A stretch of DNA of 64,000 nt from a bacterium. GTDB lineage: Bacteria > Bacillota > Clostridia > Oscillospirales > Oscillospiraceae. Below are positions 1 through 64,000 of this stretch, one piece after another (the first letter of the stretch is position 1; each line of letters starts with the position of its first letter). The translations under genes were made by a program, and so were the position numbers. The notes beneath the pieces were generated by a model. That model saw nothing but the letters and a program-made list of their open reading frames with translations. It made no database searches and was not told the DNA's origin. Where the stretch lies: NCBI GenBank assembly GCA_963640475.1, contig CAVHYW010000007.1:561-64560 (forward strand), read 5' to 3'.

Positions 1-381
1 CAGCACCTCGGGATGGTGCTCCTCGCCGATGATGAGGGGAATGCGCCCATCCCCGTCCGCCTGCGCCACCAGCTTCTGGATGCGCAGCACGTTGGGGCAT
101 GTGGCGTTGACGCATATGGCGCCCGCCGCCTCCAGCTGCTCCAGCACCTGCTTGCGCTCGCCGTGGGAGCGGATGATGACCGTATCCCCCGGCCGCACCT
201 CCTCCACACCGTTGACGGTGCGGCAGCCCAGCGTCTCCAGCTCCTGTACCACATGGGCATTGTGGATGATGCTTCCCAGCATCACGCAGCCGCCCTTTTC
301 CTTGGCCGTCTGCTCCGCCAGCTTCACCGCCCGCTCCACGCCGTAGCAAAAGCCGGCGCTCTCCGCCTGAATGACTCTCAT
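1..381 (-). CDS. ispH: 4-hydroxy-3-methylbut-2-enyl diphosphate reductase (5' part; runs off the window edge)
   Basis: Manual translation from ATG at 381: MRVIQAESAGFCYGVERAV...IIHN...IIRSHG...NATCPNV...HHPEV. ATGA overlap with the plsC stop. Confidence 0.92.
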   Translation of the reverse strand, partial: MRVIQAESAGFCYGVERAVKLAEQTAKEKGGCVMLGSIIHNAHVVQELETLGCRTVNGVEEVRPGDTVIIRSHGERKQVLEQLEAAGAICVNATCPNVLRIQKLVAQADGDGRIPLIIGEEHHPEVL

Positions 382-974
382 TGCGCACCGCCCAGCTCGT
401 ACACCTGACGCATGACCTCGTCCACGTTCTGCTGATACTCCTCCGCCGTGCCCTTCCGCTCGGTATACACCGGGGCGTAGGGCTTGCCGATGATAAGGGA
501 CAGCTTGTGGAACAGCCGCCGGGTGCTGCTGATGAACACCGGCAGCATCTTCACGCCGGAGCGGATGGCGATCATGGTGGCGCCGCCCTTGGGCTGCACA
601 TGCTGGCCCTTCTTCACGCGGGTGCCCTCCGGGAAGATCAGCAGGCTGAAACCGTCCTTCAGGCTCTTGATGGCGGTCTTGATAGCGCCGATATCGCTGT
701 TGCCCCGATCCACGGGGAAGGCGCCCATAAACCGGATAAAATTGCCCACCACGGGGATGCGGAACAGCTGCTGCTTTGCCATGATCCGCAGCGGCACATC
801 ATCCGCCAGAGCGCAGACAATCAGCACCGGATCCCAAGCGCTGGAATGGTTGGCGCACAGCACCACCGGTTCGTCGGGCAGGTTCTCCCGGCCCTTGATC
901 TCCACCGGGAACAGCCACAGAAGCAGCGGGCGCAGGAATTTCCACACAAAGGCAAAAAACGGATTCTTCTTCAC
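378..974 (-). CDS. plsC: 1-acyl-sn-glycerol-3-phosphate acyltransferase
   Basis: NHSSAWD (HX4D) and FPEGTR motifs; cmk-plsC-ispH synteny. Confidence 0.92.
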   Translation of the reverse strand: MKKNPFFAFVWKFLRPLLLWLFPVEIKGRENLPDEPVVLCANHSSAWDPVLIVCALADDVPLRIMAKQQLFRIPVVGNFIRFMGAFPVDRGNSDIGAIKTAIKSLKDGFSLLIFPEGTRVKKGQHVQPKGGATMIAIRSGVKMLPVFISSTRRLFHKLSLIIGKPYAPVYTERKGTAEEYQQNVDEVMRQVYELGGAQ

Positions 975-1651
975 AGGCCCACCTTCTCCCGGATGATCTC
1001 CAATAGTCTTTCCTTGCTCTGCTGAAAGTCCAGTTCGCTGGTGTCCACGATCACGGCGTCCTCCGCCGCCCGAAGCGGCGCGGCGGAACGGTGGGTGTCG
1101 TTATAGTCCCGCTCCTTCATCTCCGCCAGCACCTGCTCAAAGGGCCGGGGCGTGCCCCGCTCTATAAGCTCCTTTTCCCGGTGGCGGGCACGTACCTCCA
1201 CATCCGCCTGCAAAAAGATCTTCACATCCGCATCAGGCAGCACCACGGTGCCGATATCACGGCCATCCATGATGACGCTGCTCCTGCGGGCAAAGTCCCG
1301 CTGCATCTCCAGCAGGAACGAGCGCACCTCCGGGATGGCCGACACCGCCGAGGCGTACAGCGACATCTCCGGCAGGCGGATCTCCTGCGTCACGTCCTCG
1401 CCGTGCAGCAGCATATGCTGCAAGCCCTGTTCGTCATAGCGCATCTCGATCTTCACCTGTGGCAGCAGGCCGATCACCGCCTTTGTATCGGCAGCGTCCA
1501 CCCCCTGACGGCGGGCATAGCAGCCGATGGTGCGGTAGATGGCACCGGTGTCCACATATAAGATATGCAGCTCCGCCGCGATGGCCTTGGCCAGCGTACT
1601 TTTTCCCGCGCCGCTTGGCCCGTCCACCGCCACAGAATAGATTTTTTCCAT
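971..1651 (-). CDS. cmk: Cytidylate kinase
   Basis: VDGPSGAGKST, DTGAIYR, MDGRDIGTVVLPDA motifs. Confidence 0.96.
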   Translation of the reverse strand: MEKIYSVAVDGPSGAGKSTLAKAIAAELHILYVDTGAIYRTIGCYARRQGVDAADTKAVIGLLPQVKIEMRYDEQGLQHMLLHGEDVTQEIRLPEMSLYASAVSAIPEVRSFLLEMQRDFARRSSVIMDGRDIGTVVLPDADVKIFLQADVEVRARHREKELIERGTPRPFEQVLAEMKERDYNDTHRSAAPLRAAEDAVIVDTSELDFQQSKERLLEIIREKVGL

Positions 1652-1657
1652 GCTGAT

Positions 1658-2890
1658 TCACTCCCGCTCCGCCGCGGACACACCGGCCAGATGGCCCGTT
1701 GCCCACGCGATCTGTAAATTAAAGCCGCCGGTATAGGCGTCCACGTCCAATACCTCACCGGCAAAATACAGTCCCGCCACCAGCTTGGACTCCATGGTGT
1801 TGGGCTTCACCTCACTGACCTTCACGCCGCCGGCGGTGACGATGGCCTCCGCCACCGGACGCACGCCGGTCACGTTGATGTCAAAATGCTTCAAAAGCCG
1901 GATCAGCGCACGCCGCTGCTCCTTCGTCAGGGAATTGGCCTTCAGCGTCGGGGGAAGGCCCAGCCGCCGGGAGAGCACCGGGGCCATGCTGTGGGGCACC
2001 AGACCGCACAGCAGCTTTTCCACGTCCCGGTTGGGGCTTTCGCTGATGTCCCGCAAAATGCGAGCTTCCAGCTTCTGCTCGTCCAGCGCCGGTTTCAGGT
2101 CGATGCTGAGACGGTACTGCTCTTTTTCCCAATTCCGCAGATGGGCGCTGGCCGACAGCACCAGCGGGCCGGACACGCCGAAGTGGGTAAACAGCATCTC
2201 GCCGAACTCCCGGAACACCGCCTTGTTCTTCTGGTTATAGGCCGTCAGCTCCACGTTTTTCAGGCTCAGTCCCTGCATATGGCGGCAGCATTCGTCGTCG
2301 CTGACCAGCGGCACCAGCGAGCCTCTCGGCTCCACGATGGTATGGCCCAGCGCAGCGGCGATTTTGTAGCCGTCGCCGGTGGAGCCTGTTCCGGGATAGG
2401 AAACGCCGCCGGTGGCGACGATCACCGCGTCGGCGGGATAGGTCTCCTTCTCCCCTGTCACCGCCGTCACATGGCCCTCCGCCGTCTCCACCGCCGTGGC
2501 CCGGTCATGGGCCCAGCGGATATGCAGCGCCTTCACCCGCCGCTTCAGCGCGTCGGTGATGTCGAAGGCGCTGTCGGACACCGGGAACACCCGGTCGCCC
2601 CGCTCCACCTTCAGCGGTACGCCGCAGCTCTCGAAAAACGCCATGGTGTCCCGGCTGGTGAACCGGGACAGGGCGCTGTACAGGAAGCGGCCATTGCGGG
2701 GGATATGGGCCATCAGGCCCTCCAGATCCGTGTCGTTGGTGACGTTGCAGCGGCCCTTTCCCGTGATATTGACTTTTTTGCCCAACCGCTCGTTGGGCTC
2801 TATCAGACACACCTGCGCGCCGCCTTCCGCGGCGGCGATGGCGGCCATCAGACCGGCGGCACCGCCGCCGATCACCGTTACCTTATTCAT
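1658..2890 (-). CDS. HI0933/YhiN/BaiN-family flavoprotein (paralog 1)
   Basis: IGGGAAG, TGKGRCNVTN, LFTHFGVSGP, TAGGV, GEVLDVDAYTGGFNLQIAW; start placed at MNKVTVIG. Confidence 0.9.
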   Translation of the reverse strand: MNKVTVIGGGAAGLMAAIAAAEGGAQVCLIEPNERLGKKVNITGKGRCNVTNDTDLEGLMAHIPRNGRFLYSALSRFTSRDTMAFFESCGVPLKVERGDRVFPVSDSAFDITDALKRRVKALHIRWAHDRATAVETAEGHVTAVTGEKETYPADAVIVATGGVSYPGTGSTGDGYKIAAALGHTIVEPRGSLVPLVSDDECCRHMQGLSLKNVELTAYNQKNKAVFREFGEMLFTHFGVSGPLVLSASAHLRNWEKEQYRLSIDLKPALDEQKLEARILRDISESPNRDVEKLLCGLVPHSMAPVLSRRLGLPPTLKANSLTKEQRRALIRLLKHFDINVTGVRPVAEAIVTAGGVKVSEVKPNTMESKLVAGLYFAGEVLDVDAYTGGFNLQIAWATGHLAGVSAAERE

Positions 2891-3749
2891 CTTCCGCTTT
2901 CCCGAAAATACTGTATTTCGACCACACCTGCTCCATCTCGGCAAACACCTGCGACACCTCTTCCCGCTTCTGCTGGCCGACGGCCAAAATCAGCGCGTTC
3001 ATCAGGCTCAGCGGCGCGGCCAGCGAGTCCACATAGGACAGTGCCTCGCACCGCACCAGCAGCGCCGTGGTAGCCAGCGGGTACAAGGGCGACATCTGGC
3101 TGTCTGTGATGGCCACTACGTCAGCGCCCCGGTCATGGGCCAGCTGCATGGCGTGGATGCCCATGTTGGAGTAGCGGGGGAAGCTGATGCCCACCATCAC
3201 GTCGCCGGGGCCGATGTGGATCATCTGCTCGTAAATTTCACCTGCCGCCGTGTTCTGCACATAGATCACGTTTTTGAACAGCAGGTGGAAATAGAAATTC
3301 AGATAGCCCGCCAGAAACGAGCTGGAACGCACGCCTAGAATGTAGATGTGCTGGGCGTTCAGCAGCAGCTCCACCGCCCGCTGGAACTCGCCCCGGTCGA
3401 TCTGCTCGATGGCGGTATGGATGCTGTCCATATCCCGCTGCATCACAGCGGCCAGAATATCGTCTCCGGTCATCTGATCCTGCGATGCCTGAATACGCTG
3501 CACCGAGGTCAGCTTGCCGCGGATGATCTCCTGCAATGCCTTCTGCATGGCAGGATAGCCGCTGTAACCCAGCTCGGCAGCGAACCGCACCACCGTGGAT
3601 TCGCTGACCTGTGCCGTCTGGCCCAGCTTGGCGGCGGTCATAAAGGCCGCCTTGTCATAGTTGTTCAGAATATAGTCGGCGATCCGCTTCTGTCCCTTGG
3701 AAAAGCCGTCCATACTGGCGCGTATCGTATGTAATACGCTCTGCTTCAT
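2883..3749 (-). CDS. MurR/RpiR-family transcriptional regulator (HTH + SIS)
   Basis: VSESTVVRFAAELGYSGY HTH; ISFPRYS and AITDS SIS motifs; start placed at MKQSVL. Confidence 0.9.
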   Translation of the reverse strand: MKQSVLHTIRASMDGFSKGQKRIADYILNNYDKAAFMTAAKLGQTAQVSESTVVRFAAELGYSGYPAMQKALQEIIRGKLTSVQRIQASQDQMTGDDILAAVMQRDMDSIHTAIEQIDRGEFQRAVELLLNAQHIYILGVRSSSFLAGYLNFYFHLLFKNVIYVQNTAAGEIYEQMIHIGPGDVMVGISFPRYSNMGIHAMQLAHDRGADVVAITDSQMSPLYPLATTALLVRCEALSYVDSLAAPLSLMNALILAVGQQKREEVSQVFAEMEQVWSKYSIFGKAEDE

Positions 3750-4465
3750 ATTTTCTCGCTTCCTTTTAGCGCGGAGATCTCCGCGTCTGTTAAATACCGC
3801 CACTGTCCGGCCTTCAAATCGCCCAGCGTCAGTCCGTCCTCGGCAACGCGCCGCAGCCGCGTCACCTGTAACCCCACCTGCGCGCACATGCGGCGGATCT
3901 GGCGGTTCTTTCCCTGATGGATGGTTATGCGCAGCATGGCCTGTCCGCCCTTCTGCCAGACCGGCGACACCTGCGCCGGGACCACAGGTGTACCATCCTC
4001 CAGCTCCGTCACAGCGGCCAGTCGTGCCGCCGCGCTCTCCAGCGCACCGGTGACGGTCACCTCGTAGACCTTATCCACCTGATGCTTCGGGTGAGTCATG
4101 GCCTGCATCAGTGCGCCGTCGTTGGTGAACAGCAGCAGGCCCTCGCTGTCCTTATCCAGCCGTCCCACCGGGAACACCCGCGTACCGCAGTCCGCCACCA
4201 ATTCGGCGGCGGTGGCCCGCCCCAGCTCGTCGCTGAGGGTGGTCACATAGCCCCGGGGCTTATTCAGCATCAGGTACACCGCCGGTTCGGCAAAGGTCAG
4301 CGGCTTTCCGTCAATGGCGACGGTGTCCGTTTCCGGATCGGCCTTGCCGCCCAGCTGCGCCGTCTCACCGTTGACCGTGACCCGCCCCGCCACAAGCAGC
4401 TCCTCCGCCGCCCGCCGGGAGCAGATACCGGCCCGTGAGATTAGTTTTTGCAGCCGTTCCGTCAT
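3746..4465 (-). CDS. rluB: rRNA pseudouridine synthase, RsuA/RluB family
   Basis: ERLQKLISRAGICSRRAAE S4 domain, LNKPRGY, VGRLDKDSEG, GKNRQIRRM; located near scpAB. Confidence 0.85.
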   Translation of the reverse strand: MTERLQKLISRAGICSRRAAEELLVAGRVTVNGETAQLGGKADPETDTVAIDGKPLTFAEPAVYLMLNKPRGYVTTLSDELGRATAAELVADCGTRVFPVGRLDKDSEGLLLFTNDGALMQAMTHPKHQVDKVYEVTVTGALESAAARLAAVTELEDGTPVVPAQVSPVWQKGGQAMLRITIHQGKNRQIRRMCAQVGLQVTRLRRVAEDGLTLGDLKAGQWRYLTDAEISALKGSEKI

Positions 4466-5250
4466 GTTTCCTCCGTATTTTCTGCAAAGCCCATTTCGTA
4501 CAGGGCCTTGTGGTCGGCCCAATCGTTGCCGTCACACAGCGTTACCGCCACCAGACGGCGGCCCTCCCGCTCCGCGCAGGACACCAGCGTTCGGCCCGCC
4601 GCCCTGGTATAGCCGGTCTTCATGCCGATGCAGCCCTCTACCTGAGAGAGCAGCTTATTGTGGTTGGTCATGGTCCTGCCGCCCACCGTGGCCGTGCGGG
4701 TGGAGCAGATGCGCCGGAACGTAGGGTCCTGCGCCGCATAGGCCGCCAGCACCGCCATGTCCCGCGCAGTGGAATAGTGGTTCTCATCGTCCAGTCCGTT
4801 GGGATTGGCAAAGGAGGTGTCCGTCATGCCCAGCGCCGCCGCCTTGTCGTTCATGGCGGCCACAAAGGTCTCCAGACCGCCGCAGCAATCCGCCAGCGCC
4901 AGCGCCGCGTCGTTGCCGCTGCACAGCATCAGGCCGTACAGCAGCTCCTCCACCGTCACCGTTTCGCCGGGCTTGAGATACATGGAGGAGCCCTCCACCA
5001 TATGATCGCCCGTTACCGTGATGGTATCGGTCAATCGGGCATGCTCCAGCACCACCAGCGCCGTCATGATCTTGGTGGTGCTGGCGATCCGCATTCTCCG
5101 TGCCGCGTCCTTTTCGTACAGCACCTCTCCGCTGTCGGCGTCCATCAGGATGGCCGCCGCGGCGGAAAGCTGTACCGCCTCCGCCCGGCAGGGCAGAAGC
5201 GTCAGCAGCAGGCCAAGGGCCAACAGCGCCCCGCATAGTCTCTTCCACAT
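4462..5250 (-). CDS. D-alanyl-D-alanine carboxypeptidase (peptidase S11, DacB-like)
   Basis: Signal peptide; STTK (SxxK), SGN (SxN) and KTG motifs. Confidence 0.9.
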   Translation of the reverse strand: MWKRLCGALLALGLLLTLLPCRAEAVQLSAAAAILMDADSGEVLYEKDAARRMRIASTTKIMTALVVLEHARLTDTITVTGDHMVEGSSMYLKPGETVTVEELLYGLMLCSGNDAALALADCCGGLETFVAAMNDKAAALGMTDTSFANPNGLDDENHYSTARDMAVLAAYAAQDPTFRRICSTRTATVGGRTMTNHNKLLSQVEGCIGMKTGYTRAAGRTLVSCAEREGRRLVAVTLCDGNDWADHKALYEMGFAENTEET

Positions 5251-5314
5251 GGTATCACCCCGGATACCATCCTATGCGGGCGCGGTTTGTCCCTAGTTTC
5301 CGAATATTTCTTTT

Positions 5315-5710
5315 TTAGAATTCTTCCTTCTCCGCCTTCTTGCGGTCGATGAAATTCTCCACGCGGTCCAGCACCTGCGGCACCAGCTCGATGGCGCGGT
5401 CCACCGTGGTAATAGCGGGGGCGGCCACCGGCAGCATACGGGTCACGCCGTCCTTGACCACCAGAAACGCCATGGGCTCCACGCGGACGCCGGCGCCGGC
5501 AGCGGCGCCCATCTGGTCGGGCTGCTTGCCGTAGTCACCGCCGCCGCAGCCGAAGCCGAAGCTCAACCGGGACACGGGGATCAGGGTCACGCCGTCGGGC
5601 GTGGTGATAGGCTCTCCTACGATGGTGTTGGAATCCACCATCTCACGGATCTTAGCCATAGAGGCTTCCATCACAGCGGTGATCGAGTTCTTCTTTTCGT
5701 TCATTTCCAT
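5315..5710 (-). CDS. ytfJ: GerW/YtfJ-family sporulation protein
   Basis: MVDSNTIVGEPI, IPVSRLSFGFGCGG, GVRVEPMAFLVV. Confidence 0.88.
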   Translation of the reverse strand: MEMNEKKNSITAVMEASMAKIREMVDSNTIVGEPITTPDGVTLIPVSRLSFGFGCGGGDYGKQPDQMGAAAGAGVRVEPMAFLVVKDGVTRMLPVAAPAITTVDRAIELVPQVLDRVENFIDRKKAEKEEF

Positions 5711-5745
5711 GGTCGTGTTCCTTTCTGTATATCAAGTTTGTTTTT

Positions 5746-6023
5746 TACCATCGATTCACAAGGGCAAATACGCCTGACAGCGTGTCTTTCCGGCGCTTTT
5801 TGCCCTTTTCGCCTTGGTGGGCGTCAGCCCACCTGCATCTCAAAAACCAAAAATCACTCGAAAATCCATCGCTGGCAGGTGCCTTGCAGTTTTGTCGGAG
5901 CAGAAATGTGTCCAGACAAGAAAAGGCCCGCAGAGAATACTTGCCGTATTGTCAAGGGGCTTGACGCAGTATGGGCGCATTTCTGCCCGTCAAAACCGTG
6001 TCTGCCCTTGTCAATCGATGGTA
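5746..6023. mobile_element. Putative MITE (278 bp, 27-bp imperfect terminal inverted repeats, TA ends)
   Basis: taccatcgattcacaagggcaaatacg (5746-5772) matches the reverse complement of 5997-6023 (taccatcgattgacaagggcagacacg) with 3 mismatches; no credible internal CDS. Confidence 0.6.
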
Positions 6024-6028
6024 TTATT

Positions 6029-6721
6029 TCAGGCCGCCTTGTCGGGCGCGCCGTCCTTCTGCTGTTCCGCCTGCTCCGCCGCAAGTTTTGCGGCCTCCGC
6101 CTTCTTGAAGGCCTTCTGCTTTCTCAGGAAGGGGATGCCGAATTTCAGCACCGGCCCGATGGCGGCAAAGCCGATGGCCAGCAGGTCGCCGATCCGGTAA
6201 CTGGCGCCCACGGTGCCGGAGATTTTGGTCTCCGCGGCGGTGAAGTCCATCTCCATATGGATACGCGGGTCAGGCATGTGTATCATTTCCTCCAGCCGGG
6301 GCATCACCGCCCACATGGCGCTGTTGGCCCAGCCGTACCACTGTGCCGTGTTGACGGGATCCTCGTCGCCGAACACGAAGCTCAGCCGCAGCGGGTCGAT
6401 GCGGATACGCTTTCCCGACCGGCGCAGCGCACCTTGGATCGACTGCCACACGGCGTGCAGCCCACCCCGGATATCCTCCAGCGTCAGGTGGATGTCCGGC
6501 TTTTTCCTCTCCTTGGGCTTCTTTTCCGCCTTGGCAGCCGCTTTTTTTGGTTTTTCCTTGGCGGGCTTCTTCTCCGGCGGCGGAATGATCTGCACTGTCG
6601 CCGGGCCGATCTGCGCCGTGACCCGCAGCTCCTCGCCGAAGCTGGCCGTGACGCCCACGCGCAGGCACAGCAGCACCGCGATCAATGCCGCGATCACACC
6701 CAGAATGATCCATCCAACCAA
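6029..6721 (-). CDS. DUF2953-like protein (YtfI-like, upstream of ytfJ)
   Basis: N-terminal TM, Lys-rich linker, FGDEDPVNTAQWYG motif; synteny with ytfJ. Confidence 0.7.
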   Translation of the reverse strand: MVGWIILGVIAALIAVLLCLRVGVTASFGEELRVTAQIGPATVQIIPPPEKKPAKEKPKKAAAKAEKKPKERKKPDIHLTLEDIRGGLHAVWQSIQGALRRSGKRIRIDPLRLSFVFGDEDPVNTAQWYGWANSAMWAVMPRLEEMIHMPDPRIHMEMDFTAAETKISGTVGASYRIGDLLAIGFAAIGPVLKFGIPFLRKQKAFKKAEAAKLAAEQAEQQKDGAPDKAA

Positions 6722-6762
6722 AGGCTTCTCCTCCTTTCGGAACGGTAATCCGCAAACGCGGG

Positions 6763-7359
6763 TCAGCTCTCCTCTGTCATGCCCTCCGGCATCTCCAGCA
6801 GGTTCCCCTGCTCATCCAGCCGCAGCTGGCCGTCGCCTTCCATGCCGGGCATCTCCGGCAGGTCGTCCAGCGACCGCAGGTGGAAGGCCCGCAGGAACGC
6901 CTGCGTGGTGCGGTACAGCCGGGGCCGCCCCGGCACCTGAAGCCGTCCGCACTCCTCGATGAGATGGCGGTCCAGCAGCAGCCCCACCGTATAGGAGCTG
7001 TCCACGCCACGGATCTGATCCACATAGGCCCTTGTGGTGGGCTGATAGTAGGCGATGATAGTCAGCACCTCCAGCGCCGGCTGGCTCAGCTTGGCGGGCT
7101 TACGCACCTCGAAGGCGCGGCGGATGATATCGCCGTACTCCGGCGCGGAGCACAGCTGATAGCTGTCCTCCAGCTTCAAAAGCCGCATGCCCCGGCGCTC
7201 ATAGGCGTAATAATCCGCCAGCTTCTGCAAAACCAGCTCCACCGTGGGGCGGTCCATATCCATGGCCATGCAGAGGCGATCCACCGCCACCGGCTCGCCG
7301 GAGGCAAACAGGATGCCCTCGATGGCGGCCTCCACTTCTTTCATTTCAAGCGTATCCAT
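6763..7359 (-). CDS. scpB: SMC-Scp complex subunit ScpB
   Basis: IEGILFASGEP, LEVLTIIAYYQP, IRGV, GRPRLYRTT. Confidence 0.95.
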   Translation of the reverse strand: MDTLEMKEVEAAIEGILFASGEPVAVDRLCMAMDMDRPTVELVLQKLADYYAYERRGMRLLKLEDSYQLCSAPEYGDIIRRAFEVRKPAKLSQPALEVLTIIAYYQPTTRAYVDQIRGVDSSYTVGLLLDRHLIEECGRLQVPGRPRLYRTTQAFLRAFHLRSLDDLPEMPGMEGDGQLRLDEQGNLLEMPEGMTEES

Positions 7360-7371
7360 ATCTTACCTTCC

Positions 7372-8166
7372 TCAAACCTCTCCCTGCCAATCGTCCGGCA
7401 TGTCGCCGTCGCACTCCACGGTGCAGTCGTTGACGCCGGACGCCAGATGAATGATGCGGCTGCGGCACAGCTCCAGCACGGCCATGAAGGTGGCCACGAT
7501 CTCGCTGCGGCTGCGGCTGCCCCGGAACAGCAGCAGAAAACGGGTGATGCCGCCGGTCTTGAGCCTCTGGAATATCTCCCGCGCCTTGGTCTCCACGGAG
7601 TACGGCTCGCGCCGCACGATCTCGTCAAAGGGCTTCATATCCGGCTGGCCGTCCAGCTGGCCCCGGCGGTCCGACACCTCCTGCATGGCGATGATCAGAT
7701 CTCCCGGCTGCTGGTCGTATTCGTAGATCTTGCCCCGCTCCATCACCTCGGGATTGCGGGTCATGATGTCCCGGCCGAACTCCGCCATGGGGCCCAGCCG
7801 CTCCGTCAGCAGCTTGACGCGGGCGTAGGTATCGCCCCGCTGGCGCTCCTCCAGCGATTTGATCAGGGCGTCCATCTCGTTCTGGGCTTCCTCGTCCTCC
7901 AGGCTCAGCAGCATGCGGGTCTTGATGTACATTAAGTGGGCGGCCATGGTGATGAACTCGCTGGCTACCTCCAGATCCATCTGCTTGCGCCGCTCCAGAT
8001 ACTCCAGATACTGGTCAAGGATCAGGGAAATGGGGATATCCTGTATCTCGATCTTATTTTTGCTCAGCAGGAACAGGATCAGATCCAGCGGGCCCTCGAA
8101 ATCCTCCAGCGGTTCGCTGCCCTTGGCCTGCACCACCTTTTCCAGCTTGAAAATGGGATTGTCCAA
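7372..8166 (-). CDS. scpA: Segregation and condensation protein A (kleisin)
   Basis: FEGPLDLILFL, ASEFITMAAHLMYIK, IVATFMAVLEL. Confidence 0.95.
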   Translation of the reverse strand: MDNPIFKLEKVVQAKGSEPLEDFEGPLDLILFLLSKNKIEIQDIPISLILDQYLEYLERRKQMDLEVASEFITMAAHLMYIKTRMLLSLEDEEAQNEMDALIKSLEERQRGDTYARVKLLTERLGPMAEFGRDIMTRNPEVMERGKIYEYDQQPGDLIIAMQEVSDRRGQLDGQPDMKPFDEIVRREPYSVETKAREIFQRLKTGGITRFLLLFRGSRSRSEIVATFMAVLELCRSRIIHLASGVNDCTVECDGDMPDDWQGEV

Positions 8167-8177
8167 TGGTATTTACC

Positions 8178-8840
8178 TCAATAAAAGCCGACGATGCGGC
8201 AGAATAGCTGGAACACCCAGCCGATGGCGGTATCCAGCACGTTGGAAAGCGCGCCGAAGCATACCAGCGCCATCAAAATCAGCATGCCGAAGCGCTCATA
8301 GCGCATCAGCCAGTCATACTGCCGGTCCGGCAGCAGCACCGCCAGCACCTTGGAGCCGTCCAGCGGCGGAATGGGGATCAGGTTGAACACGCCGAGGCCG
8401 ATGGACATCAGCGCCGTGTTCATCAGAAAGTAAAACAGCGTCTCGTTGATCTCGCCGGTCTCCATCCCGTGGGTGTACATCAGTCGTGCGCCCAGCAGCA
8501 GCCACAGTGCCAGCAGCAGATTGGACACCGGCCCGGCCAGCGCCGTGATGGCCATGCCCTGCTTGGGATGCTTGAAGTAGTTGGGGTTCACCGGCACGGG
8601 CTTTGCCCAGCCCACACCGGTCAGCACCATGGCCGCAAGGCCGATCCAGTCAATGTGCCGCAGGGGGTTCAGGGACAGGCGGTGGTTCCGCTTGGCCGTA
8701 GGGTCTCCCAGAAAGAACGCGGCAATACCATGGCAGGTCTCGTGCAGGATCAGGCAGATCAGCACCGCCGCCACACGCAGCAGCGTGTCCCGCAGCGAGC
8801 CAAGATCCAGCGCGTTCCAAAGATTCTGCAAATAATTCAA
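8178..8840 (-). CDS. Site-2 protease family (peptidase M50)
   Basis: HETCH, AGPVSN, FNLIPIPPLDG; TTG start at 8840 chosen from the AGGAG RBS at 8851-8855. Confidence 0.88.
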   Translation of the reverse strand: MNYLQNLWNALDLGSLRDTLLRVAAVLICLILHETCHGIAAFFLGDPTAKRNHRLSLNPLRHIDWIGLAAMVLTGVGWAKPVPVNPNYFKHPKQGMAITALAGPVSNLLLALWLLLGARLMYTHGMETGEINETLFYFLMNTALMSIGLGVFNLIPIPPLDGSKVLAVLLPDRQYDWLMRYERFGMLILMALVCFGALSNVLDTAIGWVFQLFCRIVGFY

Positions 8841-9081
8841 AAAAGGGTCACTCCTATCGAAAGGGCTATTACGCCAAATTACCAATAACAGTATAATTAT
8901 AGCAAATACCAAGGCCAAACACAAGAAAAAATTCCCTTGCCCATTTGTAACCATTTTGTAGCCAAAGCTGTAACCAAAGCGCAACGGATCTGTAATGATG
9001 TTTACCGCTCCTTCGCATATAATAGAGACATAAAAGGATAGGAAGGAAATATTCGTTCACACTTTGAAAGGAGTTATCGCC

Positions 9082-9261
9082 ATGAAGAATCTGCTGCCGA
9101 TCATCGCGGGTGTGGTGCTGTGCCTTATCTGCACCGTTGTTGGTATCCTGATCCCCCAGTTCTCCGCACTGGCCTATGTTACCGTAACGCTGGCCTGCGT
9201 CACAGGGCTTCTGTGTATTGGCGGTATCCTCCGCCATATCACACGAGGCGGCTCTGTGTAA
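9082..9261 (+). CDS. Small hypothetical two-TM membrane protein (59 aa)
   Basis: AAAGGAG RBS before ATG 9082; two hydrophobic stretches; hairpin downstream. Confidence 0.6.
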   Translation: MKNLLPIIAGVVLCLICTVVGILIPQFSALAYVTVTLACVTGLLCIGGILRHITRGGSV

Positions 9262-9364
9262 GGGCCGCGATCACATAAAGCAGTCCCGCCACGCATAGAG
9301 AAACCGGCCCTGTATGGGGCCGGTTTCTCTTGTTTATCTTATTATGCAGCGGTCGATCGTTCTT

Positions 9365-10135
9365 TTACTGCTCGGCGTACCGGGCCAGGAAGTGGCGGGT
9401 GCGCTCCTGCTGGGGATTGTCGATGACCTCGCGGGCCGGGCCCTGCTCCACAATGACGCCGCCGTCCATGAAGATCACCTGATCCGCCACATCGCGGGCG
9501 AAGGCCATCTCATGGGTGACGATTATCATGGTGGTGTGCTGCTGGGCAAGGCCCCGGATGACCTTCAGCACCTCACCGGTCAGCTCCGGGTCAAGGGCGG
9601 AGGTGGGCTCGTCGAAGCACAGGATATCCGGCTTCATGGCCAGTGCACGGGCAATGGCCACCCGCTGCTGCTGTCCGCCGGAGAGCTGATGGGGATAGTT
9701 CCCCATCCGGTCGGCAAGGCCCATCTTCTCCAGCAGCGCCTTGCCCTCCTCCAGAATGGCCGCTTCACTCTCTCCGGTCTTTTCCGTTTTCGCCATCAGC
9801 TTCCGGGCCAGCACCACGTTTTCCAGCGCCGTATACTGCGGGAACAGGTTGAAGCTCTGGAACACCAGGCCAAAGTGCAGCCGTTTCTTGCGGATGTCCG
9901 CCTCACGGCGTGTGGCAGGGTCGGCGGCGTCAAACAGCGTCTTACCCTGTACGGAGATCACGCCCTGATCCGGCGTCTCCAGAAAGTTCAGGCACCGCAA
10001 CAGCGTGGTCTTGCCGCTGCCGGAAGATCCTATGATGCTGAGTGCCTGCCCCTCCTCCAGAGAGAAGCTGATGTCCTTCAGCACGGGGGTATCGCCAAAG
10101 TGTTTTTCAATGTGCTCTACGTTTAAGATCGCCAT
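9365..10135 (-). CDS. Polar amino acid ABC transporter ATP-binding protein
   Basis: GSSGSGKT, LSGGQQQRVAIARAL, FDEPTSALDPEL, VTHEM. Confidence 0.95.
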   Translation of the reverse strand: MAILNVEHIEKHFGDTPVLKDISFSLEEGQALSIIGSSGSGKTTLLRCLNFLETPDQGVISVQGKTLFDAADPATRREADIRKKRLHFGLVFQSFNLFPQYTALENVVLARKLMAKTEKTGESEAAILEEGKALLEKMGLADRMGNYPHQLSGGQQQRVAIARALAMKPDILCFDEPTSALDPELTGEVLKVIRGLAQQHTTMIIVTHEMAFARDVADQVIFMDGGVIVEQGPAREVIDNPQQERTRHFLARYAEQ

Positions 10136-10147
10136 GGTGATACCTCC

Positions 10148-10804
10148 TTACTTGAAGTAGCTGAGCTTGCGCTCGATGTAGTTGAACAGCAGCGTCAGGA
10201 TGCCCACGAAGGCCAGATAGAATACGCCGGTATAGAACAGCGGCCATGTGATACCCTTGGACTTGATAAAGCTCTCGCCCATCTTGGTCAACTCCATGAT
10301 GGCGATGATCCTGGCAAGGGAGGTGTCCTTCACCAGCGTGATGATCTCGTTGGACATGGGGGGCACGATGCGCTTGACCATTTGCAGCAGCGTGACCTTG
10401 AAGAATATCTGGCTCTTCGTCATGCCCAGCACCTGACCGGCTTCCCGCTGTCCTACCGGCACGCCCTCGATGCCGCCCTTGTAGATGACGGCAAAGTAGC
10501 AGGCGTAGTTTATGACAAAGGCGATCACGCAGGCCGCCATGCGGCCGTCAGAAAAGTAGCCCCAGATGTTGTTGTTGAACCACTTACCGGGGCCGTAGAA
10601 AATGATGATAAGCTGCAGCATCAGCGGCGTGCCGCGGATGATCCAGACGATCACGTTAAACAGCCAGCTGACCGGCTTGCACCGGCTGCGCAGGGCAAAA
10701 GCGATCAACAAACCCAGCGGGAGAGAAAACAGCAGCGTCAGGAAAAAGATCTTCAAAAGCTCGCCCATACCCTGAAGCAGCGAGAGGGTGACGGTCCAGA
10801 ACAT
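10148..10804 (-). CDS. Polar amino acid ABC transporter permease
   Basis: IRGTPLMLQL, GQREAGQVLGM (EAA loop), LVKDTSL. Confidence 0.93.
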   Translation of the reverse strand: MFWTVTLSLLQGMGELLKIFFLTLLFSLPLGLLIAFALRSRCKPVSWLFNVIVWIIRGTPLMLQLIIIFYGPGKWFNNNIWGYFSDGRMAACVIAFVINYACYFAVIYKGGIEGVPVGQREAGQVLGMTKSQIFFKVTLLQMVKRIVPPMSNEIITLVKDTSLARIIAIMELTKMGESFIKSKGITWPLFYTGVFYLAFVGILTLLFNYIERKLSYFK

Positions 10805-10955
10805 GTAAAAACTCCTTTAATATATATAGTAGGGATCGTATTTATCGAAAAAGTAACAGAAATCGTCGATTCAAAAAGCCGCCCAAAGGCAGAGGACGTA
10901 TTCCGCCCTCTGCCATGGGAAACCTATCATAGCATACTTTTTTCCGCTTGGCAAC

Positions 10956-11768
10956 TCACTTGGTGATGACCACCTGCGCGTTGTTGCAGTAGGCGTTGGA
11001 GCACTCCATGGCTGCCATCACGCCCTCGGTCAGGGTCATGCCGTTCCACACCACGTCGATGTTCTTGCTGTCCAGCTCGTTGACCTTCATGTCCCAGTCA
11101 ATGACCACGAACTCGATCTCAACGCCCAGCTTCTCGGCCACCAGCTTGGCCATGTCGGCGTCAAAGCCGATCCAGTCGCCGTTGGCATCCTTGTAATCCA
11201 TGGGCTCGAACTCGGTGATACCAACGATCAGCTTGCCCTTGCCCTGAATGTAGGCCACATCACTGTCAGACTCGGAAGCCACGAACTCAACTGCGGTCTG
11301 CTCCACCAGAGACTCCTGCACGCCGTAAGTGGCGGCGATCTCCTGCATAGTACCGTCGGCATAGGCCTCAGCCAGCACACTGTTGATGTAGGAGGCCAGG
11401 TCGCTGCCCTTGCGGCAGCCAACGCCGTACAGCTCGGTGGTCAGCTTCTGGTCGGTGACCTTCAGGTCGGGATAGCTGGTGCCCTCGCCCACCATGGCGC
11501 CGGCCATCAGCAGGTCGATGATAGCGGCATCAGAGGTGCCGGCATCCACTTCCATCAGGGCGTCAGCCTGAGAAGCCACGGAGTTGATCTTCCAGCCCTT
11601 CTCGTTGGCCACTTCCTCACCGGCGCTGCCGGCTTCCACGGCGTAGGTCAGCTCAGCGGGAGTATCGCTGTTGTCGTCAGTGTTTGCATCGGGAGTTGCC
11701 TGATTACCGCAGGCTACCAGGCTCAGCGCCATCACCAGCGCCAGCATCATTGCCAAAAACTTTTTCAT
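10956..11768 (-). CDS. Amino acid ABC substrate-binding lipoprotein (SBP family 3), circularly permuted
   Basis: Lipobox LVAC; family-3 motifs present but the two halves are in reversed order (see findings). Confidence 0.88.
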   Translation of the reverse strand: MKKFLAMMLALVMALSLVACGNQATPDANTDDNSDTPAELTYAVEAGSAGEEVANEKGWKINSVASQADALMEVDAGTSDAAIIDLLMAGAMVGEGTSYPDLKVTDQKLTTELYGVGCRKGSDLASYINSVLAEAYADGTMQEIAATYGVQESLVEQTAVEFVASESDSDVAYIQGKGKLIVGITEFEPMDYKDANGDWIGFDADMAKLVAEKLGVEIEFVVIDWDMKVNELDSKNIDVVWNGMTLTEGVMAAMECSNAYCNNAQVVITK

Positions 11769-12049
11769 GTTACTTTTCTCCTTTTCGTTGGCGCCTTTTT
11801 TGTTGGCGTCTTTCTTTTGTTTTAGTATGGTAATACTCTACCACTTTACCACGCTAATGTAAAGTGTGAATGATGACAAAAGGCTCCTGATTTTCGGCAA
11901 TGCAATTCACAAATCTGACAAAACGCCCAGCCATGCTAATTCCAGCCATAACCTGTGAGAATTTTAAGCGTACTTCACGCAGAGCAAAATGGCCAACACG
12001 CCGGGAAATGTACCTTCCGGCGTGTTGGCCTGTCTCTACATGCAATTAT

Positions 12050-13084
12050 TTACCCCGCGGCGATCCAGGTAAGGGATAGAATGACAAATGCCGCAGCAGC
12101 CATCACAAGACTTACACCCCAAAGTATTGCCTTTTTAACGCGCTGCTGTCTGATACGAGGCACCTGTTGATCGTAGCGCAGGCTGTTTTCGCGTGTCCTG
12201 CCCACCAATACCTTGGAGTTGCGCACAGACACCGCTTGCAGGATCTCCTCCGCGCTGCGGCGGGCCGCATTGCCGGATAGCCGCAGCATGCAGTCCCGGC
12301 CATCGGTGGTCAGCAAATGCACATCCACCACACTGCCCTCATGCCAATAGACCCACAGCACATCCGTCAGGGGACGCGCCAGATCACTGTGTCTGCCGTA
12401 AATAAAAGTATCGCTCAGCCGTACAGCTGCGTGAAGGTCGCTCCGCGACCTTTGAAACTCGTACTCCGCCCGCTCCAGCAGGCCCTCCCTCTTCAGCCGT
12501 TTTATCTCTTTTGCGAACTGCACGGAAAGTACCGCGCTCTGGAGCAGGAGGATCACCGCGACGGTAAAGGCCGCTGCCGCGCCTGTCAGAAAACCGTTGT
12601 CCATGTCGGCAGGCGTCATGACGGCGTCTATATAGTAGTCGCCGTAATACGCGATATATTCCTCGACAGTCGTGCCGTCTACCTCCGCAAGATCAGGAAT
12701 ATACCGCTTAGGCACTGTGCAAAGCACGCCGGTCAGGTGAACAGGCGCAGGCGGCTCGTCAGATATATCCGCAAATCGTGCGTACTGCGCATCGCTCAGC
12801 CGTACCAGATAGACATAGCCATCAGCATCTCCGGCGAAGTAAAAGACCTTCTCGCTGCCGCTTCTGTCTGTCACCCGATAGACCCAGTCGGTCATATCCA
12901 CCACATCGATATAGCTGTAATCCCCGGGCTGCTCCTCCCCTACCAGCAGCGGCGAAGGCTCCATCGCTTCCCTGTACCTCTGTACCTGCACAGCTTTTAC
13001 TATACAGCATATGGCGATGACCATACACGCGGCAGTGATCCACCACCATCCGACGGAGTGCTTGACATAGCGCTGCATTTCCAT
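12050..13084 (-). CDS. Hypothetical membrane protein (about 3 TM segments)
   Basis: 344-aa ORF with GGAGG RBS and hydrophobic N-terminal, central and C-terminal segments; hairpin at 11991-12030 downstream. Confidence 0.7.
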   Translation of the reverse strand: MEMQRYVKHSVGWWWITAACMVIAICCIVKAVQVQRYREAMEPSPLLVGEEQPGDYSYIDVVDMTDWVYRVTDRSGSEKVFYFAGDADGYVYLVRLSDAQYARFADISDEPPAPVHLTGVLCTVPKRYIPDLAEVDGTTVEEYIAYYGDYYIDAVMTPADMDNGFLTGAAAAFTVAVILLLQSAVLSVQFAKEIKRLKREGLLERAEYEFQRSRSDLHAAVRLSDTFIYGRHSDLARPLTDVLWVYWHEGSVVDVHLLTTDGRDCMLRLSGNAARRSAEEILQAVSVRNSKVLVGRTRENSLRYDQQVPRIRQQRVKKAILWGVSLVMAAAAFVILSLTWIAAG

Positions 13085-13262
13085 GATCGTTCTTCCCTCC
13101 CAGCTCTTTATATATTATATCAAAAGCACCGTCAAGCGGCAAGAATTTCTCCTGCCGGACAGGAATATTCCATGATCTCCGCCCGGAAGGTTGCTTTTTT
13201 CCTCTATCAGCGGTATCATGATCGTATTAAGCGTTAAAAATCACCACGCAGGAGGACAACTG

Positions 13263-13673
13263 ATGATCCGCGATATCTGTAAGGACGAAGCATTTTTGGC
13301 CCGGAAGGCCGAGCCGGCCACGATGGACGATCTTGGCACGGCGCAGGATCTGCTGGACACGCTGGCCGCCCACAAGGAGGGCTGCGTGGGCATGGCCGCC
13401 AACATGATCGGCGTCAACAAACGCATCATCGCTTTTGATGACGATGGGAGGTATCAGGTCATGTTCAACCCCGTCATCGTGAAGCGCGACCGCCCCTATG
13501 AGGCCGAGGAGGGCTGCCTGTCTCTCACCGGCCGCCGGAAGACGAAGCGGTTCCAGACCATCAAGGTACAGTGGCAGAACGAAAAGCTCCAGACCCGGCT
13601 CAAGACCTTCACCGGCTGGACAGCGGAGATCATCCAGCATGAGATCGACCATTGCGAGGGGGTATTGATATGA
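13263..13673 (+). CDS. def: Peptide deformylase (short, variant motif 1)
   Basis: CVGMAANMIG, EGCLS, QHEIDH; GGAGG RBS. Confidence 0.85.
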   Translation: MIRDICKDEAFLARKAEPATMDDLGTAQDLLDTLAAHKEGCVGMAANMIGVNKRIIAFDDDGRYQVMFNPVIVKRDRPYEAEEGCLSLTGRRKTKRFQTIKVQWQNEKLQTRLKTFTGWTAEIIQHEIDHCEGVLI

Positions 13674-14419
13674 TCCTGTATTTCTCCGGCACCGGCAACA
13701 GCAAATATGTGGCCCTGCGCTTGGCGGACGCACTGGGCGAGCCGCTTTGCAGCATGAACGGCCGCATCAAATCGGGTGACACCACCCCGGTGGAGACCGG
13801 TAAGCGGCTCATCATCGTCACCCCCACCTACGCATGGCGTATTCCCCGGATCGTGCGGGAGTGGCTGTTGAGCACGGTGCTGACCGGCGCAAAGCAGGCG
13901 TGGTTCGTCATGACCTGCGGCAGCGAGATCGGCAATGCCGGCAAGTACAACCACGCACTCTGTCAGGAGAAGGGACTTACCTGCATGGGCACGGCGCAGA
14001 TCATCATGCCGGAGAACTATATCGCCATGTTCGACGCCCCACAGGCAGCGGAAGCCCGACAGATCGTAGCCAAGGCAGAGCCGGACATTGACCGGGCCAT
14101 CGCCGCCATCGCGGCGGGAGAGCAATTCCCGCCCACTCGCAATAACCTCTACGACCGCTTCATGAGCGGTCCGGTGAATCCCATCTTCTATTCCTGCTTC
14201 GTCAAGGCGAAGGCCTTCACCGCTTCGGACGCCTGCGTCGGCTGCGGCCAGTGCGCGGAGCGCTGTCCCATGAACAACATCATGCTGCAAAACGAACGGC
14301 CCCTCTGGGGCGGCAGCTGCACCCACTGCATGGCCTGCATCTGCTACTGTCCCACGGAAGCCATCGAATACGGCAAAAAGAGTCCCGGCAAGCCGCGCTA
14401 TCATTACGAGACCCTGTAA
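13670..14419 (+). CDS. EFR1-family flavodoxin-ferredoxin fusion
   Basis: YFSGTGNS flavodoxin loop plus two CxxCxxCxxxCP 4Fe-4S motifs. Confidence 0.88.
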   Translation: MILYFSGTGNSKYVALRLADALGEPLCSMNGRIKSGDTTPVETGKRLIIVTPTYAWRIPRIVREWLLSTVLTGAKQAWFVMTCGSEIGNAGKYNHALCQEKGLTCMGTAQIIMPENYIAMFDAPQAAEARQIVAKAEPDIDRAIAAIAAGEQFPPTRNNLYDRFMSGPVNPIFYSCFVKAKAFTASDACVGCGQCAERCPMNNIMLQNERPLWGGSCTHCMACICYCPTEAIEYGKKSPGKPRYHYETL

Positions 14420-14431
14420 ATCACCCGACAT

Positions 14432-14468
14432 AAAAAGACACGCTGTACTGACGTACAGCGTGTCTTTT
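14432..14468. terminator. Bidirectional intrinsic terminator
   Basis: aaaagacacgctgtac-tgac-gtacagcgtgtctttt between convergent genes. Confidence 0.75.
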
Positions 14469-14494
14469 CAGGAGAGGCGGCTTTACCGCTATTG

Positions 14495-15826
14495 TCAATG
14501 CTCCTCGGTGGGACTGTGGAAGGTCTGTCCCGAGCGGGAGCGGGAACGGGTAAACAAACTAGGCAGCGCGGCGATCAGGCCGAACACCACGGCGGGAACG
14601 ACCCATGCCAGTCCCAGACTGTACAGGGGCAGGTACTCCACGAAGGTCAGGGCCACGCCATAGGTGTGCAGGGTGCACAGCACGCTGGTCACCAGCGCGC
14701 CGATGACGGCGCAGCGGCTGACGCGGTCAGGCGCATGGGGAACGATCAGGGCAATGAAGATCAGCACCAGCGTGGGGGGATACACCACATCCAGCACGGG
14801 GGAGGCCACGGCCACGATGCGATCCAGACCCAGATTGGACACCACGGCGCTGAACACGCAAATGGCGATCACGAACGCCTTGTAGGGCACCTTGCCGCGA
14901 CACAGCTCAGAGAAGTAGGCGGCAGCGGAGCTGGTCAGGGCCACGGCGGTGGTCACACAGGCCAGACCCACGACCACACCGAACAATACCATGCCTACCT
15001 TGCCCATCAGGCCCTCGACGATGACCATGGTCAGCTGGGCGCGGCCGATCTCGGCGCCGGTATACTGGGTGGAAACGGTAGCGCCCAGATAGGCAAGGCC
15101 CATATACACCGCCAGCAGCAGCACACCTGCCAGCAGCGCGGAGCCGCCCACGATACGCAGCTTGGATTTATTGCCGGAGTAGCCCTTGCTGGCAGCGCTC
15201 TGCAATACGATGATGCCGAAGGGCAGGGCCGCCAGCGCGTCCATGGTCTGGTAACCGGCCTTGATGCCGGTGACGGCCACGTTGTTGATCTGGGGCAGAG
15301 CCGCGATATCGCCCAGCGGCGTCACGACGCCCTTGATGATGATGGCAAACAGACCCACCAGCAGCAGCGGGGTCAGGATCTTACCCACGATATCCACCAC
15401 GGCGGATTCCTTGATGCACAGCGCAAGGATCACCGCGAAAAAGATCACGGAGAACACCACCGGAGACACGCCGGAAATGTTGGGAGCGATGGCCATTTCA
15501 TAGGTGCTGGCGGAGGTACGAGGGATGGCCACCATGGGACCGATGCACAGGATGATGGCGCACATCAGGATCTCCGCAGGCACGCGGCCTACGCGGTGCA
15601 GCACGGCCTCGCTGCTGCCCACGCGGAGCAGTGCGAACATACCCAGCAGCGCCAGACCGATATCCGCCACAAAGTAGGTGACAAAGCCGGTGATCCACTC
15701 AGGGCCGGCTTCCAATCCCAAATAGGGAGGGAACACCACGTTTCCCGCACCGAAAAACATGGAAAACAGCGCGAAACCGATGACGATCACGTCCCGAACT
15801 GCACTTTTTTTCTTTTGCATACTCAT
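14495..15826 (-). CDS. brnQ: Branched-chain amino acid carrier (LIVCS)
   Basis: GFALFSMFFGAGNVVFPP, AIPRT, GYQTMDALAA, LACVTTA. Confidence 0.93.
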   Translation of the reverse strand: MSMQKKKSAVRDVIVIGFALFSMFFGAGNVVFPPYLGLEAGPEWITGFVTYFVADIGLALLGMFALLRVGSSEAVLHRVGRVPAEILMCAIILCIGPMVAIPRTSASTYEMAIAPNISGVSPVVFSVIFFAVILALCIKESAVVDIVGKILTPLLLVGLFAIIIKGVVTPLGDIAALPQINNVAVTGIKAGYQTMDALAALPFGIIVLQSAASKGYSGNKSKLRIVGGSALLAGVLLLAVYMGLAYLGATVSTQYTGAEIGRAQLTMVIVEGLMGKVGMVLFGVVVGLACVTTAVALTSSAAAYFSELCRGKVPYKAFVIAICVFSAVVSNLGLDRIVAVASPVLDVVYPPTLVLIFIALIVPHAPDRVSRCAVIGALVTSVLCTLHTYGVALTFVEYLPLYSLGLAWVVPAVVFGLIAALPSLFTRSRSRSGQTFHSPTEEH

Positions 15827-16096
15827 ACCTTTCTCCTCGTTACACTTTCCTCTTCCGCGAAATCAACACAGTGTCATGCATTCCGCTCATATAGAGTAAC
15901 ATTTTTTTCATGACTTGAGAATTGAGCGTAATTCATCGGGTCATGAAAAAGACTTATGGCTCTCACAAATTTTACAAATTTTACCAAAATATTGACGGAT
16001 AATTCACAGAATTGTCATTGAAGAGGCCGCTTTCTTGTGCTATATTTATAACTGTTTGAAAGTGTTTTTGTATAAATCGCAGAAAGCGAGGTTCCT

Positions 16097-16963
16097 ATGG
16101 ATGACAACAAGCTGCGGGCCGTGCTGACCGCCGTGCAATGCGGCAGCTTCGGCAAGGCTGCCGCGCAGCTGGGATATACACAATCCGCCATGACCCATCT
16201 GGTCAATAAGCTGGAGGCGGAGCTGGGCTGCACGCTGCTGACCCGCAGCAGCCACGGCGTTCGCCTGTCGGAGGAGGGCCAGCACCTGCTGCCCTATATC
16301 AATCAGGTGATCTCCGCCTGCGACGCGCTGCGCGGCGAGGCGCAGGTGCAGGGCGAGCTGTATGGCCGTGCCCTGACCATCGGCTGCTTCGCCAGCATTG
16401 CCCGCGCCCGTCTGCCGGAGCTGCTGAGCAAGTTCCGCAAGCTGCATCCGGAGATCAAGGTAGACGTGCTGGTGCAGGGCAATGAGCTGGCCGAAGCGCT
16501 GGAGCAGGACAAGATTCAGCTGGCACTGGTGGACGAGGCCTGCGGCAAGGGCTTCCACTGGACGCCGCTGACAGACGCGCCGCTGATCGCGGTGGTGCCG
16601 CCGGACTTCCCGTGGACGGAGGAGACCATCTCGCTGGAACGGCTGCTGCAAGAGCCGTTCCTGTCCAGCCCCGAACAGTATATTGAGCCGCTGCTGCCGC
16701 CGGACGCGCCGCGCCTGACGGTAACGGCATCGGATGACGGCGCCATCCTCTCCATGGTGGCAGGCGGTCTGGGCGTATCGGTGCTGTCCGCCTTCTCTCT
16801 GGAGGGCTATGAGGGCCGCGTGCGTGCCATCCCGCTGGACACGCCGGTATCCCGTCGTCTGGGCGCAGCGGTCAAGACGCTGCCCGCCGCCAATACCGCC
16901 GCCCGCACGTTTCTCACCTTCCTGAAACGCCAATACAGCGGCCGTCTTTCTTCTGTCGAATAA
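16097..16963 (+). CDS. LysR-family transcriptional regulator, divergent from brnQ
   Basis: GSFGKAAAQLGYTQSAMTHLVNKLEAELG HTH. Confidence 0.92.
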   Translation: MDDNKLRAVLTAVQCGSFGKAAAQLGYTQSAMTHLVNKLEAELGCTLLTRSSHGVRLSEEGQHLLPYINQVISACDALRGEAQVQGELYGRALTIGCFASIARARLPELLSKFRKLHPEIKVDVLVQGNELAEALEQDKIQLALVDEACGKGFHWTPLTDAPLIAVVPPDFPWTEETISLERLLQEPFLSSPEQYIEPLLPPDAPRLTVTASDDGAILSMVAGGLGVSVLSAFSLEGYEGRVRAIPLDTPVSRRLGAAVKTLPAANTAARTFLTFLKRQYSGRLSSVE

Positions 16964-16966
16964 CGC

Positions 16967-17000
16967 AAAGAAGCGCCATCCTCACGGATGGCGCTTCTTT
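16967..17000. terminator. Bidirectional intrinsic terminator
   Basis: aaagaagcgccatcc-tcac-ggatggcgcttcttt. Confidence 0.75.
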
Positions 17001-17010
17001 GCGTTATGTT

Positions 17011-17379
17011 TTATTCGTTGGGCGTTACCACGCCGGAGACGTCCACGGGCTTGCCGTCCCGCCACAGGCGCTCCAGACCGTAGAACTCACGGGCCTCGGC
17101 GTTAAAGACATGCACGGCGATGCAGCCGTAGTCCAGCAGCACCCACGTACCGCCGCGATAACCCTCGCGGTGCAGAGGCTGCTCACCGGCCTCCTCCAGC
17201 ATCACCTTTTCCACGTTGTCCACCAGCGCGTTGATCTGGGTATTGCTGGAACCGGTGGCGATGACAAAGTAATCCGCCAGCGTGGTCAGCTCGCCGATCT
17301 CCAGCACCTGAATTTCCCGGCCCTTCTTATCGCTGAGGGCTTTGGCCGCCAGCAGGGCCATTTCCTTAGGCTCTTTCAT
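17011..17379 (-). CDS. rsfS: Ribosome silencing factor
   Basis: ALSDKKG, ADYFVIATG, WVLLDYG, REFYGLERLW. Confidence 0.95.
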   Translation of the reverse strand: MKEPKEMALLAAKALSDKKGREIQVLEIGELTTLADYFVIATGSSNTQINALVDNVEKVMLEEAGEQPLHREGYRGGTWVLLDYGCIAVHVFNAEAREFYGLERLWRDGKPVDVSGVVTPNE

Positions 17380-18578
17380 ATGGTCACTCCTTTTTCAATG
17401 AGATAGTCTCTTGCGTCCAATGTATCGTGGTGTACGGGATTGCCCATGCCCTCCATCTCGTCGATGGTCATGGTAAGGCCCAGCAGCAGTCCACGGTCAA
17501 TGTCATCATAGACCGCTTCCCGCAGGCGCACCACATCGGGATCGTTGGCAAACTCCCGGCTTGGCTCGATGTAATCGGCCAGATACAATATCTTCTCCAT
17601 CAGGCTCATGCCCGCCCGGCCGGTGGTGTGGTACAGAATGGCCTCGTACACCTCGTCATCCACGCCGTACACATGGCGTGCGATGGCCGCGCCGGTCTTG
17701 GCGTGCAGCAGCTTCAATGCCTTTTGCTCCAATGGGTCGAGCCGGATGCCGTACCGTTCGCACAGCGCCAGCTGCTCCGCCATGTCCAGCTTCTTGGTGC
17801 AGTCGTGAAGCAAGCCCGCCACACGGGCCTTGGTCTCGTCCGCGCCGAAGCGGCGGGCAAGCTTCGCCGCCTCCGCCGCCGTACCCAGCACATGGGGCAT
17901 CCGCTTTGGCTTGAGGTAGCTCATGGCGATGGGCCGCAGCGCCTCCACCGTCAGGTGCTTCAGATCGGCGGTCGTGCCGTACAAATGCTCCCGCTGAATA
18001 TAGCCCCACACGGCTTCCGGCACAAGGTCACTCCCCTGCCCCGCCGCCAGCGCGGTACGGACATCGGTGGAGGACAGCTCGATGAGCTCCGGATTGTCCA
18101 GCAGCATCACATTCGCCTGATACTGCTCCTCCAGCAGCGCCTTCTGCCGCGCCATGGCGGCGCGGATATCCTCCTCCACACGGCTGAAGGTGGCAATGTG
18201 CGCCAATTCACAGATGACCTCCGGCTCATGCCATGTGTGGAGGGACAGGAACATGTCCGATCCCATCAGCAGCCACAGCTCCGCGTCGGGATACTGCTCG
18301 CGCAGGGCGCGCAGCGTGTCGCTGGTGTAGCTTTTGCCGGTGCGGCGCAGCTCGATGTCGCTGGCCCCGGCCACAGGGCCGATGGGCGCAGCCATCAGCG
18401 CCGCCATGTCGTACCGCTGCTGCGCCGTCACGCCGGACGGCAGCGGCTTATGGGGCGGCACATTGTCCGGTATCAGCAGCAGCTTGTCCAGTCCCAGCTG
18501 CGCTACGGCGGCACGGGCCATGGTCACATGGCCGTTATGGGGCGGGTTGAACGTCCCGCCGAATATGCCGATCCTCAT
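17376..18578 (-). CDS. nadD: Nicotinate-nucleotide adenylyltransferase fused to YqeK HD-domain (Ap4A hydrolase-type) protein
   Basis: GGTFNPPHNGH, PPHK, LSSTDVR; C-terminal GLLHDCTK, HTTG, LADYIEP. Confidence 0.92.
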   Translation of the reverse strand: MRIGIFGGTFNPPHNGHVTMARAAVAQLGLDKLLLIPDNVPPHKPLPSGVTAQQRYDMAALMAAPIGPVAGASDIELRRTGKSYTSDTLRALREQYPDAELWLLMGSDMFLSLHTWHEPEVICELAHIATFSRVEEDIRAAMARQKALLEEQYQANVMLLDNPELIELSSTDVRTALAAGQGSDLVPEAVWGYIQREHLYGTTADLKHLTVEALRPIAMSYLKPKRMPHVLGTAAEAAKLARRFGADETKARVAGLLHDCTKKLDMAEQLALCERYGIRLDPLEQKALKLLHAKTGAAIARHVYGVDDEVYEAILYHTTGRAGMSLMEKILYLADYIEPSREFANDPDVVRLREAVYDDIDRGLLLGLTMTIDEMEGMGNPVHHDTLDARDYLIEKGVTI

Positions 18579-18889
18579 GCCTGCTTCGCCTTTACCAGCT
18601 GGATCTTCCGCTTCTCCTTGTTGTGCTGATAGCGGTACAGCACGAACTTGCTGCCGATGACCTGCACCACCTCGCTGCGGGTGGCCACAGCCAGCTCCTC
18701 CGCCGCCTCGCGGGCGGTATACATGCTGTTTTCCAGCACCCGGCCCTTGATGAGTTCGCGGGCCTCCAGCGCGTCGTTGGCCTGCTTCACCAGATTGTCG
18801 CCGATGCCGTCCTTGCCCACATGGAGTATGGTATCCATGGTGGCGGCCATTCCCCGCAGCTGGGCACGCTGCTTACTTGTCAGTTCCAT
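18575..18889 (-). CDS. yhbY: YhbY/CRM-domain RNA-binding protein
   Basis: LTSKQRAQLRG, VGKDG, LEARELIKG, VVQVIG. Confidence 0.93.
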   Translation of the reverse strand: MELTSKQRAQLRGMAATMDTILHVGKDGIGDNLVKQANDALEARELIKGRVLENSMYTAREAAEELAVATRSEVVQVIGSKFVLYRYQHNKEKRKIQLVKAKQA

Positions 18890-18890
18890 A

Positions 18891-19481
18891 TCAGTGCTTC
18901 TCCAAATATTCTTTCAATTCCGCGGCGAAAACGCGCAGCGCGTTGCCCCGGTGGGATATCTCGTTTTTCTCCTCCGCCGTCAGCTGGGCGAAGGTGCGGC
19001 GCTTTTCCGGCACGAAGAACACCGGATCATAGCCGAAGCCCCGCTCCCCCATGGGAGCAAAGGCGATGGTGCCGTAGCAGTCCCCGTCCGCCGTCAGCAC
19101 GTCGCCGTTGGGGAACGCGCAGCAGATGGACGTATGGAAATGGGCGGCGCGGTTGGTGGCGCCCCGCATGTTCTGCAGCAGTAGGGCGCAGCGGGCCGGA
19201 TCGCTGTCCAGATCACCGTACCGGGCGGAGTAGATGCCCGGCGCACCCTGCAGCCAGCCCACACACAGGCCGGAGTCGTCACCGATGGCGGGCAGGCCGC
19301 TGGCTTCCATGACGGCCTTCGCCTTCAGCGCGGCGTTCTCGGCAAAGGTCGTGCCGGTCTCCTCCACATCCAGCGACAGCCCTAAATCGGATTCCAACAC
19401 CACCTCCACGCCCAGCTGGGACAAAATTTCCTGCATCTCCTTCAATTTCCCACGGTTGTGGGAGGCTAATACAAATTTCAT
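18891..19481 (-). CDS. rdgB: Non-canonical purine NTP pyrophosphatase (HAM1/RdgB)
   Basis: ASHNRGKLKE, ENAALKA, DDSGL, GFGYDP, ISHRG. Confidence 0.94.
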   Translation of the reverse strand: MKFVLASHNRGKLKEMQEILSQLGVEVVLESDLGLSLDVEETGTTFAENAALKAKAVMEASGLPAIGDDSGLCVGWLQGAPGIYSARYGDLDSDPARCALLLQNMRGATNRAAHFHTSICCAFPNGDVLTADGDCYGTIAFAPMGERGFGYDPVFFVPEKRRTFAQLTAEEKNEISHRGNALRVFAAELKEYLEKH

Positions 19482-20212
19482 CGCAGAATATCCCCCACTA
19501 TCTCTTTCTGTTTGGCGATCAGCTCTCGGTTGCCCTTGGCGCACAGCGTCACCAGCTCCTGCTGCTCCGCCACGGTGAAGGCCCGGCCCTCGCCGGTGCC
19601 CTGAATTTCGATGATCTCGCCCCGCTCGTTCATGATGCAGTTCAGGTCCACCTGCGCCCGGCTGTCCTCGGCATAGGGCAGATCCAGCACCGCCGTATCG
19701 TCCACGATGCCGGCGCTGACGCCCGCCACATAATGCTTGATGGGCATGCGGCCGATGTAGCCCTCCTTCACCAACCAGCGGCAGGCCAGCGCCAGCGCCA
19801 CAAAGCCGCCGGTCACGCTGGCGGTACGGGTACCGCCGTCGCCCTGCAAAACGTCGCAGTCGATGGTGATGGTGCGCTCACCCAACAGCTTCATGTCCAC
19901 CGCCGCCCGCAGGCTGCGGCCGATGAGCCGCTGAATTTCCGCGCTGCGTCCGGCCAGCTTCAGCTTGTCCACATCACGGAGGCTGCGCTGGCGGTTGGCA
20001 CGGGGCAGCATGGAATACTCCGCCGTGACCCAGCCGCAGCCGGGCTTCACATGGGGCGGCACCTTCTCCTCCACCGACGCGGTGCACAGCACCACCGTGT
20101 CGCCGCAGCGAATGAGGACGCTGCCCTCGGCAAATTTATTGAAATCCGGCGTGATGGTCACATCACGCAATTCATTGAACTTTCTTCCGTCGGCTCTGGT
20201 CACGGATATCAC
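19478..20212 (-). CDS. rph: Ribonuclease PH
   Basis: AEGSV, WVTAEYSMLP, EIQRLIGRSLR, DGGTRTAS, EIQGTGE. Confidence 0.95.
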   Translation of the reverse strand: MISVTRADGRKFNELRDVTITPDFNKFAEGSVLIRCGDTVVLCTASVEEKVPPHVKPGCGWVTAEYSMLPRANRQRSLRDVDKLKLAGRSAEIQRLIGRSLRAAVDMKLLGERTITIDCDVLQGDGGTRTASVTGGFVALALACRWLVKEGYIGRMPIKHYVAGVSAGIVDDTAVLDLPYAEDSRAQVDLNCIMNERGEIIEIQGTGEGRAFTVAEQQELVTLCAKGNRELIAKQKEIVGDILR

Positions 20213-20235
20213 TTCCCTTTCGGTGTTTTTTCGGC

Positions 20236-21105
20236 TCAGAACAGGTCTGCGGTAAACTCTCTTGCGTCGAAGGGCTTCAGATCGTCAATGCCCTCGCCCA
20301 CACCTACGAACTTCACCGGCACCTGCAGCTCCTGGGCGATGGCGATGACGATGCCGCCCTTGGCGGTGCCGTCCAGCTTGGTCAGGACGATACCGGTCAG
20401 GCCCGCCGTCTCCTTGAAGGTGCGGGCCTGGATCAGGCCGTTCTGTCCGGTGGTGGCATCCAGCACCAGCAGCGTCTCGCATACGGAGTCCGGGCACTCC
20501 CGGTCGATGATCTTCCGCAGCTTGGCCAGCTCGTTCATCAGGTTCTGCTTGTTGTGCAGGCGACCTGCCGTGTCGCACAGCACCACGTCCACATGGCGGG
20601 CCTTGGCGGCCTGCAAGGCGTCGAACAGCACGGAGCCGGGGTCAGCGCCCTCATGCTGGCGGATGATATCCACACCGGCGCGGTCAGCCCAGATCTCCAG
20701 CTGGTCGGCAGCAGCGGCGCGGAAGGTATCTCCGGCGCACAGCATCACCCTTTTGCCCTCCGCCTTCAGCTGGGCGGCCAGCTTGCCGATGGACGTGGTC
20801 TTGCCCACGCCGTTGACGCCGATGAACAGCACGATACTGGGCGTGGTGGACAAGTTCAGTGATGCGTCGCCCACCTCCAGCTTTTCCGCCAGAATGGCCC
20901 GCAGCGCGTCCTTCACCTCGTCGGCACGGGTCAGCAGACGCTCCTTCACCCGCTTGCGCAGCTTGGCCACCGCGTCGGTAGCGGAGTCCACGCCCACATC
21001 CGCAAGGATCAGCGCCTCCTCCAGCTGGTCATAGAACTCGTCGTCCAGCTTATCAAATGTCACAGAGGCCAGCCATGCCTCCTTGAGCTGCTTGAAAAAT
21101 CCCAT
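20236..21105 (-). CDS. ftsY: SRP receptor FtsY
   Basis: [31 protein letters not shown]. Confidence 0.96.
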
Positions 21106-21115
21106 AGTGTTCTCC

Positions 21116-24100
21116 TTATTTGATATTCAGCTCTTTTGCCATGTCGTTCATGTTGATGGTCAGGATGCGGCTGACGCCCCGCTCCTGCATGGTGACGCCG
21201 TACAGCACATCGGCCTCCTCCATGGTGCCCCGGCGGTGGGTAATGACGATGAACTGAGTCTTTCCGGCGATACGCCGCATATAGCGGGCATAGCGCACCA
21301 CGTTGGACTCGTCCAGCGCCGCCTCGATCTCGTCCATGACGCAGAACGGCGTGGGATGTACCTTCAGAATGGCGAAATACAGGGCGATGGCCACGAAGGC
21401 CTTTTCACCGCCGGACAGCAGCGTGATGGTTTTCAGCTGCTTTCCGGGAGGCTGCACGCGAATTTCGATGCCGCAGTTAAGGATATCCTTCTCGTCCTCC
21501 AGCTCCAGCTGGGCCTTGCCGCCGCCGAACAGCTCCAGAAACGTCTCTTGAAAGCTTTCGTTCAGCAGCTTGAACTGCTGGGCAAAGATGACCGTCATCT
21601 GCTTGGTCAGCTCCTCGATGACGCCCAGCAGCTCCTCGCGGGCCTTCTCCACGTCGGTGCGCTGCTCGGACAGGTAGGTGTAGCGGGTGTTGACCCGCTC
21701 GTACTCCTCGATAGCGCCGATATTGGGCGTGCCCAGCCCCTTGATCTCCCGTGTCAGCTCCGCGATGCGGCGGGTGGCCTTGGGGACGCTCTCCAGTTCG
21801 ATGCGCTGCTCCAGCGCGGCGCTGTGGCTCAGCTCATAGCGCTCCCACAGCTTATCCAGCAGGGCCTTTTCCTCCATGGCGTTGCCCTGCAGCTTCTGCT
21901 CCATGCGGGAAAGCTCCTGGGTGGTGGCAATGACCGCGTCGTTGCAGCTGCGGCTCTCCCGGTTCTTGGCGTCCCGCTGGCCCTCCAATTGCAGCTTCTG
22001 CTCCGACAGGGCGGTCAGCTGCGTCCGTAGGGCGTCACCCCGGGCATGCAACTCGTCCAGCTGCGATTGATGGGCGGCAATGTCGCCCTGCGCCTTTTCG
22101 TTGGCGGCGGCAAACTGATCCATCAGGGCCTGACGCTGCTCCCGGTCGGTGACCATATCCAGCCGCAGACGTTTCAGGTCGACAATACTGCGTTCACCCG
22201 CGCCGCGCTCGGCGGCCAGCGCCGCCTGAGCGGCTTTCTTCTCCGCGATCTGGTCCGACAGGGCGTTGGTCTTTTCCATCAGGTCGCTCTGGCCGGTCTG
22301 GCTCTCCTCCGCCTGACGGTGGAGGGCGGCAGCCTTTTCTTCCTTCTCCGCCATGTCCGCCTCCACGGCGGCGCAGCGCGCTTCATCGTCTCTGGTACGC
22401 TGGGCGAAGGTATTCAATTCGGCTTGCAAGTCCTCGCAGCTCTGCTCCAGCGTGGTCAGCAGGATATCGTAATGCTCCTGCTTGCCCTGATATTGCAGCA
22501 CCAGATCCTCGGCCTTGCGCTGCTGGGCGGAAGCCACCTCCAGCTCGTACTGGGCCTTTTGCAGCTCACGCTGGGTATCCTCGGCCTTCTGCTTGGCGGC
22601 GGACAGCTTATCCTGCATGCCGCCCAGCTTTCCGCTGAGCTTTTCCAGCTCGTTGGCACGGCTCAGCACACCGGCGCTGCGGCTGACGCTGCCGCCGGTC
22701 ATGGAGCCGCCACGGTTCATCACCTGTCCGTCCAGCGTGACGATGCGGAAGGCGCTGCGGAATTTGCGGGCCATGGCGATGCCGCAGTCCAGATCCTCCA
22801 CCACCACGGTGCGGCCCAGCAGGCTCCTGAAAATGCCGTCATACTGCTTATCATAGGAGATCAGGTCGGCGGCAATGCCCACAAAGCCGTATTCGCCGCT
22901 GACATTTTCCCGCAGGGTCTCGCCGCGAACGGCGGTCATGGGCAGGAACGTGGCACGGCCGCCGTCCCGCTGCTTCAGATAGCCGATGGCGGACTTGCCG
23001 TCCTCCTCCCGTTCTACCACGATGTTCTGCATACCGGTGCCCAGCGCCACCTCCAGCGCCACCGTGTACTGCTCCTCAGTCTTCATCAGGCTGGCCACCG
23101 GGCCGCGGATGCCCCGCAGGGTCTTCTTCTCCGCCGCCTGCATCACCAGCTTCACCGCCTTGGAGAAGCCCTCGTACTCCTTCTCCATCTCCGTCAGCAG
23201 ACGGATGCGGTTTTCCAGCGCCGCCACGTCCATGGTCAGCTGCAATTTCTCCGCTTCGGCATCGGCGGCACGCTTTTTGCGGCCCTCCATCTTCAGGCCG
23301 TGACCCTGAATGATGTTGCTGACGGCCTGCGCTTCCTCTTTGGCTTCGTTGAGGAACTTCCGGTTTTCCTTGGATTCCCGGCCGCTCTGCTCCAGCTTTT
23401 CCTGCGCGGCGGAAAGCTCCTGCTCCGTATGGGCCCGGCGCTCCGCGATCTGGCTCAGGCCGGATCGCAGGGCGGACAGCTCCGCCTTGCCGTCGGCGGC
23501 GGCGGACAGCAGCAGCGCTTCCTCCGCCCGCAGGGACTCCGCCGTGCGGGCCGCGCCAGCCGCGGTGTCAGTCAGCTCACGGGCCTGGGTCAGCAGGGCG
23601 TCCAGCTCCCGCTCCAGCGCGGCGCTCTCGGCGTCAATCTGATCGATGCGCTCCAGCTGGGCGTCCACCTGAGATTGCAGGCTGCCCGCCCGGTTCTCCG
23701 TATCCTCCATCTCCCGGCGGATACGGGCAATGCTTTCATTGTTGTGCTCCACGGAGGTGCGCAGCACGGCGATGGCGCTGTCATGCTCGCCGGAGGCGGC
23801 TTCCAGCTGGCTCACCTGTCCCCGCAGCGCTTCCGCCTGCAGATCGTTCTGCCGCACCTGCTCGCTCAGCTCCTCGGCAGCGGCATAGGCGGCTTCCAGC
23901 TCTGCCTCGGCCCGCTCCTTGTCGGCACGGGCGCTCTCCACATCGGTTTGCAGCTTGAACTTGGCGGTTTTCAGATTTTGCAGCTGCTCCAGCCACACGC
24001 TGATCTCCAGCACCCGCAGCTCGTCCCGCAGCACCAGATACTTCTTGGCCACCTCCGCCTGCTGGCGCAGCGGCTCCACCTGCAATTCCAGCTCCGCGAT

Positions 24101-24691
24101 CTTGTCGTTGATGCGCACCAGATTCTCCTGCGTGCGCTCCAGCTTCCGCTCGGCCTCCTCCTTGCGGTGGCGGTACTTGCTGATGCCCGCCGCTTCCTCG
24201 AACACCTCGCGGCGCTCGCCGGACTTGACGGACAATATCTCGTCGATCTTACCCTGCCCGATGATGGAATAGCCCTCGCGGCCCATGCCGGTGTCCATGA
24301 ACAGCTCGTTCACGTCCTTCAGGCGCACCGACTGCTTGTTGATGTAATATTCCGATTCACCGCTGCGGTAATAGCGGCGGGTAACGGCCACCTCCGCCTC
24401 GTCACGGGGAAAGATATGTTCCGTGTTGTCGATGACCAGCGTCACCTGCGCAAAGCCCATCTGGCTGCGCTTCTCCGTGCCGCCGAAGATCACGTCCTCC
24501 ATCTTCGCGCCCCGGAGCTGGCGGGAGTTCTGCTCGCCCATGACCCAGCGGATGGCGTCGGAGATATTGGACTTACCGGAGCCGTTGGGGCCCACGATGG
24601 CGGTGATATCCTCTCCGAAATTCAGGACCGTCTTATCGGGGAATGATTTGAAGCCCTGAATCTCAAGCGCTTTAAGATACAAATAGTCCAC
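21116..24691 (-). CDS. smc: Chromosome segregation protein SMC
   Basis: GFKSF, GPNGSGKSN, coiled coils, hinge GRATFLP/GGS, LSGGEK, DEIEAALD. Confidence 0.97.
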   Translation of the reverse strand: MDYLYLKALEIQGFKSFPDKTVLNFGEDITAIVGPNGSGKSNISDAIRWVMGEQNSRQLRGAKMEDVIFGGTEKRSQMGFAQVTLVIDNTEHIFPRDEAEVAVTRRYYRSGESEYYINKQSVRLKDVNELFMDTGMGREGYSIIGQGKIDEILSVKSGERREVFEEAAGISKYRHRKEEAERKLERTQENLVRINDKIAELELQVEPLRQQAEVAKKYLVLRDELRVLEISVWLEQLQNLKTAKFKLQTDVESARADKERAEAELEAAYAAAEELSEQVRQNDLQAEALRGQVSQLEAASGEHDSAIAVLRTSVEHNNESIARIRREMEDTENRAGSLQSQVDAQLERIDQIDAESAALERELDALLTQARELTDTAAGAARTAESLRAEEALLLSAAADGKAELSALRSGLSQIAERRAHTEQELSAAQEKLEQSGRESKENRKFLNEAKEEAQAVSNIIQGHGLKMEGRKKRAADAEAEKLQLTMDVAALENRIRLLTEMEKEYEGFSKAVKLVMQAAEKKTLRGIRGPVASLMKTEEQYTVALEVALGTGMQNIVVEREEDGKSAIGYLKQRDGGRATFLPMTAVRGETLRENVSGEYGFVGIAADLISYDKQYDGIFRSLLGRTVVVEDLDCGIAMARKFRSAFRIVTLDGQVMNRGGSMTGGSVSRSAGVLSRANELEKLSGKLGGMQDKLSAAKQKAEDTQRELQKAQYELEVASAQQRKAEDLVLQYQGKQEHYDILLTTLEQSCEDLQAELNTFAQRTRDDEARCAAVEADMAEKEEKAAALHRQAEESQTGQSDLMEKTNALSDQIAEKKAAQAALAAERGAGERSIVDLKRLRLDMVTDREQRQALMDQFAAANEKAQGDIAAHQSQLDELHARGDALRTQLTALSEQKLQLEGQRDAKNRESRSCNDAVIATTQELSRMEQKLQGNAMEEKALLDKLWERYELSHSAALEQRIELESVPKATRRIAELTREIKGLGTPNIGAIEEYERVNTRYTYLSEQRTDVEKAREELLGVIEELTKQMTVIFAQQFKLLNESFQETFLELFGGGKAQLELEDEKDILNCGIEIRVQPPGKQLKTITLLSGGEKAFVAIALYFAILKVHPTPFCVMDEIEAALDESNVVRYARYMRRIAGKTQFIVITHRRGTMEEADVLYGVTMQERGVSRILTINMNDMAKELNIK

Positions 24692-24800
24692 CTCATTTTA
24701 CAATGGCATACTTTAACTAGATTAGTGTATCAGAAAAGTGTGTATTTTTCAAGATAAAGTTGACGGGGTGACGTTTTGCTTCAAGGCAAATGATTTCTTT

Positions 24801-24937
24801 GCCTCCCTCTGACGAGGGAGGTGGCATGACCGAAGGTCATGACGGAGGGAGAGACAGTAAACGCAAGGTTCATTGCAATTCACTTATCTCTCCCCCAGTC
24901 TCGCATACGTTCGACAGCCCCCTCGTCAGAGGGGGCC
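24801..24937. repeat. Palindromic intergenic repeat element (about 137 bp)
   Basis: Ends gcctccctctgacgaggg ... ccctcgtcagagggggcc are inverted; internal hairpin catgacc-gaa-ggtcatg. Confidence 0.6.
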
Positions 24938-24977
24938 TTTAAGGCGCATTATCCCACTCCGTGCATCTCACAACTTT

Positions 24978-25682
24978 TCATCCCTCTCTCCCCTTTTCCA
25001 CCATCTTGTACAGTGCGTCCAGCGCGTCGCCCAGCGAGCCGATACGGTCAATGATGCCCAGCGCCACCGCCTCCTGCCCATAGATGACGCTGCCCACGTC
25101 ATTGGCCATATCGCCCACCGACAGCATCAGCTCCCGGAACTTCTCGGCGCTGATGCGGGAATTGCGAGCCACAAAGTCGATGATCCGCTCCTGAATACGC
25201 TCAAAGTACCGGTAGGTGGCCGGGGCGGCGATGACCTGCCCCGACATGCGGACGGGATGGATGGTCATGGAGGCGCTGGGCACGATGAAGGTGGCCTTGC
25301 CGCACACCGCCAGCGGCACGCCGATGGAGTGGCCGCCGCCCAGCACCAGCGTGGCGGTGGGCTTGGTCATGCCCGCCACCAGCTCCGCGATGCCAAGGCC
25401 CGCCTCGATATCGCCGCCCACCGTGTTCAGCAGCAGCAAGAGGCCGTCCACATCGTCCTTCTCCTCCACCGAGGTCAGCAGGGGCAGGACGTGCTCATAC
25501 TTGGTGGTCTTCACATTGGGCGGCAGGGTGGTGTGGCCCTCTACCTGCCCGATGATGGTCAGGCAATGGATGGTGCCCCGCTTGTTTTTCACCACCGTGG
25601 AGCCCATTTCGATGATCTGCTGCTGGGGCGTGTCCCGGTTTTCCGATTCGCTGCTCTGGCAGCTGTTGGCATAGTCGCTCAT
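24978..25682 (-). CDS. tepA: ClpP-like protein (TepA, translocation-enhancing protein)
   Basis: IIGQVEGH, TTKYEHVLP, LNTVGGDIEAG, GGGHSIGVPLAV, HPVR. Confidence 0.85.
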   Translation of the reverse strand: MSDYANSCQSSESENRDTPQQQIIEMGSTVVKNKRGTIHCLTIIGQVEGHTTLPPNVKTTKYEHVLPLLTSVEEKDDVDGLLLLLNTVGGDIEAGLGIAELVAGMTKPTATLVLGGGHSIGVPLAVCGKATFIVPSASMTIHPVRMSGQVIAAPATYRYFERIQERIIDFVARNSRISAEKFRELMLSVGDMANDVGSVIYGQEAVALGIIDRIGSLGDALDALYKMVEKGREG

Positions 25683-25767
25683 AGGTGCGCTCCCTCCTTT
25701 TTGCCCTAGTGTTTGCCGCAAAAAGGCAAACTATACCACCGGAAATGGCCGCCATTTCCGCCATGAC

Positions 25768-25796
25768 TTGACATTTGGCCGTGTTTTCTATACAAT
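25768..25796 (+). promoter_or_regulatory. Sigma-A-type promoter of the SBP gene
   Basis: TTGACA-N17-TACAAT. Confidence 0.7.
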
Positions 25797-25865
25797 ACAC
25801 AAGTCAATTTCAATGGATTTTGAACCGGAAACGGCGAAATCTCCTGAAAATAAGGAGGAAATCAA

Positions 25866-27209
25866 ATGAAAAAACTGCTGGCATTCCTGCTGGCCCTGAC
25901 GCTGGCGCTGTCTGTGACGGCCTGCGGTCAGGACACGGCAGCCAATGACGAGGAGCCAAGCGTCATCGAGCTGACGCTGTGGACATATCCCGTAGGCGAC
26001 TGGGGCGACAAGGCGGCGGTGGAAAACCTGCTGACCCAGTTCAACAGCGTGTACCCCGACATCCATGTGACGGTACAGTGTCTGGACGAGGCCACCGGCG
26101 ACGACAAGCTCAGTACCGCAGTGGATGGCGGCGTGGCCCCCGATATCCTGCTGGCCCAGCCGGACCGCCTGGTGAAGGGCTGGGGCGCGGAGGGCATGCT
26201 GGCCGACCTGTCCGAGCTGTGGGACGACGCCGACAAGCAGGAGGTCAACGCCGCCTGCCAGAGCGCCTGCTTCACCGCTGACGGCAAGTGCTACGCCTAT
26301 CCCTTCGCCATGAACGTCCAGTGCATGGCCATCAACTACGACGCTTTTGTGACGGCGGGCGCCGACCAGTACATTGATCTGGAGACCCGCACATGGACCA
26401 CCGAGCAGTTCACGCAGGCCGTCAAGGCGCTGTACAGCAAGTACGGCGAGACGGTGGCCGCCGTGTATTGCTCCGGCCAGAACGGCGACGAGGGCACCCG
26501 TGCACTGGTGACCAACCTGTACGGCGGCGCGTTTACCAACGACGCTCACACCGCCTATACCGTAAACGCCGAACCCATCCAGCAGGCGCTGACCCTGCTG
26601 CGGGACACCAAGGGCATCGAGTTTGACGACACCATCAACGGCGACGAGGAGGCCACGCTGTTCTATCACGAATCGCTGAAAATGTCCTTCTGCTGGAGCC
26701 TTGCCCGGCAGACCGCTGAGACCGTGGACGAGCCCACCGAAGAGGGCGCGGAGCCTGTGGTTCACGAGGCGGGCAAGACTGTCAACGGCCAGACCATCGA
26801 GTTCATGTCCTTCCCCTCCGAGACCGGCGAGAGTCGTCTGGAGGGCGACATCTGGTGCTTCGGCGCCTTCGATAACGGCGATCAGGAGAAGCTGGAGGCT
26901 GCCAAGCTGCTGATCCGCTACTTTGCCGACGGTCAGGGTACTTCCGCCGCCGTGAAGGCTGCCGGCTGCTTCCCCGTCCGCTCCACCGCCGACGGTGCGA
27001 GCCTGTCCGGCATCTGGAGCGGCAGCGACGTGATGCAGGAGTACGGCAAGCTGACGGAGCAGCTGGGCAACTACTACCAGCTGACACCCGGCTGGGCCAC
27101 CGCCCGCACCGAGTGGTGGAACCTGCTGCAGCGCATTGAAAACGGCGGCGACGTGGTGATCGAGACCGACACCTTCGTGGACAACGCCAATGCCGCGGCA
27201 AGAGAATAA
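25866..27209 (+). CDS. Extracellular solute-binding lipoprotein (carbohydrate/CUT1-type), orphan
   Basis: Lipobox VTAC, LTLWTYP, APDIL, DGKCYAYP, WTTEQF. Confidence 0.85.
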   Translation: MKKLLAFLLALTLALSVTACGQDTAANDEEPSVIELTLWTYPVGDWGDKAAVENLLTQFNSVYPDIHVTVQCLDEATGDDKLSTAVDGGVAPDILLAQPDRLVKGWGAEGMLADLSELWDDADKQEVNAACQSACFTADGKCYAYPFAMNVQCMAINYDAFVTAGADQYIDLETRTWTTEQFTQAVKALYSKYGETVAAVYCSGQNGDEGTRALVTNLYGGAFTNDAHTAYTVNAEPIQQALTLLRDTKGIEFDDTINGDEEATLFYHESLKMSFCWSLARQTAETVDEPTEEGAEPVVHEAGKTVNGQTIEFMSFPSETGESRLEGDIWCFGAFDNGDQEKLEAAKLLIRYFADGQGTSAAVKAAGCFPVRSTADGASLSGIWSGSDVMQEYGKLTEQLGNYYQLTPGWATARTEWWNLLQRIENGGDVVIETDTFVDNANAAARE

Positions 27210-27315
27210 TGAAATTCGGCGCTGCCGAATGAAATATGCCGCGCATATGAAATCCAGCCGCAGGCTGGATGAAATCACCCCTTTCGGGGTGGAAAATGTG
27301 TCCCTTCGGGACATT
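27209..27315 (+). repeat. Array of 4-5 short hairpins joined by GAA (ATGAAAT junctions)
   Basis: ATGAAAT at 27209, 27229, 27247 and 27269, each followed by a different palindrome. Confidence 0.7.
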
Positions 27316-27431
27316 CAAACGCTTTTGGCGTGCCGCAGCCTGCGCTGCGGCACGCCAGTTCTGTCGCTGTTCCCATTGCCTTGCGGTCATTTTTGTGATA
27401 TACTCCCATTACCATTGAAACGGAGGACGCT

Positions 27432-27992
27432 ATGGCAAACTTTACAAAGCAGGCGATCAAGGCCTCTTTTCTGAAGCTGCTGAACCAACAGCCCCTGAGC
27501 AAGATCAGTGTGCGGGACATTGTGGAGGACTGCGGCATCAACCGCAATTCCTTCTATTACCACTTTCACGACATTCCCTCTCTACTGGGCGAGATCGTCA
27601 CCGAGCAGACGGAGCAGCTGATTCAGGCTTACCCCTCCATCTCGTCGCTGGATGAGTGCTTCCACATGGCGTTTCAGTTCGCGCTGGAGAATAAGCGGGC
27701 GGTGATGCACATCTACCACTCGGTGAACCGGGACGTGTTCACCCAGAGCATGCTGCGGCTGTGCGACTACGCGGTGTCCACTTATGTCGCCACCGCTTTC
27801 CCCGACGATCCCATGAGCGAGAGCGACCGGCAGATCGTGATCCGCTTCATGAAGTGCCAGCTGTTCGGCATGTGCATCGACTGGATCGACCGGGGCATGA
27901 CCGACGCTGCCTATGACGACCTGCACCGGATGCTGGAGCTGAGCCGGGACGTGCCGGAGCTGATCATCTGCCGCAGCCGGGAGAACAAGTGA
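27432..27992 (+). CDS. TetR/AcrR-family regulator
   Basis: ISVRDIVEDCGINRNSFYYHFHD HTH. Confidence 0.92.
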   Translation: MANFTKQAIKASFLKLLNQQPLSKISVRDIVEDCGINRNSFYYHFHDIPSLLGEIVTEQTEQLIQAYPSISSLDECFHMAFQFALENKRAVMHIYHSVNRDVFTQSMLRLCDYAVSTYVATAFPDDPMSESDRQIVIRFMKCQLFGMCIDWIDRGMTDAAYDDLHRMLELSRDVPELIICRSRENK

Positions 27993-27995
27993 ATT

Positions 27996-28079
27996 TAGGC
28001 AAACCGCCCCTGTTTGCCCAAAAAGCAGGCAATACCGGCCCGCTGTCCAAGATTTGGACAGCGGGCCTTTTTCTGTCCA
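27996..28079. promoter_or_regulatory. Three spaced palindromic sites (candidate TetR operators) overlapping a terminator hairpin
   Basis: taggca-N13-tgccca, caggca-N12-tgtcca, tggaca-N13-tgtcca. Confidence 0.45.
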
Positions 28080-28148
28080 TTTCCCCTTTTCACGGGAAAT
28101 GCTATACTCCGCTATGCTGAAAAAACATCTGTGAAGGGGGTAAAGAAA

Positions 28149-28748
28149 ATGCGTTCTGTCACACCTATGAAAACGGCGAAGATCGGCTATATCGTCATGT
28201 CCTCGCTGTTCTGCCTGCTGGGTATCGTGCTGCTGTTCACACCGGACGCCTCGGCGCTGTGGATCGGACGGCTGATGGGTATCGGCATGATCGTGTTCGG
28301 CGCGGTGAAGCTGGTGGGCTATTTCTCCCGTGATCTGTTCCGGCTGGCCTTCCAGTACGATCTGGCCTTCGGCATACTGCTGATGGTGCTGGGCGTGGTG
28401 ACCCTCAGCCACCCCGGCGACGCCATGAGCTTCCTGTGCGTCATGTTCGGCATCCCGGTGCTGGCCGATGGCCTGTTTAAGATCCAGATCGCCGCGGATT
28501 CCCGCCGGTTCGGCATCCGCAACTGGTGGCTGGTGCTGATACTGGCGGCGCTGACCTGCGTCATCGGCGTGGTGCTGGTGTTCCGGCCCGACGCCGGCGT
28601 CCGGGCGCTGACGGCCCTGATGGGCCTGTCGCTTTTATGCGACGGCGTGCTGAATCTCAGCGTGGCGCTGTGTACCGTGAAGATCGTGGATCACCAGCGG
28701 CCCGACGTGATCGAGACCGACGACTATGAAATAGGAAAGGATGAATAA
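28149..28748 (+). CDS. DUF308/HdeD-family membrane protein
   Basis: About 6 TM segments with repeated GI/GV..L..P units; start at MRSVTP. Confidence 0.8.
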   Translation: MRSVTPMKTAKIGYIVMSSLFCLLGIVLLFTPDASALWIGRLMGIGMIVFGAVKLVGYFSRDLFRLAFQYDLAFGILLMVLGVVTLSHPGDAMSFLCVMFGIPVLADGLFKIQIAADSRRFGIRNWWLVLILAALTCVIGVVLVFRPDAGVRALTALMGLSLLCDGVLNLSVALCTVKIVDHQRPDVIETDDYEIGKDE

Positions 28749-28753
28749 GACCC

Positions 28754-30850
28754 ATGCGTGCTGCAAAAGCGATCGTCAAAAACCGCGTGCTGATTCTGGT
28801 TCTGGCGCTGGCGCTGATGATCCCCTCGGTGTTCGGCATGCTGAACACCCGCATCAATTACGATATGCTCAACTACCTGCCTGACGATATGGACACCGTC
28901 ATCGGACAGAACACCCTGAAGGACGACTTCGGCAAGGGCGCCTTCTCCTTCATCATCGTGGAGGATATGCCCGCCAGAGACGTAGCCGCCCTGAAGGAGA
29001 AGATCGAGGCCGTGGACCATGTGGACACCGTGCTGTGGTACGACTCGCTGGCCGACCTGTCGGTGCCCATGGAGATGCTGCCCGACAAGCTCTATGACGC
29101 CTTCAACAGTGGAAACGCCACCATGATGGCGGTGTTCTTCGACTCGGCCACCAGCGAGGATGTGACCATGGATGCCATCCGGGACATCCGCGCCATCGCC
29201 GGAAAGCAGTGCTTCGTCTCCGGCATGTCGGCGCTGGTCACCGACCTGAAGGACCTGTGCGAGCAGGAGGAACCCATCTATGTGGCGCTGGCGGTGGCCT
29301 GTGCCTGCGCCGCCATGATGCTGCTGCTGGATGGCTGGCTGGTGCCCTTCGTATTTCTGGCCAGCATCGGCATGTGCATCGTGTTCAATCTGGGCAGCAA
29401 CTACTTCTTCGGTGAGATCTCCTACATCACCAAGGCCCTGTCCGCCGTGCTGCAATTGGCCGTCACCATGGACTACTCCATCTTCCTGTGGCACAGCTAC
29501 AATGAGCAGCTCCAGCGCACCACTGACCATAACGAGGCCATGGCCGTGGCCATCCACGAGACCTTCGCCTCGGTCATCGGCAGCTCCGTCACCACCATTG
29601 CGGGCTTCATCGCCCTGTGCTTCATGAGCTTCACACTGGGCCGCGATCTGGGTATCGTGATGGCCAAGGGCGTGCTGCTGGGCGTCATCGGCTGCGTCAC
29701 CATTCTGCCCAGTATGATCTTGCTGCTGGATAAGCCCCTGCAAAAGACCCGCCACAAGTCCCTGATCCCCGACATGAGCGGCTTTGCCAAGGGCGTGTGC
29801 AAGCACTTCCCCGTGTTCCTCATCATCTTCGCCCTGCTGATCGCCCCGGCCTACTACGGCTATGACAAGACCAACGACGAGGTCTATTACGACATGGGCC
29901 AGTGCCTGCCGGAGGACATCGACTATGTGATCGCCAACTCCAAGCTGGCGGAGGACTTCGACATTTCCTCCACCCATATGCTGCTGGTGGACGCTGATCT
30001 CCCCACACGGGATGTGCGGGACATGATCGATGAAATGGAACAGGTGGACGGCGTGAAATACGTTCTCAGCCTTGAGAGTGTTGTCGGCCCAATGGTGCCG
30101 GAGGACATCCTGCCGGACTCCGTCCGCTCCCTACTGAATGACGGCCAGTGGGAGCTGATGCTCATCAACTCGGAGTACAAGGTAGCCAGCAACGCCGTCA
30201 GTGACCAGCTGGACAGTCTGAATGCCATATTGAAGAAATATGACGACACCGGTATGCTGATCGGCGAAGCGCCCTGCATGAAGGATATGATCGACACCAC
30301 CGATCACGACTTTCAGGTGGTCAACGCCGTGTCCATTATCGCTATTTTCGTCATCATCGCCCTGGTGGAAAAGAGCCTGTCACTCCCCTTCGTGCTGATC
30401 GCCGTCATCGAGCTGGCGGTGTTCATCAATCTGGGCCTGCCCCACTACTTCGGCCAGTCCCTGCCCTTCATCGCACCCATCTGCATCAGCACCATCCAGC
30501 TGGGCGCCACGGTGGACTACGCCATTCTGATGACCACCCGCTACAAGGCGGAGCGTCTGAACGGCAATGACCGGAAGGCCGCCGTGTACACCGCCCTGCG
30601 GACCTCCGCACCGTCTGTCATCGTCAGCGGTCTGGGCCTGTTCGCCGCCACCTTCGGCGTGGCCGTGTACTCCAACATTGATATTGTCGGCTCCATGTGC
30701 ATGCTGATGGCCCGGGGCGCGATCATCAGCGTCGTGCTGGTACTGCTGGTGCTGCCCGCGCTGCTGATTTTGTGCGACGGCATCATCTGCAAGACCACAA
30801 AGGGCATGAGCCATCTTTCCCGCAACAAGAAACAGGAGGTAATCTTATGA
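28754..30850 (+). CDS. MMPL/RND-family transporter
   Basis: Two repeats, with LAVTMDYSIFL and LGATVDYAIL TM4/TM10 motifs. Confidence 0.9.
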   Translation: MRAAKAIVKNRVLILVLALALMIPSVFGMLNTRINYDMLNYLPDDMDTVIGQNTLKDDFGKGAFSFIIVEDMPARDVAALKEKIEAVDHVDTVLWYDSLADLSVPMEMLPDKLYDAFNSGNATMMAVFFDSATSEDVTMDAIRDIRAIAGKQCFVSGMSALVTDLKDLCEQEEPIYVALAVACACAAMMLLLDGWLVPFVFLASIGMCIVFNLGSNYFFGEISYITKALSAVLQLAVTMDYSIFLWHSYNEQLQRTTDHNEAMAVAIHETFASVIGSSVTTIAGFIALCFMSFTLGRDLGIVMAKGVLLGVIGCVTILPSMILLLDKPLQKTRHKSLIPDMSGFAKGVCKHFPVFLIIFALLIAPAYYGYDKTNDEVYYDMGQCLPEDIDYVIANSKLAEDFDISSTHMLLVDADLPTRDVRDMIDEMEQVDGVKYVLSLESVVGPMVPEDILPDSVRSLLNDGQWELMLINSEYKVASNAVSDQLDSLNAILKKYDDTGMLIGEAPCMKDMIDTTDHDFQVVNAVSIIAIFVIIALVEKSLSLPFVLIAVIELAVFINLGLPHYFGQSLPFIAPICISTIQLGATVDYAILMTTRYKAERLNGNDRKAAVYTALRTSAPSVIVSGLGLFAATFGVAVYSNIDIVGSMCMLMARGAIISVVLVLLVLPALLILCDGIICKTTKGMSHLSRNKKQEVIL

Positions 30851-32793
30851 AAAAAGTACAAATCATTGCCACCGCGCTGGCGGTAACACTGGCCGGCAGC
30901 CTTACCGGCATCTCCGCCTTTGCCGCCAATAAGCAGGACACCGGCACCACGACCCCGGAGCCGGTGGCGGCCACGTCCACCGTGGAGAGCGCTTCCTCCG
31001 CAGCCGGAGAGACGGTATATATCATCGCCAACACCGACGGCAGCGCCAAAAAGGTCATCGTCAGCCAACAGTACGACAAGGACGACCCCAATGCCGCGCA
31101 GGAGGCCAGGGCCACTCTGACCGACGCCCAGAACGTGAAGGGCGACAACTGCTGGCAGGGCACCACCGACAAGGCGCTGCCCGTCACCACCGCCATCACC
31201 TACACACTGGACGGCAAGTCCGTCTCCGCCGAGGATCTGGCGGGCAAGAGTGGCCATGTGACCATCCGCTTTGACTATACCAACAACCAGTACGAGACCA
31301 AGACCATCAACGGCAAGTCTCAGAAGATCTATGTACCCTTCGCTGCACTGACCGGAGCGCTGCTGGACAGCGACCGCTTTACCAATGTGTCCGTCACCAA
31401 CGGCAAGCTGGTGGATGACGGCAACCGTACCGTCGTGGTAGGCATGGCCTTCCCCGGCTTGCAGGAAAGCCTTGCGCTGGACAGCGATAAGCTGGCCATC
31501 CCCTCTTATGTGGAGATCAGCGCCGACGTGACTGACTTCGCACTGGATACCACGCTGACCATCGTCACCAACTCCGTGTTCAATGACGTGGACAACGGCA
31601 AGCTGGACGAAAGCGCACTGAGCGATCTGTCCGGTGGCATCGGCAAGTTGACTGATGCCATGGCGCAGCTGATGAGCGGCTCCGGTGAGCTGTACGACGG
31701 ACTGAACACCCTGTTGAGCAACTCCTATCAGCTGTCCAGCGGTGTTGGCCAGCTGGCCAGCGGCCTCCAGACACTGGACAGCAACAGCGCTCAGCTGAAC
31801 GCCGGTGCCAAGACCGTGTTCAACACCCTGCTGGACACCGCCAATACCCAGCTTCAGGCCAACGAGAGCCTGAAAGAAGCCGGTATCACCGTTCCCACCC
31901 TGACCATCAGCAACTACGCCGACACGCTGAACGGCGTGATCGCCGCCCTTGACCCGGAAAGCGTCATCGCGCAGGCCGAACAGGTGGCCCGCGAAAAGGT
32001 CACCGCCGCCGTCCGCGCACAGGAGGACACCATCCGCGCCGCCGTCACGGAAGCGGTGCAGCAGCAGGTCACCGCTCAGGTAACGGAAGCCGTTACCGCT
32101 CAGGTACAGGCCAAGGTTCTCTCCGGCGTGCTGCAAGCCTCCGGTATGACGCAGGAGCAGTATGACGCCCTGCCTGCGGACAGCGAGATCAAGGCGAGTA
32201 TCGATGCCGCCGTGGCTGCCCAGATGCAGAGCGATGCCGTACAGCAGCAGATCAGCGCCGCCGTAACGGAGAATGTGGCCGCCCAGATGGGCTCCGAACA
32301 GGTCAAGGCCCTTATCGACCAGAACACCGAGCAGCAGATCACATTGCTGATCGAGCAGAACATGAACTCCGACGAGGTGAAGGCCCAGATCAACGCCGCG
32401 GCGGCACAGGCCAGCGCAGGCGCACAGCAGCTGTTGGCCCTGCGGCAGCAGCTGGACAGCTATAACACCTTCTACATGGGTCTGAAGGCATACACCTCCG
32501 GCGTGGCGGAAGCCAAGGCCGGAGCCGCCAAGATCAACAGCAGCATGCCTGCCCTGATCGACGGCGTACAGCAGCTGCGTGATGGCGCGGGCCAGTTGGC
32601 CGACGGCTTGAAGCAGCTGAATGAGGAGGGCATCCAGAAGCTGGCAGACGCCTTCGACGGCGATCTGGGGGAGCTGAGCGATCGGCTGCAAGCTGCCATC
32701 GACGTATCCCGTGACTATCAGGGCTTTACCATGAGCAGCGGCAGCGGCGTGAAGTTCATCTTCCGCACCGAGGCCATCGAAGCCGCCGAATAA
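30847..32793 (+). CDS. Secreted coiled-coil protein with X-X-X-Leu-X-X-Gly heptad repeats (YhgE/Pip-like partner of MMPL)
   Basis: Signal peptide, ETVY, LAGKSGHVTIRFDYTN, QLxxG heptads, VKFIFRT end; overlaps the MMPL stop. Confidence 0.8.
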   Translation: MKKVQIIATALAVTLAGSLTGISAFAANKQDTGTTTPEPVAATSTVESASSAAGETVYIIANTDGSAKKVIVSQQYDKDDPNAAQEARATLTDAQNVKGDNCWQGTTDKALPVTTAITYTLDGKSVSAEDLAGKSGHVTIRFDYTNNQYETKTINGKSQKIYVPFAALTGALLDSDRFTNVSVTNGKLVDDGNRTVVVGMAFPGLQESLALDSDKLAIPSYVEISADVTDFALDTTLTIVTNSVFNDVDNGKLDESALSDLSGGIGKLTDAMAQLMSGSGELYDGLNTLLSNSYQLSSGVGQLASGLQTLDSNSAQLNAGAKTVFNTLLDTANTQLQANESLKEAGITVPTLTISNYADTLNGVIAALDPESVIAQAEQVAREKVTAAVRAQEDTIRAAVTEAVQQQVTAQVTEAVTAQVQAKVLSGVLQASGMTQEQYDALPADSEIKASIDAAVAAQMQSDAVQQQISAAVTENVAAQMGSEQVKALIDQNTEQQITLLIEQNMNSDEVKAQINAAAAQASAGAQQLLALRQQLDSYNTFYMGLKAYTSGVAEAKAGAAKINSSMPALIDGVQQLRDGAGQLADGLKQLNEEGIQKLADAFDGDLGELSDRLQAAIDVSRDYQGFTMSSGSGVKFIFRTEAIEAAE

Positions 32794-32913
32794 ACCAACC
32801 ACGCAGATAGCAGAACAGCCGCCCGACTCATACCGGGCGGCTGCTTTTCAATGCGCAGACACAAAAAACAGGAGATGCGATGCATCTCCTGTTTTTATAT
32901 GCTTGTAAGAAAC

Positions 32914-33285
32914 TTACTTCAGCTCGACCTTGCCGCCGACTTCCTCGACCTGCTTCTTCAGAGCCTCGGCGTCCTCCTTGGACAGGGCTTCCTTCATGGT
33001 GGTGGGAGCGCCCTCGACGGCAGCCTTGGCCTCGGCCAGGCCCAGACCCATGACCTCGCGGATGACCTTGATGACCTTGATCTTCTGAGCGGCATCGAAA
33101 CCGGTCAGAACCACGTCGAACTCGGTCTTCTCCTCAGCAGCGGGAGCAGCAGCGCCAGCAGCGGGAGCGGCCATAGCGGCAGCGGAAACACCGAAAACTT
33201 CCTCCAGAGCGTGAACCAGCTCGCTGAGCTCCAGAACAGTCAGACCCTTGATCTCTTCGATCATAGCAGTAACTTTCTCAGACAT
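32914..33285 (-). CDS. rplL: 50S ribosomal protein L7/L12
   Basis: [39 protein letters not shown]. Confidence 0.98.
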
Positions 33286-33337
33286 TGTAATAGCCTCCTG
33301 TTGTTAGAATAATGTTTTGTGTAAAATAGGGGGATGC

Positions 33338-33874
33338 TTACTCGGCAGCGGCTTCTTCAGCAGCAGCCTCGGCGGGCGCACCCTGCTTCTCGGCGATCTG
33401 TTTGATAACGCAGGCCAGAGCAGAGATGGGAGCCAGCATGGTACCCAGCACCTGAGCCTGCAGGACAGGCAGTGCGGGGATGGAAGCCAGAGCATTGACG
33501 GTGTCCATGGAAACGACCTTGCCTTCCATGAAGCCGCCCTTGATCTCGAACTTGCCGTTGAGCTTCTTTGCGAATTCAGCAATGACGCGGGCGGGAGCCA
33601 CGGGATCGCCGGCGCAGATGGCCAGAGACGTGGTGCCGTTGAGCTGATCGTCCAGCTCGTTCAGACCGCAGTTGTTGAATGCAAAGCGCAGCAGGGTGTT
33701 CTTGACGACGGTGTACTCGATGTCGTTTTCACGGCACTTGGCACGCAGCGCGGTATCCTCCGCCACGGTGATGCCCTTGTAATCCACAAGGACGCCGGCA
33801 GCCGCGTTCTGCACCTTATCGGTCAGAGCCGCCACGATCGCCTGCTTTTCAGACAGTACTTTTGCGTTGGGCAT
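33338..33874 (-). CDS. rplJ: 50S ribosomal protein L10
   Basis: VDYKGITV, VVKNTLL, IKGGFMEG. Confidence 0.97.
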   Translation of the reverse strand: MPNAKVLSEKQAIVAALTDKVQNAAAGVLVDYKGITVAEDTALRAKCRENDIEYTVVKNTLLRFAFNNCGLNELDDQLNGTTSLAICAGDPVAPARVIAEFAKKLNGKFEIKGGFMEGKVVSMDTVNALASIPALPVLQAQVLGTMLAPISALACVIKQIAEKQGAPAEAAAEEAAAE

Positions 33875-33944
33875 TCTTCTTGTTCACCTCCATGAGATTT
33901 TGCGGTACACCTCTGTGTACCATGGGAAACGAGGTGCGTTCTTA

Positions 33945-34053
33945 GAGAAAAAACCATCCCCATGCCGGAAAGACATGAGGATGGTGTCAGCAATCATGAA
34001 ATATTGCCATCCTCGGCAGGATTTACGGCTTGCGCCACCTGCTGTCTTTGGAA
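33945..34053 (-). ncRNA. L10 leader RNA with attenuator
   Basis: ccaaagacagcaggtggcgcaagccgtaaatcctgccgagg core, then terminator ccatcctcatg...catggggatggtttttt upstream of rplJ. Confidence 0.8.
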
Positions 34054-34063
34054 CGCATCTAGT

Positions 34064-34092
34064 ATTATATCCATTGCCGGACAGCTTGTCAA
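34064..34092 (-). promoter_or_regulatory. Consensus sigma-A promoter for rplJL
   Basis: TTGACA-N17-TATAAT on the minus strand. Confidence 0.85.
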
Positions 34093-34126
34093 GCAAAAGA
34101 TAACAGATTATGCAGCTTTTTGTGAC

Positions 34127-34819
34127 TTACAGCTGCTTGTTGGCGTTCATCTTCACGCCGGGGCCCATGGTGGAAGCGGCCACGCAGGACTTGATATACT
34201 GGCCCTTGGCAGCGGCGGGCTTGGCCTTGATGATGGCGCCGATGAGAGCGGAATAGTTCTCGAACAGCTTGTCAGCGCCGAAGGAGACCTTGCCGATGGG
34301 GCAGTGGATGATGTTGGTCTTGTCCAGACGATACTCGACCTTACCGGCCTTGACTTCCTTGACGGCCTTGGCCACATCGGGAGTGACGGTACCGGCCTTG
34401 GGGGAGGGCATCAGGCCCTTGGGGCCCAGGATCTTACCGAGGCGGCCCACAACGCCCATCATGTCGGGAGAAGCGACGACCACATCGAAATCGAACCAGT
34501 TTTCCTTCTGGATCTTCTCGACCATATCCATATCGCCAACGAAGTCGGCGCCGGCCTCACGGGCAGCGTCAGCCTTGTCGCCCTTGGCGAACACCAGAAC
34601 ACGGGCGGTCTTACCGGTGCCGTTGGGCAGCACGATGGCGCCGCGGACCTGCTGGTCAGCGTGACGGGAGTCGACACCCAGCTTGACGTGCAGCTCGACG
34701 GTCTCGTCGAACTTGGCGCTGGCGGTCTTGCAGATCAGCTCCAGACCCTCTTTGGGATCATACAGGGCGGCCTTGTCGATCTGCTTGGCGATCTCTTTAT
34801 ATTTCTTACCTCTAAACAT
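34127..34819 (-). CDS. rplA: 50S ribosomal protein L1
   Basis: [31 protein letters not shown]. Confidence 0.98.
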
Positions 34820-34832
34820 CGTTACACCCTCC

Positions 34833-35258
34833 TTACTCGCCGACGACAACGCCCATGGAGCGGGCGGTACCGGCGATCATGCTCATAGCGGCTTCCAGAG
34901 AAGCAGCGTTCAGATCGCGCATCTTCATTTCGGCGATCTTCTGGATGGAAGCCTTGGAGATGGTGGCGACCTTTTCCTTGTTGGGCACGCCGGAACCGGA
35001 CTCGATGTTGCATTCCTTCTTGATGAGGACAGCAGCGGGGGGAGTCTTGGTGATGAAAGAGAAAGAACGGTCAGCATAGACGGTGATGACCACGGGGATG
35101 ATCAGACCCATGTCGTTCTTGGTGCGCTCGTTAAATTCCTTGGTAAAAGCGGCGATGTTGACGCCGTGCTGACCCAGAGCGGGGCCAACGGGGGGTGCGG
35201 GAGTTGCTTTGCCTGCAGGGATCTGCAGCTTCACATAACCAACGACTTTCTGTGCCAT
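34833..35258 (-). CDS. rplK: 50S ribosomal protein L11
   Basis: [28 protein letters not shown]. Confidence 0.98.
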
Positions 35259-35281
35259 TTTAAGGCACCTCCTTTAATAAA

Positions 35282-35351
35282 ATGTGGTAGCGGCTTACCC
35301 AGTGTAAGAACCGCTCTTGGCGAGACGCATATGTCTTGGCGTCTCTCCCAC
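35282..35351 (-). promoter_or_regulatory. Probable L1-binding leader of rplK-rplA
   Basis: GTGGGAG...ACCACAT bracket just upstream of the rplK RBS, as in Firmicutes rplK leaders. Confidence 0.55.
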
Positions 35352-35372
35352 TTGCGCGAATACTGCCGCGCG

Positions 35373-35897
35373 TCAGGACAGGACTTCCACCTGATCGAGC
35401 TCCAGCTCCACAGGCGTCTCTCTGCCGAACATGGATACCACCACCCGGACTTTGTTCTTCTCGGGCTCGATCTCCTCCACGATACCGGTAAAGCTGGCCA
35501 GCGGGCCGTCCGTGATCTTCACGGTCTCGCCCACGTTGTACTTCACCACGATCTCGTGCTTCTCCAGCGACATCTGGCGCACTTCCTCGTCTGTCAGGGG
35601 AATGGCCTTGTTGGCCTCGCCCACGAAGCCGGTAACGCCGCGGATGTTGCGGATGATATGCCACGTTTCATCGGTCAGCACCATCTTAATGAGCACATAA
35701 CCGGGGAACACCTTGCGTTCCACTTCCTTCATGACGCCCGATTCGGTCACTTCCGTCACGGTCTCCATGGGGATCTCCATGCGCAGGACCATGTCCTCGC
35801 AGTGGCGATTGGTCACGGACTTCTCGATGGCGGCCTTCACCGCGTTTTCGTAGCCGGAATAGGTATGGATCACATACCACTTCGCATTGTCAGCCAT
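35373..35897 (-). CDS. nusG: Transcription termination/antitermination factor NusG
   Basis: [27 protein letters not shown] motif, FGRETPVEL. Confidence 0.97.
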
Positions 35898-35907
35898 AGC
35901 CCGCTCC

Positions 35908-36117
35908 TTACGCGAACAGACCGATCAAAGCTTTGACCGCCTGCAGGGCGACCGCATCGAAGATCCAGATGAACGCGCCGACGATCACGGAGCACAGCAG
36001 CACCGTGCCGGTGTTCTTGGCAGTCTCCTTGCCGGAGGGCCATACGACCTTCTTCAGTTCGCTTTTCATTTCGCGGAACCAGCGACCGCGATCCTTGACT
36101 TTCTTTTCTTCAGCCAT
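35908..36117 (-). CDS. secE: Preprotein translocase subunit SecE
   Basis: ELKKVVWP plus a single TM; lies between rpmG and nusG. Confidence 0.95.
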   Translation of the reverse strand: MAEEKKVKDRGRWFREMKSELKKVVWPSGKETAKNTGTVLLCSVIVGAFIWIFDAVALQAVKALIGLFA

Positions 36118-36135
36118 CGTAATTTCTCCTTCCGA

Positions 36136-36285
36136 TTACTTCGTCTCGGTATGGACGGTGTGCTTTCTGCAGAAGGGGCAATACTTGTTCAGCTCAAGCT
36201 TGTCAGGGGTATTCTTCTTGTTCTTCATCGTGTTGTAGTTTCTCTGCTTGCACTCGTTGCATCTGAGAGTGATTTTCACGCGCAT
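36136..36285 (-). CDS. rpmG: 50S ribosomal protein L33 (Zn-ribbon type)
   Basis: [17 protein letters not shown]...[16 protein letters not shown]. Confidence 0.97.
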
Positions 36286-36422
36286 GTAACGGCACCTCCT
36301 TATTAGATTAGGTATTCCCTTGTGGGATACCCGTTTGCCTCCCTGATATCGCGGCCGCTCTTTCTCCGCGCCCAAAGCGAAAAAGCGCACAAAAAGAAAG
36401 CACCCACTCACAGGTATTGTCC

Positions 36423-36451
36423 ACTATAACACACTTTTCCGGCGAGGTCAA
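36423..36451 (-). promoter_or_regulatory. Sigma-A promoter of rpmG-secE-nusG
   Basis: TTGACC-N17-TATAGT on the minus strand. Confidence 0.65.
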
Positions 36452-36588
36452 CCTCTTTTTGCGGGATTTTTTCAGGAATTTTCGTGGTTTTTGTGTCTTT
36501 CGACACCCCTTCTCTTTTCCCTGTTGCGAAATCGCGGAAAACGCGGTATGATAGATGAAAATGATTCCCCCATCAGGAGGTTTTTCCT

Positions 36589-37014
36589 ATGAAGATCATG
36601 GCCATCGACTACGGCGACGCCCATACCGGCGTGGCCATTTCCGACGCCACTGCCACGCTGGCGGGGTACTCCACCGTCATCGACAGCCGCAAGGCTGACG
36701 TGGTGACGGCAGAGATCTGCCGTCTGGTGCAGGAGCACGGCGTGACGGAGCTGGTGCTGGGCTATCCCAAGAACATGAACGGCACCCTCGGCCCCCGTGC
36801 GGAGAAGTGCGCCGCCTATGCCGACACCCTGCGGGAGGCCACAGGGCTGAGCGTCACGCTGTGGGACGAGCGGCGCAGCACCGTGGAGGCCCACGCTATC
36901 CTATTTAATAATGGTAAAAACGGCAGGCAGAGGAAGAAAACCGTGGACGCGGTGGCGGCTTCGCTGATGCTGGAGGGCTATCTGACCTGGAAACGATTGG
37001 AGAAGCAGGCATGA
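36589..37014 (+). CDS. ruvX: YqgF/RuvX pre-16S rRNA nuclease
   Basis: MAIDYGDAHTGVAISD, WDERRST, VDAVAA. Confidence 0.93.
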   Translation: MKIMAIDYGDAHTGVAISDATATLAGYSTVIDSRKADVVTAEICRLVQEHGVTELVLGYPKNMNGTLGPRAEKCAAYADTLREATGLSVTLWDERRSTVEAHAILFNNGKNGRQRKKTVDAVAASLMLEGYLTWKRLEKQA

Positions 37015-38219
37015 GAGTACTGGTGATCGGCGGCGGAGCCGCCGGGATGATGGCGGCGCTGACGGCGGCGGAAAACGGCCACGCCGTGACGCTGCTGGAG
37101 CGGCAGGGCCGTGTGGGCCGCAAGCTGATGGCCACCGGCAACGGCCGGTGCAATCTCACCAACCACCACGTCTCCCCCTCCCACTATCATGGGGAGACGC
37201 CGGACTTCTGCCGCTATGCGCTGGAGGCCTTCGACGTGGGCAGCACGCTGCTGTACTTCGCCGGACTGGGGCTGCTCACCACGGCCGAGGACAGCGGGCG
37301 GGTGTATCCCTTCAGCAACATGGCCGGCAGCGTGCTGGACGTGCTGCGTTTTGCGCTGGAAGGCCACGGCGTCGACCTGCATACCGCCTGTCCGGTAACG
37401 GGCATCCGCAAAAAAGGCAATAGCTTCCTCATCCGCACTGAGAACGGTGAGGAATTTACCGCCGATAAGGTCATTCTGGCGGCGGGCGGCGCGGCAGGCG
37501 GCAAGGTGGGTGGCGTCATGGACGGCTATCAGCTGGCGAAAAGTCTGGGCCACCACCGCACGGCGCTGTACCCCTCGCTGGTGCAGATCAAGACCGACCC
37601 CACCTATCCCCGCGCCCTGAAGGGCGTGAAAGCGGAAGCCGCCGTGACCATTCGCCGGGGCGGTGAGGTACTTGCCCAGAACCGGGGCGAGGTGCTGTTC
37701 ACCGAGTACGGCGTCAGTGGCCCGGTGATCTTCGATATCTCCCGCGCTGCCGCCACAGGCGGCGACGGCCTGACGGTGACGCTGGATCTTCTGCCGGACT
37801 GGGAGCCGCGGGAGGTGCTGGACTGGCTGCGTCAGCGCCGTGACAGCGCAGGTGAACGGGAGGCGGGCACGCTGCTGACCGGCGCACTCCACAGCCGTCT
37901 CGGCCAGATGGTGTGCAAGGCGGCAGGCTTCACCAACCAGAGAGCGACCGACCTCAGCGACGGCGACCTGCGGCGGATCGCGGCGCAGGTGAAGAACTTC
38001 ACCCTGCCCATCACCGACGTGTGCGGCTTCGATCAGGCACAGGTGACGGCAGGCGGCCTGCGGTGCGACGAGTTCAATCCCCATACCATGGAGAGCCGCC
38101 TTGTACCGGGCTTCTACGCCTGCGGCGAGGTGCTGGACATCGACGGTGACTGCGGCGGGTACAACCTGCAATGGGCTTGGAGCAGTGGACGGGTGGCCGG
38201 ACAGGTCAAGACGCTTTGA
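37011..38219 (+). CDS. HI0933/YhiN/BaiN-family flavoprotein (paralog 2)
   Basis: IGGGAAG, TGNGRCNLTN, LFTEYGVSGP, GEVLDIDGDCGGYNLQWAW. Confidence 0.9.
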   Translation: MRVLVIGGGAAGMMAALTAAENGHAVTLLERQGRVGRKLMATGNGRCNLTNHHVSPSHYHGETPDFCRYALEAFDVGSTLLYFAGLGLLTTAEDSGRVYPFSNMAGSVLDVLRFALEGHGVDLHTACPVTGIRKKGNSFLIRTENGEEFTADKVILAAGGAAGGKVGGVMDGYQLAKSLGHHRTALYPSLVQIKTDPTYPRALKGVKAEAAVTIRRGGEVLAQNRGEVLFTEYGVSGPVIFDISRAAATGGDGLTVTLDLLPDWEPREVLDWLRQRRDSAGEREAGTLLTGALHSRLGQMVCKAAGFTNQRATDLSDGDLRRIAAQVKNFTLPITDVCGFDQAQVTAGGLRCDEFNPHTMESRLVPGFYACGEVLDIDGDCGGYNLQWAWSSGRVAGQVKTL

Positions 38220-38229
38220 TCGTATCATG

Positions 38230-38256
38230 CGGCGGGGTGTGGTCACCCCGCCCTAC
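38230..38256 (-). repeat. GTAG-type REP palindrome
   Basis: Reverse complement gtagggcggggtgaccacaccccgccg is identical to 61764-61790. Confidence 0.75.
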
Positions 38257-38311
38257 ATGTCAATGTTCTCCTCCCCCTTTCGTGATTTTACAAAAAATTC
38301 ACACTTGCCTA

Positions 38312-38339
38312 TTGACAATTTTGACAAAGATGGTAGAAT
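38312..38339 (+). promoter_or_regulatory. Sigma-A promoter of the metK leader
   Basis: TTGACA-N16-TAGAAT with an extended -10 TG. Confidence 0.65.
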
Positions 38340-38370
38340 GTAGCCTAGCTAATATCCCAGACAACTTCAT

Positions 38371-38463
38371 ACCTTATCAAGAGTGGCGGAGGGAACGGCC
38401 CAATGAAGCCACGGCAACCTGTTTTTCAAGGTGCCAAATCCGACGTTGAATCGAAAGATGAGG
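38371..38463 (+). ncRNA. SAM-I (S-box) riboswitch
   Basis: cttatcaagag..ggcggagggaacggcccaatgaagcc.cggcaacc...ggtgccaaatcc...aagatgagg; terminator at about 38481-38515; upstream of metK. Confidence 0.93.
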
Positions 38464-38551
38464 AAAGAGCAAGAAAGTTCAGCACTCTGTCGGTTCAGGC
38501 AGGGCGCTTTTTTTGTTGCACATTTCCGAGAATTGAAAGGAGATCAAAATT

Positions 38552-39736
<1,185 letters not shown>

Positions 39737-39752
39737 TTTTCCAAAATTTAGC

Positions 39753-39799
39753 AAGTTAGCAAAAAGCAACTTGCATTTGTCGGCTCCTTGTGCTATACT
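39753..39799 (+). promoter_or_regulatory. Promoter of the DtxR/MntR-like gene with an abutting palindrome
   Basis: AAGTTAG-N6-GCAACTT overlapping TTGCAT-N17-TATACT. Confidence 0.6.
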
Positions 39800-39828
39800 T
39801 TACTGCAATAAAAACTAGGAGTGATAAC

Positions 39829-40203
39829 ATGCATTTGCAGGAATCCGGCGAAATGTATCTGGAGACTATTCTGGTGCTGACCAACAAGTCACCCCACGTC
39901 CGTGCCATCGACGTGGGCGAATACATGGGCTATTCCAAGCCCAGCGTCAGCCGCGCCATGGGCCTTCTGAAAAACGGCGGCTATATCAAGGTGGACGAGA
40001 ATGGCTTCATCACACTGCTGGAGCCGGGCCGCGAGGTGGCCGAGATGATCTACGAGCGCCACACGCTGCTGACGCAGTTCCTGACCAAGCTGGGCGTATC
40101 GCCTGAGGTTGCGTCCGAGGATGCCTGCAAACTGGAGCATGTGATCAGCGACGAATCCTTCCAGGCCATCAAGCGTCACGCGCATCTGGGCGTGGAAAAA
40201 TAA
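39829..40203 (+). CDS. DtxR/MntR-family metal-dependent regulator
   Basis: ESGEMYLETI, SKPSVSRA, YERH, EDACKLEHVIS. Confidence 0.92.
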   Translation: MHLQESGEMYLETILVLTNKSPHVRAIDVGEYMGYSKPSVSRAMGLLKNGGYIKVDENGFITLLEPGREVAEMIYERHTLLTQFLTKLGVSPEVASEDACKLEHVISDESFQAIKRHAHLGVEK

Positions 40204-40374
40204 GCAAAAAATGTGCACCCTGCCGGGTGCACATTTTTTCTGCATTGCATGCGTTTTTTGCCAATACAAGGCAAAGCCATTTTGGATGATACCGCCTTTG
40301 GCGGCATACCGAAGTTCTTCACTTTTCACTCTTCGCTCTTCACTGAAAAAGGGGCTGCATCAGCAGCCCCTTTT

Positions 40375-41010
40375 TTATTTCACTTCTACCCTTGGCCCCG
40401 GACGGAATTCCTCGGAGACCACCCGGATAGCGATACCTCCGGCGGACAGCTCCGTCAGCCGCGCCTGCAGGGCGTCTGCCTTCTCCGCAGGCAGCGAGAT
40501 GGACAGCACCACGTCCGCGCCATAGGCCACATCGTCGATGACGCCGCCCTGCCCCTCGATCTCCAGCTTCACCCGCTCGAACAGCGGATAGGTGCAGGGC
40601 ACCTCCACTCTGGCCCATGCGCCCATCACCGCCACGCCGGATGCCACCAGCGCGTCCTTGGCCCCCTTGGAATAGGCGCGGGTCAGGCCGCCCGCGCCTA
40701 GCAGGATGCCGCCGAAATACCGGGTCACCACGCAGCACACATTGGTGACCTCCTCCCGCTCCAGCACCTTCAGCATAGGCTGTCCGGCAGTGCCCTGAGG
40801 CTCACCGTCGTCGCTGTATCGGGCGGTGGTGGGGCCGATGCGATAGCACCAGCAGTTGTGGCGGGCGTCGTAGTACTTAGCCTTCATGTCCTTGATATAC
40901 TGCTGGGCCTGCTCCTCCGTCTCCACCGGCCAGATGTGGCTGATGAAGCGGGAGCGCTTTTCCACGAACTCACTGTCCGCCGCCTGAAAGGGAACACGAA
41001 ACTCACCCAT
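40375..41010 (-). CDS. YigZ/IMPACT family protein
   Basis: KRSRF, ARHNCWCY, DDGEPQGTAG, VTRYFGGILLGAGGL. Confidence 0.93.
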   Translation of the reverse strand: MGEFRVPFQAADSEFVEKRSRFISHIWPVETEEQAQQYIKDMKAKYYDARHNCWCYRIGPTTARYSDDGEPQGTAGQPMLKVLEREEVTNVCCVVTRYFGGILLGAGGLTRAYSKGAKDALVASGVAVMGAWARVEVPCTYPLFERVKLEIEGQGGVIDDVAYGADVVLSISLPAEKADALQARLTELSAGGIAIRVVSEEFRPGPRVEVK

Positions 41011-41545
41011 GCCGCACCTCCTTCTCCCAGTCCTCCTTTGTCACAGCGTAGTAACAGGTGGCCCGTTCCTGTCCGTCGGGCCACAGCACGGAGGCCCCAT
41101 CGCAAACATGGGTGAATCCGCACTTTTCGATGACGCGGCGGGACTTGTCATTCCCCGGGAAATGGCCGCACCAGACACGCGCCGCACCCCGCTCCGTAAA
41201 GCACCAGTGCAGCAGTTCCCGCACCGCCTCGGGAATGAGCCCCTGCCCCCAGAAAGGCCGCCCGATCCAGTAGCCGATCTCCGGCTCGCCCTCCCCATCC
41301 GGCGCATCGGTGGGAAATATGCCCACGGAACCAACGGCCTCCTCCGGCCGTTCCCGCAGCAGCACCGCCAGCGTGTCCGGCTGGGACAACACTGTTCGAA
41401 TGATCTGGCGGCTCTCCTCCACGGACTCGTGGGGCTTCCACCCTGCCGCGGGGCCTACCTGACCGTCGCAGGCATAACGGTACAGACTCTCTGCGTCCTC
41501 CTCCCGCCATGGCCGCAGTACCAGTCGCTCCGTCGTCAGCGTCAT
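41003..41545 (-). CDS. GNAT (RimJ/RimL-type) N-acetyltransferase
   Basis: TERLVLRPW, EIGYWIGRPFWGQG, NDKSRRVIEKCGF. Confidence 0.9.
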   Translation of the reverse strand: MTLTTERLVLRPWREEDAESLYRYACDGQVGPAAGWKPHESVEESRQIIRTVLSQPDTLAVLLRERPEEAVGSVGIFPTDAPDGEGEPEIGYWIGRPFWGQGLIPEAVRELLHWCFTERGAARVWCGHFPGNDKSRRVIEKCGFTHVCDGASVLWPDGQERATCYYAVTKEDWEKEVRHG

Positions 41546-42846
41546 TCCCAATCCTCCTTTGGCGGCTGCCAGCCCTCGATATAGTCCTTCAGCTGGCCCA
41601 GCAGCCGGGGATTGCACACGGCCACCACGTCCACCGTGGCGCCGTACTCCACGCTCTCCACTTTGGCCTCACGGTACAGGCTGTCCAGTGCTCCCGCCTT
41701 GTCGTAGGGCAGGTGCAGCGTCACCCGCTTGGTGCCCTTATCAAGCTTCCTGTCGATCAGCGCCAGCAGATTGGGGATGCCCTCGCCGGTCTTGGCAGAG
41801 ATAGCCACGGCGTCCTCCTCTTTGGCCCGGTCGCCGGGGAAGCTGAGGTCGGACTTGTTATACACCCGGATGCAGGGGATGGTGTCCGCCCCCAGCTCGC
41901 GGATCAGGCGATCCACCGTGTCGGCCTGCTGCCGCCATTGGAGATTGGAGGAGTCGATGACGTGCAGCAGCAGGTCGGCGTACTCCAGCTCCTCCAGCGT
42001 GGCCTTGAAGGCCTCCACCAGCTGGTGGGGCAGCTTGCGGATAAAGCCCACCGTGTCGGAGATCACCACGTCCAGCGTATCGCTGACGGTAAGCAGTCTC
42101 GTGGTGGTGTCCAGCGTGTCGAACAGGCGGTTGTTGGCGGGGATGTCCGCCCCGGTGATGGCGTTCAGCAGCGTGGACTTGCCCGCGTTGGTGTAGCCCA
42201 CGATGGCCACCACGGGGATCTCATTCTTGCTGCGGCGCTGGCGCTGGGTGGCGCGTACCCGGCGCACCTCCTCCAGCTCGTCCTTCAGCTTGTCGATCTT
42301 GCGGCGAATGTGGCGGCGGTCGGTCTCCAGCTGGGTCTCGCCGGGACCCTTGGTGCCGATGGGAGAGCCGCCGGTGCCGCCCTGCCGCTCCAGATGGCTC
42401 CACATGCCGATTAGCCGGGGCAGCAGGTACTGGTACTGGGCCAGTTCCACCTGTAAGCAGCCCTCTTTTGTTCTGGTCCGCTGGGCGAAAATGTCCAAAA
42501 TCAGGCCGCTGCGGTCAATGACCTGCACGCCCAGCAGCTCGGTCAATACACGAATTTGCGACGGTGACAGGTCGTTGTCAAAGATCACCATGGTGGCCTT
42601 TTCGTTGTCCACCATGCGCTTGACCTCCTCCACCTTACCCTCGCCGATGAAGCTGTGGGGGTCGGGCTTCTCCCGGCTTTGCAGGATGATGCCCGCCGTG
42701 TCGCCGCCCGCCGTGTCCACCAGCTCCGAGAGCTCCATCAGGCTCTCCTCATCGGCGCTGTCATCGCCCAGCACCGGTGAGCGCAGGCCCACCAGCACGG
42801 CGTGGTCACGGGATTCCTTGTTGTTTTCCAGTGTTTTCCGTTCCAT
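41542..42846 (-). CDS. hflX: GTPase HflX
   Basis: LILDIFAQR, GPGETQLETDRR, GYTNAGKST, DTVGFI, NKSD. Confidence 0.96.
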   Translation of the reverse strand: MERKTLENNKESRDHAVLVGLRSPVLGDDSADEESLMELSELVDTAGGDTAGIILQSREKPDPHSFIGEGKVEEVKRMVDNEKATMVIFDNDLSPSQIRVLTELLGVQVIDRSGLILDIFAQRTRTKEGCLQVELAQYQYLLPRLIGMWSHLERQGGTGGSPIGTKGPGETQLETDRRHIRRKIDKLKDELEEVRRVRATQRQRRSKNEIPVVAIVGYTNAGKSTLLNAITGADIPANNRLFDTLDTTTRLLTVSDTLDVVISDTVGFIRKLPHQLVEAFKATLEELEYADLLLHVIDSSNLQWRQQADTVDRLIRELGADTIPCIRVYNKSDLSFPGDRAKEEDAVAISAKTGEGIPNLLALIDRKLDKGTKRVTLHLPYDKAGALDSLYREAKVESVEYGATVDVVAVCNPRLLGQLKDYIEGWQPPKEDWE

Positions 42847-42950
42847 AGTACCCTCGGTCAAAAGAATTTTCCCCTATTATATACGTTTTCCCGCCGGTTG
42901 TAAACGGAAAAACCTATATCAGCAGCAGACTGACTCAGAGCCTGCCGCAC

Positions 42951-44285
42951 TTATGCCAGCATACCGACCGCCATCATCGCAGCGCCCACCAGAAAACACG
43001 CCGCGGTATAGATATGGCCCGGATACTGCTTCACCCATGCCGCTATAATGCTGCGCAGCCCAACGCCCATGATGAAAGCACCAATCAGCCAAAGCAAGCT
43101 TCTCCACGTTGTGCTGAAGCTTTTTTCCGGCCACAATATGCCAGACAGGGCCATCGGCACGAAAAGAGCCACCATCTGCAATAAAACCAACAGCATTTCC
43201 AGCGTCGCTTCTTTATCGCTCACTTCTTCACCACTGGTGCAAGGCAGGATCAAGAAGATCACTTCTTCCATCTTCGGCACATGCATATAAAACACCGGCT
43301 TCAAAGGCGTTCTGTTGGCACTGCGCTTTTTCTCTTCCTCCTTCATGCGGAGTTTCCGTCTGTCTTTCCGCTCCTTGGCACGGCTGATCCGCTCCTCAGC
43401 ACGAGAAAGCCGTTTCGTTCTCTTTTCATCGGCACGGGACGCCTGCACCTCCACCGCCTGACAGCCGGTCAGCTTTTCGATGGCGGTCTTTTCATGACCG
43501 GGCAGCCACAGCTGATAGGTCTCGCCCTTGTATTGCATGGACAGGATACAATAGCCCTTAACATATATACGCTTTCCGACGGCATATACGCCGTCAGCCG
43601 TGTATTGCCGCCAGCTGCGCCGCTTGTTCCATTCGTCCAGACGCACGGCGCTCTGGCGATAGGTCAGCGTGGTCACACACGCAAGGGACACCTCCAGCCG
43701 GACGTCCACATCCGCCATGCAGAGGGTGTCATCCCTGCGCCACATGCGCACCGGTGTGTTGAACAGATCCCCCGCGCCGCGGTTGACAGGCTTCACCTCG
43801 CCGTCCTGCATGTGGTAGCACATGGAGAAAATATCCACCTCTGTGGTGTTCCTGGGGATACCCAGCGCGTCGTAGCAGGCACGTTGTGCGCTTCTGATCC
43901 GCTGCCGGATGGCCAAGTGTTCTTTGCTCATATTCACGCGGCGCTCACGAGCCTTCTGCACCACCCAAATCACCAACAGGTACATTACGCACCCAGCGCC
44001 GAACCAGAACAGTCCCGGATGATCACGGAGGGCTTCAAACAGCGGAACATATCGCCTTACGTAGTGTCTGGGGAAAAAACCGGAAAGCATCACAACCGCA
44101 GCGACCATAAGCATGTACCACACCCGCGGCAGGTTCGCACTGCTGAGGATCTTCGCCTCCTGCTTCTCCGCAGCGTCCAGCTCTCTCAGCAGCGCGGTGT
44201 CTGTTTCCGCTGCGGCGAACACCTCGCCGTCAAAGCGGTCGCCGTCCCGGATGGGATCCAGACTTGTGCCCCATAATACCTTCAT
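42951..44285 (-). CDS. Hypothetical multi-TM membrane protein, tandem copy A (intact)
   Basis: 444-aa ORF with GGAGG RBS; 2 N-terminal and about 3 C-terminal TM segments; paralog directly upstream. Confidence 0.75.
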   Translation of the reverse strand: MKVLWGTSLDPIRDGDRFDGEVFAAAETDTALLRELDAAEKQEAKILSSANLPRVWYMLMVAAVVMLSGFFPRHYVRRYVPLFEALRDHPGLFWFGAGCVMYLLVIWVVQKARERRVNMSKEHLAIRQRIRSAQRACYDALGIPRNTTEVDIFSMCYHMQDGEVKPVNRGAGDLFNTPVRMWRRDDTLCMADVDVRLEVSLACVTTLTYRQSAVRLDEWNKRRSWRQYTADGVYAVGKRIYVKGYCILSMQYKGETYQLWLPGHEKTAIEKLTGCQAVEVQASRADEKRTKRLSRAEERISRAKERKDRRKLRMKEEEKKRSANRTPLKPVFYMHVPKMEEVIFLILPCTSGEEVSDKEATLEMLLVLLQMVALFVPMALSGILWPEKSFSTTWRSLLWLIGAFIMGVGLRSIIAAWVKQYPGHIYTAACFLVGAAMMAVGMLA

Positions 44286-44318
44286 ATGATCCTCCCTTTA
44301 TCCCAGAGCCTGCCGCGC

Positions 44319-45650
44319 TTATGCCAGTATACCGACCGCCATCATCGCGGTGCCCACCAGAAGGCACGCCGCGGTATAGATATGGTCCGGATACTGCTTC
44401 ACCCATGCCGCTATAATGCTGCGCAGCCCAACACCCGCGGCAAAAGAGCCGATCAGCCAAAGCAAGCTGCATATTGCGCTGAAGCTTTTTCCCGGCCACA
44501 ATATGCCGGTCAGAACCAGCGGCACGAAAAGAGCCACCAGCTGTAATACGTACACCAATGATTCCAGTGCCGACATTCCCTCTCCCGATGGCTTTTCACT
44601 GACGCTGGGCAGTACAATGAAAGTCACTTCCTCCGGCACCTTCGGCATATGCATATAAAACACCGGCTTCAAAGGCGTTTTGTCAGCCCTGCGCTTTTTC
44701 TTCTCCTCCTCCATGCGAAGCTGCCGCCTGTCATTCCGCTCCTCGGCGCGGCTGATCCGCCCCTCAGTACGAGAAAGCCGTTTCGTTCTCTTTTCATCGG
44801 CACGGGACGCCTGCACCTCCACCGCCTGACAGCCGGTCAGCTTCTCGATGGCGGTCTTTTCATGGCCCGGCAGCCACAGCTGATAGGTCTCGTTCCGGTA
44901 TTACATGGACAGGATACAGTAACCCTTGACGTACAAGCCCTTTTGGGCGGCATAAACGCCGTCGGCCGCATATTGCCGCCAGCTGCGCCGCTTGTTCCAC
45001 TCATTCAGATGCACGGTGCTCTGACGATAGGTCAGCGTGGTCACACACGCAAGGGGCACCTCCAGCCGGACGCCCACATCCGCCATGCAGAGGGTATCGT
45101 CCCTGCACCACATACGCACCGGCGTGTTAAGAAAGTCCCCCAAGCCATAGTTGACCGGCTCTACCTCTCCGTCCTGCAGGCGGTAGCACATGGAGAAAAT
45201 ATCCACCTCTGTGGTGTTCCTGGGGATACCCAGCGCGTCGTAGCAGGCACGCCGTGCGCTCCTGATCCGCTTCCGGATGTCCGCGCGCTTCTCGCTGTTG
45301 TTCATGCGGTGCTTGCGGTACTTTTCGATCAGTGTCAGCACCAGCCAGACTGGCCCACCGATACCGGCGGCCCAGAATAAACCCGGCGCGTTGTGATAGC
45401 CCTCCGCCAGCGTAACATTCGCCCTCGACATGCCTGCACAGCAGAGCAGAAACGCGATCCCGCCGATCCATTTAATAATCAGCAACGCCAACGGCAGCTC
45501 CGCGCTGTCGATGATCTTCTCCTCCTGCTCCTCCGCGTCGTCCAGCGCCTCCAGCAGTGCGTCGTCCGTTTCCGCCGTGGCAAAAGCCTCGCCGTCGAAC
45601 CGGTCGCCGTCCTTGATCGGATTCAAATTTGTCCCCCATAATACCTTCAT
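44319..45650 (-). pseudogene. Tandem copy B of the same gene, interrupted by an in-frame TAA at 44901-44903
   Basis: ORFs 44901-45650 and 44319-44822 are in one frame and align to copy A; copy A has ATG CAA TAC where copy B has ATG TAA TAC. Confidence 0.75.
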
Positions 45651-45768
45651 GCCGCCGCTCCCCTTATCCCGTTTATTTCTCAAAAAATCGTACCACATTC
45701 CGGTCACGGTGTCAATTCGACACAAAAAAAGACCTGCATCCGAAGATGCAGGTCTTTCATGTGTCTTG

Positions 45769-45972
45769 TTAGCCCTCCAGGCCGAAACGCTTGTTGAACT
45801 TGGCAACACGTCCGCCGGTATCGACAAGCTTCTGCTTGCCGGTGAAGAACGGGTGACACTTAGAGCAGACTTCCACGCGAATATCCTTCTTCGTAGAACC
45901 TGTCTCAATCACATTACCGCAGGCGCATTTGATAGTAGTCTGCTGATAATTGGGATGGATTCCTTCCTTCAT
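45769..45972 (-). CDS. rpmE: 50S ribosomal protein L31 (type A, Zn-binding)
   Basis: [26 protein letters not shown]. Confidence 0.97.
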
Positions 45973-46071
45973 TGCTCTGGTTCACCCCTTTCCGGTACAC
46001 TTGTCGTCTGGTTTCACCCATAAACGCAACTGTGATAATAGCACATCCTGCGGCAAAATGCAAGTACTTTT

Positions 46072-49000
46072 TTACAATTTCACCGCAGAATTTGTGTGGA
46101 AAAAGTACAGCACCTTTTCCGTCACCGCTTTTTCCAGAACCTGTCCCAGCGCCAGCGCGTAGGCCTCCAGCTGCGGGCGGTAGCTCTCGGCCCGCTGGGC
46201 CTGCTGTGACGGCGTGATGCGGTCGGTCTTGAAGTCCACCACCACAAGGCCGCCCTCTGCCGTCTCGAAGGCGCAGTCCACCACGCCCTGCAGCATCAGC
46301 TCCTCCCCTGCCGCCGCAGGATCGTACAGCGCTGCGTCCGTCAGCAGCGTGAAGCGGTACTCCCGCCACACCTGCTTTGCCTGCCGGATGCGCTCCGCCA
46401 GCGGCGAGGACAGGAACCGGGCCACCATGGCGCAGTCCACTGCTGCGGCCTGCTGGGCCGTCAGCAGCCGCCGCCGTGCCAGCTTCTCCACCTCGCCCGC
46501 CACGGTGGAGGCCGTAGGCGGCGTGCGGAAGTCGATGTACTGCATCACGGCGTGGACGGCAGTTCCCTTCTCCGCCGCCGTCAGGCCGGTGACCTCCCGC
46601 AGGAATTTCGGCTTTTCAAACAGCACCGCCCGCCGCCGGGTGGGTGCGCCTTCGGCGATCTCCTCGTCGATGGCGCGGCCCTTCAGCTGGGTGGCCGTCA
46701 CCTTGCCGGGTGTGACCGTGGCGCAGAGATGGTCATACGACCATTCCAGCGGCGCGGGGTCGAAGTCCGCCTCCTGCGGCAGGTCGGCCAGCACGCCGTC
46801 TTCCCCAGCGGCCTGTGCGGCAGAGGTGGGATCCTCCCACAGATACACCTGCCAGCCGCCGTCCTCCGCCGTCAGCTCTGGCGGCGTGACCTCCGCCCAT
46901 TGGCACAGCTTCGCGCCCGGCGCGGTACACAGCAGCGGCAGCAGCACCCAGTCGCCCAGACACCGTCCCGCCGCCACCGACTCTGGCGGGGTCGGCACAC
47001 CCGCCACGCCCGCCAGATCGGCCACCCGCTTGCGGGCCTTCCGCATGCAGTCCACGGCAATCATCTTCTCCTGCGCGCGGGTCATAGCCACATACAGGAT
47101 GCGCATTTCCTCGGACTTGCTCTCCCGCTGCAACCGCAGGGCCACCGCCGTCTTGCTGACAGTGTCGTACCGGATGCGGCGCCCCCTGTCCACGCACTCG
47201 GTGCCAAGGCCCAGCACCGGATGCACCAGCACCGGCTCCTGCACGTCGCGGGGGTCGAACCGCTTGCTGAGGTCGCACAGGAACACGATGGGAAACTCCA
47301 GTCCCTTGGACTTGTGGATGGACATGATCTGCACGCCGCCCGCGCTCTGGCGGGTGGAGAGATCCGGCGCGTCGCCGTTCTCCAGCAACGTCCGCAGATG
47401 GGACACGAAATCGAAAACGCTCTTCTTCCCCGCTCCGGCCAGCTGCCGTGCGTAGGTATACAGCGCCACCAGATTGTCCTTCCGGGCCTGCCCACCGGGC
47501 ATGGCCCCGAACACCGCCACACAGTGGCAGGTGTTGTAGATATGCCACAGCAGCTCGTCCACCGGCTTGTCCCGTGCGGCGGAGCGCAGCTGCGAGAGGG
47601 TTTGCAGAAACGCCTGGGTATCCTCGCTCTCGTCCAGCAGCAGGGCATCGTAGTAGTCCCCCTCCCGCCGCAGGGCGCGGATGGCCACCAGACGATCCGG
47701 CGTGAAGCCGAACAGCGGCGAGCGCAGCACGGAGATCAGCGGCACGTCCTGCCGGGGATTGTCGATGATCTGCAAAAGCGACCATACCACGGCGATCTCC
47801 ACCGAGGAGAAGAAGTCGCTGCTCTCGTCGGCGGCACAGGGGATGCCCCGCGCCGCCAGCGCCGCCGTGAAGGCCTTCAACCGGCTGCGGGGCGAGCGCA
47901 TCAATATCACGAAATCCTCCGGCGTACACCGGCGCAGACCGTCGCCGCCATTGACGCAGTAGCCCTCGTCCAACATGCGGCGGATGCGATCCGCCACGAA
48001 CCGGGCCTCCACCGCCGTGCGGTCGAAATGCTCCTCCTCCGTGTCGGACACGTCGATGAGATGGAACTCCGCCGCCGTGTCCTCGTGGGGCGGATAGTAG
48101 GTCGCGCCGAAGTTCAGCTGCTCCTCCGGCCCGTAGTCCATCTCGCCCATCTCTGCCGACATGATGCTCCGGAAAATGGCGTTGCAGGCGTCCAGTACGC
48201 TGGCGCGGGAGCGGAAGTTCTGGCTCAGCAGCACCTTGCGGGGCTGGCCGTCCTCCGCCTGCGCGGCAGACGCATAGGCGTTGTATTTCCGCAGGAAGAT
48301 GGTAGGGTCGGCCAGCCGGAAGCGGTAAATGCTCTGCTTCACGTCGCCCACGGTGAACAGGTTCTGCTCCTGTCGGGAGATGGCGGAGAAAATGCAGTTC
48401 TGCACATCGTTGGTGTCCTGATATTCGTCCACCATGATCTCTCGGTAGCGGCCTGCCACCTGCCGCGCCAGCTCCGTGGGCTGTCCCTCCGCCAGCAGCA
48501 GCTCGATGGCATAGTGCTCCTGATCCGAGAAGTCCATGGCGTTGCGCCGCACCTTCTCCGTCTGATAGCGGCGGGTAAATTCCGCCGTCAGGTCGGCCAG
48601 CGCCAGCATGGCGGGCGCCATCACGGCCATGTCCGCCAACAGTTCACTCTGCGGTGTCTCGAAAGGCGCCGTCAGCTTCTTCAGCGCGTCCTTGCAGGGC
48701 TTCAGCAGCGCCTGAATCCGCTCCTTTTCCGGGTTCTCGCCCCGCACCGCGCCCATGCGGCGGAAGGCGGGCCGGATGGCCGCCATGGCGGCCCAGTCGC
48801 CCCGTGCCGCGGCAAGCTGCCGCAGCTGGGAGGCAGTCTCCGCCATCCGGTCGGCATAGGCGGCGGCCACCGCGTCGTCGGTGATGCCGTCCACCGCTTT
48901 TTCCAGCTGCGCGGCCCAGAAGGCCGCTTTGGCGGCGGCATCCGCCATGATGACCTGTCCATAGGGGGACTGGCCCAGATCCTCCGGCAGCGTCTCCCAC

Positions 49001-49608
49001 TCCCGGCGCACCTTCTCCAGCCATTGCAGCGGATAGGGATGGCTTTGCAGCTTGCGGTGCAGCTCCAGCACCAGCTTTTCCAGCGCCCGGTCGTCCCGGC
49101 CCGCGCCCAGCGTCTCCGCCAGCTGCTCCGTCTTATCGTCCATATGGGCGTAGAAATCCTCCAGCACACGGCCCAGCACGCGCTCCTTGACCAGAGCCGC
49201 CTCCTGCTCGTCCAGCACGCGGAAGTCCGGCGTCAGGCTGTGGCCCTCCACAGCCTGCAGCAGATAGGTATTCTCCCGCAGCAGCGCGGCGCAGAATGCA
49301 TCCACCGTTTTGATGTCCGCCTGATACACCCGGAACAGCTGGCGGCGCAGATGGCCGTCCTCCGGATGCTCCGCCACCCGTTTGGACAGCTCCGCGGCGA
49401 TCTTGCCCCGCAGCTCCGCCGCGGCGGCCTTAGTATAGGTGATGATGAGGAAATCGTCCACTGCGCACTGCTCCTGCGTGATGTAGCGGAACAGCCGCTC
49501 CACCAGTACCTTGGTCTTACCGGAGCCGGCGGCGGCGGATACCAGCAGGCTTCCGCCCCGGTTCTCCACGGCGGCGCGCTGGTCAGGGGTCAATTCAATT
49601 TTCGCCAT
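46072..49608 (-). CDS. addA: ATP-dependent helicase/nuclease subunit A
   Basis: SAAAGSGKT, DEYQD, VGDVKQSIYRFR, SIHKSKGLEF, YVAMTRA, C-terminal QGVVD..VDFKT nuclease. Confidence 0.95.
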   Translation of the reverse strand: MAKIELTPDQRAAVENRGGSLLVSAAAGSGKTKVLVERLFRYITQEQCAVDDFLIITYTKAAAAELRGKIAAELSKRVAEHPEDGHLRRQLFRVYQADIKTVDAFCAALLRENTYLLQAVEGHSLTPDFRVLDEQEAALVKERVLGRVLEDFYAHMDDKTEQLAETLGAGRDDRALEKLVLELHRKLQSHPYPLQWLEKVRREWETLPEDLGQSPYGQVIMADAAAKAAFWAAQLEKAVDGITDDAVAAAYADRMAETASQLRQLAAARGDWAAMAAIRPAFRRMGAVRGENPEKERIQALLKPCKDALKKLTAPFETPQSELLADMAVMAPAMLALADLTAEFTRRYQTEKVRRNAMDFSDQEHYAIELLLAEGQPTELARQVAGRYREIMVDEYQDTNDVQNCIFSAISRQEQNLFTVGDVKQSIYRFRLADPTIFLRKYNAYASAAQAEDGQPRKVLLSQNFRSRASVLDACNAIFRSIMSAEMGEMDYGPEEQLNFGATYYPPHEDTAAEFHLIDVSDTEEEHFDRTAVEARFVADRIRRMLDEGYCVNGGDGLRRCTPEDFVILMRSPRSRLKAFTAALAARGIPCAADESSDFFSSVEIAVVWSLLQIIDNPRQDVPLISVLRSPLFGFTPDRLVAIRALRREGDYYDALLLDESEDTQAFLQTLSQLRSAARDKPVDELLWHIYNTCHCVAVFGAMPGGQARKDNLVALYTYARQLAGAGKKSVFDFVSHLRTLLENGDAPDLSTRQSAGGVQIMSIHKSKGLEFPIVFLCDLSKRFDPRDVQEPVLVHPVLGLGTECVDRGRRIRYDTVSKTAVALRLQRESKSEEMRILYVAMTRAQEKMIAVDCMRKARKRVADLAGVAGVPTPPESVAAGRCLGDWVLLPLLCTAPGAKLCQWAEVTPPELTAEDGGWQVYLWEDPTSAAQAAGEDGVLADLPQEADFDPAPLEWSYDHLCATVTPGKVTATQLKGRAIDEEIAEGAPTRRRAVLFEKPKFLREVTGLTAAEKGTAVHAVMQYIDFRTPPTASTVAGEVEKLARRRLLTAQQAAAVDCAMVARFLSSPLAERIRQAKQVWREYRFTLLTDAALYDPAAAGEELMLQGVVDCAFETAEGGLVVVDFKTDRITPSQQAQRAESYRPQLEAYALALGQVLEKAVTEKVLYFFHTNSAVKL

Positions 49609-52600
49609 GGCGCGCCTCCTCTCCGTTCTCCTTCTCCAGCATGGCCCAAAATTCGCCGCTGTCCGTCTTGTGCAGCTGCCGCCGCTTGTCCCGGCTCTCG
49701 TCAAAATAGCAGGCCGAGGCAAAGGCGCAGTAGGTGCAGGCGCTGTCCTGCGGCCCGCGGGCATAGGGATCGGCGTCGATATTGCCGTGAGCGATCTCCC
49801 CGGCGATCTGGTGCAGCAGCCGGTCCACATACCGCCCCAGATGGCCCAGCTGGGCCGCCGTGGCGATGTCGCCGGACAGCGTGCCGTCCTTCTTCACGCT
49901 GATGGGCAGATAGCAGGGCGTCTCCAGCGCGCTGTGCTCCATAGCCCGCAGCACCTCCGGCTCTCCCAGCACCAGACCCGTGCGGCGCAGCTCGCTCTCC
50001 AGCGCCGCCTTCAGCTTTTCGTCGCTGATGTTCCGGTCCTGCCGCAGTATCACGCTGCGGGCGGGCTGGTACAGCACGCCGCAGGGTACGATGGGATAGC
50101 CGAAATATGCCTGTCCCTCCCGCTCCAGCGTAAAGAGGTACAGCAGCATCTGGATGCCCAGTCCATAGCGGATATCCGTCAGGTCAAAGCTCTTTTTGCC
50201 GGTCTTATAGTCCACCACCCGCAGGTACAGCTTCCCGTCATGGAGCCAGCCGTCCACACGGTCCACCTTGCCGGACACCGACAACGACGCGCCGCCCTCC
50301 CGCACGGTGATGGCAGGCAGATGGCCGTCCCGTCCGCCGAAGCTCAGCTCGAACTCCACCGGCTGGAAATCCGACTGCCGCATTTCCTGGGCAATACTTA
50401 TGATAATGGTATACGCCGTCTCCCGCAGACGGCTGAACAGATACCTGAAGCGAGCGGACTTGTTCTGATACTCCTGTATCTGCGTGGCGGCGTAACGCTC
50501 CACATAGCGCTTCACCATATGGCGCAGCGCCTCGTCGTCCACCTGTCCATAGCCGCCCTGCTCCTTCACCTCGCGGTTCACGTTTTCCAGCAGATAGTGC
50601 AGGAAGGTGCCCACCTCCGGGGCCTCAAAGCCCGCCTTCTTCCGCTCCTTGGCCCGCAGGCCGTATTCCATGAAATAGCCGAAATGGCAGGACTTCACCC
50701 GGTCGATGCGGCTGGCAGACATGGTGATGGAGCGGCCGTACAGGGACTGCACCGCCTCCGGCGAGAGTCGCCCCCGCTCCATCCGCCGGGCACGGGCCAT
50801 GGCGGCAAGGGCCGCCGCGTACCGGGGCTGTTCCACGAAATACCGCCACAGGGCTTCATTCTCTCCGGCGGCGCACAGCGCCGTAGCAGGCAGCGTCATG
50901 CGGTAGGCGCCGTCCTCCCGCTGTACCTTCAGCTGCGGGAACAGCAGCCGTACCCGCTCCACCACGAAGGAGGGCCGCAGCTCCGCGCCGGTCACATCGG
51001 TGACGGGCCACGAAATATGCAGCTGCTCCGTGGGCTGGGCAAGGCAGGCGTAGATATTCTGCAATTCGTTGTCCAGCGCGTCAAAGGTGGCGTCCGACAG
51101 GGGGATATCCCGCTGCGCCAGCGCCTGCCGGTCGTCGCTGTCCAGCACGCCGCCGTCCTTCTCGATCTTGGGCAGCAGGTGGTCGTTGGCTCCCATCAGA
51201 AACAGCACCCGCACCCGGTGGCGGTCGTTGCGGGTGATCTCGCTGACCTTCACCTGATCCAGCGTGGCAGGGATGGTGCCCACGCTGTACTGGGTCAGCA
51301 CCAGCCGCAGCAGTCTGGCGAACTCCTCGCCGTCCAGCTCCGTATCCCCCAGAATTTCCACAAACTGATCCAGCACGTCACAGAAGATCTGCCACAACTG
51401 GGCGTATTCCTCCGCCAGCTGCACCTGCCCCGCCGAAAGCAGTTCATCCGCCTTCTCCCGCAGGGCATCCGGCACACCGGCCGCCGCCGCGAACTCATAC
51501 AGCGTCCGGGCCTTGTCCCGTGCGGCGGGCCGCTGCTTCAAGCCGTCGGCCAGCGCCGACAGCGGCCCGCGTACCTTTTCCCGGATGCGGTTGATCTCCT
51601 CCAGCCGGACCGTGCGCTCCTCCGTCATGTCCAGTCCGTAGCCGTCAGGATTCAGCGTCCACGGCACGTCCCGCAGCCACATGTTGCCCCGGATATCCCA
51701 CCGGATCACATAGTTTTCCAACAGGTCGCACTCCGCCGCCGTCACGCCGGTCATGCCGGTTTTCAGATAGCGGAACATGACCTCATACTCAAAGCCGCCG
51801 GTCACCGCGTCCACGGCGGACAGCAGCAGCGTCATCACCGGCTTTTCCAGAATGTCGCTGCGGCGGCTGATGTAGGCGGGGATGCCGTCACGCCGGAACA
51901 CCGACTCCAGCAGCGGCCCATAAATGTCCATGCTGCGGCTGGCCACGGCAATATCCCGATAGCGATAGCCCTGCGCCGCCAGCTGCCGGATCCGGGCGGA
52001 GACATATTCCACCTCGGTATAGGCGGTGGCCGCCTGATAGAGGGCCACCGCGCCGGTCTCTTCCTCCCAGACCGCGTCGCTGCCGAAGCAGTGGCGCTCC
52101 AGATGCCCCAGCGGACTGTCGTCCTGCCGGGAGAGGTAGGCCAGGTGGCACTCCACCCCTGTCTCGCGAGCTATGCGCACCAGCCGCTCCTTCTGGGCGG
52201 CGGCATTCTGGAACAGCTGCCCGCTCCGGTCGCCCAGCAGCGTCACCGTCACGCTGTGACACCGCCGCAGCGCCAGCGTCAGCACGCTCTCCTCCTGCTT
52301 GTTGAAGAAGGAAAAGCCGTCCAGATACAGATCCTTCCCGTCCAGATAGTGGGACTGGGGCAGGCTGTCATGGAGCTTCTGCACGCGGGAACGCACATCC
52401 GTCTCCCCGTTGCGCAGCCGTGCGTCGTAGGCGGCGAAGATCAGCGCCACATCCCGCAGCTTGTCGCCCATGGCGCCCTCCATGTCCGCCACATGGCGGT
52501 ACAGCGTCTCCGGCGCGATCTGATAGGCGTAAAATTCGTCGGCCAGCGTGGTCAGCTGGTGCAGGAACGCCGCCCGCTGCGAGGGCCGCCCGAACACCTT

Positions 52601-52906
52601 CAGGTTGCTGTGCAGCTCCTGCAAGCACCGCCGCATGGTCAGCAGCTTGCCGCCGTTGTCCAGCGTCACCTCCGCCAGACCGCCGGTCTCGCCCAGCACA
52701 CGGGTGGCAAGGCTCTGGAAGGTCAGCACCTCGGCATTGCGGCTGGCAGTAGGGCCACAGGCGCGGCACAGATCCAGCTCCGCCTCGTGGGACGTGTGCT
52801 CCGGTACCAGCAGTATCTGGGGACGGCTCTCCCGTTCCCGTCCCATGGTCTCCAGCACCCGCGCCGATTTGCCGCTTCCCGCGCGGCCGATCCAGATGGT
52901 CAGCAT
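49595..52906 (-). CDS. addB: ATP-dependent nuclease subunit B
   Basis: GRAGSGKS, LVPE, SASRID..CHF, GKVDRVD, VVDYKTG, CTYCAFASAC Fe-S ligands. Confidence 0.93.
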   Translation of the reverse strand: MLTIWIGRAGSGKSARVLETMGRERESRPQILLVPEHTSHEAELDLCRACGPTASRNAEVLTFQSLATRVLGETGGLAEVTLDNGGKLLTMRRCLQELHSNLKVFGRPSQRAAFLHQLTTLADEFYAYQIAPETLYRHVADMEGAMGDKLRDVALIFAAYDARLRNGETDVRSRVQKLHDSLPQSHYLDGKDLYLDGFSFFNKQEESVLTLALRRCHSVTVTLLGDRSGQLFQNAAAQKERLVRIARETGVECHLAYLSRQDDSPLGHLERHCFGSDAVWEEETGAVALYQAATAYTEVEYVSARIRQLAAQGYRYRDIAVASRSMDIYGPLLESVFRRDGIPAYISRRSDILEKPVMTLLLSAVDAVTGGFEYEVMFRYLKTGMTGVTAAECDLLENYVIRWDIRGNMWLRDVPWTLNPDGYGLDMTEERTVRLEEINRIREKVRGPLSALADGLKQRPAARDKARTLYEFAAAAGVPDALREKADELLSAGQVQLAEEYAQLWQIFCDVLDQFVEILGDTELDGEEFARLLRLVLTQYSVGTIPATLDQVKVSEITRNDRHRVRVLFLMGANDHLLPKIEKDGGVLDSDDRQALAQRDIPLSDATFDALDNELQNIYACLAQPTEQLHISWPVTDVTGAELRPSFVVERVRLLFPQLKVQREDGAYRMTLPATALCAAGENEALWRYFVEQPRYAAALAAMARARRMERGRLSPEAVQSLYGRSITMSASRIDRVKSCHFGYFMEYGLRAKERKKAGFEAPEVGTFLHYLLENVNREVKEQGGYGQVDDEALRHMVKRYVERYAATQIQEYQNKSARFRYLFSRLRETAYTIIISIAQEMRQSDFQPVEFELSFGGRDGHLPAITVREGGASLSVSGKVDRVDGWLHDGKLYLRVVDYKTGKKSFDLTDIRYGLGIQMLLYLFTLEREGQAYFGYPIVPCGVLYQPARSVILRQDRNISDEKLKAALESELRRTGLVLGEPEVLRAMEHSALETPCYLPISVKKDGTLSGDIATAAQLGHLGRYVDRLLHQIAGEIAHGNIDADPYARGPQDSACTYCAFASACYFDESRDKRRQLHKTDSGEFWAMLEKENGEEARHGEN

Positions 52907-52980
52907 AGGCGTTTCTCCCTTCTCCCCGTCTCTCATTTCTCGGCGATCATGCCGTATTTTTCTCTCCCTGGAAAGCGGCG

Positions 52981-53688
52981 TCACACATCAAAGGAAAACA
53001 CATTCGGAACAGCCGCCTTGCCAAAGGTCTTTACCGCCATCCGGTACATTGCCTTGGCATGGATCCTGTCATGCCAGATGAACCGCCGCAGCACCTTCCG
53101 CAGCGACCATTCCTCCTCATAGCTTCCCAGATATACGGTGTTGTCCAGATAGTCCGGCTGGCTCTCCAGCAGGGCAAAGCCGCGCTCCCGGCATGTGGCG
53201 ATCGTCCCTTCATTGTCCGCCTGAACGCCGATCTCACCGAAATAGTAGGTGTTCACATTTTTCGTGTGGGCGTACATTTCAAGCGCCGTGCGCGGTACCG
53301 GGCCATAAAACGTATCCCTGACCGGCAGGCAGCTCTGCTCTTTTTCCGGCACCGCCTGATACAGTGTCAGAAAATCCTGTGCCGACCGCATGGCCAGCGC
53401 CTTCAACTCCCCATATTCCACCAGGGTCAGCGATTTTCTCTCGGCGTCAAACAGCACATCGGAGTCCGCGTCGGAGACCGTCAACGCGGATACCTTCTCC
53501 TGAACGACCTCCGGCTCCAGTGTCTCCGGAACCGGCGTTCCCTTCCATCGCAGATAGGACGTGATCTCCGCCGGCATCTTTTGAAGGGCTTCCTCCAGAG
53601 AGCGCCCCCTTGTAAATGCGCCAATATACTCCTCAGCATATAAAATGCTGTCGTTTCCATTGTGTTCCCATACGCACCGTATCTTCAT
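52981..53688 (-). CDS. Hypothetical protein with HicB-like N-terminus and DinB-like C-terminus
   Basis: GAFTRGRSLEEAL...SYLRW; WSLRKVLRRFIWHDRIH. Confidence 0.65.
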   Translation of the reverse strand: MKIRCVWEHNGNDSILYAEEYIGAFTRGRSLEEALQKMPAEITSYLRWKGTPVPETLEPEVVQEKVSALTVSDADSDVLFDAERKSLTLVEYGELKALAMRSAQDFLTLYQAVPEKEQSCLPVRDTFYGPVPRTALEMYAHTKNVNTYYFGEIGVQADNEGTIATCRERGFALLESQPDYLDNTVYLGSYEEEWSLRKVLRRFIWHDRIHAKAMYRMAVKTFGKAAVPNVFSFDV

Positions 53689-53833
53689 CCCCGCACCTCC
53701 GCAAGCTCCGGTCTATTGTTTTTCATCTTATCACAGAAAGGGCCGCAATACAAGAACAGCCGCGGCAGAACATGCCGCGGCTGTTGTAGATCATATGAAT
53801 ATACCGGTCAAAAGGCAGCGCTTTTCCTCCCTG

Positions 53834-55723
53834 TTACTTCCACAGGCTGCACAGCAGGTCGGTGTAGGCGCTGGGATCGTCGATGGGCAGACCGGCGATC
53901 AGGCACGCCTGATTATACAGGATCTGGGCGTACTTCCTGGCCTTTTCCGGCTCCACGATGCGGGCCGTCTCGAAGGCCAGAAACGCGGGGTGATCCACGT
54001 TGACCTCAAGGATACGCTTGGCCTTCATGTTCAGGTCGGGCTGCACGGCGGTGAAGTACTTCTCCATCTCGAAGGTGATGCCCTCGCCGCTGGACAGGCA
54101 CACCGGGTGGGTCTTGAGCTTGGTACTGGCCTTGACCTCCGTCACCTTGTCGCCCAGTGCCTCCTTGATGAAGGTAAAGGCCTCCTTATAATGCTCGGTC
54201 TCGTCGGGCTTCTTCTCGTCGTCCAGCTCCAGCTCGCCATCCACTACGCTGCGGAAGGGCTTGTCCCTGTACTTGCCGAACATGTCGGGGATGAAGCCGT
54301 CGGTGTTGTCGGTGAAGTACAGCATCTCATAGTCGTGCTCCTTCACCAGCTCCGTCTGGGGCAGATGGTCGATGGCATCCACGCTCTCGCCGGTGGCGTA
54401 GTAGATGAACTTCTGGCTCTCCGGCATACGGTCCACATACTCGTCCAGCGTCACCAGCTTCTTCTCCTTGGAGGAGTAGAACAGCAGCAGATCCTGCACC
54501 TTTTCCTTGTTGGCGCCGTAGTTGTCCAGCGCACACAGCTTCAACTGGCGGCCATAGCTGCGGTAGATGGTCTCATAGCTCTCCCGCTCGTCCTTCAGCA
54601 TCCGCAGCAGCTCCGCCTTGATCTTCTTCTCCAGATTGGAGGCGATGACCTTCAGCTGGCGGTCATGCTGCAAAAGCTCACGGGAGATGTTCAGGCTCAG
54701 GTCGGGGGAATCCACCACGCCCCGGACAAAGTTGAAGTACTCCGGCAGCAGGTCGGCGCAGTGATCCATAATCATGACGCCGGAGCTGTACAGCTGCAAA
54801 CCGGGCTTAAAATCCTCGGTAAAGTACTGGTTGGGCATACGGGAGGGGATGAACAGCAGCGCCTTATAGGTCACCGCGCCCTCCACCGAGGCGGTGATCA
54901 CCGACTGGGGCGGGGCCATCTCGCCGAAACGCTCCTGATAGAACTTGTCGTACTCTTCCTTGGTGACCTCGCTCTTCTTCCGCTGCCACAGGGGCACCAT
55001 GGAGTTCAGGGTCTCGTAGACGAACTCCTCCTCGTACTCCGGCTTATCCTCGGGACAGCCCTCCTTCAGCTTGGGATGGGGCATCAGCATCCGGATGGGG
55101 AAGCGGATGTAGTCGCTGTACTTCTTCACCAGCTTATAGAGGGGATACTCCCGCAGATACTGGCTGTACTCGTCCTTCTCCTCCTCGCTGTCGGGCTTTA
55201 TGTGCATGATGATATCAGTGCCCACGGTGTCCTTTTCGCAGGGCTCGATGGTGTAGCCGTCCACGCCGGTGGACTGCCAGCGGTACGCCTGATCGCAGCC
55301 GTACTTCCTGGTGATGACGGTGATCTCGTCGGCCACCATGAAAGCGGAGTAGAAGCCCACGCCGAACTGACCGATGATATCGGTGTCGGTGGTCTCCTTG
55401 CCCTCCAGCTCACCCTTGAACTGGAGACTGCCGCTGTTGGCGATGACGCCCAGATTGTTCTCCAGATCGCTCTCGTCCATGCCGATACCGTTGTCGCTGA
55501 CGGTCAGGGTGCGGTTTTCCTTGTCGATGGTCAGGGTAATCTGGAAGTCCTCGCGCTTCAGGCCCACCTTGTCGTCGGTCAGGCTGATGTAGCACAGCTT
55601 GTCGATGGCGTCGGAGGCGTTGGAGATGATCTCGCGGAGGAATATCTCCTTATGGGTATAGATGGAGTTGATCATCATGTCCAGCAGGCGCTTGGACTCG
55701 GCTTTAAATTCTTTCTTGCTCAT
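53834..55723 (-). CDS. htpG: Molecular chaperone HtpG (Hsp90)
   Basis: IFLREIISNASDAIDK, DNGIGM, IGQFGVGFYSAF, NISRELLQ. Confidence 0.97.
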   Translation of the reverse strand: MSKKEFKAESKRLLDMMINSIYTHKEIFLREIISNASDAIDKLCYISLTDDKVGLKREDFQITLTIDKENRTLTVSDNGIGMDESDLENNLGVIANSGSLQFKGELEGKETTDTDIIGQFGVGFYSAFMVADEITVITRKYGCDQAYRWQSTGVDGYTIEPCEKDTVGTDIIMHIKPDSEEEKDEYSQYLREYPLYKLVKKYSDYIRFPIRMLMPHPKLKEGCPEDKPEYEEEFVYETLNSMVPLWQRKKSEVTKEEYDKFYQERFGEMAPPQSVITASVEGAVTYKALLFIPSRMPNQYFTEDFKPGLQLYSSGVMIMDHCADLLPEYFNFVRGVVDSPDLSLNISRELLQHDRQLKVIASNLEKKIKAELLRMLKDERESYETIYRSYGRQLKLCALDNYGANKEKVQDLLLFYSSKEKKLVTLDEYVDRMPESQKFIYYATGESVDAIDHLPQTELVKEHDYEMLYFTDNTDGFIPDMFGKYRDKPFRSVVDGELELDDEKKPDETEHYKEAFTFIKEALGDKVTEVKASTKLKTHPVCLSSGEGITFEMEKYFTAVQPDLNMKAKRILEVNVDHPAFLAFETARIVEPEKARKYAQILYNQACLIAGLPIDDPSAYTDLLCSLWK

Positions 55724-55782
55724 GATTTTGTCCTTTCTATGGGGATGGGAGGCGCTGCCGCGCCTCCCCTGGATATATGCGG

Positions 55783-55977
55783 TTATGCTTCCCCGTTCTT
55801 TTTCTTCTCGTTGGCGCGGGTGATGACCCAGCCCACGGCGGTCAGGGCGGTCATGGTGCCGTAAATGACGGCCAGCGCTTTACCCAACGCGGACAGCCCC
55901 GGCAGCACCCTTCCGGCGGCCTTAGCGGCCTTTTCACCCACATTCGCGATGGTTCTCGCGGTTTTCATGTTGGGCAT
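55783..55977 (-). CDS. Small cationic hypothetical protein (64 aa)
   Basis: GAGGTG RBS; fills the gap between the flavodoxin-like gene and htpG. Confidence 0.55.
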   Translation of the reverse strand: MPNMKTARTIANVGEKAAKAAGRVLPGLSALGKALAVIYGTMTALTAVGWVITRANEKKKNGEA

Positions 55978-55985
55978 GGCGCACC

Positions 55986-56501
55986 TCACTTATGGGCCTT
56001 GTACCAGTCCACCACAGGAGTCAATGCCTCGGCACTGACGGCGGAAGCGCCCTTCTTGGCCATGTCGTAGGTCAGCTGCTGGGCCTCGTTCAAAGGCTTC
56101 TTCTCCTCCAGATTCTTGAGGATCTCCCTGCACTTGACCTTCATGATCCACTTGAAGGGGCCGTGGAGCTTCTTGATATCGAAGCCGCCCTGCAAGGCGA
56201 AGCAGTCCACCTCCTTGCCGAAGTCCCGCAGCAGCTGGTCGTGGAGCATATCGGCGGCGGCCTTGCTGCCGGGCCCCATGCCCACGCGCACCATGGCGCG
56301 GACATCGAAGAACTTCATGGCCTTCCGTGCGCCCACGCACTTGTCGGCCATGACCCAGCCCAGATAGATGACCTGCTGGTCGGGCTGGGGATTGTGCATC
56401 TGGGAAATGTCGTTGACCGGCAGGCCGGTGGCCTCACCCAGCATTTTGGCGTACTGGGCGGTATAGCCGGAGTTGGACGCATATACGATGGCAGAGATCA
56501 T
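55986..56501 (-). CDS. Flavodoxin-like (HemG/flavodoxin_5-type) protein
   Basis: IVYASNSGYTAQYAKML, FALQGGFDIKKL. Confidence 0.75.
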   Translation of the reverse strand: MISAIVYASNSGYTAQYAKMLGEATGLPVNDISQMHNPQPDQQVIYLGWVMADKCVGARKAMKFFDVRAMVRVGMGPGSKAAADMLHDQLLRDFGKEVDCFALQGGFDIKKLHGPFKWIMKVKCREILKNLEEKKPLNEAQQLTYDMAKKGASAVSAEALTPVVDWYKAHK

Positions 56502-56566
56502 AGCATTTCCTCCCTTGTTTCGGTTGTTATACTTATTTTATTATAGCACTTCTGTCAACACCCGCG

Positions 56567-56929
56567 TCAGCGCATGAAGCGGTCAATGGCATCGTTGAGA
56601 CTTTCGATGGCGGCGTTGTCGCCGTCCTCCACCGCATCCACGATACAGTGGGCGATGTGATCCTTCAAAATCACGCGGCCAGTGGAATTCAGGGCTGAGA
56701 TCACAGCGGACAGCTGCACCAGCACCTCAGCGCAGTCCTCGCCCCGCTCCACCATGCGGCGCACCGCGTCCAGATGACCCTGCGCCCGGCTGAGACGGTT
56801 CAGCACCGCCTTGGTGTGGGCGTGGGAATGGGTGTGGCCATGGGATGTGCCATCGCCGTGGGTATGTGTGGTCCCGTCGGCATGGGTATGGGGCGTGCCG
56901 TCGGCGTGGATGTGAACGTGTTCGTACAT
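56567..56929 (-). CDS. CsoR/RcnR-family metal-sensing repressor with His-rich N-terminus
   Basis: VLNRLSRAQGHL, DCAEVLVQLSAV, HIAHC; GAAGGAG RBS before MYEHVH. Confidence 0.9.
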   Translation of the reverse strand: MYEHVHIHADGTPHTHADGTTHTHGDGTSHGHTHSHAHTKAVLNRLSRAQGHLDAVRRMVERGEDCAEVLVQLSAVISALNSTGRVILKDHIAHCIVDAVEDGDNAAIESLNDAIDRFMR

Positions 56930-57030
56930 GGGGTATCGCTCCTTCACGGTGATTTGGAAAAAGGCCGCCGCAGTTGCGCCGCGGCAGCCTTATCCCTATG
57001 ATACATCAATCTCTCCGATTTGACAAGTGT

Positions 57031-57825
57031 TTACGCCTTGGCCATGCCCTTCTGGCGGGCATACTCGGCAGCGCCCAGCGCGCCCATCAGCTGAGGATCG
57101 GTCTTCAGGTCGATGACCTTCAGCTTCAGCACATGCTCGATGGCCTGCTTCAAGCCCGCGTTCTTGGCGCAGCCGCCGGTCAGGGTGATGCTGTCGGTAG
57201 CGCCGGCCTTCTTGCTCATGACGAAGCAGCGCTTGGCCACCGCCATCTGGATACCGGCTGCGATCTCGTCCATGGGCTTGCCCTCACCGACGAGGGTGAT
57301 GACCTCGGACTCGGCAAACACGGTGCACTGGGCGGTAATGGGGATCACATTTTTGGCCGTCAGGGACAGGTTGGAGAACTCCGGCAGGCTCATTTCAAAG
57401 CTGCGGGCCATAGCCTCGTAGAAGCGGCCGGTACCGGCAGCGCACTTGTCGTTCATGGCGAAGTTCTTCACGGTGCCGTCGGTGTCCACGCTGATGCCCT
57501 TCACGTCCTGGCCTCCAATGTCGATGATGGCCTTGACGGAAGGATCGGTGACATGCACGCCCATGGCGTGACAGGAGATCTCGGAGATGTTCTCGTCAGC
57601 GAAGGGCACCTTGTTGCGGCCGTAGCCGGTGCCGATCAGATAGCCCAGCTCCTCGGAGGACTTGAGACCCACCTTGTTCAGGACTTCCTCCATGGCCATC
57701 TTCGCGCTGACCTCGGAGTTGATCTTGCTGCGGATGGTGGTATCGGCGCAGATCTTGCCGGTTTCATCTAAAATTACTGCCTTCGTGTAGGTGGAGCCTA
57801 CGTCGCAGCCGCCAAAATATTTCAT
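57031..57825 (-). CDS. 2-hydroxyacyl-CoA dehydratase activator (HgdC/HadI/FldI-type ASKHA ATPase)
   Basis: DVGSTYTK, TGYGR, EISCH, DIGGQD, NDKCAAGTGRF. Confidence 0.93.
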   Translation of the reverse strand: MKYFGGCDVGSTYTKAVILDETGKICADTTIRSKINSEVSAKMAMEEVLNKVGLKSSEELGYLIGTGYGRNKVPFADENISEISCHAMGVHVTDPSVKAIIDIGGQDVKGISVDTDGTVKNFAMNDKCAAGTGRFYEAMARSFEMSLPEFSNLSLTAKNVIPITAQCTVFAESEVITLVGEGKPMDEIAAGIQMAVAKRCFVMSKKAGATDSITLTGGCAKNAGLKQAIEHVLKLKVIDLKTDPQLMGALGAAEYARQKGMAKA

Positions 57826-57844
57826 CGTTTTTCCCTCTCTCTTT

Positions 57845-58060
57845 TTACTTGTTGTATTCGTAGTGGGGCTTTTCCATGTCATAAGCCTGCTTCAGCGGGT
57901 CGCGGCGCTCCATGCGGTCATAGTGACGGCACAGGAACGGCTCCACGCCGTAGAACAGGGCCTTGCCATCCAGATCGAAGAAGAAGATGGCGAACAGGGC
58001 CGCATAGATGCCGCCGCCGATTAGCAGCAGCTTGCCCAGAATTTTCAGCAGTTTTTTCAT
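57845..58060 (-). CDS. Small single-TM protein (71 aa) within the dehydratase operon
   Basis: GAGGAGGAG RBS; basic N-terminus plus TM; fills the gap between subunit and activator. Confidence 0.75.
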   Translation of the reverse strand: MKKLLKILGKLLLIGGGIYAALFAIFFFDLDGKALFYGVEPFLCRHYDRMERRDPLKQAYDMEKPHYEYNK

Positions 58061-58075
58061 GTTCCTCTCCTCCTC

Positions 58076-59719
58076 TTACCAGCTCTGGGAATCGTCGAAC
58101 TCCAACAGGGAGGGATCCAGCGGTTCCTCGTGCATGACGGTGGTCATATAGTCGTTGATGATGGTGCGGATCTCCGCGCGGGAAACGTTGCGCTTGTCGG
58201 GCAGAGCGTGGGGCATCCAGATGGCATGGATGTTGCGGGCGCGGAACTCGTCCTCGAACAGGCCGTGAACGCCCTGCATGCCCTTGCACAGCAGCTGGTC
58301 GTACATCATGACCATGTCGCAGTGGAACCGCTCCATATTCTCCCACAGCTCGAAGATGTGGTGCATGCCGCCCACGGCCATGCGCCGCATGGGCGCCCAC
58401 TCGTGATACGTCGCCATATCCTCCAGCGTATGCTCGTAGCTGTCGGTGCGGAGGGTCATGTCGAACATCAGGGAGTCCATGTTGATGATGGTGTTCAGGC
58501 CCCAGCAGTTATAGGCCCAGGTGCACCAGTTGGAATAGTACAGGGGCGCGCAGGACCATGCGATGACGCGGTGGCGGGTCATCGGGAAGTTGTTGATGCG
58601 GTCCTCCACGCACTTCTCCAAAATCTTGCGGACCTTCTTGTCGGTCTCGTGCCAGATGGGCAGGTCACCGTACTGGGACTGATAGATGCGGTACAACGCC
58701 TGAGACACGCCGTTGATGGGATAGAAGTTGGTATTGGCGGCCACGTCCCACTTCTCCCACTCGAAGCGCTGCAGCTCGTTCTGGCTCTCCAGCTTCTTCA
58801 CCAGCTGATCCCAATCGAACTTGGTGCCGGTCTGCTCCTCGATGAACTTCCAAGCCTCCTCGATCTCCTTCTGGCAGTGCTTCTGCACCAGGGGATCGTC
58901 AAACTGCATGGGCTGCGGCATGGCGAACAGGGGCTTGTCCATCAGCCAGTCCTGCAGAATAGAGGTGGCCACGGAGCCGTCGCAGGCCTCGTTGGAGGTG
59001 ATAACGGCCTTGTAGTAATCGGGCACATCGTCCAGCACGAACAATCCCGCCTCCGCCTGACACATGGGGCAGGGGTCGCCGGGCAGGCCGATGGACTGCA
59101 CCGCGTCGATGTAGTTGAGAACGGTGTGGTTGTTGACGTGGCAGGTGACGAAATAGGGGATCATCTGCAGGGGAACATTCTCGTTCTCCTTGCTGAAGGG
59201 ATAGAAGATGCCGCCCCAGACGGTCTCGTCATGGGCCATGGTCTTGTCGTGGCGGGCCTTGGCCTTCTTGCCCTTCTGGATGTTCAGGTCGTTGGAGAAC
59301 ATCTGCATGAACTGATAGATGGTGGCGTTGGTCATGGCACGGTAGTGCAGCGGGCAGGCGCGCAGGGCTTCACCCCGCAGGCCCTCCATGCCGCGGTCGA
59401 ACCAGTGCAGCACGGGCAGATAGGTCTGGCCCATCCAACGGTAGCGCCAGCAGCCTTTGGCAAAGGTGATGAGACCACCGTAGCGCATCACGTCGTACAC
59501 CATCATGCCGTAGTTATACATCCACACATGGTGGAAGTAGTAGAAGGTGTCCTTCACGCCGCGCCACTCACGGTGCTTGTAAAGGCCGGTCTTGTCGCAG
59601 TACAGGTCGCCCAGACGGCGCTCGCCATGGGGCTTGCCGTACCAAAAATCCTTTGCCAGCTTCTTATAATCCACGCTCTTGGCCTTGGCCAATGCGCCTT
59701 TCAGATCGATCTTTTTCAT
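58076..59719 (-). CDS. 2-hydroxyacyl-CoA dehydratase family subunit (alpha-like) with N-terminal extension
   Basis: DPCPMC, SNEACDGS, FIEEQTGTKFDWD, QLLCKG. Confidence 0.8.
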   Translation of the reverse strand: MKKIDLKGALAKAKSVDYKKLAKDFWYGKPHGERRLGDLYCDKTGLYKHREWRGVKDTFYYFHHVWMYNYGMMVYDVMRYGGLITFAKGCWRYRWMGQTYLPVLHWFDRGMEGLRGEALRACPLHYRAMTNATIYQFMQMFSNDLNIQKGKKAKARHDKTMAHDETVWGGIFYPFSKENENVPLQMIPYFVTCHVNNHTVLNYIDAVQSIGLPGDPCPMCQAEAGLFVLDDVPDYYKAVITSNEACDGSVATSILQDWLMDKPLFAMPQPMQFDDPLVQKHCQKEIEEAWKFIEEQTGTKFDWDQLVKKLESQNELQRFEWEKWDVAANTNFYPINGVSQALYRIYQSQYGDLPIWHETDKKVRKILEKCVEDRINNFPMTRHRVIAWSCAPLYYSNWCTWAYNCWGLNTIINMDSLMFDMTLRTDSYEHTLEDMATYHEWAPMRRMAVGGMHHIFELWENMERFHCDMVMMYDQLLCKGMQGVHGLFEDEFRARNIHAIWMPHALPDKRNVSRAEIRTIINDYMTTVMHEEPLDPSLLEFDDSQSW

Positions 59720-60912
59720 CAGTTGTTCCCTCCCTGGATCTTCTTGATCTCCACGCTCTCGATAAACGCCTGGAAGCGGGTACGGAGCTGACCGGAGGCG
59801 GAATTGATATACTCCTTCTCAATGGAGCAGACGGGGTAGCCGAAGTCGCGCTGCAGCACCACCGTGTCGATGACGCGCTCATAGCTCCAATACTCACAGA
59901 ACTTGTTGGAGGCAATGATGATGCCGTCGGCCTTGTATTCCTTTGCCATGTCGGCAATGACCTGCTTGCGGTGGCGCATTTCGTTCTGCTCCATGAAGCG
60001 GGTGCACTGGCTGGTCAGCAGATAGTGGCGGGCGATGGCGCGCAGAGGTGTTTCGCCGCCCTTGATCTCGATGGGCTGACGGGCCTCGGCCGCGCCGTAG
60101 CAATAGCGGTCGCCCACCACGCGGGCGCCGCAACTCTCAATGAGCTTGATGAAATCGGGATCGTCGTTCTCGCTGCCGGCCAGCACCACCTTGCAGCGGA
60201 ACTCCTTCTTGGCGTCAGGCTGGCGGGTACGCATCTCCTCTGCCGTTTCGCGGAGCTTGTCGATGATCAGGTACTTGGGACATGTCATGGTAGCCAGCGT
60301 GATGACGGAGAACTCATAGCCGGTGATGGTGGGGTTATCCAGCTTGCGGTAATCGCCGATCTCCTGCACCAGACGGCAGACCTCGTTGTGTTCCTCGATA
60401 GTCTTGCGCAGCGCCTCGTCGGAGGTATCCACGCCGTAGTTGTCCCGCAGGAAGTCCAGCACATGAGCCTTCAGCTGGCCCTCATAGTGGTCGATGGAGT
60501 TCTGGGTCTTTTTGAAGGGCACGTCCATGAAAGAACACTTGAAGCGCTCGTTCTGGATCACGTCCTGCATCCGCTGCAGATGCTCCTGGAACCGGCAGGT
60601 GACGGTACACGTCTCGGTAGCCAGCTGGGCGTCCAGGAAGTTGAAGCCGCCCTCCAGCGCCCGCTCCAGCAGGCTGCGGCCATAGTGGCAGGTACGGGAC
60701 GACATGTAATAGGTCGCCATGTCGGGCGAGGCGCAGCGGGGCGCCCGCAGACGCACGCTGAAACAGCCGGGCAGATCCAGCAGTACCTCCGGCATGAAGT
60801 AGCAGGTGTACCCCAGCGCCAGCTTCCCTTCGTCCTTGGCCTGCTTGACGAGGTCGTTATTGGCCTCCTGCAGCAGGTTCTCGAAATAAATCAGATGCTT
60901 CAGATCCCTCAT
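59719..60912 (-). CDS. 2-hydroxyacyl-CoA dehydratase family subunit (beta/D-like)
   Basis: GYTCYFMPE, TCHY, VVGDRYCYG, KADGII...KFCEYW, GQLRTRFQAFIES. Confidence 0.88.
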   Translation of the reverse strand: MRDLKHLIYFENLLQEANNDLVKQAKDEGKLALGYTCYFMPEVLLDLPGCFSVRLRAPRCASPDMATYYMSSRTCHYGRSLLERALEGGFNFLDAQLATETCTVTCRFQEHLQRMQDVIQNERFKCSFMDVPFKKTQNSIDHYEGQLKAHVLDFLRDNYGVDTSDEALRKTIEEHNEVCRLVQEIGDYRKLDNPTITGYEFSVITLATMTCPKYLIIDKLRETAEEMRTRQPDAKKEFRCKVVLAGSENDDPDFIKLIESCGARVVGDRYCYGAAEARQPIEIKGGETPLRAIARHYLLTSQCTRFMEQNEMRHRKQVIADMAKEYKADGIIIASNKFCEYWSYERVIDTVVLQRDFGYPVCSIEKEYINSASGQLRTRFQAFIESVEIKKIQGGNN

Positions 60913-61112
60913 TGTGTTCCTCCTTAACGCCGCATAACACACAAAGCGGTATTTTACGAAAAAATTATACATAATTGCAGATTTTTTGTCAATAAATTTG
61001 TGCTTTTTATACAGAAAATGCACAGATTTCGTAAATATGTCTGTTATTTGTCATTTGACTTACCCACGGCGGCGTGGTAGAATAGGAAAAAAATGAAAGC
61101 GAGGGCTTTTCC

Positions 61113-61406
61113 ATGTGCGGTCACGAACACGAACACACCCATGCCGACGGCACCACCCATACCCATTGCCACACCCATGACCACGATCACGAGCATTGCC
61201 ACGAGCATCAGCACCACTCCCCCGAGGAGGCGCTGGCGCTGCTGGCCTATATGGTGCAGCACAACCGCCACCACGCCGAGGAACTGCACGAGCTGGCCCA
61301 CAGCATGGATGACGAGGCCGCTCAGCTGATCCACGATGCCATTCTGGACTTCAATCTGGGCAACGAAAAGCTGGACGAGGCCCTGAAGCTTCTGAAGGGA
61401 GAATAA
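61113..61406 (+). CDS. His-rich metal-binding protein (putative Ni/Co chaperone)
   Basis: His-rich N-terminus; LLAYMVQHNRHHAEEL helical C-domain. Confidence 0.75.
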   Translation: MCGHEHEHTHADGTTHTHCHTHDHDHEHCHEHQHHSPEEALALLAYMVQHNRHHAEELHELAHSMDDEAAQLIHDAILDFNLGNEKLDEALKLLKGE

Positions 61407-61411
61407 AAACC

Positions 61412-61600
61412 ATGTGCCTTTCCACTGTTTACACCCTGAAGGGTGACGAGAAGAAAGAAGTCTGCAAGAATGTGGCCTCCATGAAGGTCGAGGGCGATAC
61501 GCTGGTATTCAGCGATATTCTGGGCGTTCCCACCGCCGTGGTGGGCACCATCGAGAAGATCGACCTGATGGAGAACATGATCTTTGTGCGGCAGAACTGA
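61412..61600 (+). CDS. CooT-family nickel-binding protein
   Basis: MCLSTVY (Cys2), DILG, IEKIDL; 62 aa. Confidence 0.85.
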   Translation: MCLSTVYTLKGDEKKEVCKNVASMKVEGDTLVFSDILGVPTAVVGTIEKIDLMENMIFVRQN

Positions 61601-61714
61601 ACCAAACAAAAAAGAAGGTCGGATGCGTTGCATCTGACCTTCTTTTTTGTTTTTAGAACGGCCTCCGGCGGCCCACTTTTCACTGTGTGGCGGAAGGAGC
61701 TCCTGCGCTGTTCG

Positions 61715-61790
61715 CGGCGGCATGTGGTCATGCCGCCCTACAAAATTCTGTCGGTGGTCTGCCGTAGGGCGGGGTGACCACACCCCGCCG
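61715..61790. repeat. Inverted pair of GTAG-type REPs (REPIN-like)
   Basis: cggcggcatgtggtcatgccgccctac (61715-61741) and gtagggcggggtgaccacaccccgccg (61764-61790). Confidence 0.75.
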
Positions 61791-61798
61791 CACATTCC

Positions 61799-62046
61799 TG
61801 TCATTCCGAGACAGTGACCGATGTCGGGGCGTTAAAAAATATGCCAGTGGCATATTTTTAGTCCCGATCTCGGCGGCTATGCCGCCGTAGAATCCATCTG
61901 GATTTCCACCGTACTACGAGAGAGCGAATTTCCTGTTGCGGTTCCCAAAATTTCTGCGCTGCCTTACGGCGGACGCTTGAAATTTTGACCGCTGCCACTC
62001 GCTCACCTTGCTTCATCCGCCACTGGCGGCGCTCGGCTCGCTCCCC
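61799..62046. repeat. Cluster of additional palindromic intergenic elements
   Basis: aaaaatatgcca-g-tggcatattttt, cggcggc-tat-gccgccg, ccgcca-c-tggcgg and related hairpins; no credible CDS. Confidence 0.5.
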
Positions 62047-62047
62047 C

Positions 62048-63313
62048 TTATCGCTTTACCACTTCACGACCGTCCGACCAGACGGATACGATGTTGTGGC
62101 GGTGGGTCATGTAGATGATCCGCTCGAACCGCTCCTCTACGCTGAGGGGATAGCTGGCCTCTGGAAAATCGGCGTCGTCCACCACGATGGCGTGGAGCTT
62201 GTCGCCCACAGCGAAGCCCTCACCCGCGCCGAAATACTTGTGGCCGGAAGTGGTGCCCAGATAGTAGCCCTCGCCCACCGTCAGGAAGTCGGTGTGCCAG
62301 TCGTCGCTGATGCGGCGCACCTTGGAGGTGCGGATGGACATGGCGATGACCTTGTACATGGGCAGCTGTGCGCCGCCGGCAATGTCGCTGCCCAGCGTGA
62401 CCCACAGGCCCTCGTCCAGCATCCGCCGCACCGGACATACGCCGGAGCAGATGTTGACGTTGGAGTCGCCGCAGTGGACAACGACCACGTTGGCATCCTT
62501 GATGGCCTTGCGCTCCACCGCGTCGGAATGGACGCAGTGTGCCATCAGGGTGTGATCCTTCCACAGGCCGTACTTGTCGTAGGTCTCCCAGTAGCGTTGG
62601 CACTCCGGGTGCAGTTCCTGCACCCACTGGATCTCGCCCATACTCTCGGACAGGTGGGACTGGACGTACAGCCCCTTTTCCCCGGCGATGCGGCCCAGCG
62701 CCGCCATCAGCTCGTCGGTGCAGCTGGGGGTAAAGCGGGGGGTGATGATGGGCTTCACATGCTCAAAATGGCAGCCCTCCAGCCAGCGCAGCGTCTCACG
62801 GACGGACTCCTCCGTGGTCTCCTGCAAAACGCCGGGCAGGCCGTTGCGATCCATGTTCACCTTGCCCACATAGCCGGTGACACCCGCCTTTTCCAGCTCC
62901 TCCATCAGCACCCACGTCGCCTCGGTGTGCAGCGAGGAGAACATGGCAACGCGGGTGGTGCCGTTGGTAATGAGGTCGCTGGCCAGCCGCTGATAGGTGC
63001 GGCGGGCATAGTCCAGATCAGCAAACCGGGACTCGGTGGGGAAGGTGTAGGTATTCAGCCAGTCCAGCAGCGGCAGATCCATGCCCATGCCCAGCATGGG
63101 GTACTGGGGTGCGTGGAGGTGCATGTCGGCAAAGGACTGCATGATGAGCTTATCGCCGTAGTCCCGCAGCGGGGCGTGGGCGTAGCAATCCGGCAGCGTG
63201 TGGTAGACCCCGGCGATGACGCCGTCCTCCAGCACCAGAAAACCGTTTTCGGTAATGTCCATCCGGCCCAGCGCCGGGGCGTGGACAATGTGGCCCTTCA
63301 AGACCTGTATCAT
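62048..63313 (-). CDS. guaD: Guanine deaminase-like amidohydrolase
   Basis: DMHLHAPQY, LLDWLNTYTFPTE, NGTT, ITPRF, QSHLSE, MAHCVH, LGSDIAGG. Confidence 0.85.
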   Translation of the reverse strand: MIQVLKGHIVHAPALGRMDITENGFLVLEDGVIAGVYHTLPDCYAHAPLRDYGDKLIMQSFADMHLHAPQYPMLGMGMDLPLLDWLNTYTFPTESRFADLDYARRTYQRLASDLITNGTTRVAMFSSLHTEATWVLMEELEKAGVTGYVGKVNMDRNGLPGVLQETTEESVRETLRWLEGCHFEHVKPIITPRFTPSCTDELMAALGRIAGEKGLYVQSHLSESMGEIQWVQELHPECQRYWETYDKYGLWKDHTLMAHCVHSDAVERKAIKDANVVVVHCGDSNVNICSGVCPVRRMLDEGLWVTLGSDIAGGAQLPMYKVIAMSIRTSKVRRISDDWHTDFLTVGEGYYLGTTSGHKYFGAGEGFAVGDKLHAIVVDDADFPEASYPLSVEERFERIIYMTHRHNIVSVWSDGREVVKR

Positions 63314-63334
63314 GGAACGATCCCTCTTTTCAGG

Positions 63335-63380
63335 CAAAATAAAATGAGTGCCCCGCCGCCCATTGCGGCAAAGCACTCAT
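63335..63380 (-). terminator. Riboswitch expression-platform terminator
   Basis: atgagtgctttgccgc-aatgg-gcggcggggcactcat followed by tttattttg; the 5' arm overlaps the P1 3' strand. Confidence 0.75.
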
Positions 63381-63441
63381 AGTGGCGTCACCGGTGACGC
63401 CGTAGAAACGCCGTACCCCGTCGCGGCACGGCTATATGAGT
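63375..63441 (-). ncRNA. Purine (guanine-type, C74) riboswitch aptamer with variant loops
   Basis: P1 actcata/tatgagt, P2 gccgtgcc/ggtacggc, J2/3 gtttctac, P3 ggcgtca/tgacgcc, J3/1 AC; upstream of guanine deaminase. Confidence 0.85.
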
Positions 63442-63459
63442 TTTCTTATATACGGGTTT

Positions 63460-63488
63460 ATGATAGCATACGCGGCGGTATTTTGCAA
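63460..63488 (-). promoter_or_regulatory. Sigma-A promoter of the riboswitch-guaD transcript
   Basis: TTGCAA-N17-TATCAT with an extended -10 TG. Confidence 0.6.
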
Positions 63489-63634
63489 GGGGGAGTTTTG
63501 GGAGGCGCGGCTTGCTTATGTAGGACTACAATACATATCAGGCAAGGGAGACAGGCTAACGGCCTGTCTCCCTTGCCTGATATGTGCTTGGATTTTTGGT
63601 GATGTTTTGTTTTCTTTTCCGCGAATGTCATCAC

Positions 63635-64000
63635 TTAGTTATAGCGCACGCCGTACTCCAGACGGTCGCCTAGAATGCCCTTGACCACGTCGGCATTTCC
63701 GGGAGGGCAGCCAACGACCCAGCGGAAGCCCTTGGCGTCCGCCAGCTTCTTGCAGCAGATACCGATGCAGACGGTGTTGTCGGCATTGGCGTCGGCAGGC
63801 AGCATGTCCTCGGTGCAGGGGCCGACACAGACGTTCATGTTCTCCAGATAGGGGAACAGGTTCTGTGCCTTCATGTCCATCAGGGCGCTGATGACGGTGT
63901 TGTGGCAGCCGGTGCAGGCATCCTTGCTGAAGATCAGGTTGAAGCTCTGGGGGATACCCTCGATCTCCACCTCGCAGGAGCGCTTAAAGCGGCTGGCAAC
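63635..64000 (-). CDS. 3' end of a Cys-rich Fe-S protein (DUF362-like), partial
   Basis: ACTGC, CIGICC and GCPP motifs; the frame is open to the window edge. Confidence 0.55.
   Translation of the reverse strand, partial: VASRFKRSCEVEIEGIPQSFNLIFSKDACTGCHNTVISALMDMKAQNLFPYLENMNVCVGPCTEDMLPADANADNTVCIGICCKKLADAKGFRWVVGCPPGNADVVKGILGDRLEYGVRYN

Follow-up and report, generated by a model that had tools for sequence, protein, structure and literature searches.

A guanine-type riboswitch with a reduced L2-L3 clasp, predicted to switch on a guanine deaminase gene in Oscillospiraceae

Most guanine riboswitches are OFF switches, and canonical guanine aptamers also bind hypoxanthine and xanthine. ON logic is known from the pbuE (ydhL) adenine switch of B. 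subtilis, whose terminator uses the P1 3' strand in its 5' arm, and a portion of P3 as well, so that a ligand-locked aptamer blocks termination.

The L2-L3 clasp of guanine riboswitches is a textbook tertiary motif. It has been described as holding two base quadruples, one of G37-C61 and U34-A65 and the other of G38-C60 and A33-A66; their eight bases are called strictly conserved, and binding is lost when both loops of the xpt aptamer give way to UUCG tetraloops (PMC1802621). The 2'-deoxyguanosine (2'-dG) aptamer of M. florum has a short L3 that keeps G37-C61 and G38-C60 and still binds its ligand, with a weaker, Mg2+-requiring clasp that was termed unique among purine aptamers in 2011 (PMC3159443). 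Guanine-I aptamers are tied mainly to biosynthesis and transport genes, and the 8-oxoguanine (8-oxoG) class, from Paenibacillaceae, is ON-wired, has lost U47 and precedes purine-catabolic genes (PMC10556655). The xanthine-II class is also ON-wired before purine-catabolic genes, and insertions in J2/3 and J3/1 give the xanthine-II and guanine-II variants (PMC9295807).

The leader described in this work lies in a 64,000-nucleotide stretch of an Oscillospiraceae genome (GCA_963640475.1, contig CAVHYW010000007.1; hereafter the window, to which all positions refer unless another locus is named). Based on its sequence and on modelled folds we propose, with a probability of roughly 0.7, that it is a guanine-type purine riboswitch acting as a transcriptional ON switch (by guanine-induced antitermination) for a guanine deaminase gene (guaD). 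The same guanine pocket would then be used oppositely to the textbook OFF switch, with a predicted induction of guanine breakdown in gut Oscillospiraceae, including about 30 species-level relatives. Neither the sensor class nor the ON logic is new. What has no description in the CC-licensed PMC and bioRxiv literature that we searched is the link to this gene: we found no report there of a guanine-type riboswitch before a guanine deaminase, and the excerpts of PMC7373994, PMC9430930 and PMC3519856 describe none either.

The window aptamer shares with guanine-I (RF00167; B. subtilis xpt-pbuX) the P1-P2-P3 junction, U22, A23, the J2/3 segment GUUUCUAC, A73, C74 and the GG/CC loop bases, and differs from it in an L3 of 4 instead of 7 nt (A64-A66 are missing), in free L2 positions 33/34 and in a possible extra G-C pair at the base of P2; unlike the xpt-pbuX aptamer, it is predicted to be wired ON, and it precedes a catabolic gene and not genes of biosynthesis, salvage or transport. 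With pbuE it has in common the P1 3' strand in the terminator 5' arm (a layout that is ON in pbuE and predicted to be so here), whereas it carries C74 in place of the U74 that reads adenine, precedes a deaminase gene instead of an efflux pump gene, and has a terminator that starts in P1 only, while that of pbuE reaches into P3. The M. florum 2'-dG-I aptamer resembles it in the short L3, the lost quadruples and the retained G37-C61 and G38-C60 pairs (PMC3159443), but has a changed pocket, swapped P2/P3 lengths, OFF logic and a ribonucleotide reductase gene, whereas the window pocket is canonical, with P2/P3 of 8/7 bp. The 8-oxoG and xanthine-II classes are likewise guanine-I derivatives, ON-wired through an aptamer-overlapping terminator before catabolic amidohydrolase or oxidation genes (PMC10556655, PMC9295807); they combine altered pockets with canonical loops, whereas the window combines an unchanged pocket with reduced loops and a guanine deaminase gene.

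Architecture of the leader and its gene

A covariance-model search with the Rfam Purine model (RF00167) matches 63459-63360(-) with 48.0 bits, against a gathering threshold of 37 (E-value 5.7e-5 for the window and 5.7e-7 for the genome), and a search of the whole 2.58-Mb genome returns this leader as its only Purine match. The leader folds with a z-score of -4.1, and 0/200 shuffles fold as well. Aptamer, terminator and gene are all encoded on the minus strand (Table 1); a preliminary description of the locus had placed every feature correctly and left the strand unstated. Its claim of an intact ligand core (U22, J2/3 GUUUCUAC and C74) is borne out by the RF00167 alignment, in which the junction is of canonical guanine type, with U22, U47, U51 and C74, and with J2/3 of 8 nt and J3/1 of 2 nt, as in the Rfam consensus. 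The adenine-riboswitch base U74 is absent (C at 63382), as are the mark of the 8-oxoguanine class (loss of U47, here present at 63408) and the junction insertions of xanthine-II and guanine-II.

The deviant periphery noted in the same description was also found as reported (L2 GCGACGG, L3 CCGG and J1/2 UA, with GG/CC kept and the loop adenines lost). The quadruple bases A33 and U34, with A65 and A66, are not found: L3 CCGG has no A65/A66, and L2 positions 33/34 are C/G in the window and variable among homologues. Judged from the alignment, the L2-L3 periphery is reduced, with L2 retaining only A35, Y36 and GG, and the tertiary clasp has probably been left with nothing more than the two G-C kissing pairs; a tetraloop L3 on a canonical guanine pocket is unusual. 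As for the helices, P2 and P3 had each been described as one pair longer than usual, which may hold for P2, where the G after A23 can pair with an extra C (G63432-C63410) to give 8 bp and shorten J1/2 to UA, and does not hold for P3, whose 7 bp equal the Rfam consensus.

Table 1. Features of the guaD leader, in window coordinates
Feature	Position	Strand	Remarks
Promoter-like TTGCAA, 17-nt spacer, TATCAT, TG before the -10	63488-63460	-	consensus match alone, 9/12
Purine (guanine-type) aptamer, P1 to P1	63375..63441	-	RF00167 alignment and covariation
P1 5' strand ACUCAUA	63441-63435	-	pairs with 63381-63375
U22, A23	63434, 63433	-	RF00167 alignment
P2 5' strand GCCGUGCC	63432-63425	-	
L2 GCGACGG	63424-63418	-	Rfam consensus AAUAUGG
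GG of L2	63419-63418	-	predicted kissing partner of L3 CC
P2 3' strand GGUACGGC	63417-63410	-	
J2/3 GUUUCUAC	63409-63402	-	U47 at 63408, U51 at 63404; identical to Rfam consensus
P3 5' strand GGCGUCA	63401-63395	-	
L3 CCGG, 4 nt	63394-63391	-	consensus CCGUAAA; 3-nt deletion in Rfam alignment
P3 3' strand UGACGCC	63390-63384	-	
J3/1: A73, C74	63383, 63382	-	C74 is the specificity base
P1 3' strand UAUGAGU	63381-63375	-	common to terminator 5' arm from 63380
Intrinsic-terminator-like hairpin, 16 pairs	63380-63344	-	5' arm begins inside P1 3' strand
U-tract UUUUAUUUU	63343-63335	-	directly after hairpin
Shine-Dalgarno-like GAGGGA	63321..63326	-	7 nt before ATG at 63313
Guanine deaminase homologue, amidohydrolase type, 421 aa	63313-62048	-	TIGR02967, Pfam Amidohydro_1

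The gene had been called a guanine deaminase, and it does encode a homologue of that enzyme: TIGR02967 matches over its full length (E 3.4e-94), and the closest solved structure is PDB 2i9u (a Clostridium-type chain, E 1.1e-102), with human GDA (2uz9) at E 6.7e-68. The TIGR02967 score of 316.1 bits is under the curated cut-off of 375.4, so the substrate is not certain; nevertheless, guanine deaminase is the best family (the 8-oxoG deaminase model NF006055 gives only 73.8 bits) and guanine is, on this assignment, most likely the substrate. The gene appears monocistronic, the next genes being convergent. Among these neighbours, 61113-61600(+) holds two ORFs, a His-rich one of 97 aa and, after it, a CooT-like one of 62 aa (PF10133, E 4.1e-18), beside which there is a long palindromic terminator-like hairpin (61607-61649), and a double-cubane-cluster reductase homologue (NF040772, E 5.7e-42) adjoins these ORFs at 59719-60918(-). 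Elsewhere the genome encodes xpt (TIGR01744, 205.9 bits), one NCS2 permease and two molybdopterin hydroxylase large subunits, located on contigs C24, C23 and C55.

A search of sequencing runs gave four matching runs (word shares 0.06-0.15), all of them as contigs. One contig of 388 nt, from a metatranscriptome library, covers 63064-63451 at 16 differences from the window and runs across both the terminator and the start codon; it comes from a relative about 96% identical, has a depth of 3 and is possibly DNA, and is therefore evidence of neither transcription nor read-through, although its end at 63451 gives a weak hint in favour of the promoter-like site. At 63349 and 63377 (T>C on the plus strand) the window differs from all four matching runs and from most species-level relatives. 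With these changes, pairs of P1 and terminator that are U-A or A-U in the window appear as G-U or G-C variants. Both competing helices are slightly stronger in the window strain.

Conservation and covariation among homologous leaders

In order to collect homologues, we scanned species genomes (one genome per species) with a degenerate pattern (TATA, GG, GTYTCTAC, a 7-nt arm, CCGN, a 7-nt arm, ACTA). This gave 86 loci, 33 of them with a guaD-like gene starting 57-138 nt downstream. Thirty of the 86 form a close clade (labelled mostly as Oscillospiraceae or Clostridiales MAGs) in which guaD is 69-98% identical in amino acids to the window enzyme and the aptamer lies 57-81 nt before the start. 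The remaining guaD-like loci are two from Anaerostipes (L040 and L049), with a 40%-identical guaD, and L110, with a 25%-identical amidohydrolase. The alignment comprises the window and 28 clade loci, L108 and L114 having been left out because they do not differ from L107 and L061 in the part compared. All of these sequences are kin, from one lineage, and the counts given below overstate their independence.

Across the 25 distinct aptamer sequences, 99.5% of cells are paired and ten pairs change on both sides, namely seven of the eight P2 pairs and three of the seven P3 pairs; in P1, five of the seven pairs are invariant and two vary on one side only. None of 500 shuffles reaches this covariation on any of five measures, and slid controls give 28-55% pairing. 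U22, U47, U51, A73, C74 and the J2/3 and J3/1 lengths are invariant, J2/3 and J3/1 (ACTA) being partly fixed by the pattern, and within J2/3 the third base alone varies (U or C). The L2 GG and L3 CC are also invariant (CCG of L3 is fixed by the scan pattern), and since they never vary the kissing pairs are without covariation support. L2 positions 2-3 are free to vary, which is what the loss of their partners in L3 would lead one to expect. The pair closing L3 is A-U in 16, G-C in 8 and G-U in 1 of the 25 sequences; in a sister group from metagenomes the same position holds a G-A mismatch. The extra P2 pair is G-C in 24 and G-U in 1, which makes it possible, though too uniform to show covariation.

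For the terminator, with 29 distinct sequences, 93.7% of cells are paired and six pairs change on both sides, and the T-rich run that follows the hairpin is kept in all 29 aligned leaders. A base shared by both structures (alignment column 69) pairs both ways, as U-G or U-A in P1 and as G-C, G-U or A-U in the terminator. The loop changes are therefore not strain-specific decay: 30 of the 86 pattern loci share the design before guaD, with covariation.

Predicted switching and competing readings

The seven bases of the P1 3' strand (UAUGAGU, 63381-63375) are claimed by both the aptamer and the sole terminator, in agreement with the mutual exclusion that had been described and with a layout like that of pbuE. 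The minimum-energy fold of the leader has P2, P3 and the full terminator, without P1. For the 116-nt leader, the terminator state is at -56.2 kcal/mol versus -51.2 kcal/mol with the aptamer forced, so that the terminator fold is 5 kcal/mol more stable when the ligand term is omitted, as it is in both values; forcing the aptamer still leaves a 10-bp upper hairpin in the best fold. When the leader is folded in steps of increasing length, P1 is in the best fold at 72-96 nt and is lost from 100 nt, by which point the terminator 3' arm (...CACUCAU), whose sequence duplicates the P1 5' strand, has been synthesised and displaces it. All 29 leaders behave in this way: at full length the minimum-energy fold contains the terminator and lacks P1, at 72 nt the fold contains P1, and the energy gap is 1.5-9.1 kcal/mol (median 4.6); the pbuE-type platform (a single terminator with the P1 3' strand inside its 5' arm) is also kept in 29/29.

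In the mechanism that we propose, guanine in the junction would lock P1, leaving the 10-bp upper hairpin, which would stand 6 nt from the U-tract and should not terminate. RNA polymerase would then read into guaD, and excess guanine would be deaminated to xanthine. The prediction of antitermination rests on this displacement of the upper hairpin from the U-tract and on what is known of intrinsic terminators and of pbuE. Its reverse, in which the ligand would favour termination or block translation, has general precedent in its favour, as most guanine riboswitches are OFF switches and, according to PMC10556655, guanine-I is mainly linked to biosynthesis and transport genes. Nevertheless, no second terminator or anti-terminator was found between the aptamer and the start codon, and the sole terminator needs the P1 3' strand, so that a closed P1 removes its lower 6-7 pairs; the Shine-Dalgarno-like GAGGGA, in turn, is unsequestered in the predicted folds, and guanine repressing a guanine-degrading enzyme would make little physiological sense. 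We regard an OFF switch as very improbable.

A different question is whether the aptamer binds at all, and if so what. Without A65/A66 it could bind poorly, given that xpt loses binding when UUCG takes the place of both loops entirely (PMC1802621), and the adenines of both quadruples are missing here; additionally, its score is in the lowest third of the family sample described below (48 versus up to 83 bits). One could thus conceive of a decayed, non-binding aptamer, the hairpin being a constitutive or a protein- or NTP-controlled attenuator before guaD. Against this stands the conservation: P2 and P3 stay paired in 99% of cells, through compensatory changes, while the guaD orthologues behind them go down to 72% amino acid identity, which is unlike an unused aptamer, and decay would not preserve the invariant core bases and GG/CC, or the P1/terminator competition of 29/29 leaders. 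Such decay seems to us quite improbable, and somewhat less so is the same ON switch with another purine as ligand (hypoxanthine, xanthine, 2'-deoxyguanosine or a modified guanine), the periphery and the extra P2 G-C shifting specificity. Canonical guanine aptamers already bind hypoxanthine and xanthine, the J1/2 of the window is shortened to UA by a G-C pair absent from the Rfam consensus, and a look-alike aptamer with U47 precedes an 8-oxoguanine deaminase equivalog in L110. L3 shortening is, moreover, otherwise known from the M. florum 2'-dG aptamer, whose pocket has G24 (PMC3159443). However, every ligand-contacting position of the window is canonical and is invariant in the 25 distinct homologues, the published changes of specificity alter pocket positions (PMC10556655, PMC9295807), and the gene's substrate is most likely guanine, which together make another ligand unlikely.

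Returning to the guanine-induced ON switch, the reduced clasp may itself have a role. A trimmed clasp would weaken the pre-organisation of the aptamer and perhaps raise the guanine threshold, which would suit a catabolic gene. More generally, a lineage of guanine-type aptamers might have dropped both base quadruples, the CCGN tetraloop and two kissing pairs being an adaptation to catabolic ON switches (weak pre-organisation, a high guanine threshold and a short kinetic window); we consider this idea doubtful, although, if true, it would account for the location of most aptamers with a fully paired 7-bp P3 and a 4-nt L3 upstream of purine deaminase genes. The locus also lets one ask, in a natural setting, how much of the L2-L3 clasp an aptamer requires. 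If guanine is bound with only two tetraloop kissing pairs, it would be a minimal purine aptamer for structural biologists, and, if the ON reading is true, engineers would gain a compact guanine-ON part whose platform works by simple strand displacement. The interest rises if the trimmed clasp proves to tune affinity; the lesson for annotation is smaller, because Rfam already finds the aptamer.

Purine aptamers and guaD genes in other genomes

The preliminary description had suggested that standard models may score this aptamer poorly and had assigned it to a structurally distinct subclass; both claims come out weaker or without support. The window (48 bits) and the 12 of 12 clade members tested (45.2-56.0 bits) exceed the gathering threshold of 37, as do all 20 short-L3 loci tested, these 12 among them, although canonical relatives reach 60-83 bits. 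L040 and L049, with CCGA loops, score 65-70 bits, so that the lower clade scores are mostly due to L2 and to the G+C-rich helices. As for the subclass, the periphery alone differs, a shortened L3 has precedent (PMC3159443) and short L3 loops also occur before xpt and pbuX.

Of the 33 loci in the species genomes that have a fully paired 7-bp P3 and a 4-nt L3, 31 lie before purine deaminase genes and come from several Clostridia lineages. When metagenome contigs were scanned with a looser pattern, at least 119 loci were obtained, at least 41 of them with a guaD-like start within 200 nt; among the matches listed, the combination of a fully paired 7-bp P3 and a 4-nt L3 occurs in 31 loci, and 27 of these are linked to guaD. 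We nevertheless rejected the notion of a short L3 confined to guaD, since aptamers with a P3/L3 shorter by 3 nt also precede xpt, pbuX and nupC; canonical 7-nt L3 aptamers, in turn, precede more distant guaD homologues of the same family. In two Weissella loci (L043 and L096, ~1578-1676(+)), a fully paired 7-bp P3 with a CCGA tetraloop L3 lies before a xanthine permease gene (pbuX). We also considered a third inter-loop pair, between L2 position 36 and L3 position 3, which is possible in 32 of 38 closed-P3 short-L3 aptamers (L2 was unparsed in 15 of the 105 distinct short-L3 aptamers); it is unsupported, as in the 8 cases where the L3 base is not G just 2 still pair.

In a sample of 151 genomes from the same family as the window, there are 48 Purine matches in 41 genomes, and 12 of these matches (the window's included, in 10 genomes) precede guaD homologues. 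A guaD homologue is found in 42 of the 151 genomes, with at least 60% identity in 8. Four of these 8 have an above-threshold aptamer, one has a sub-threshold candidate and 3 have no detectable aptamer within ~500 nt upstream, from which it follows that the switch is dispensable. In the 40-46% identity class of guaD, 0/16 upstream regions have a Purine match, and the 20 regions upstream of guaD homologues without a known match hold one sub-threshold candidate (L134) and nothing in the other 19. The one genome sampled from the same genus (98% complete) shows neither the aptamer nor a guaD gene.

The nearer guaD leaders have a 6-nt L3 (CCGAAA, GCCCAA or ACCUAA) and the same wiring of the terminator into P1, so that the 4-nt loop of the window is the end of a series and not an isolated accident. 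The P1 3' strand also lies inside the terminator 5' arm in the distant guaD leaders L007, L118, L121, L040 and L049, and in L110, before the 8-oxoG deaminase homologue; wiring of this kind is widespread. The aptamer of this last locus (L110:1578-1675(+), also seen in L194) is guanine-I-like, with U47, a CCGC/CCAC tetraloop L3 and the terminator-in-P1 wiring, and the ORF at 1704-3056 of L110 passes the 8-oxoguanine deaminase equivalog model NF006055 (574.8 bits, cut-off 532).

Several other leaders deserve mention. The sub-threshold candidate, L134:488-596(+) (genome G098), is purine-like (29.3 bits, E 0.4, below the Rfam threshold) and precedes a 63%-identical guaD; it has a 19-nt insertion in the P2/L2 region, GUUUCUAU as J2/3 and a short L3, and would be missed by standard annotation. 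Tandem purine-type aptamers ~80-170 nt apart occur in L023 (G094), L018 (G107) and L017 (G104), those of G094 and G107 before guaD homologues of 44-46% identity. Several of these tandem aptamers, and the single ones of L024, L120 and L128, have a 3-nt J3/1 (for instance CCC or UGC before UAUAAG) instead of AC, which recalls the J3/1 insertions of the published xanthine-II/guanine-II variants. Just downstream of the guaD orthologue of an Oscillospiraceae MAG, an OLE RNA match (RF01071, 97.3 bits) lies at L035:3077-3257(+), cut by the end of the locus. In the window itself, the other Rfam matches above gathering are a SAM riboswitch at 38371-38464(+) (81.9 bits), a ribosomal protein L10 leader at 33942-34069(-) (66.2 bits) and a Gut-1 RNA at 27207-27280(+) (54.2 bits).
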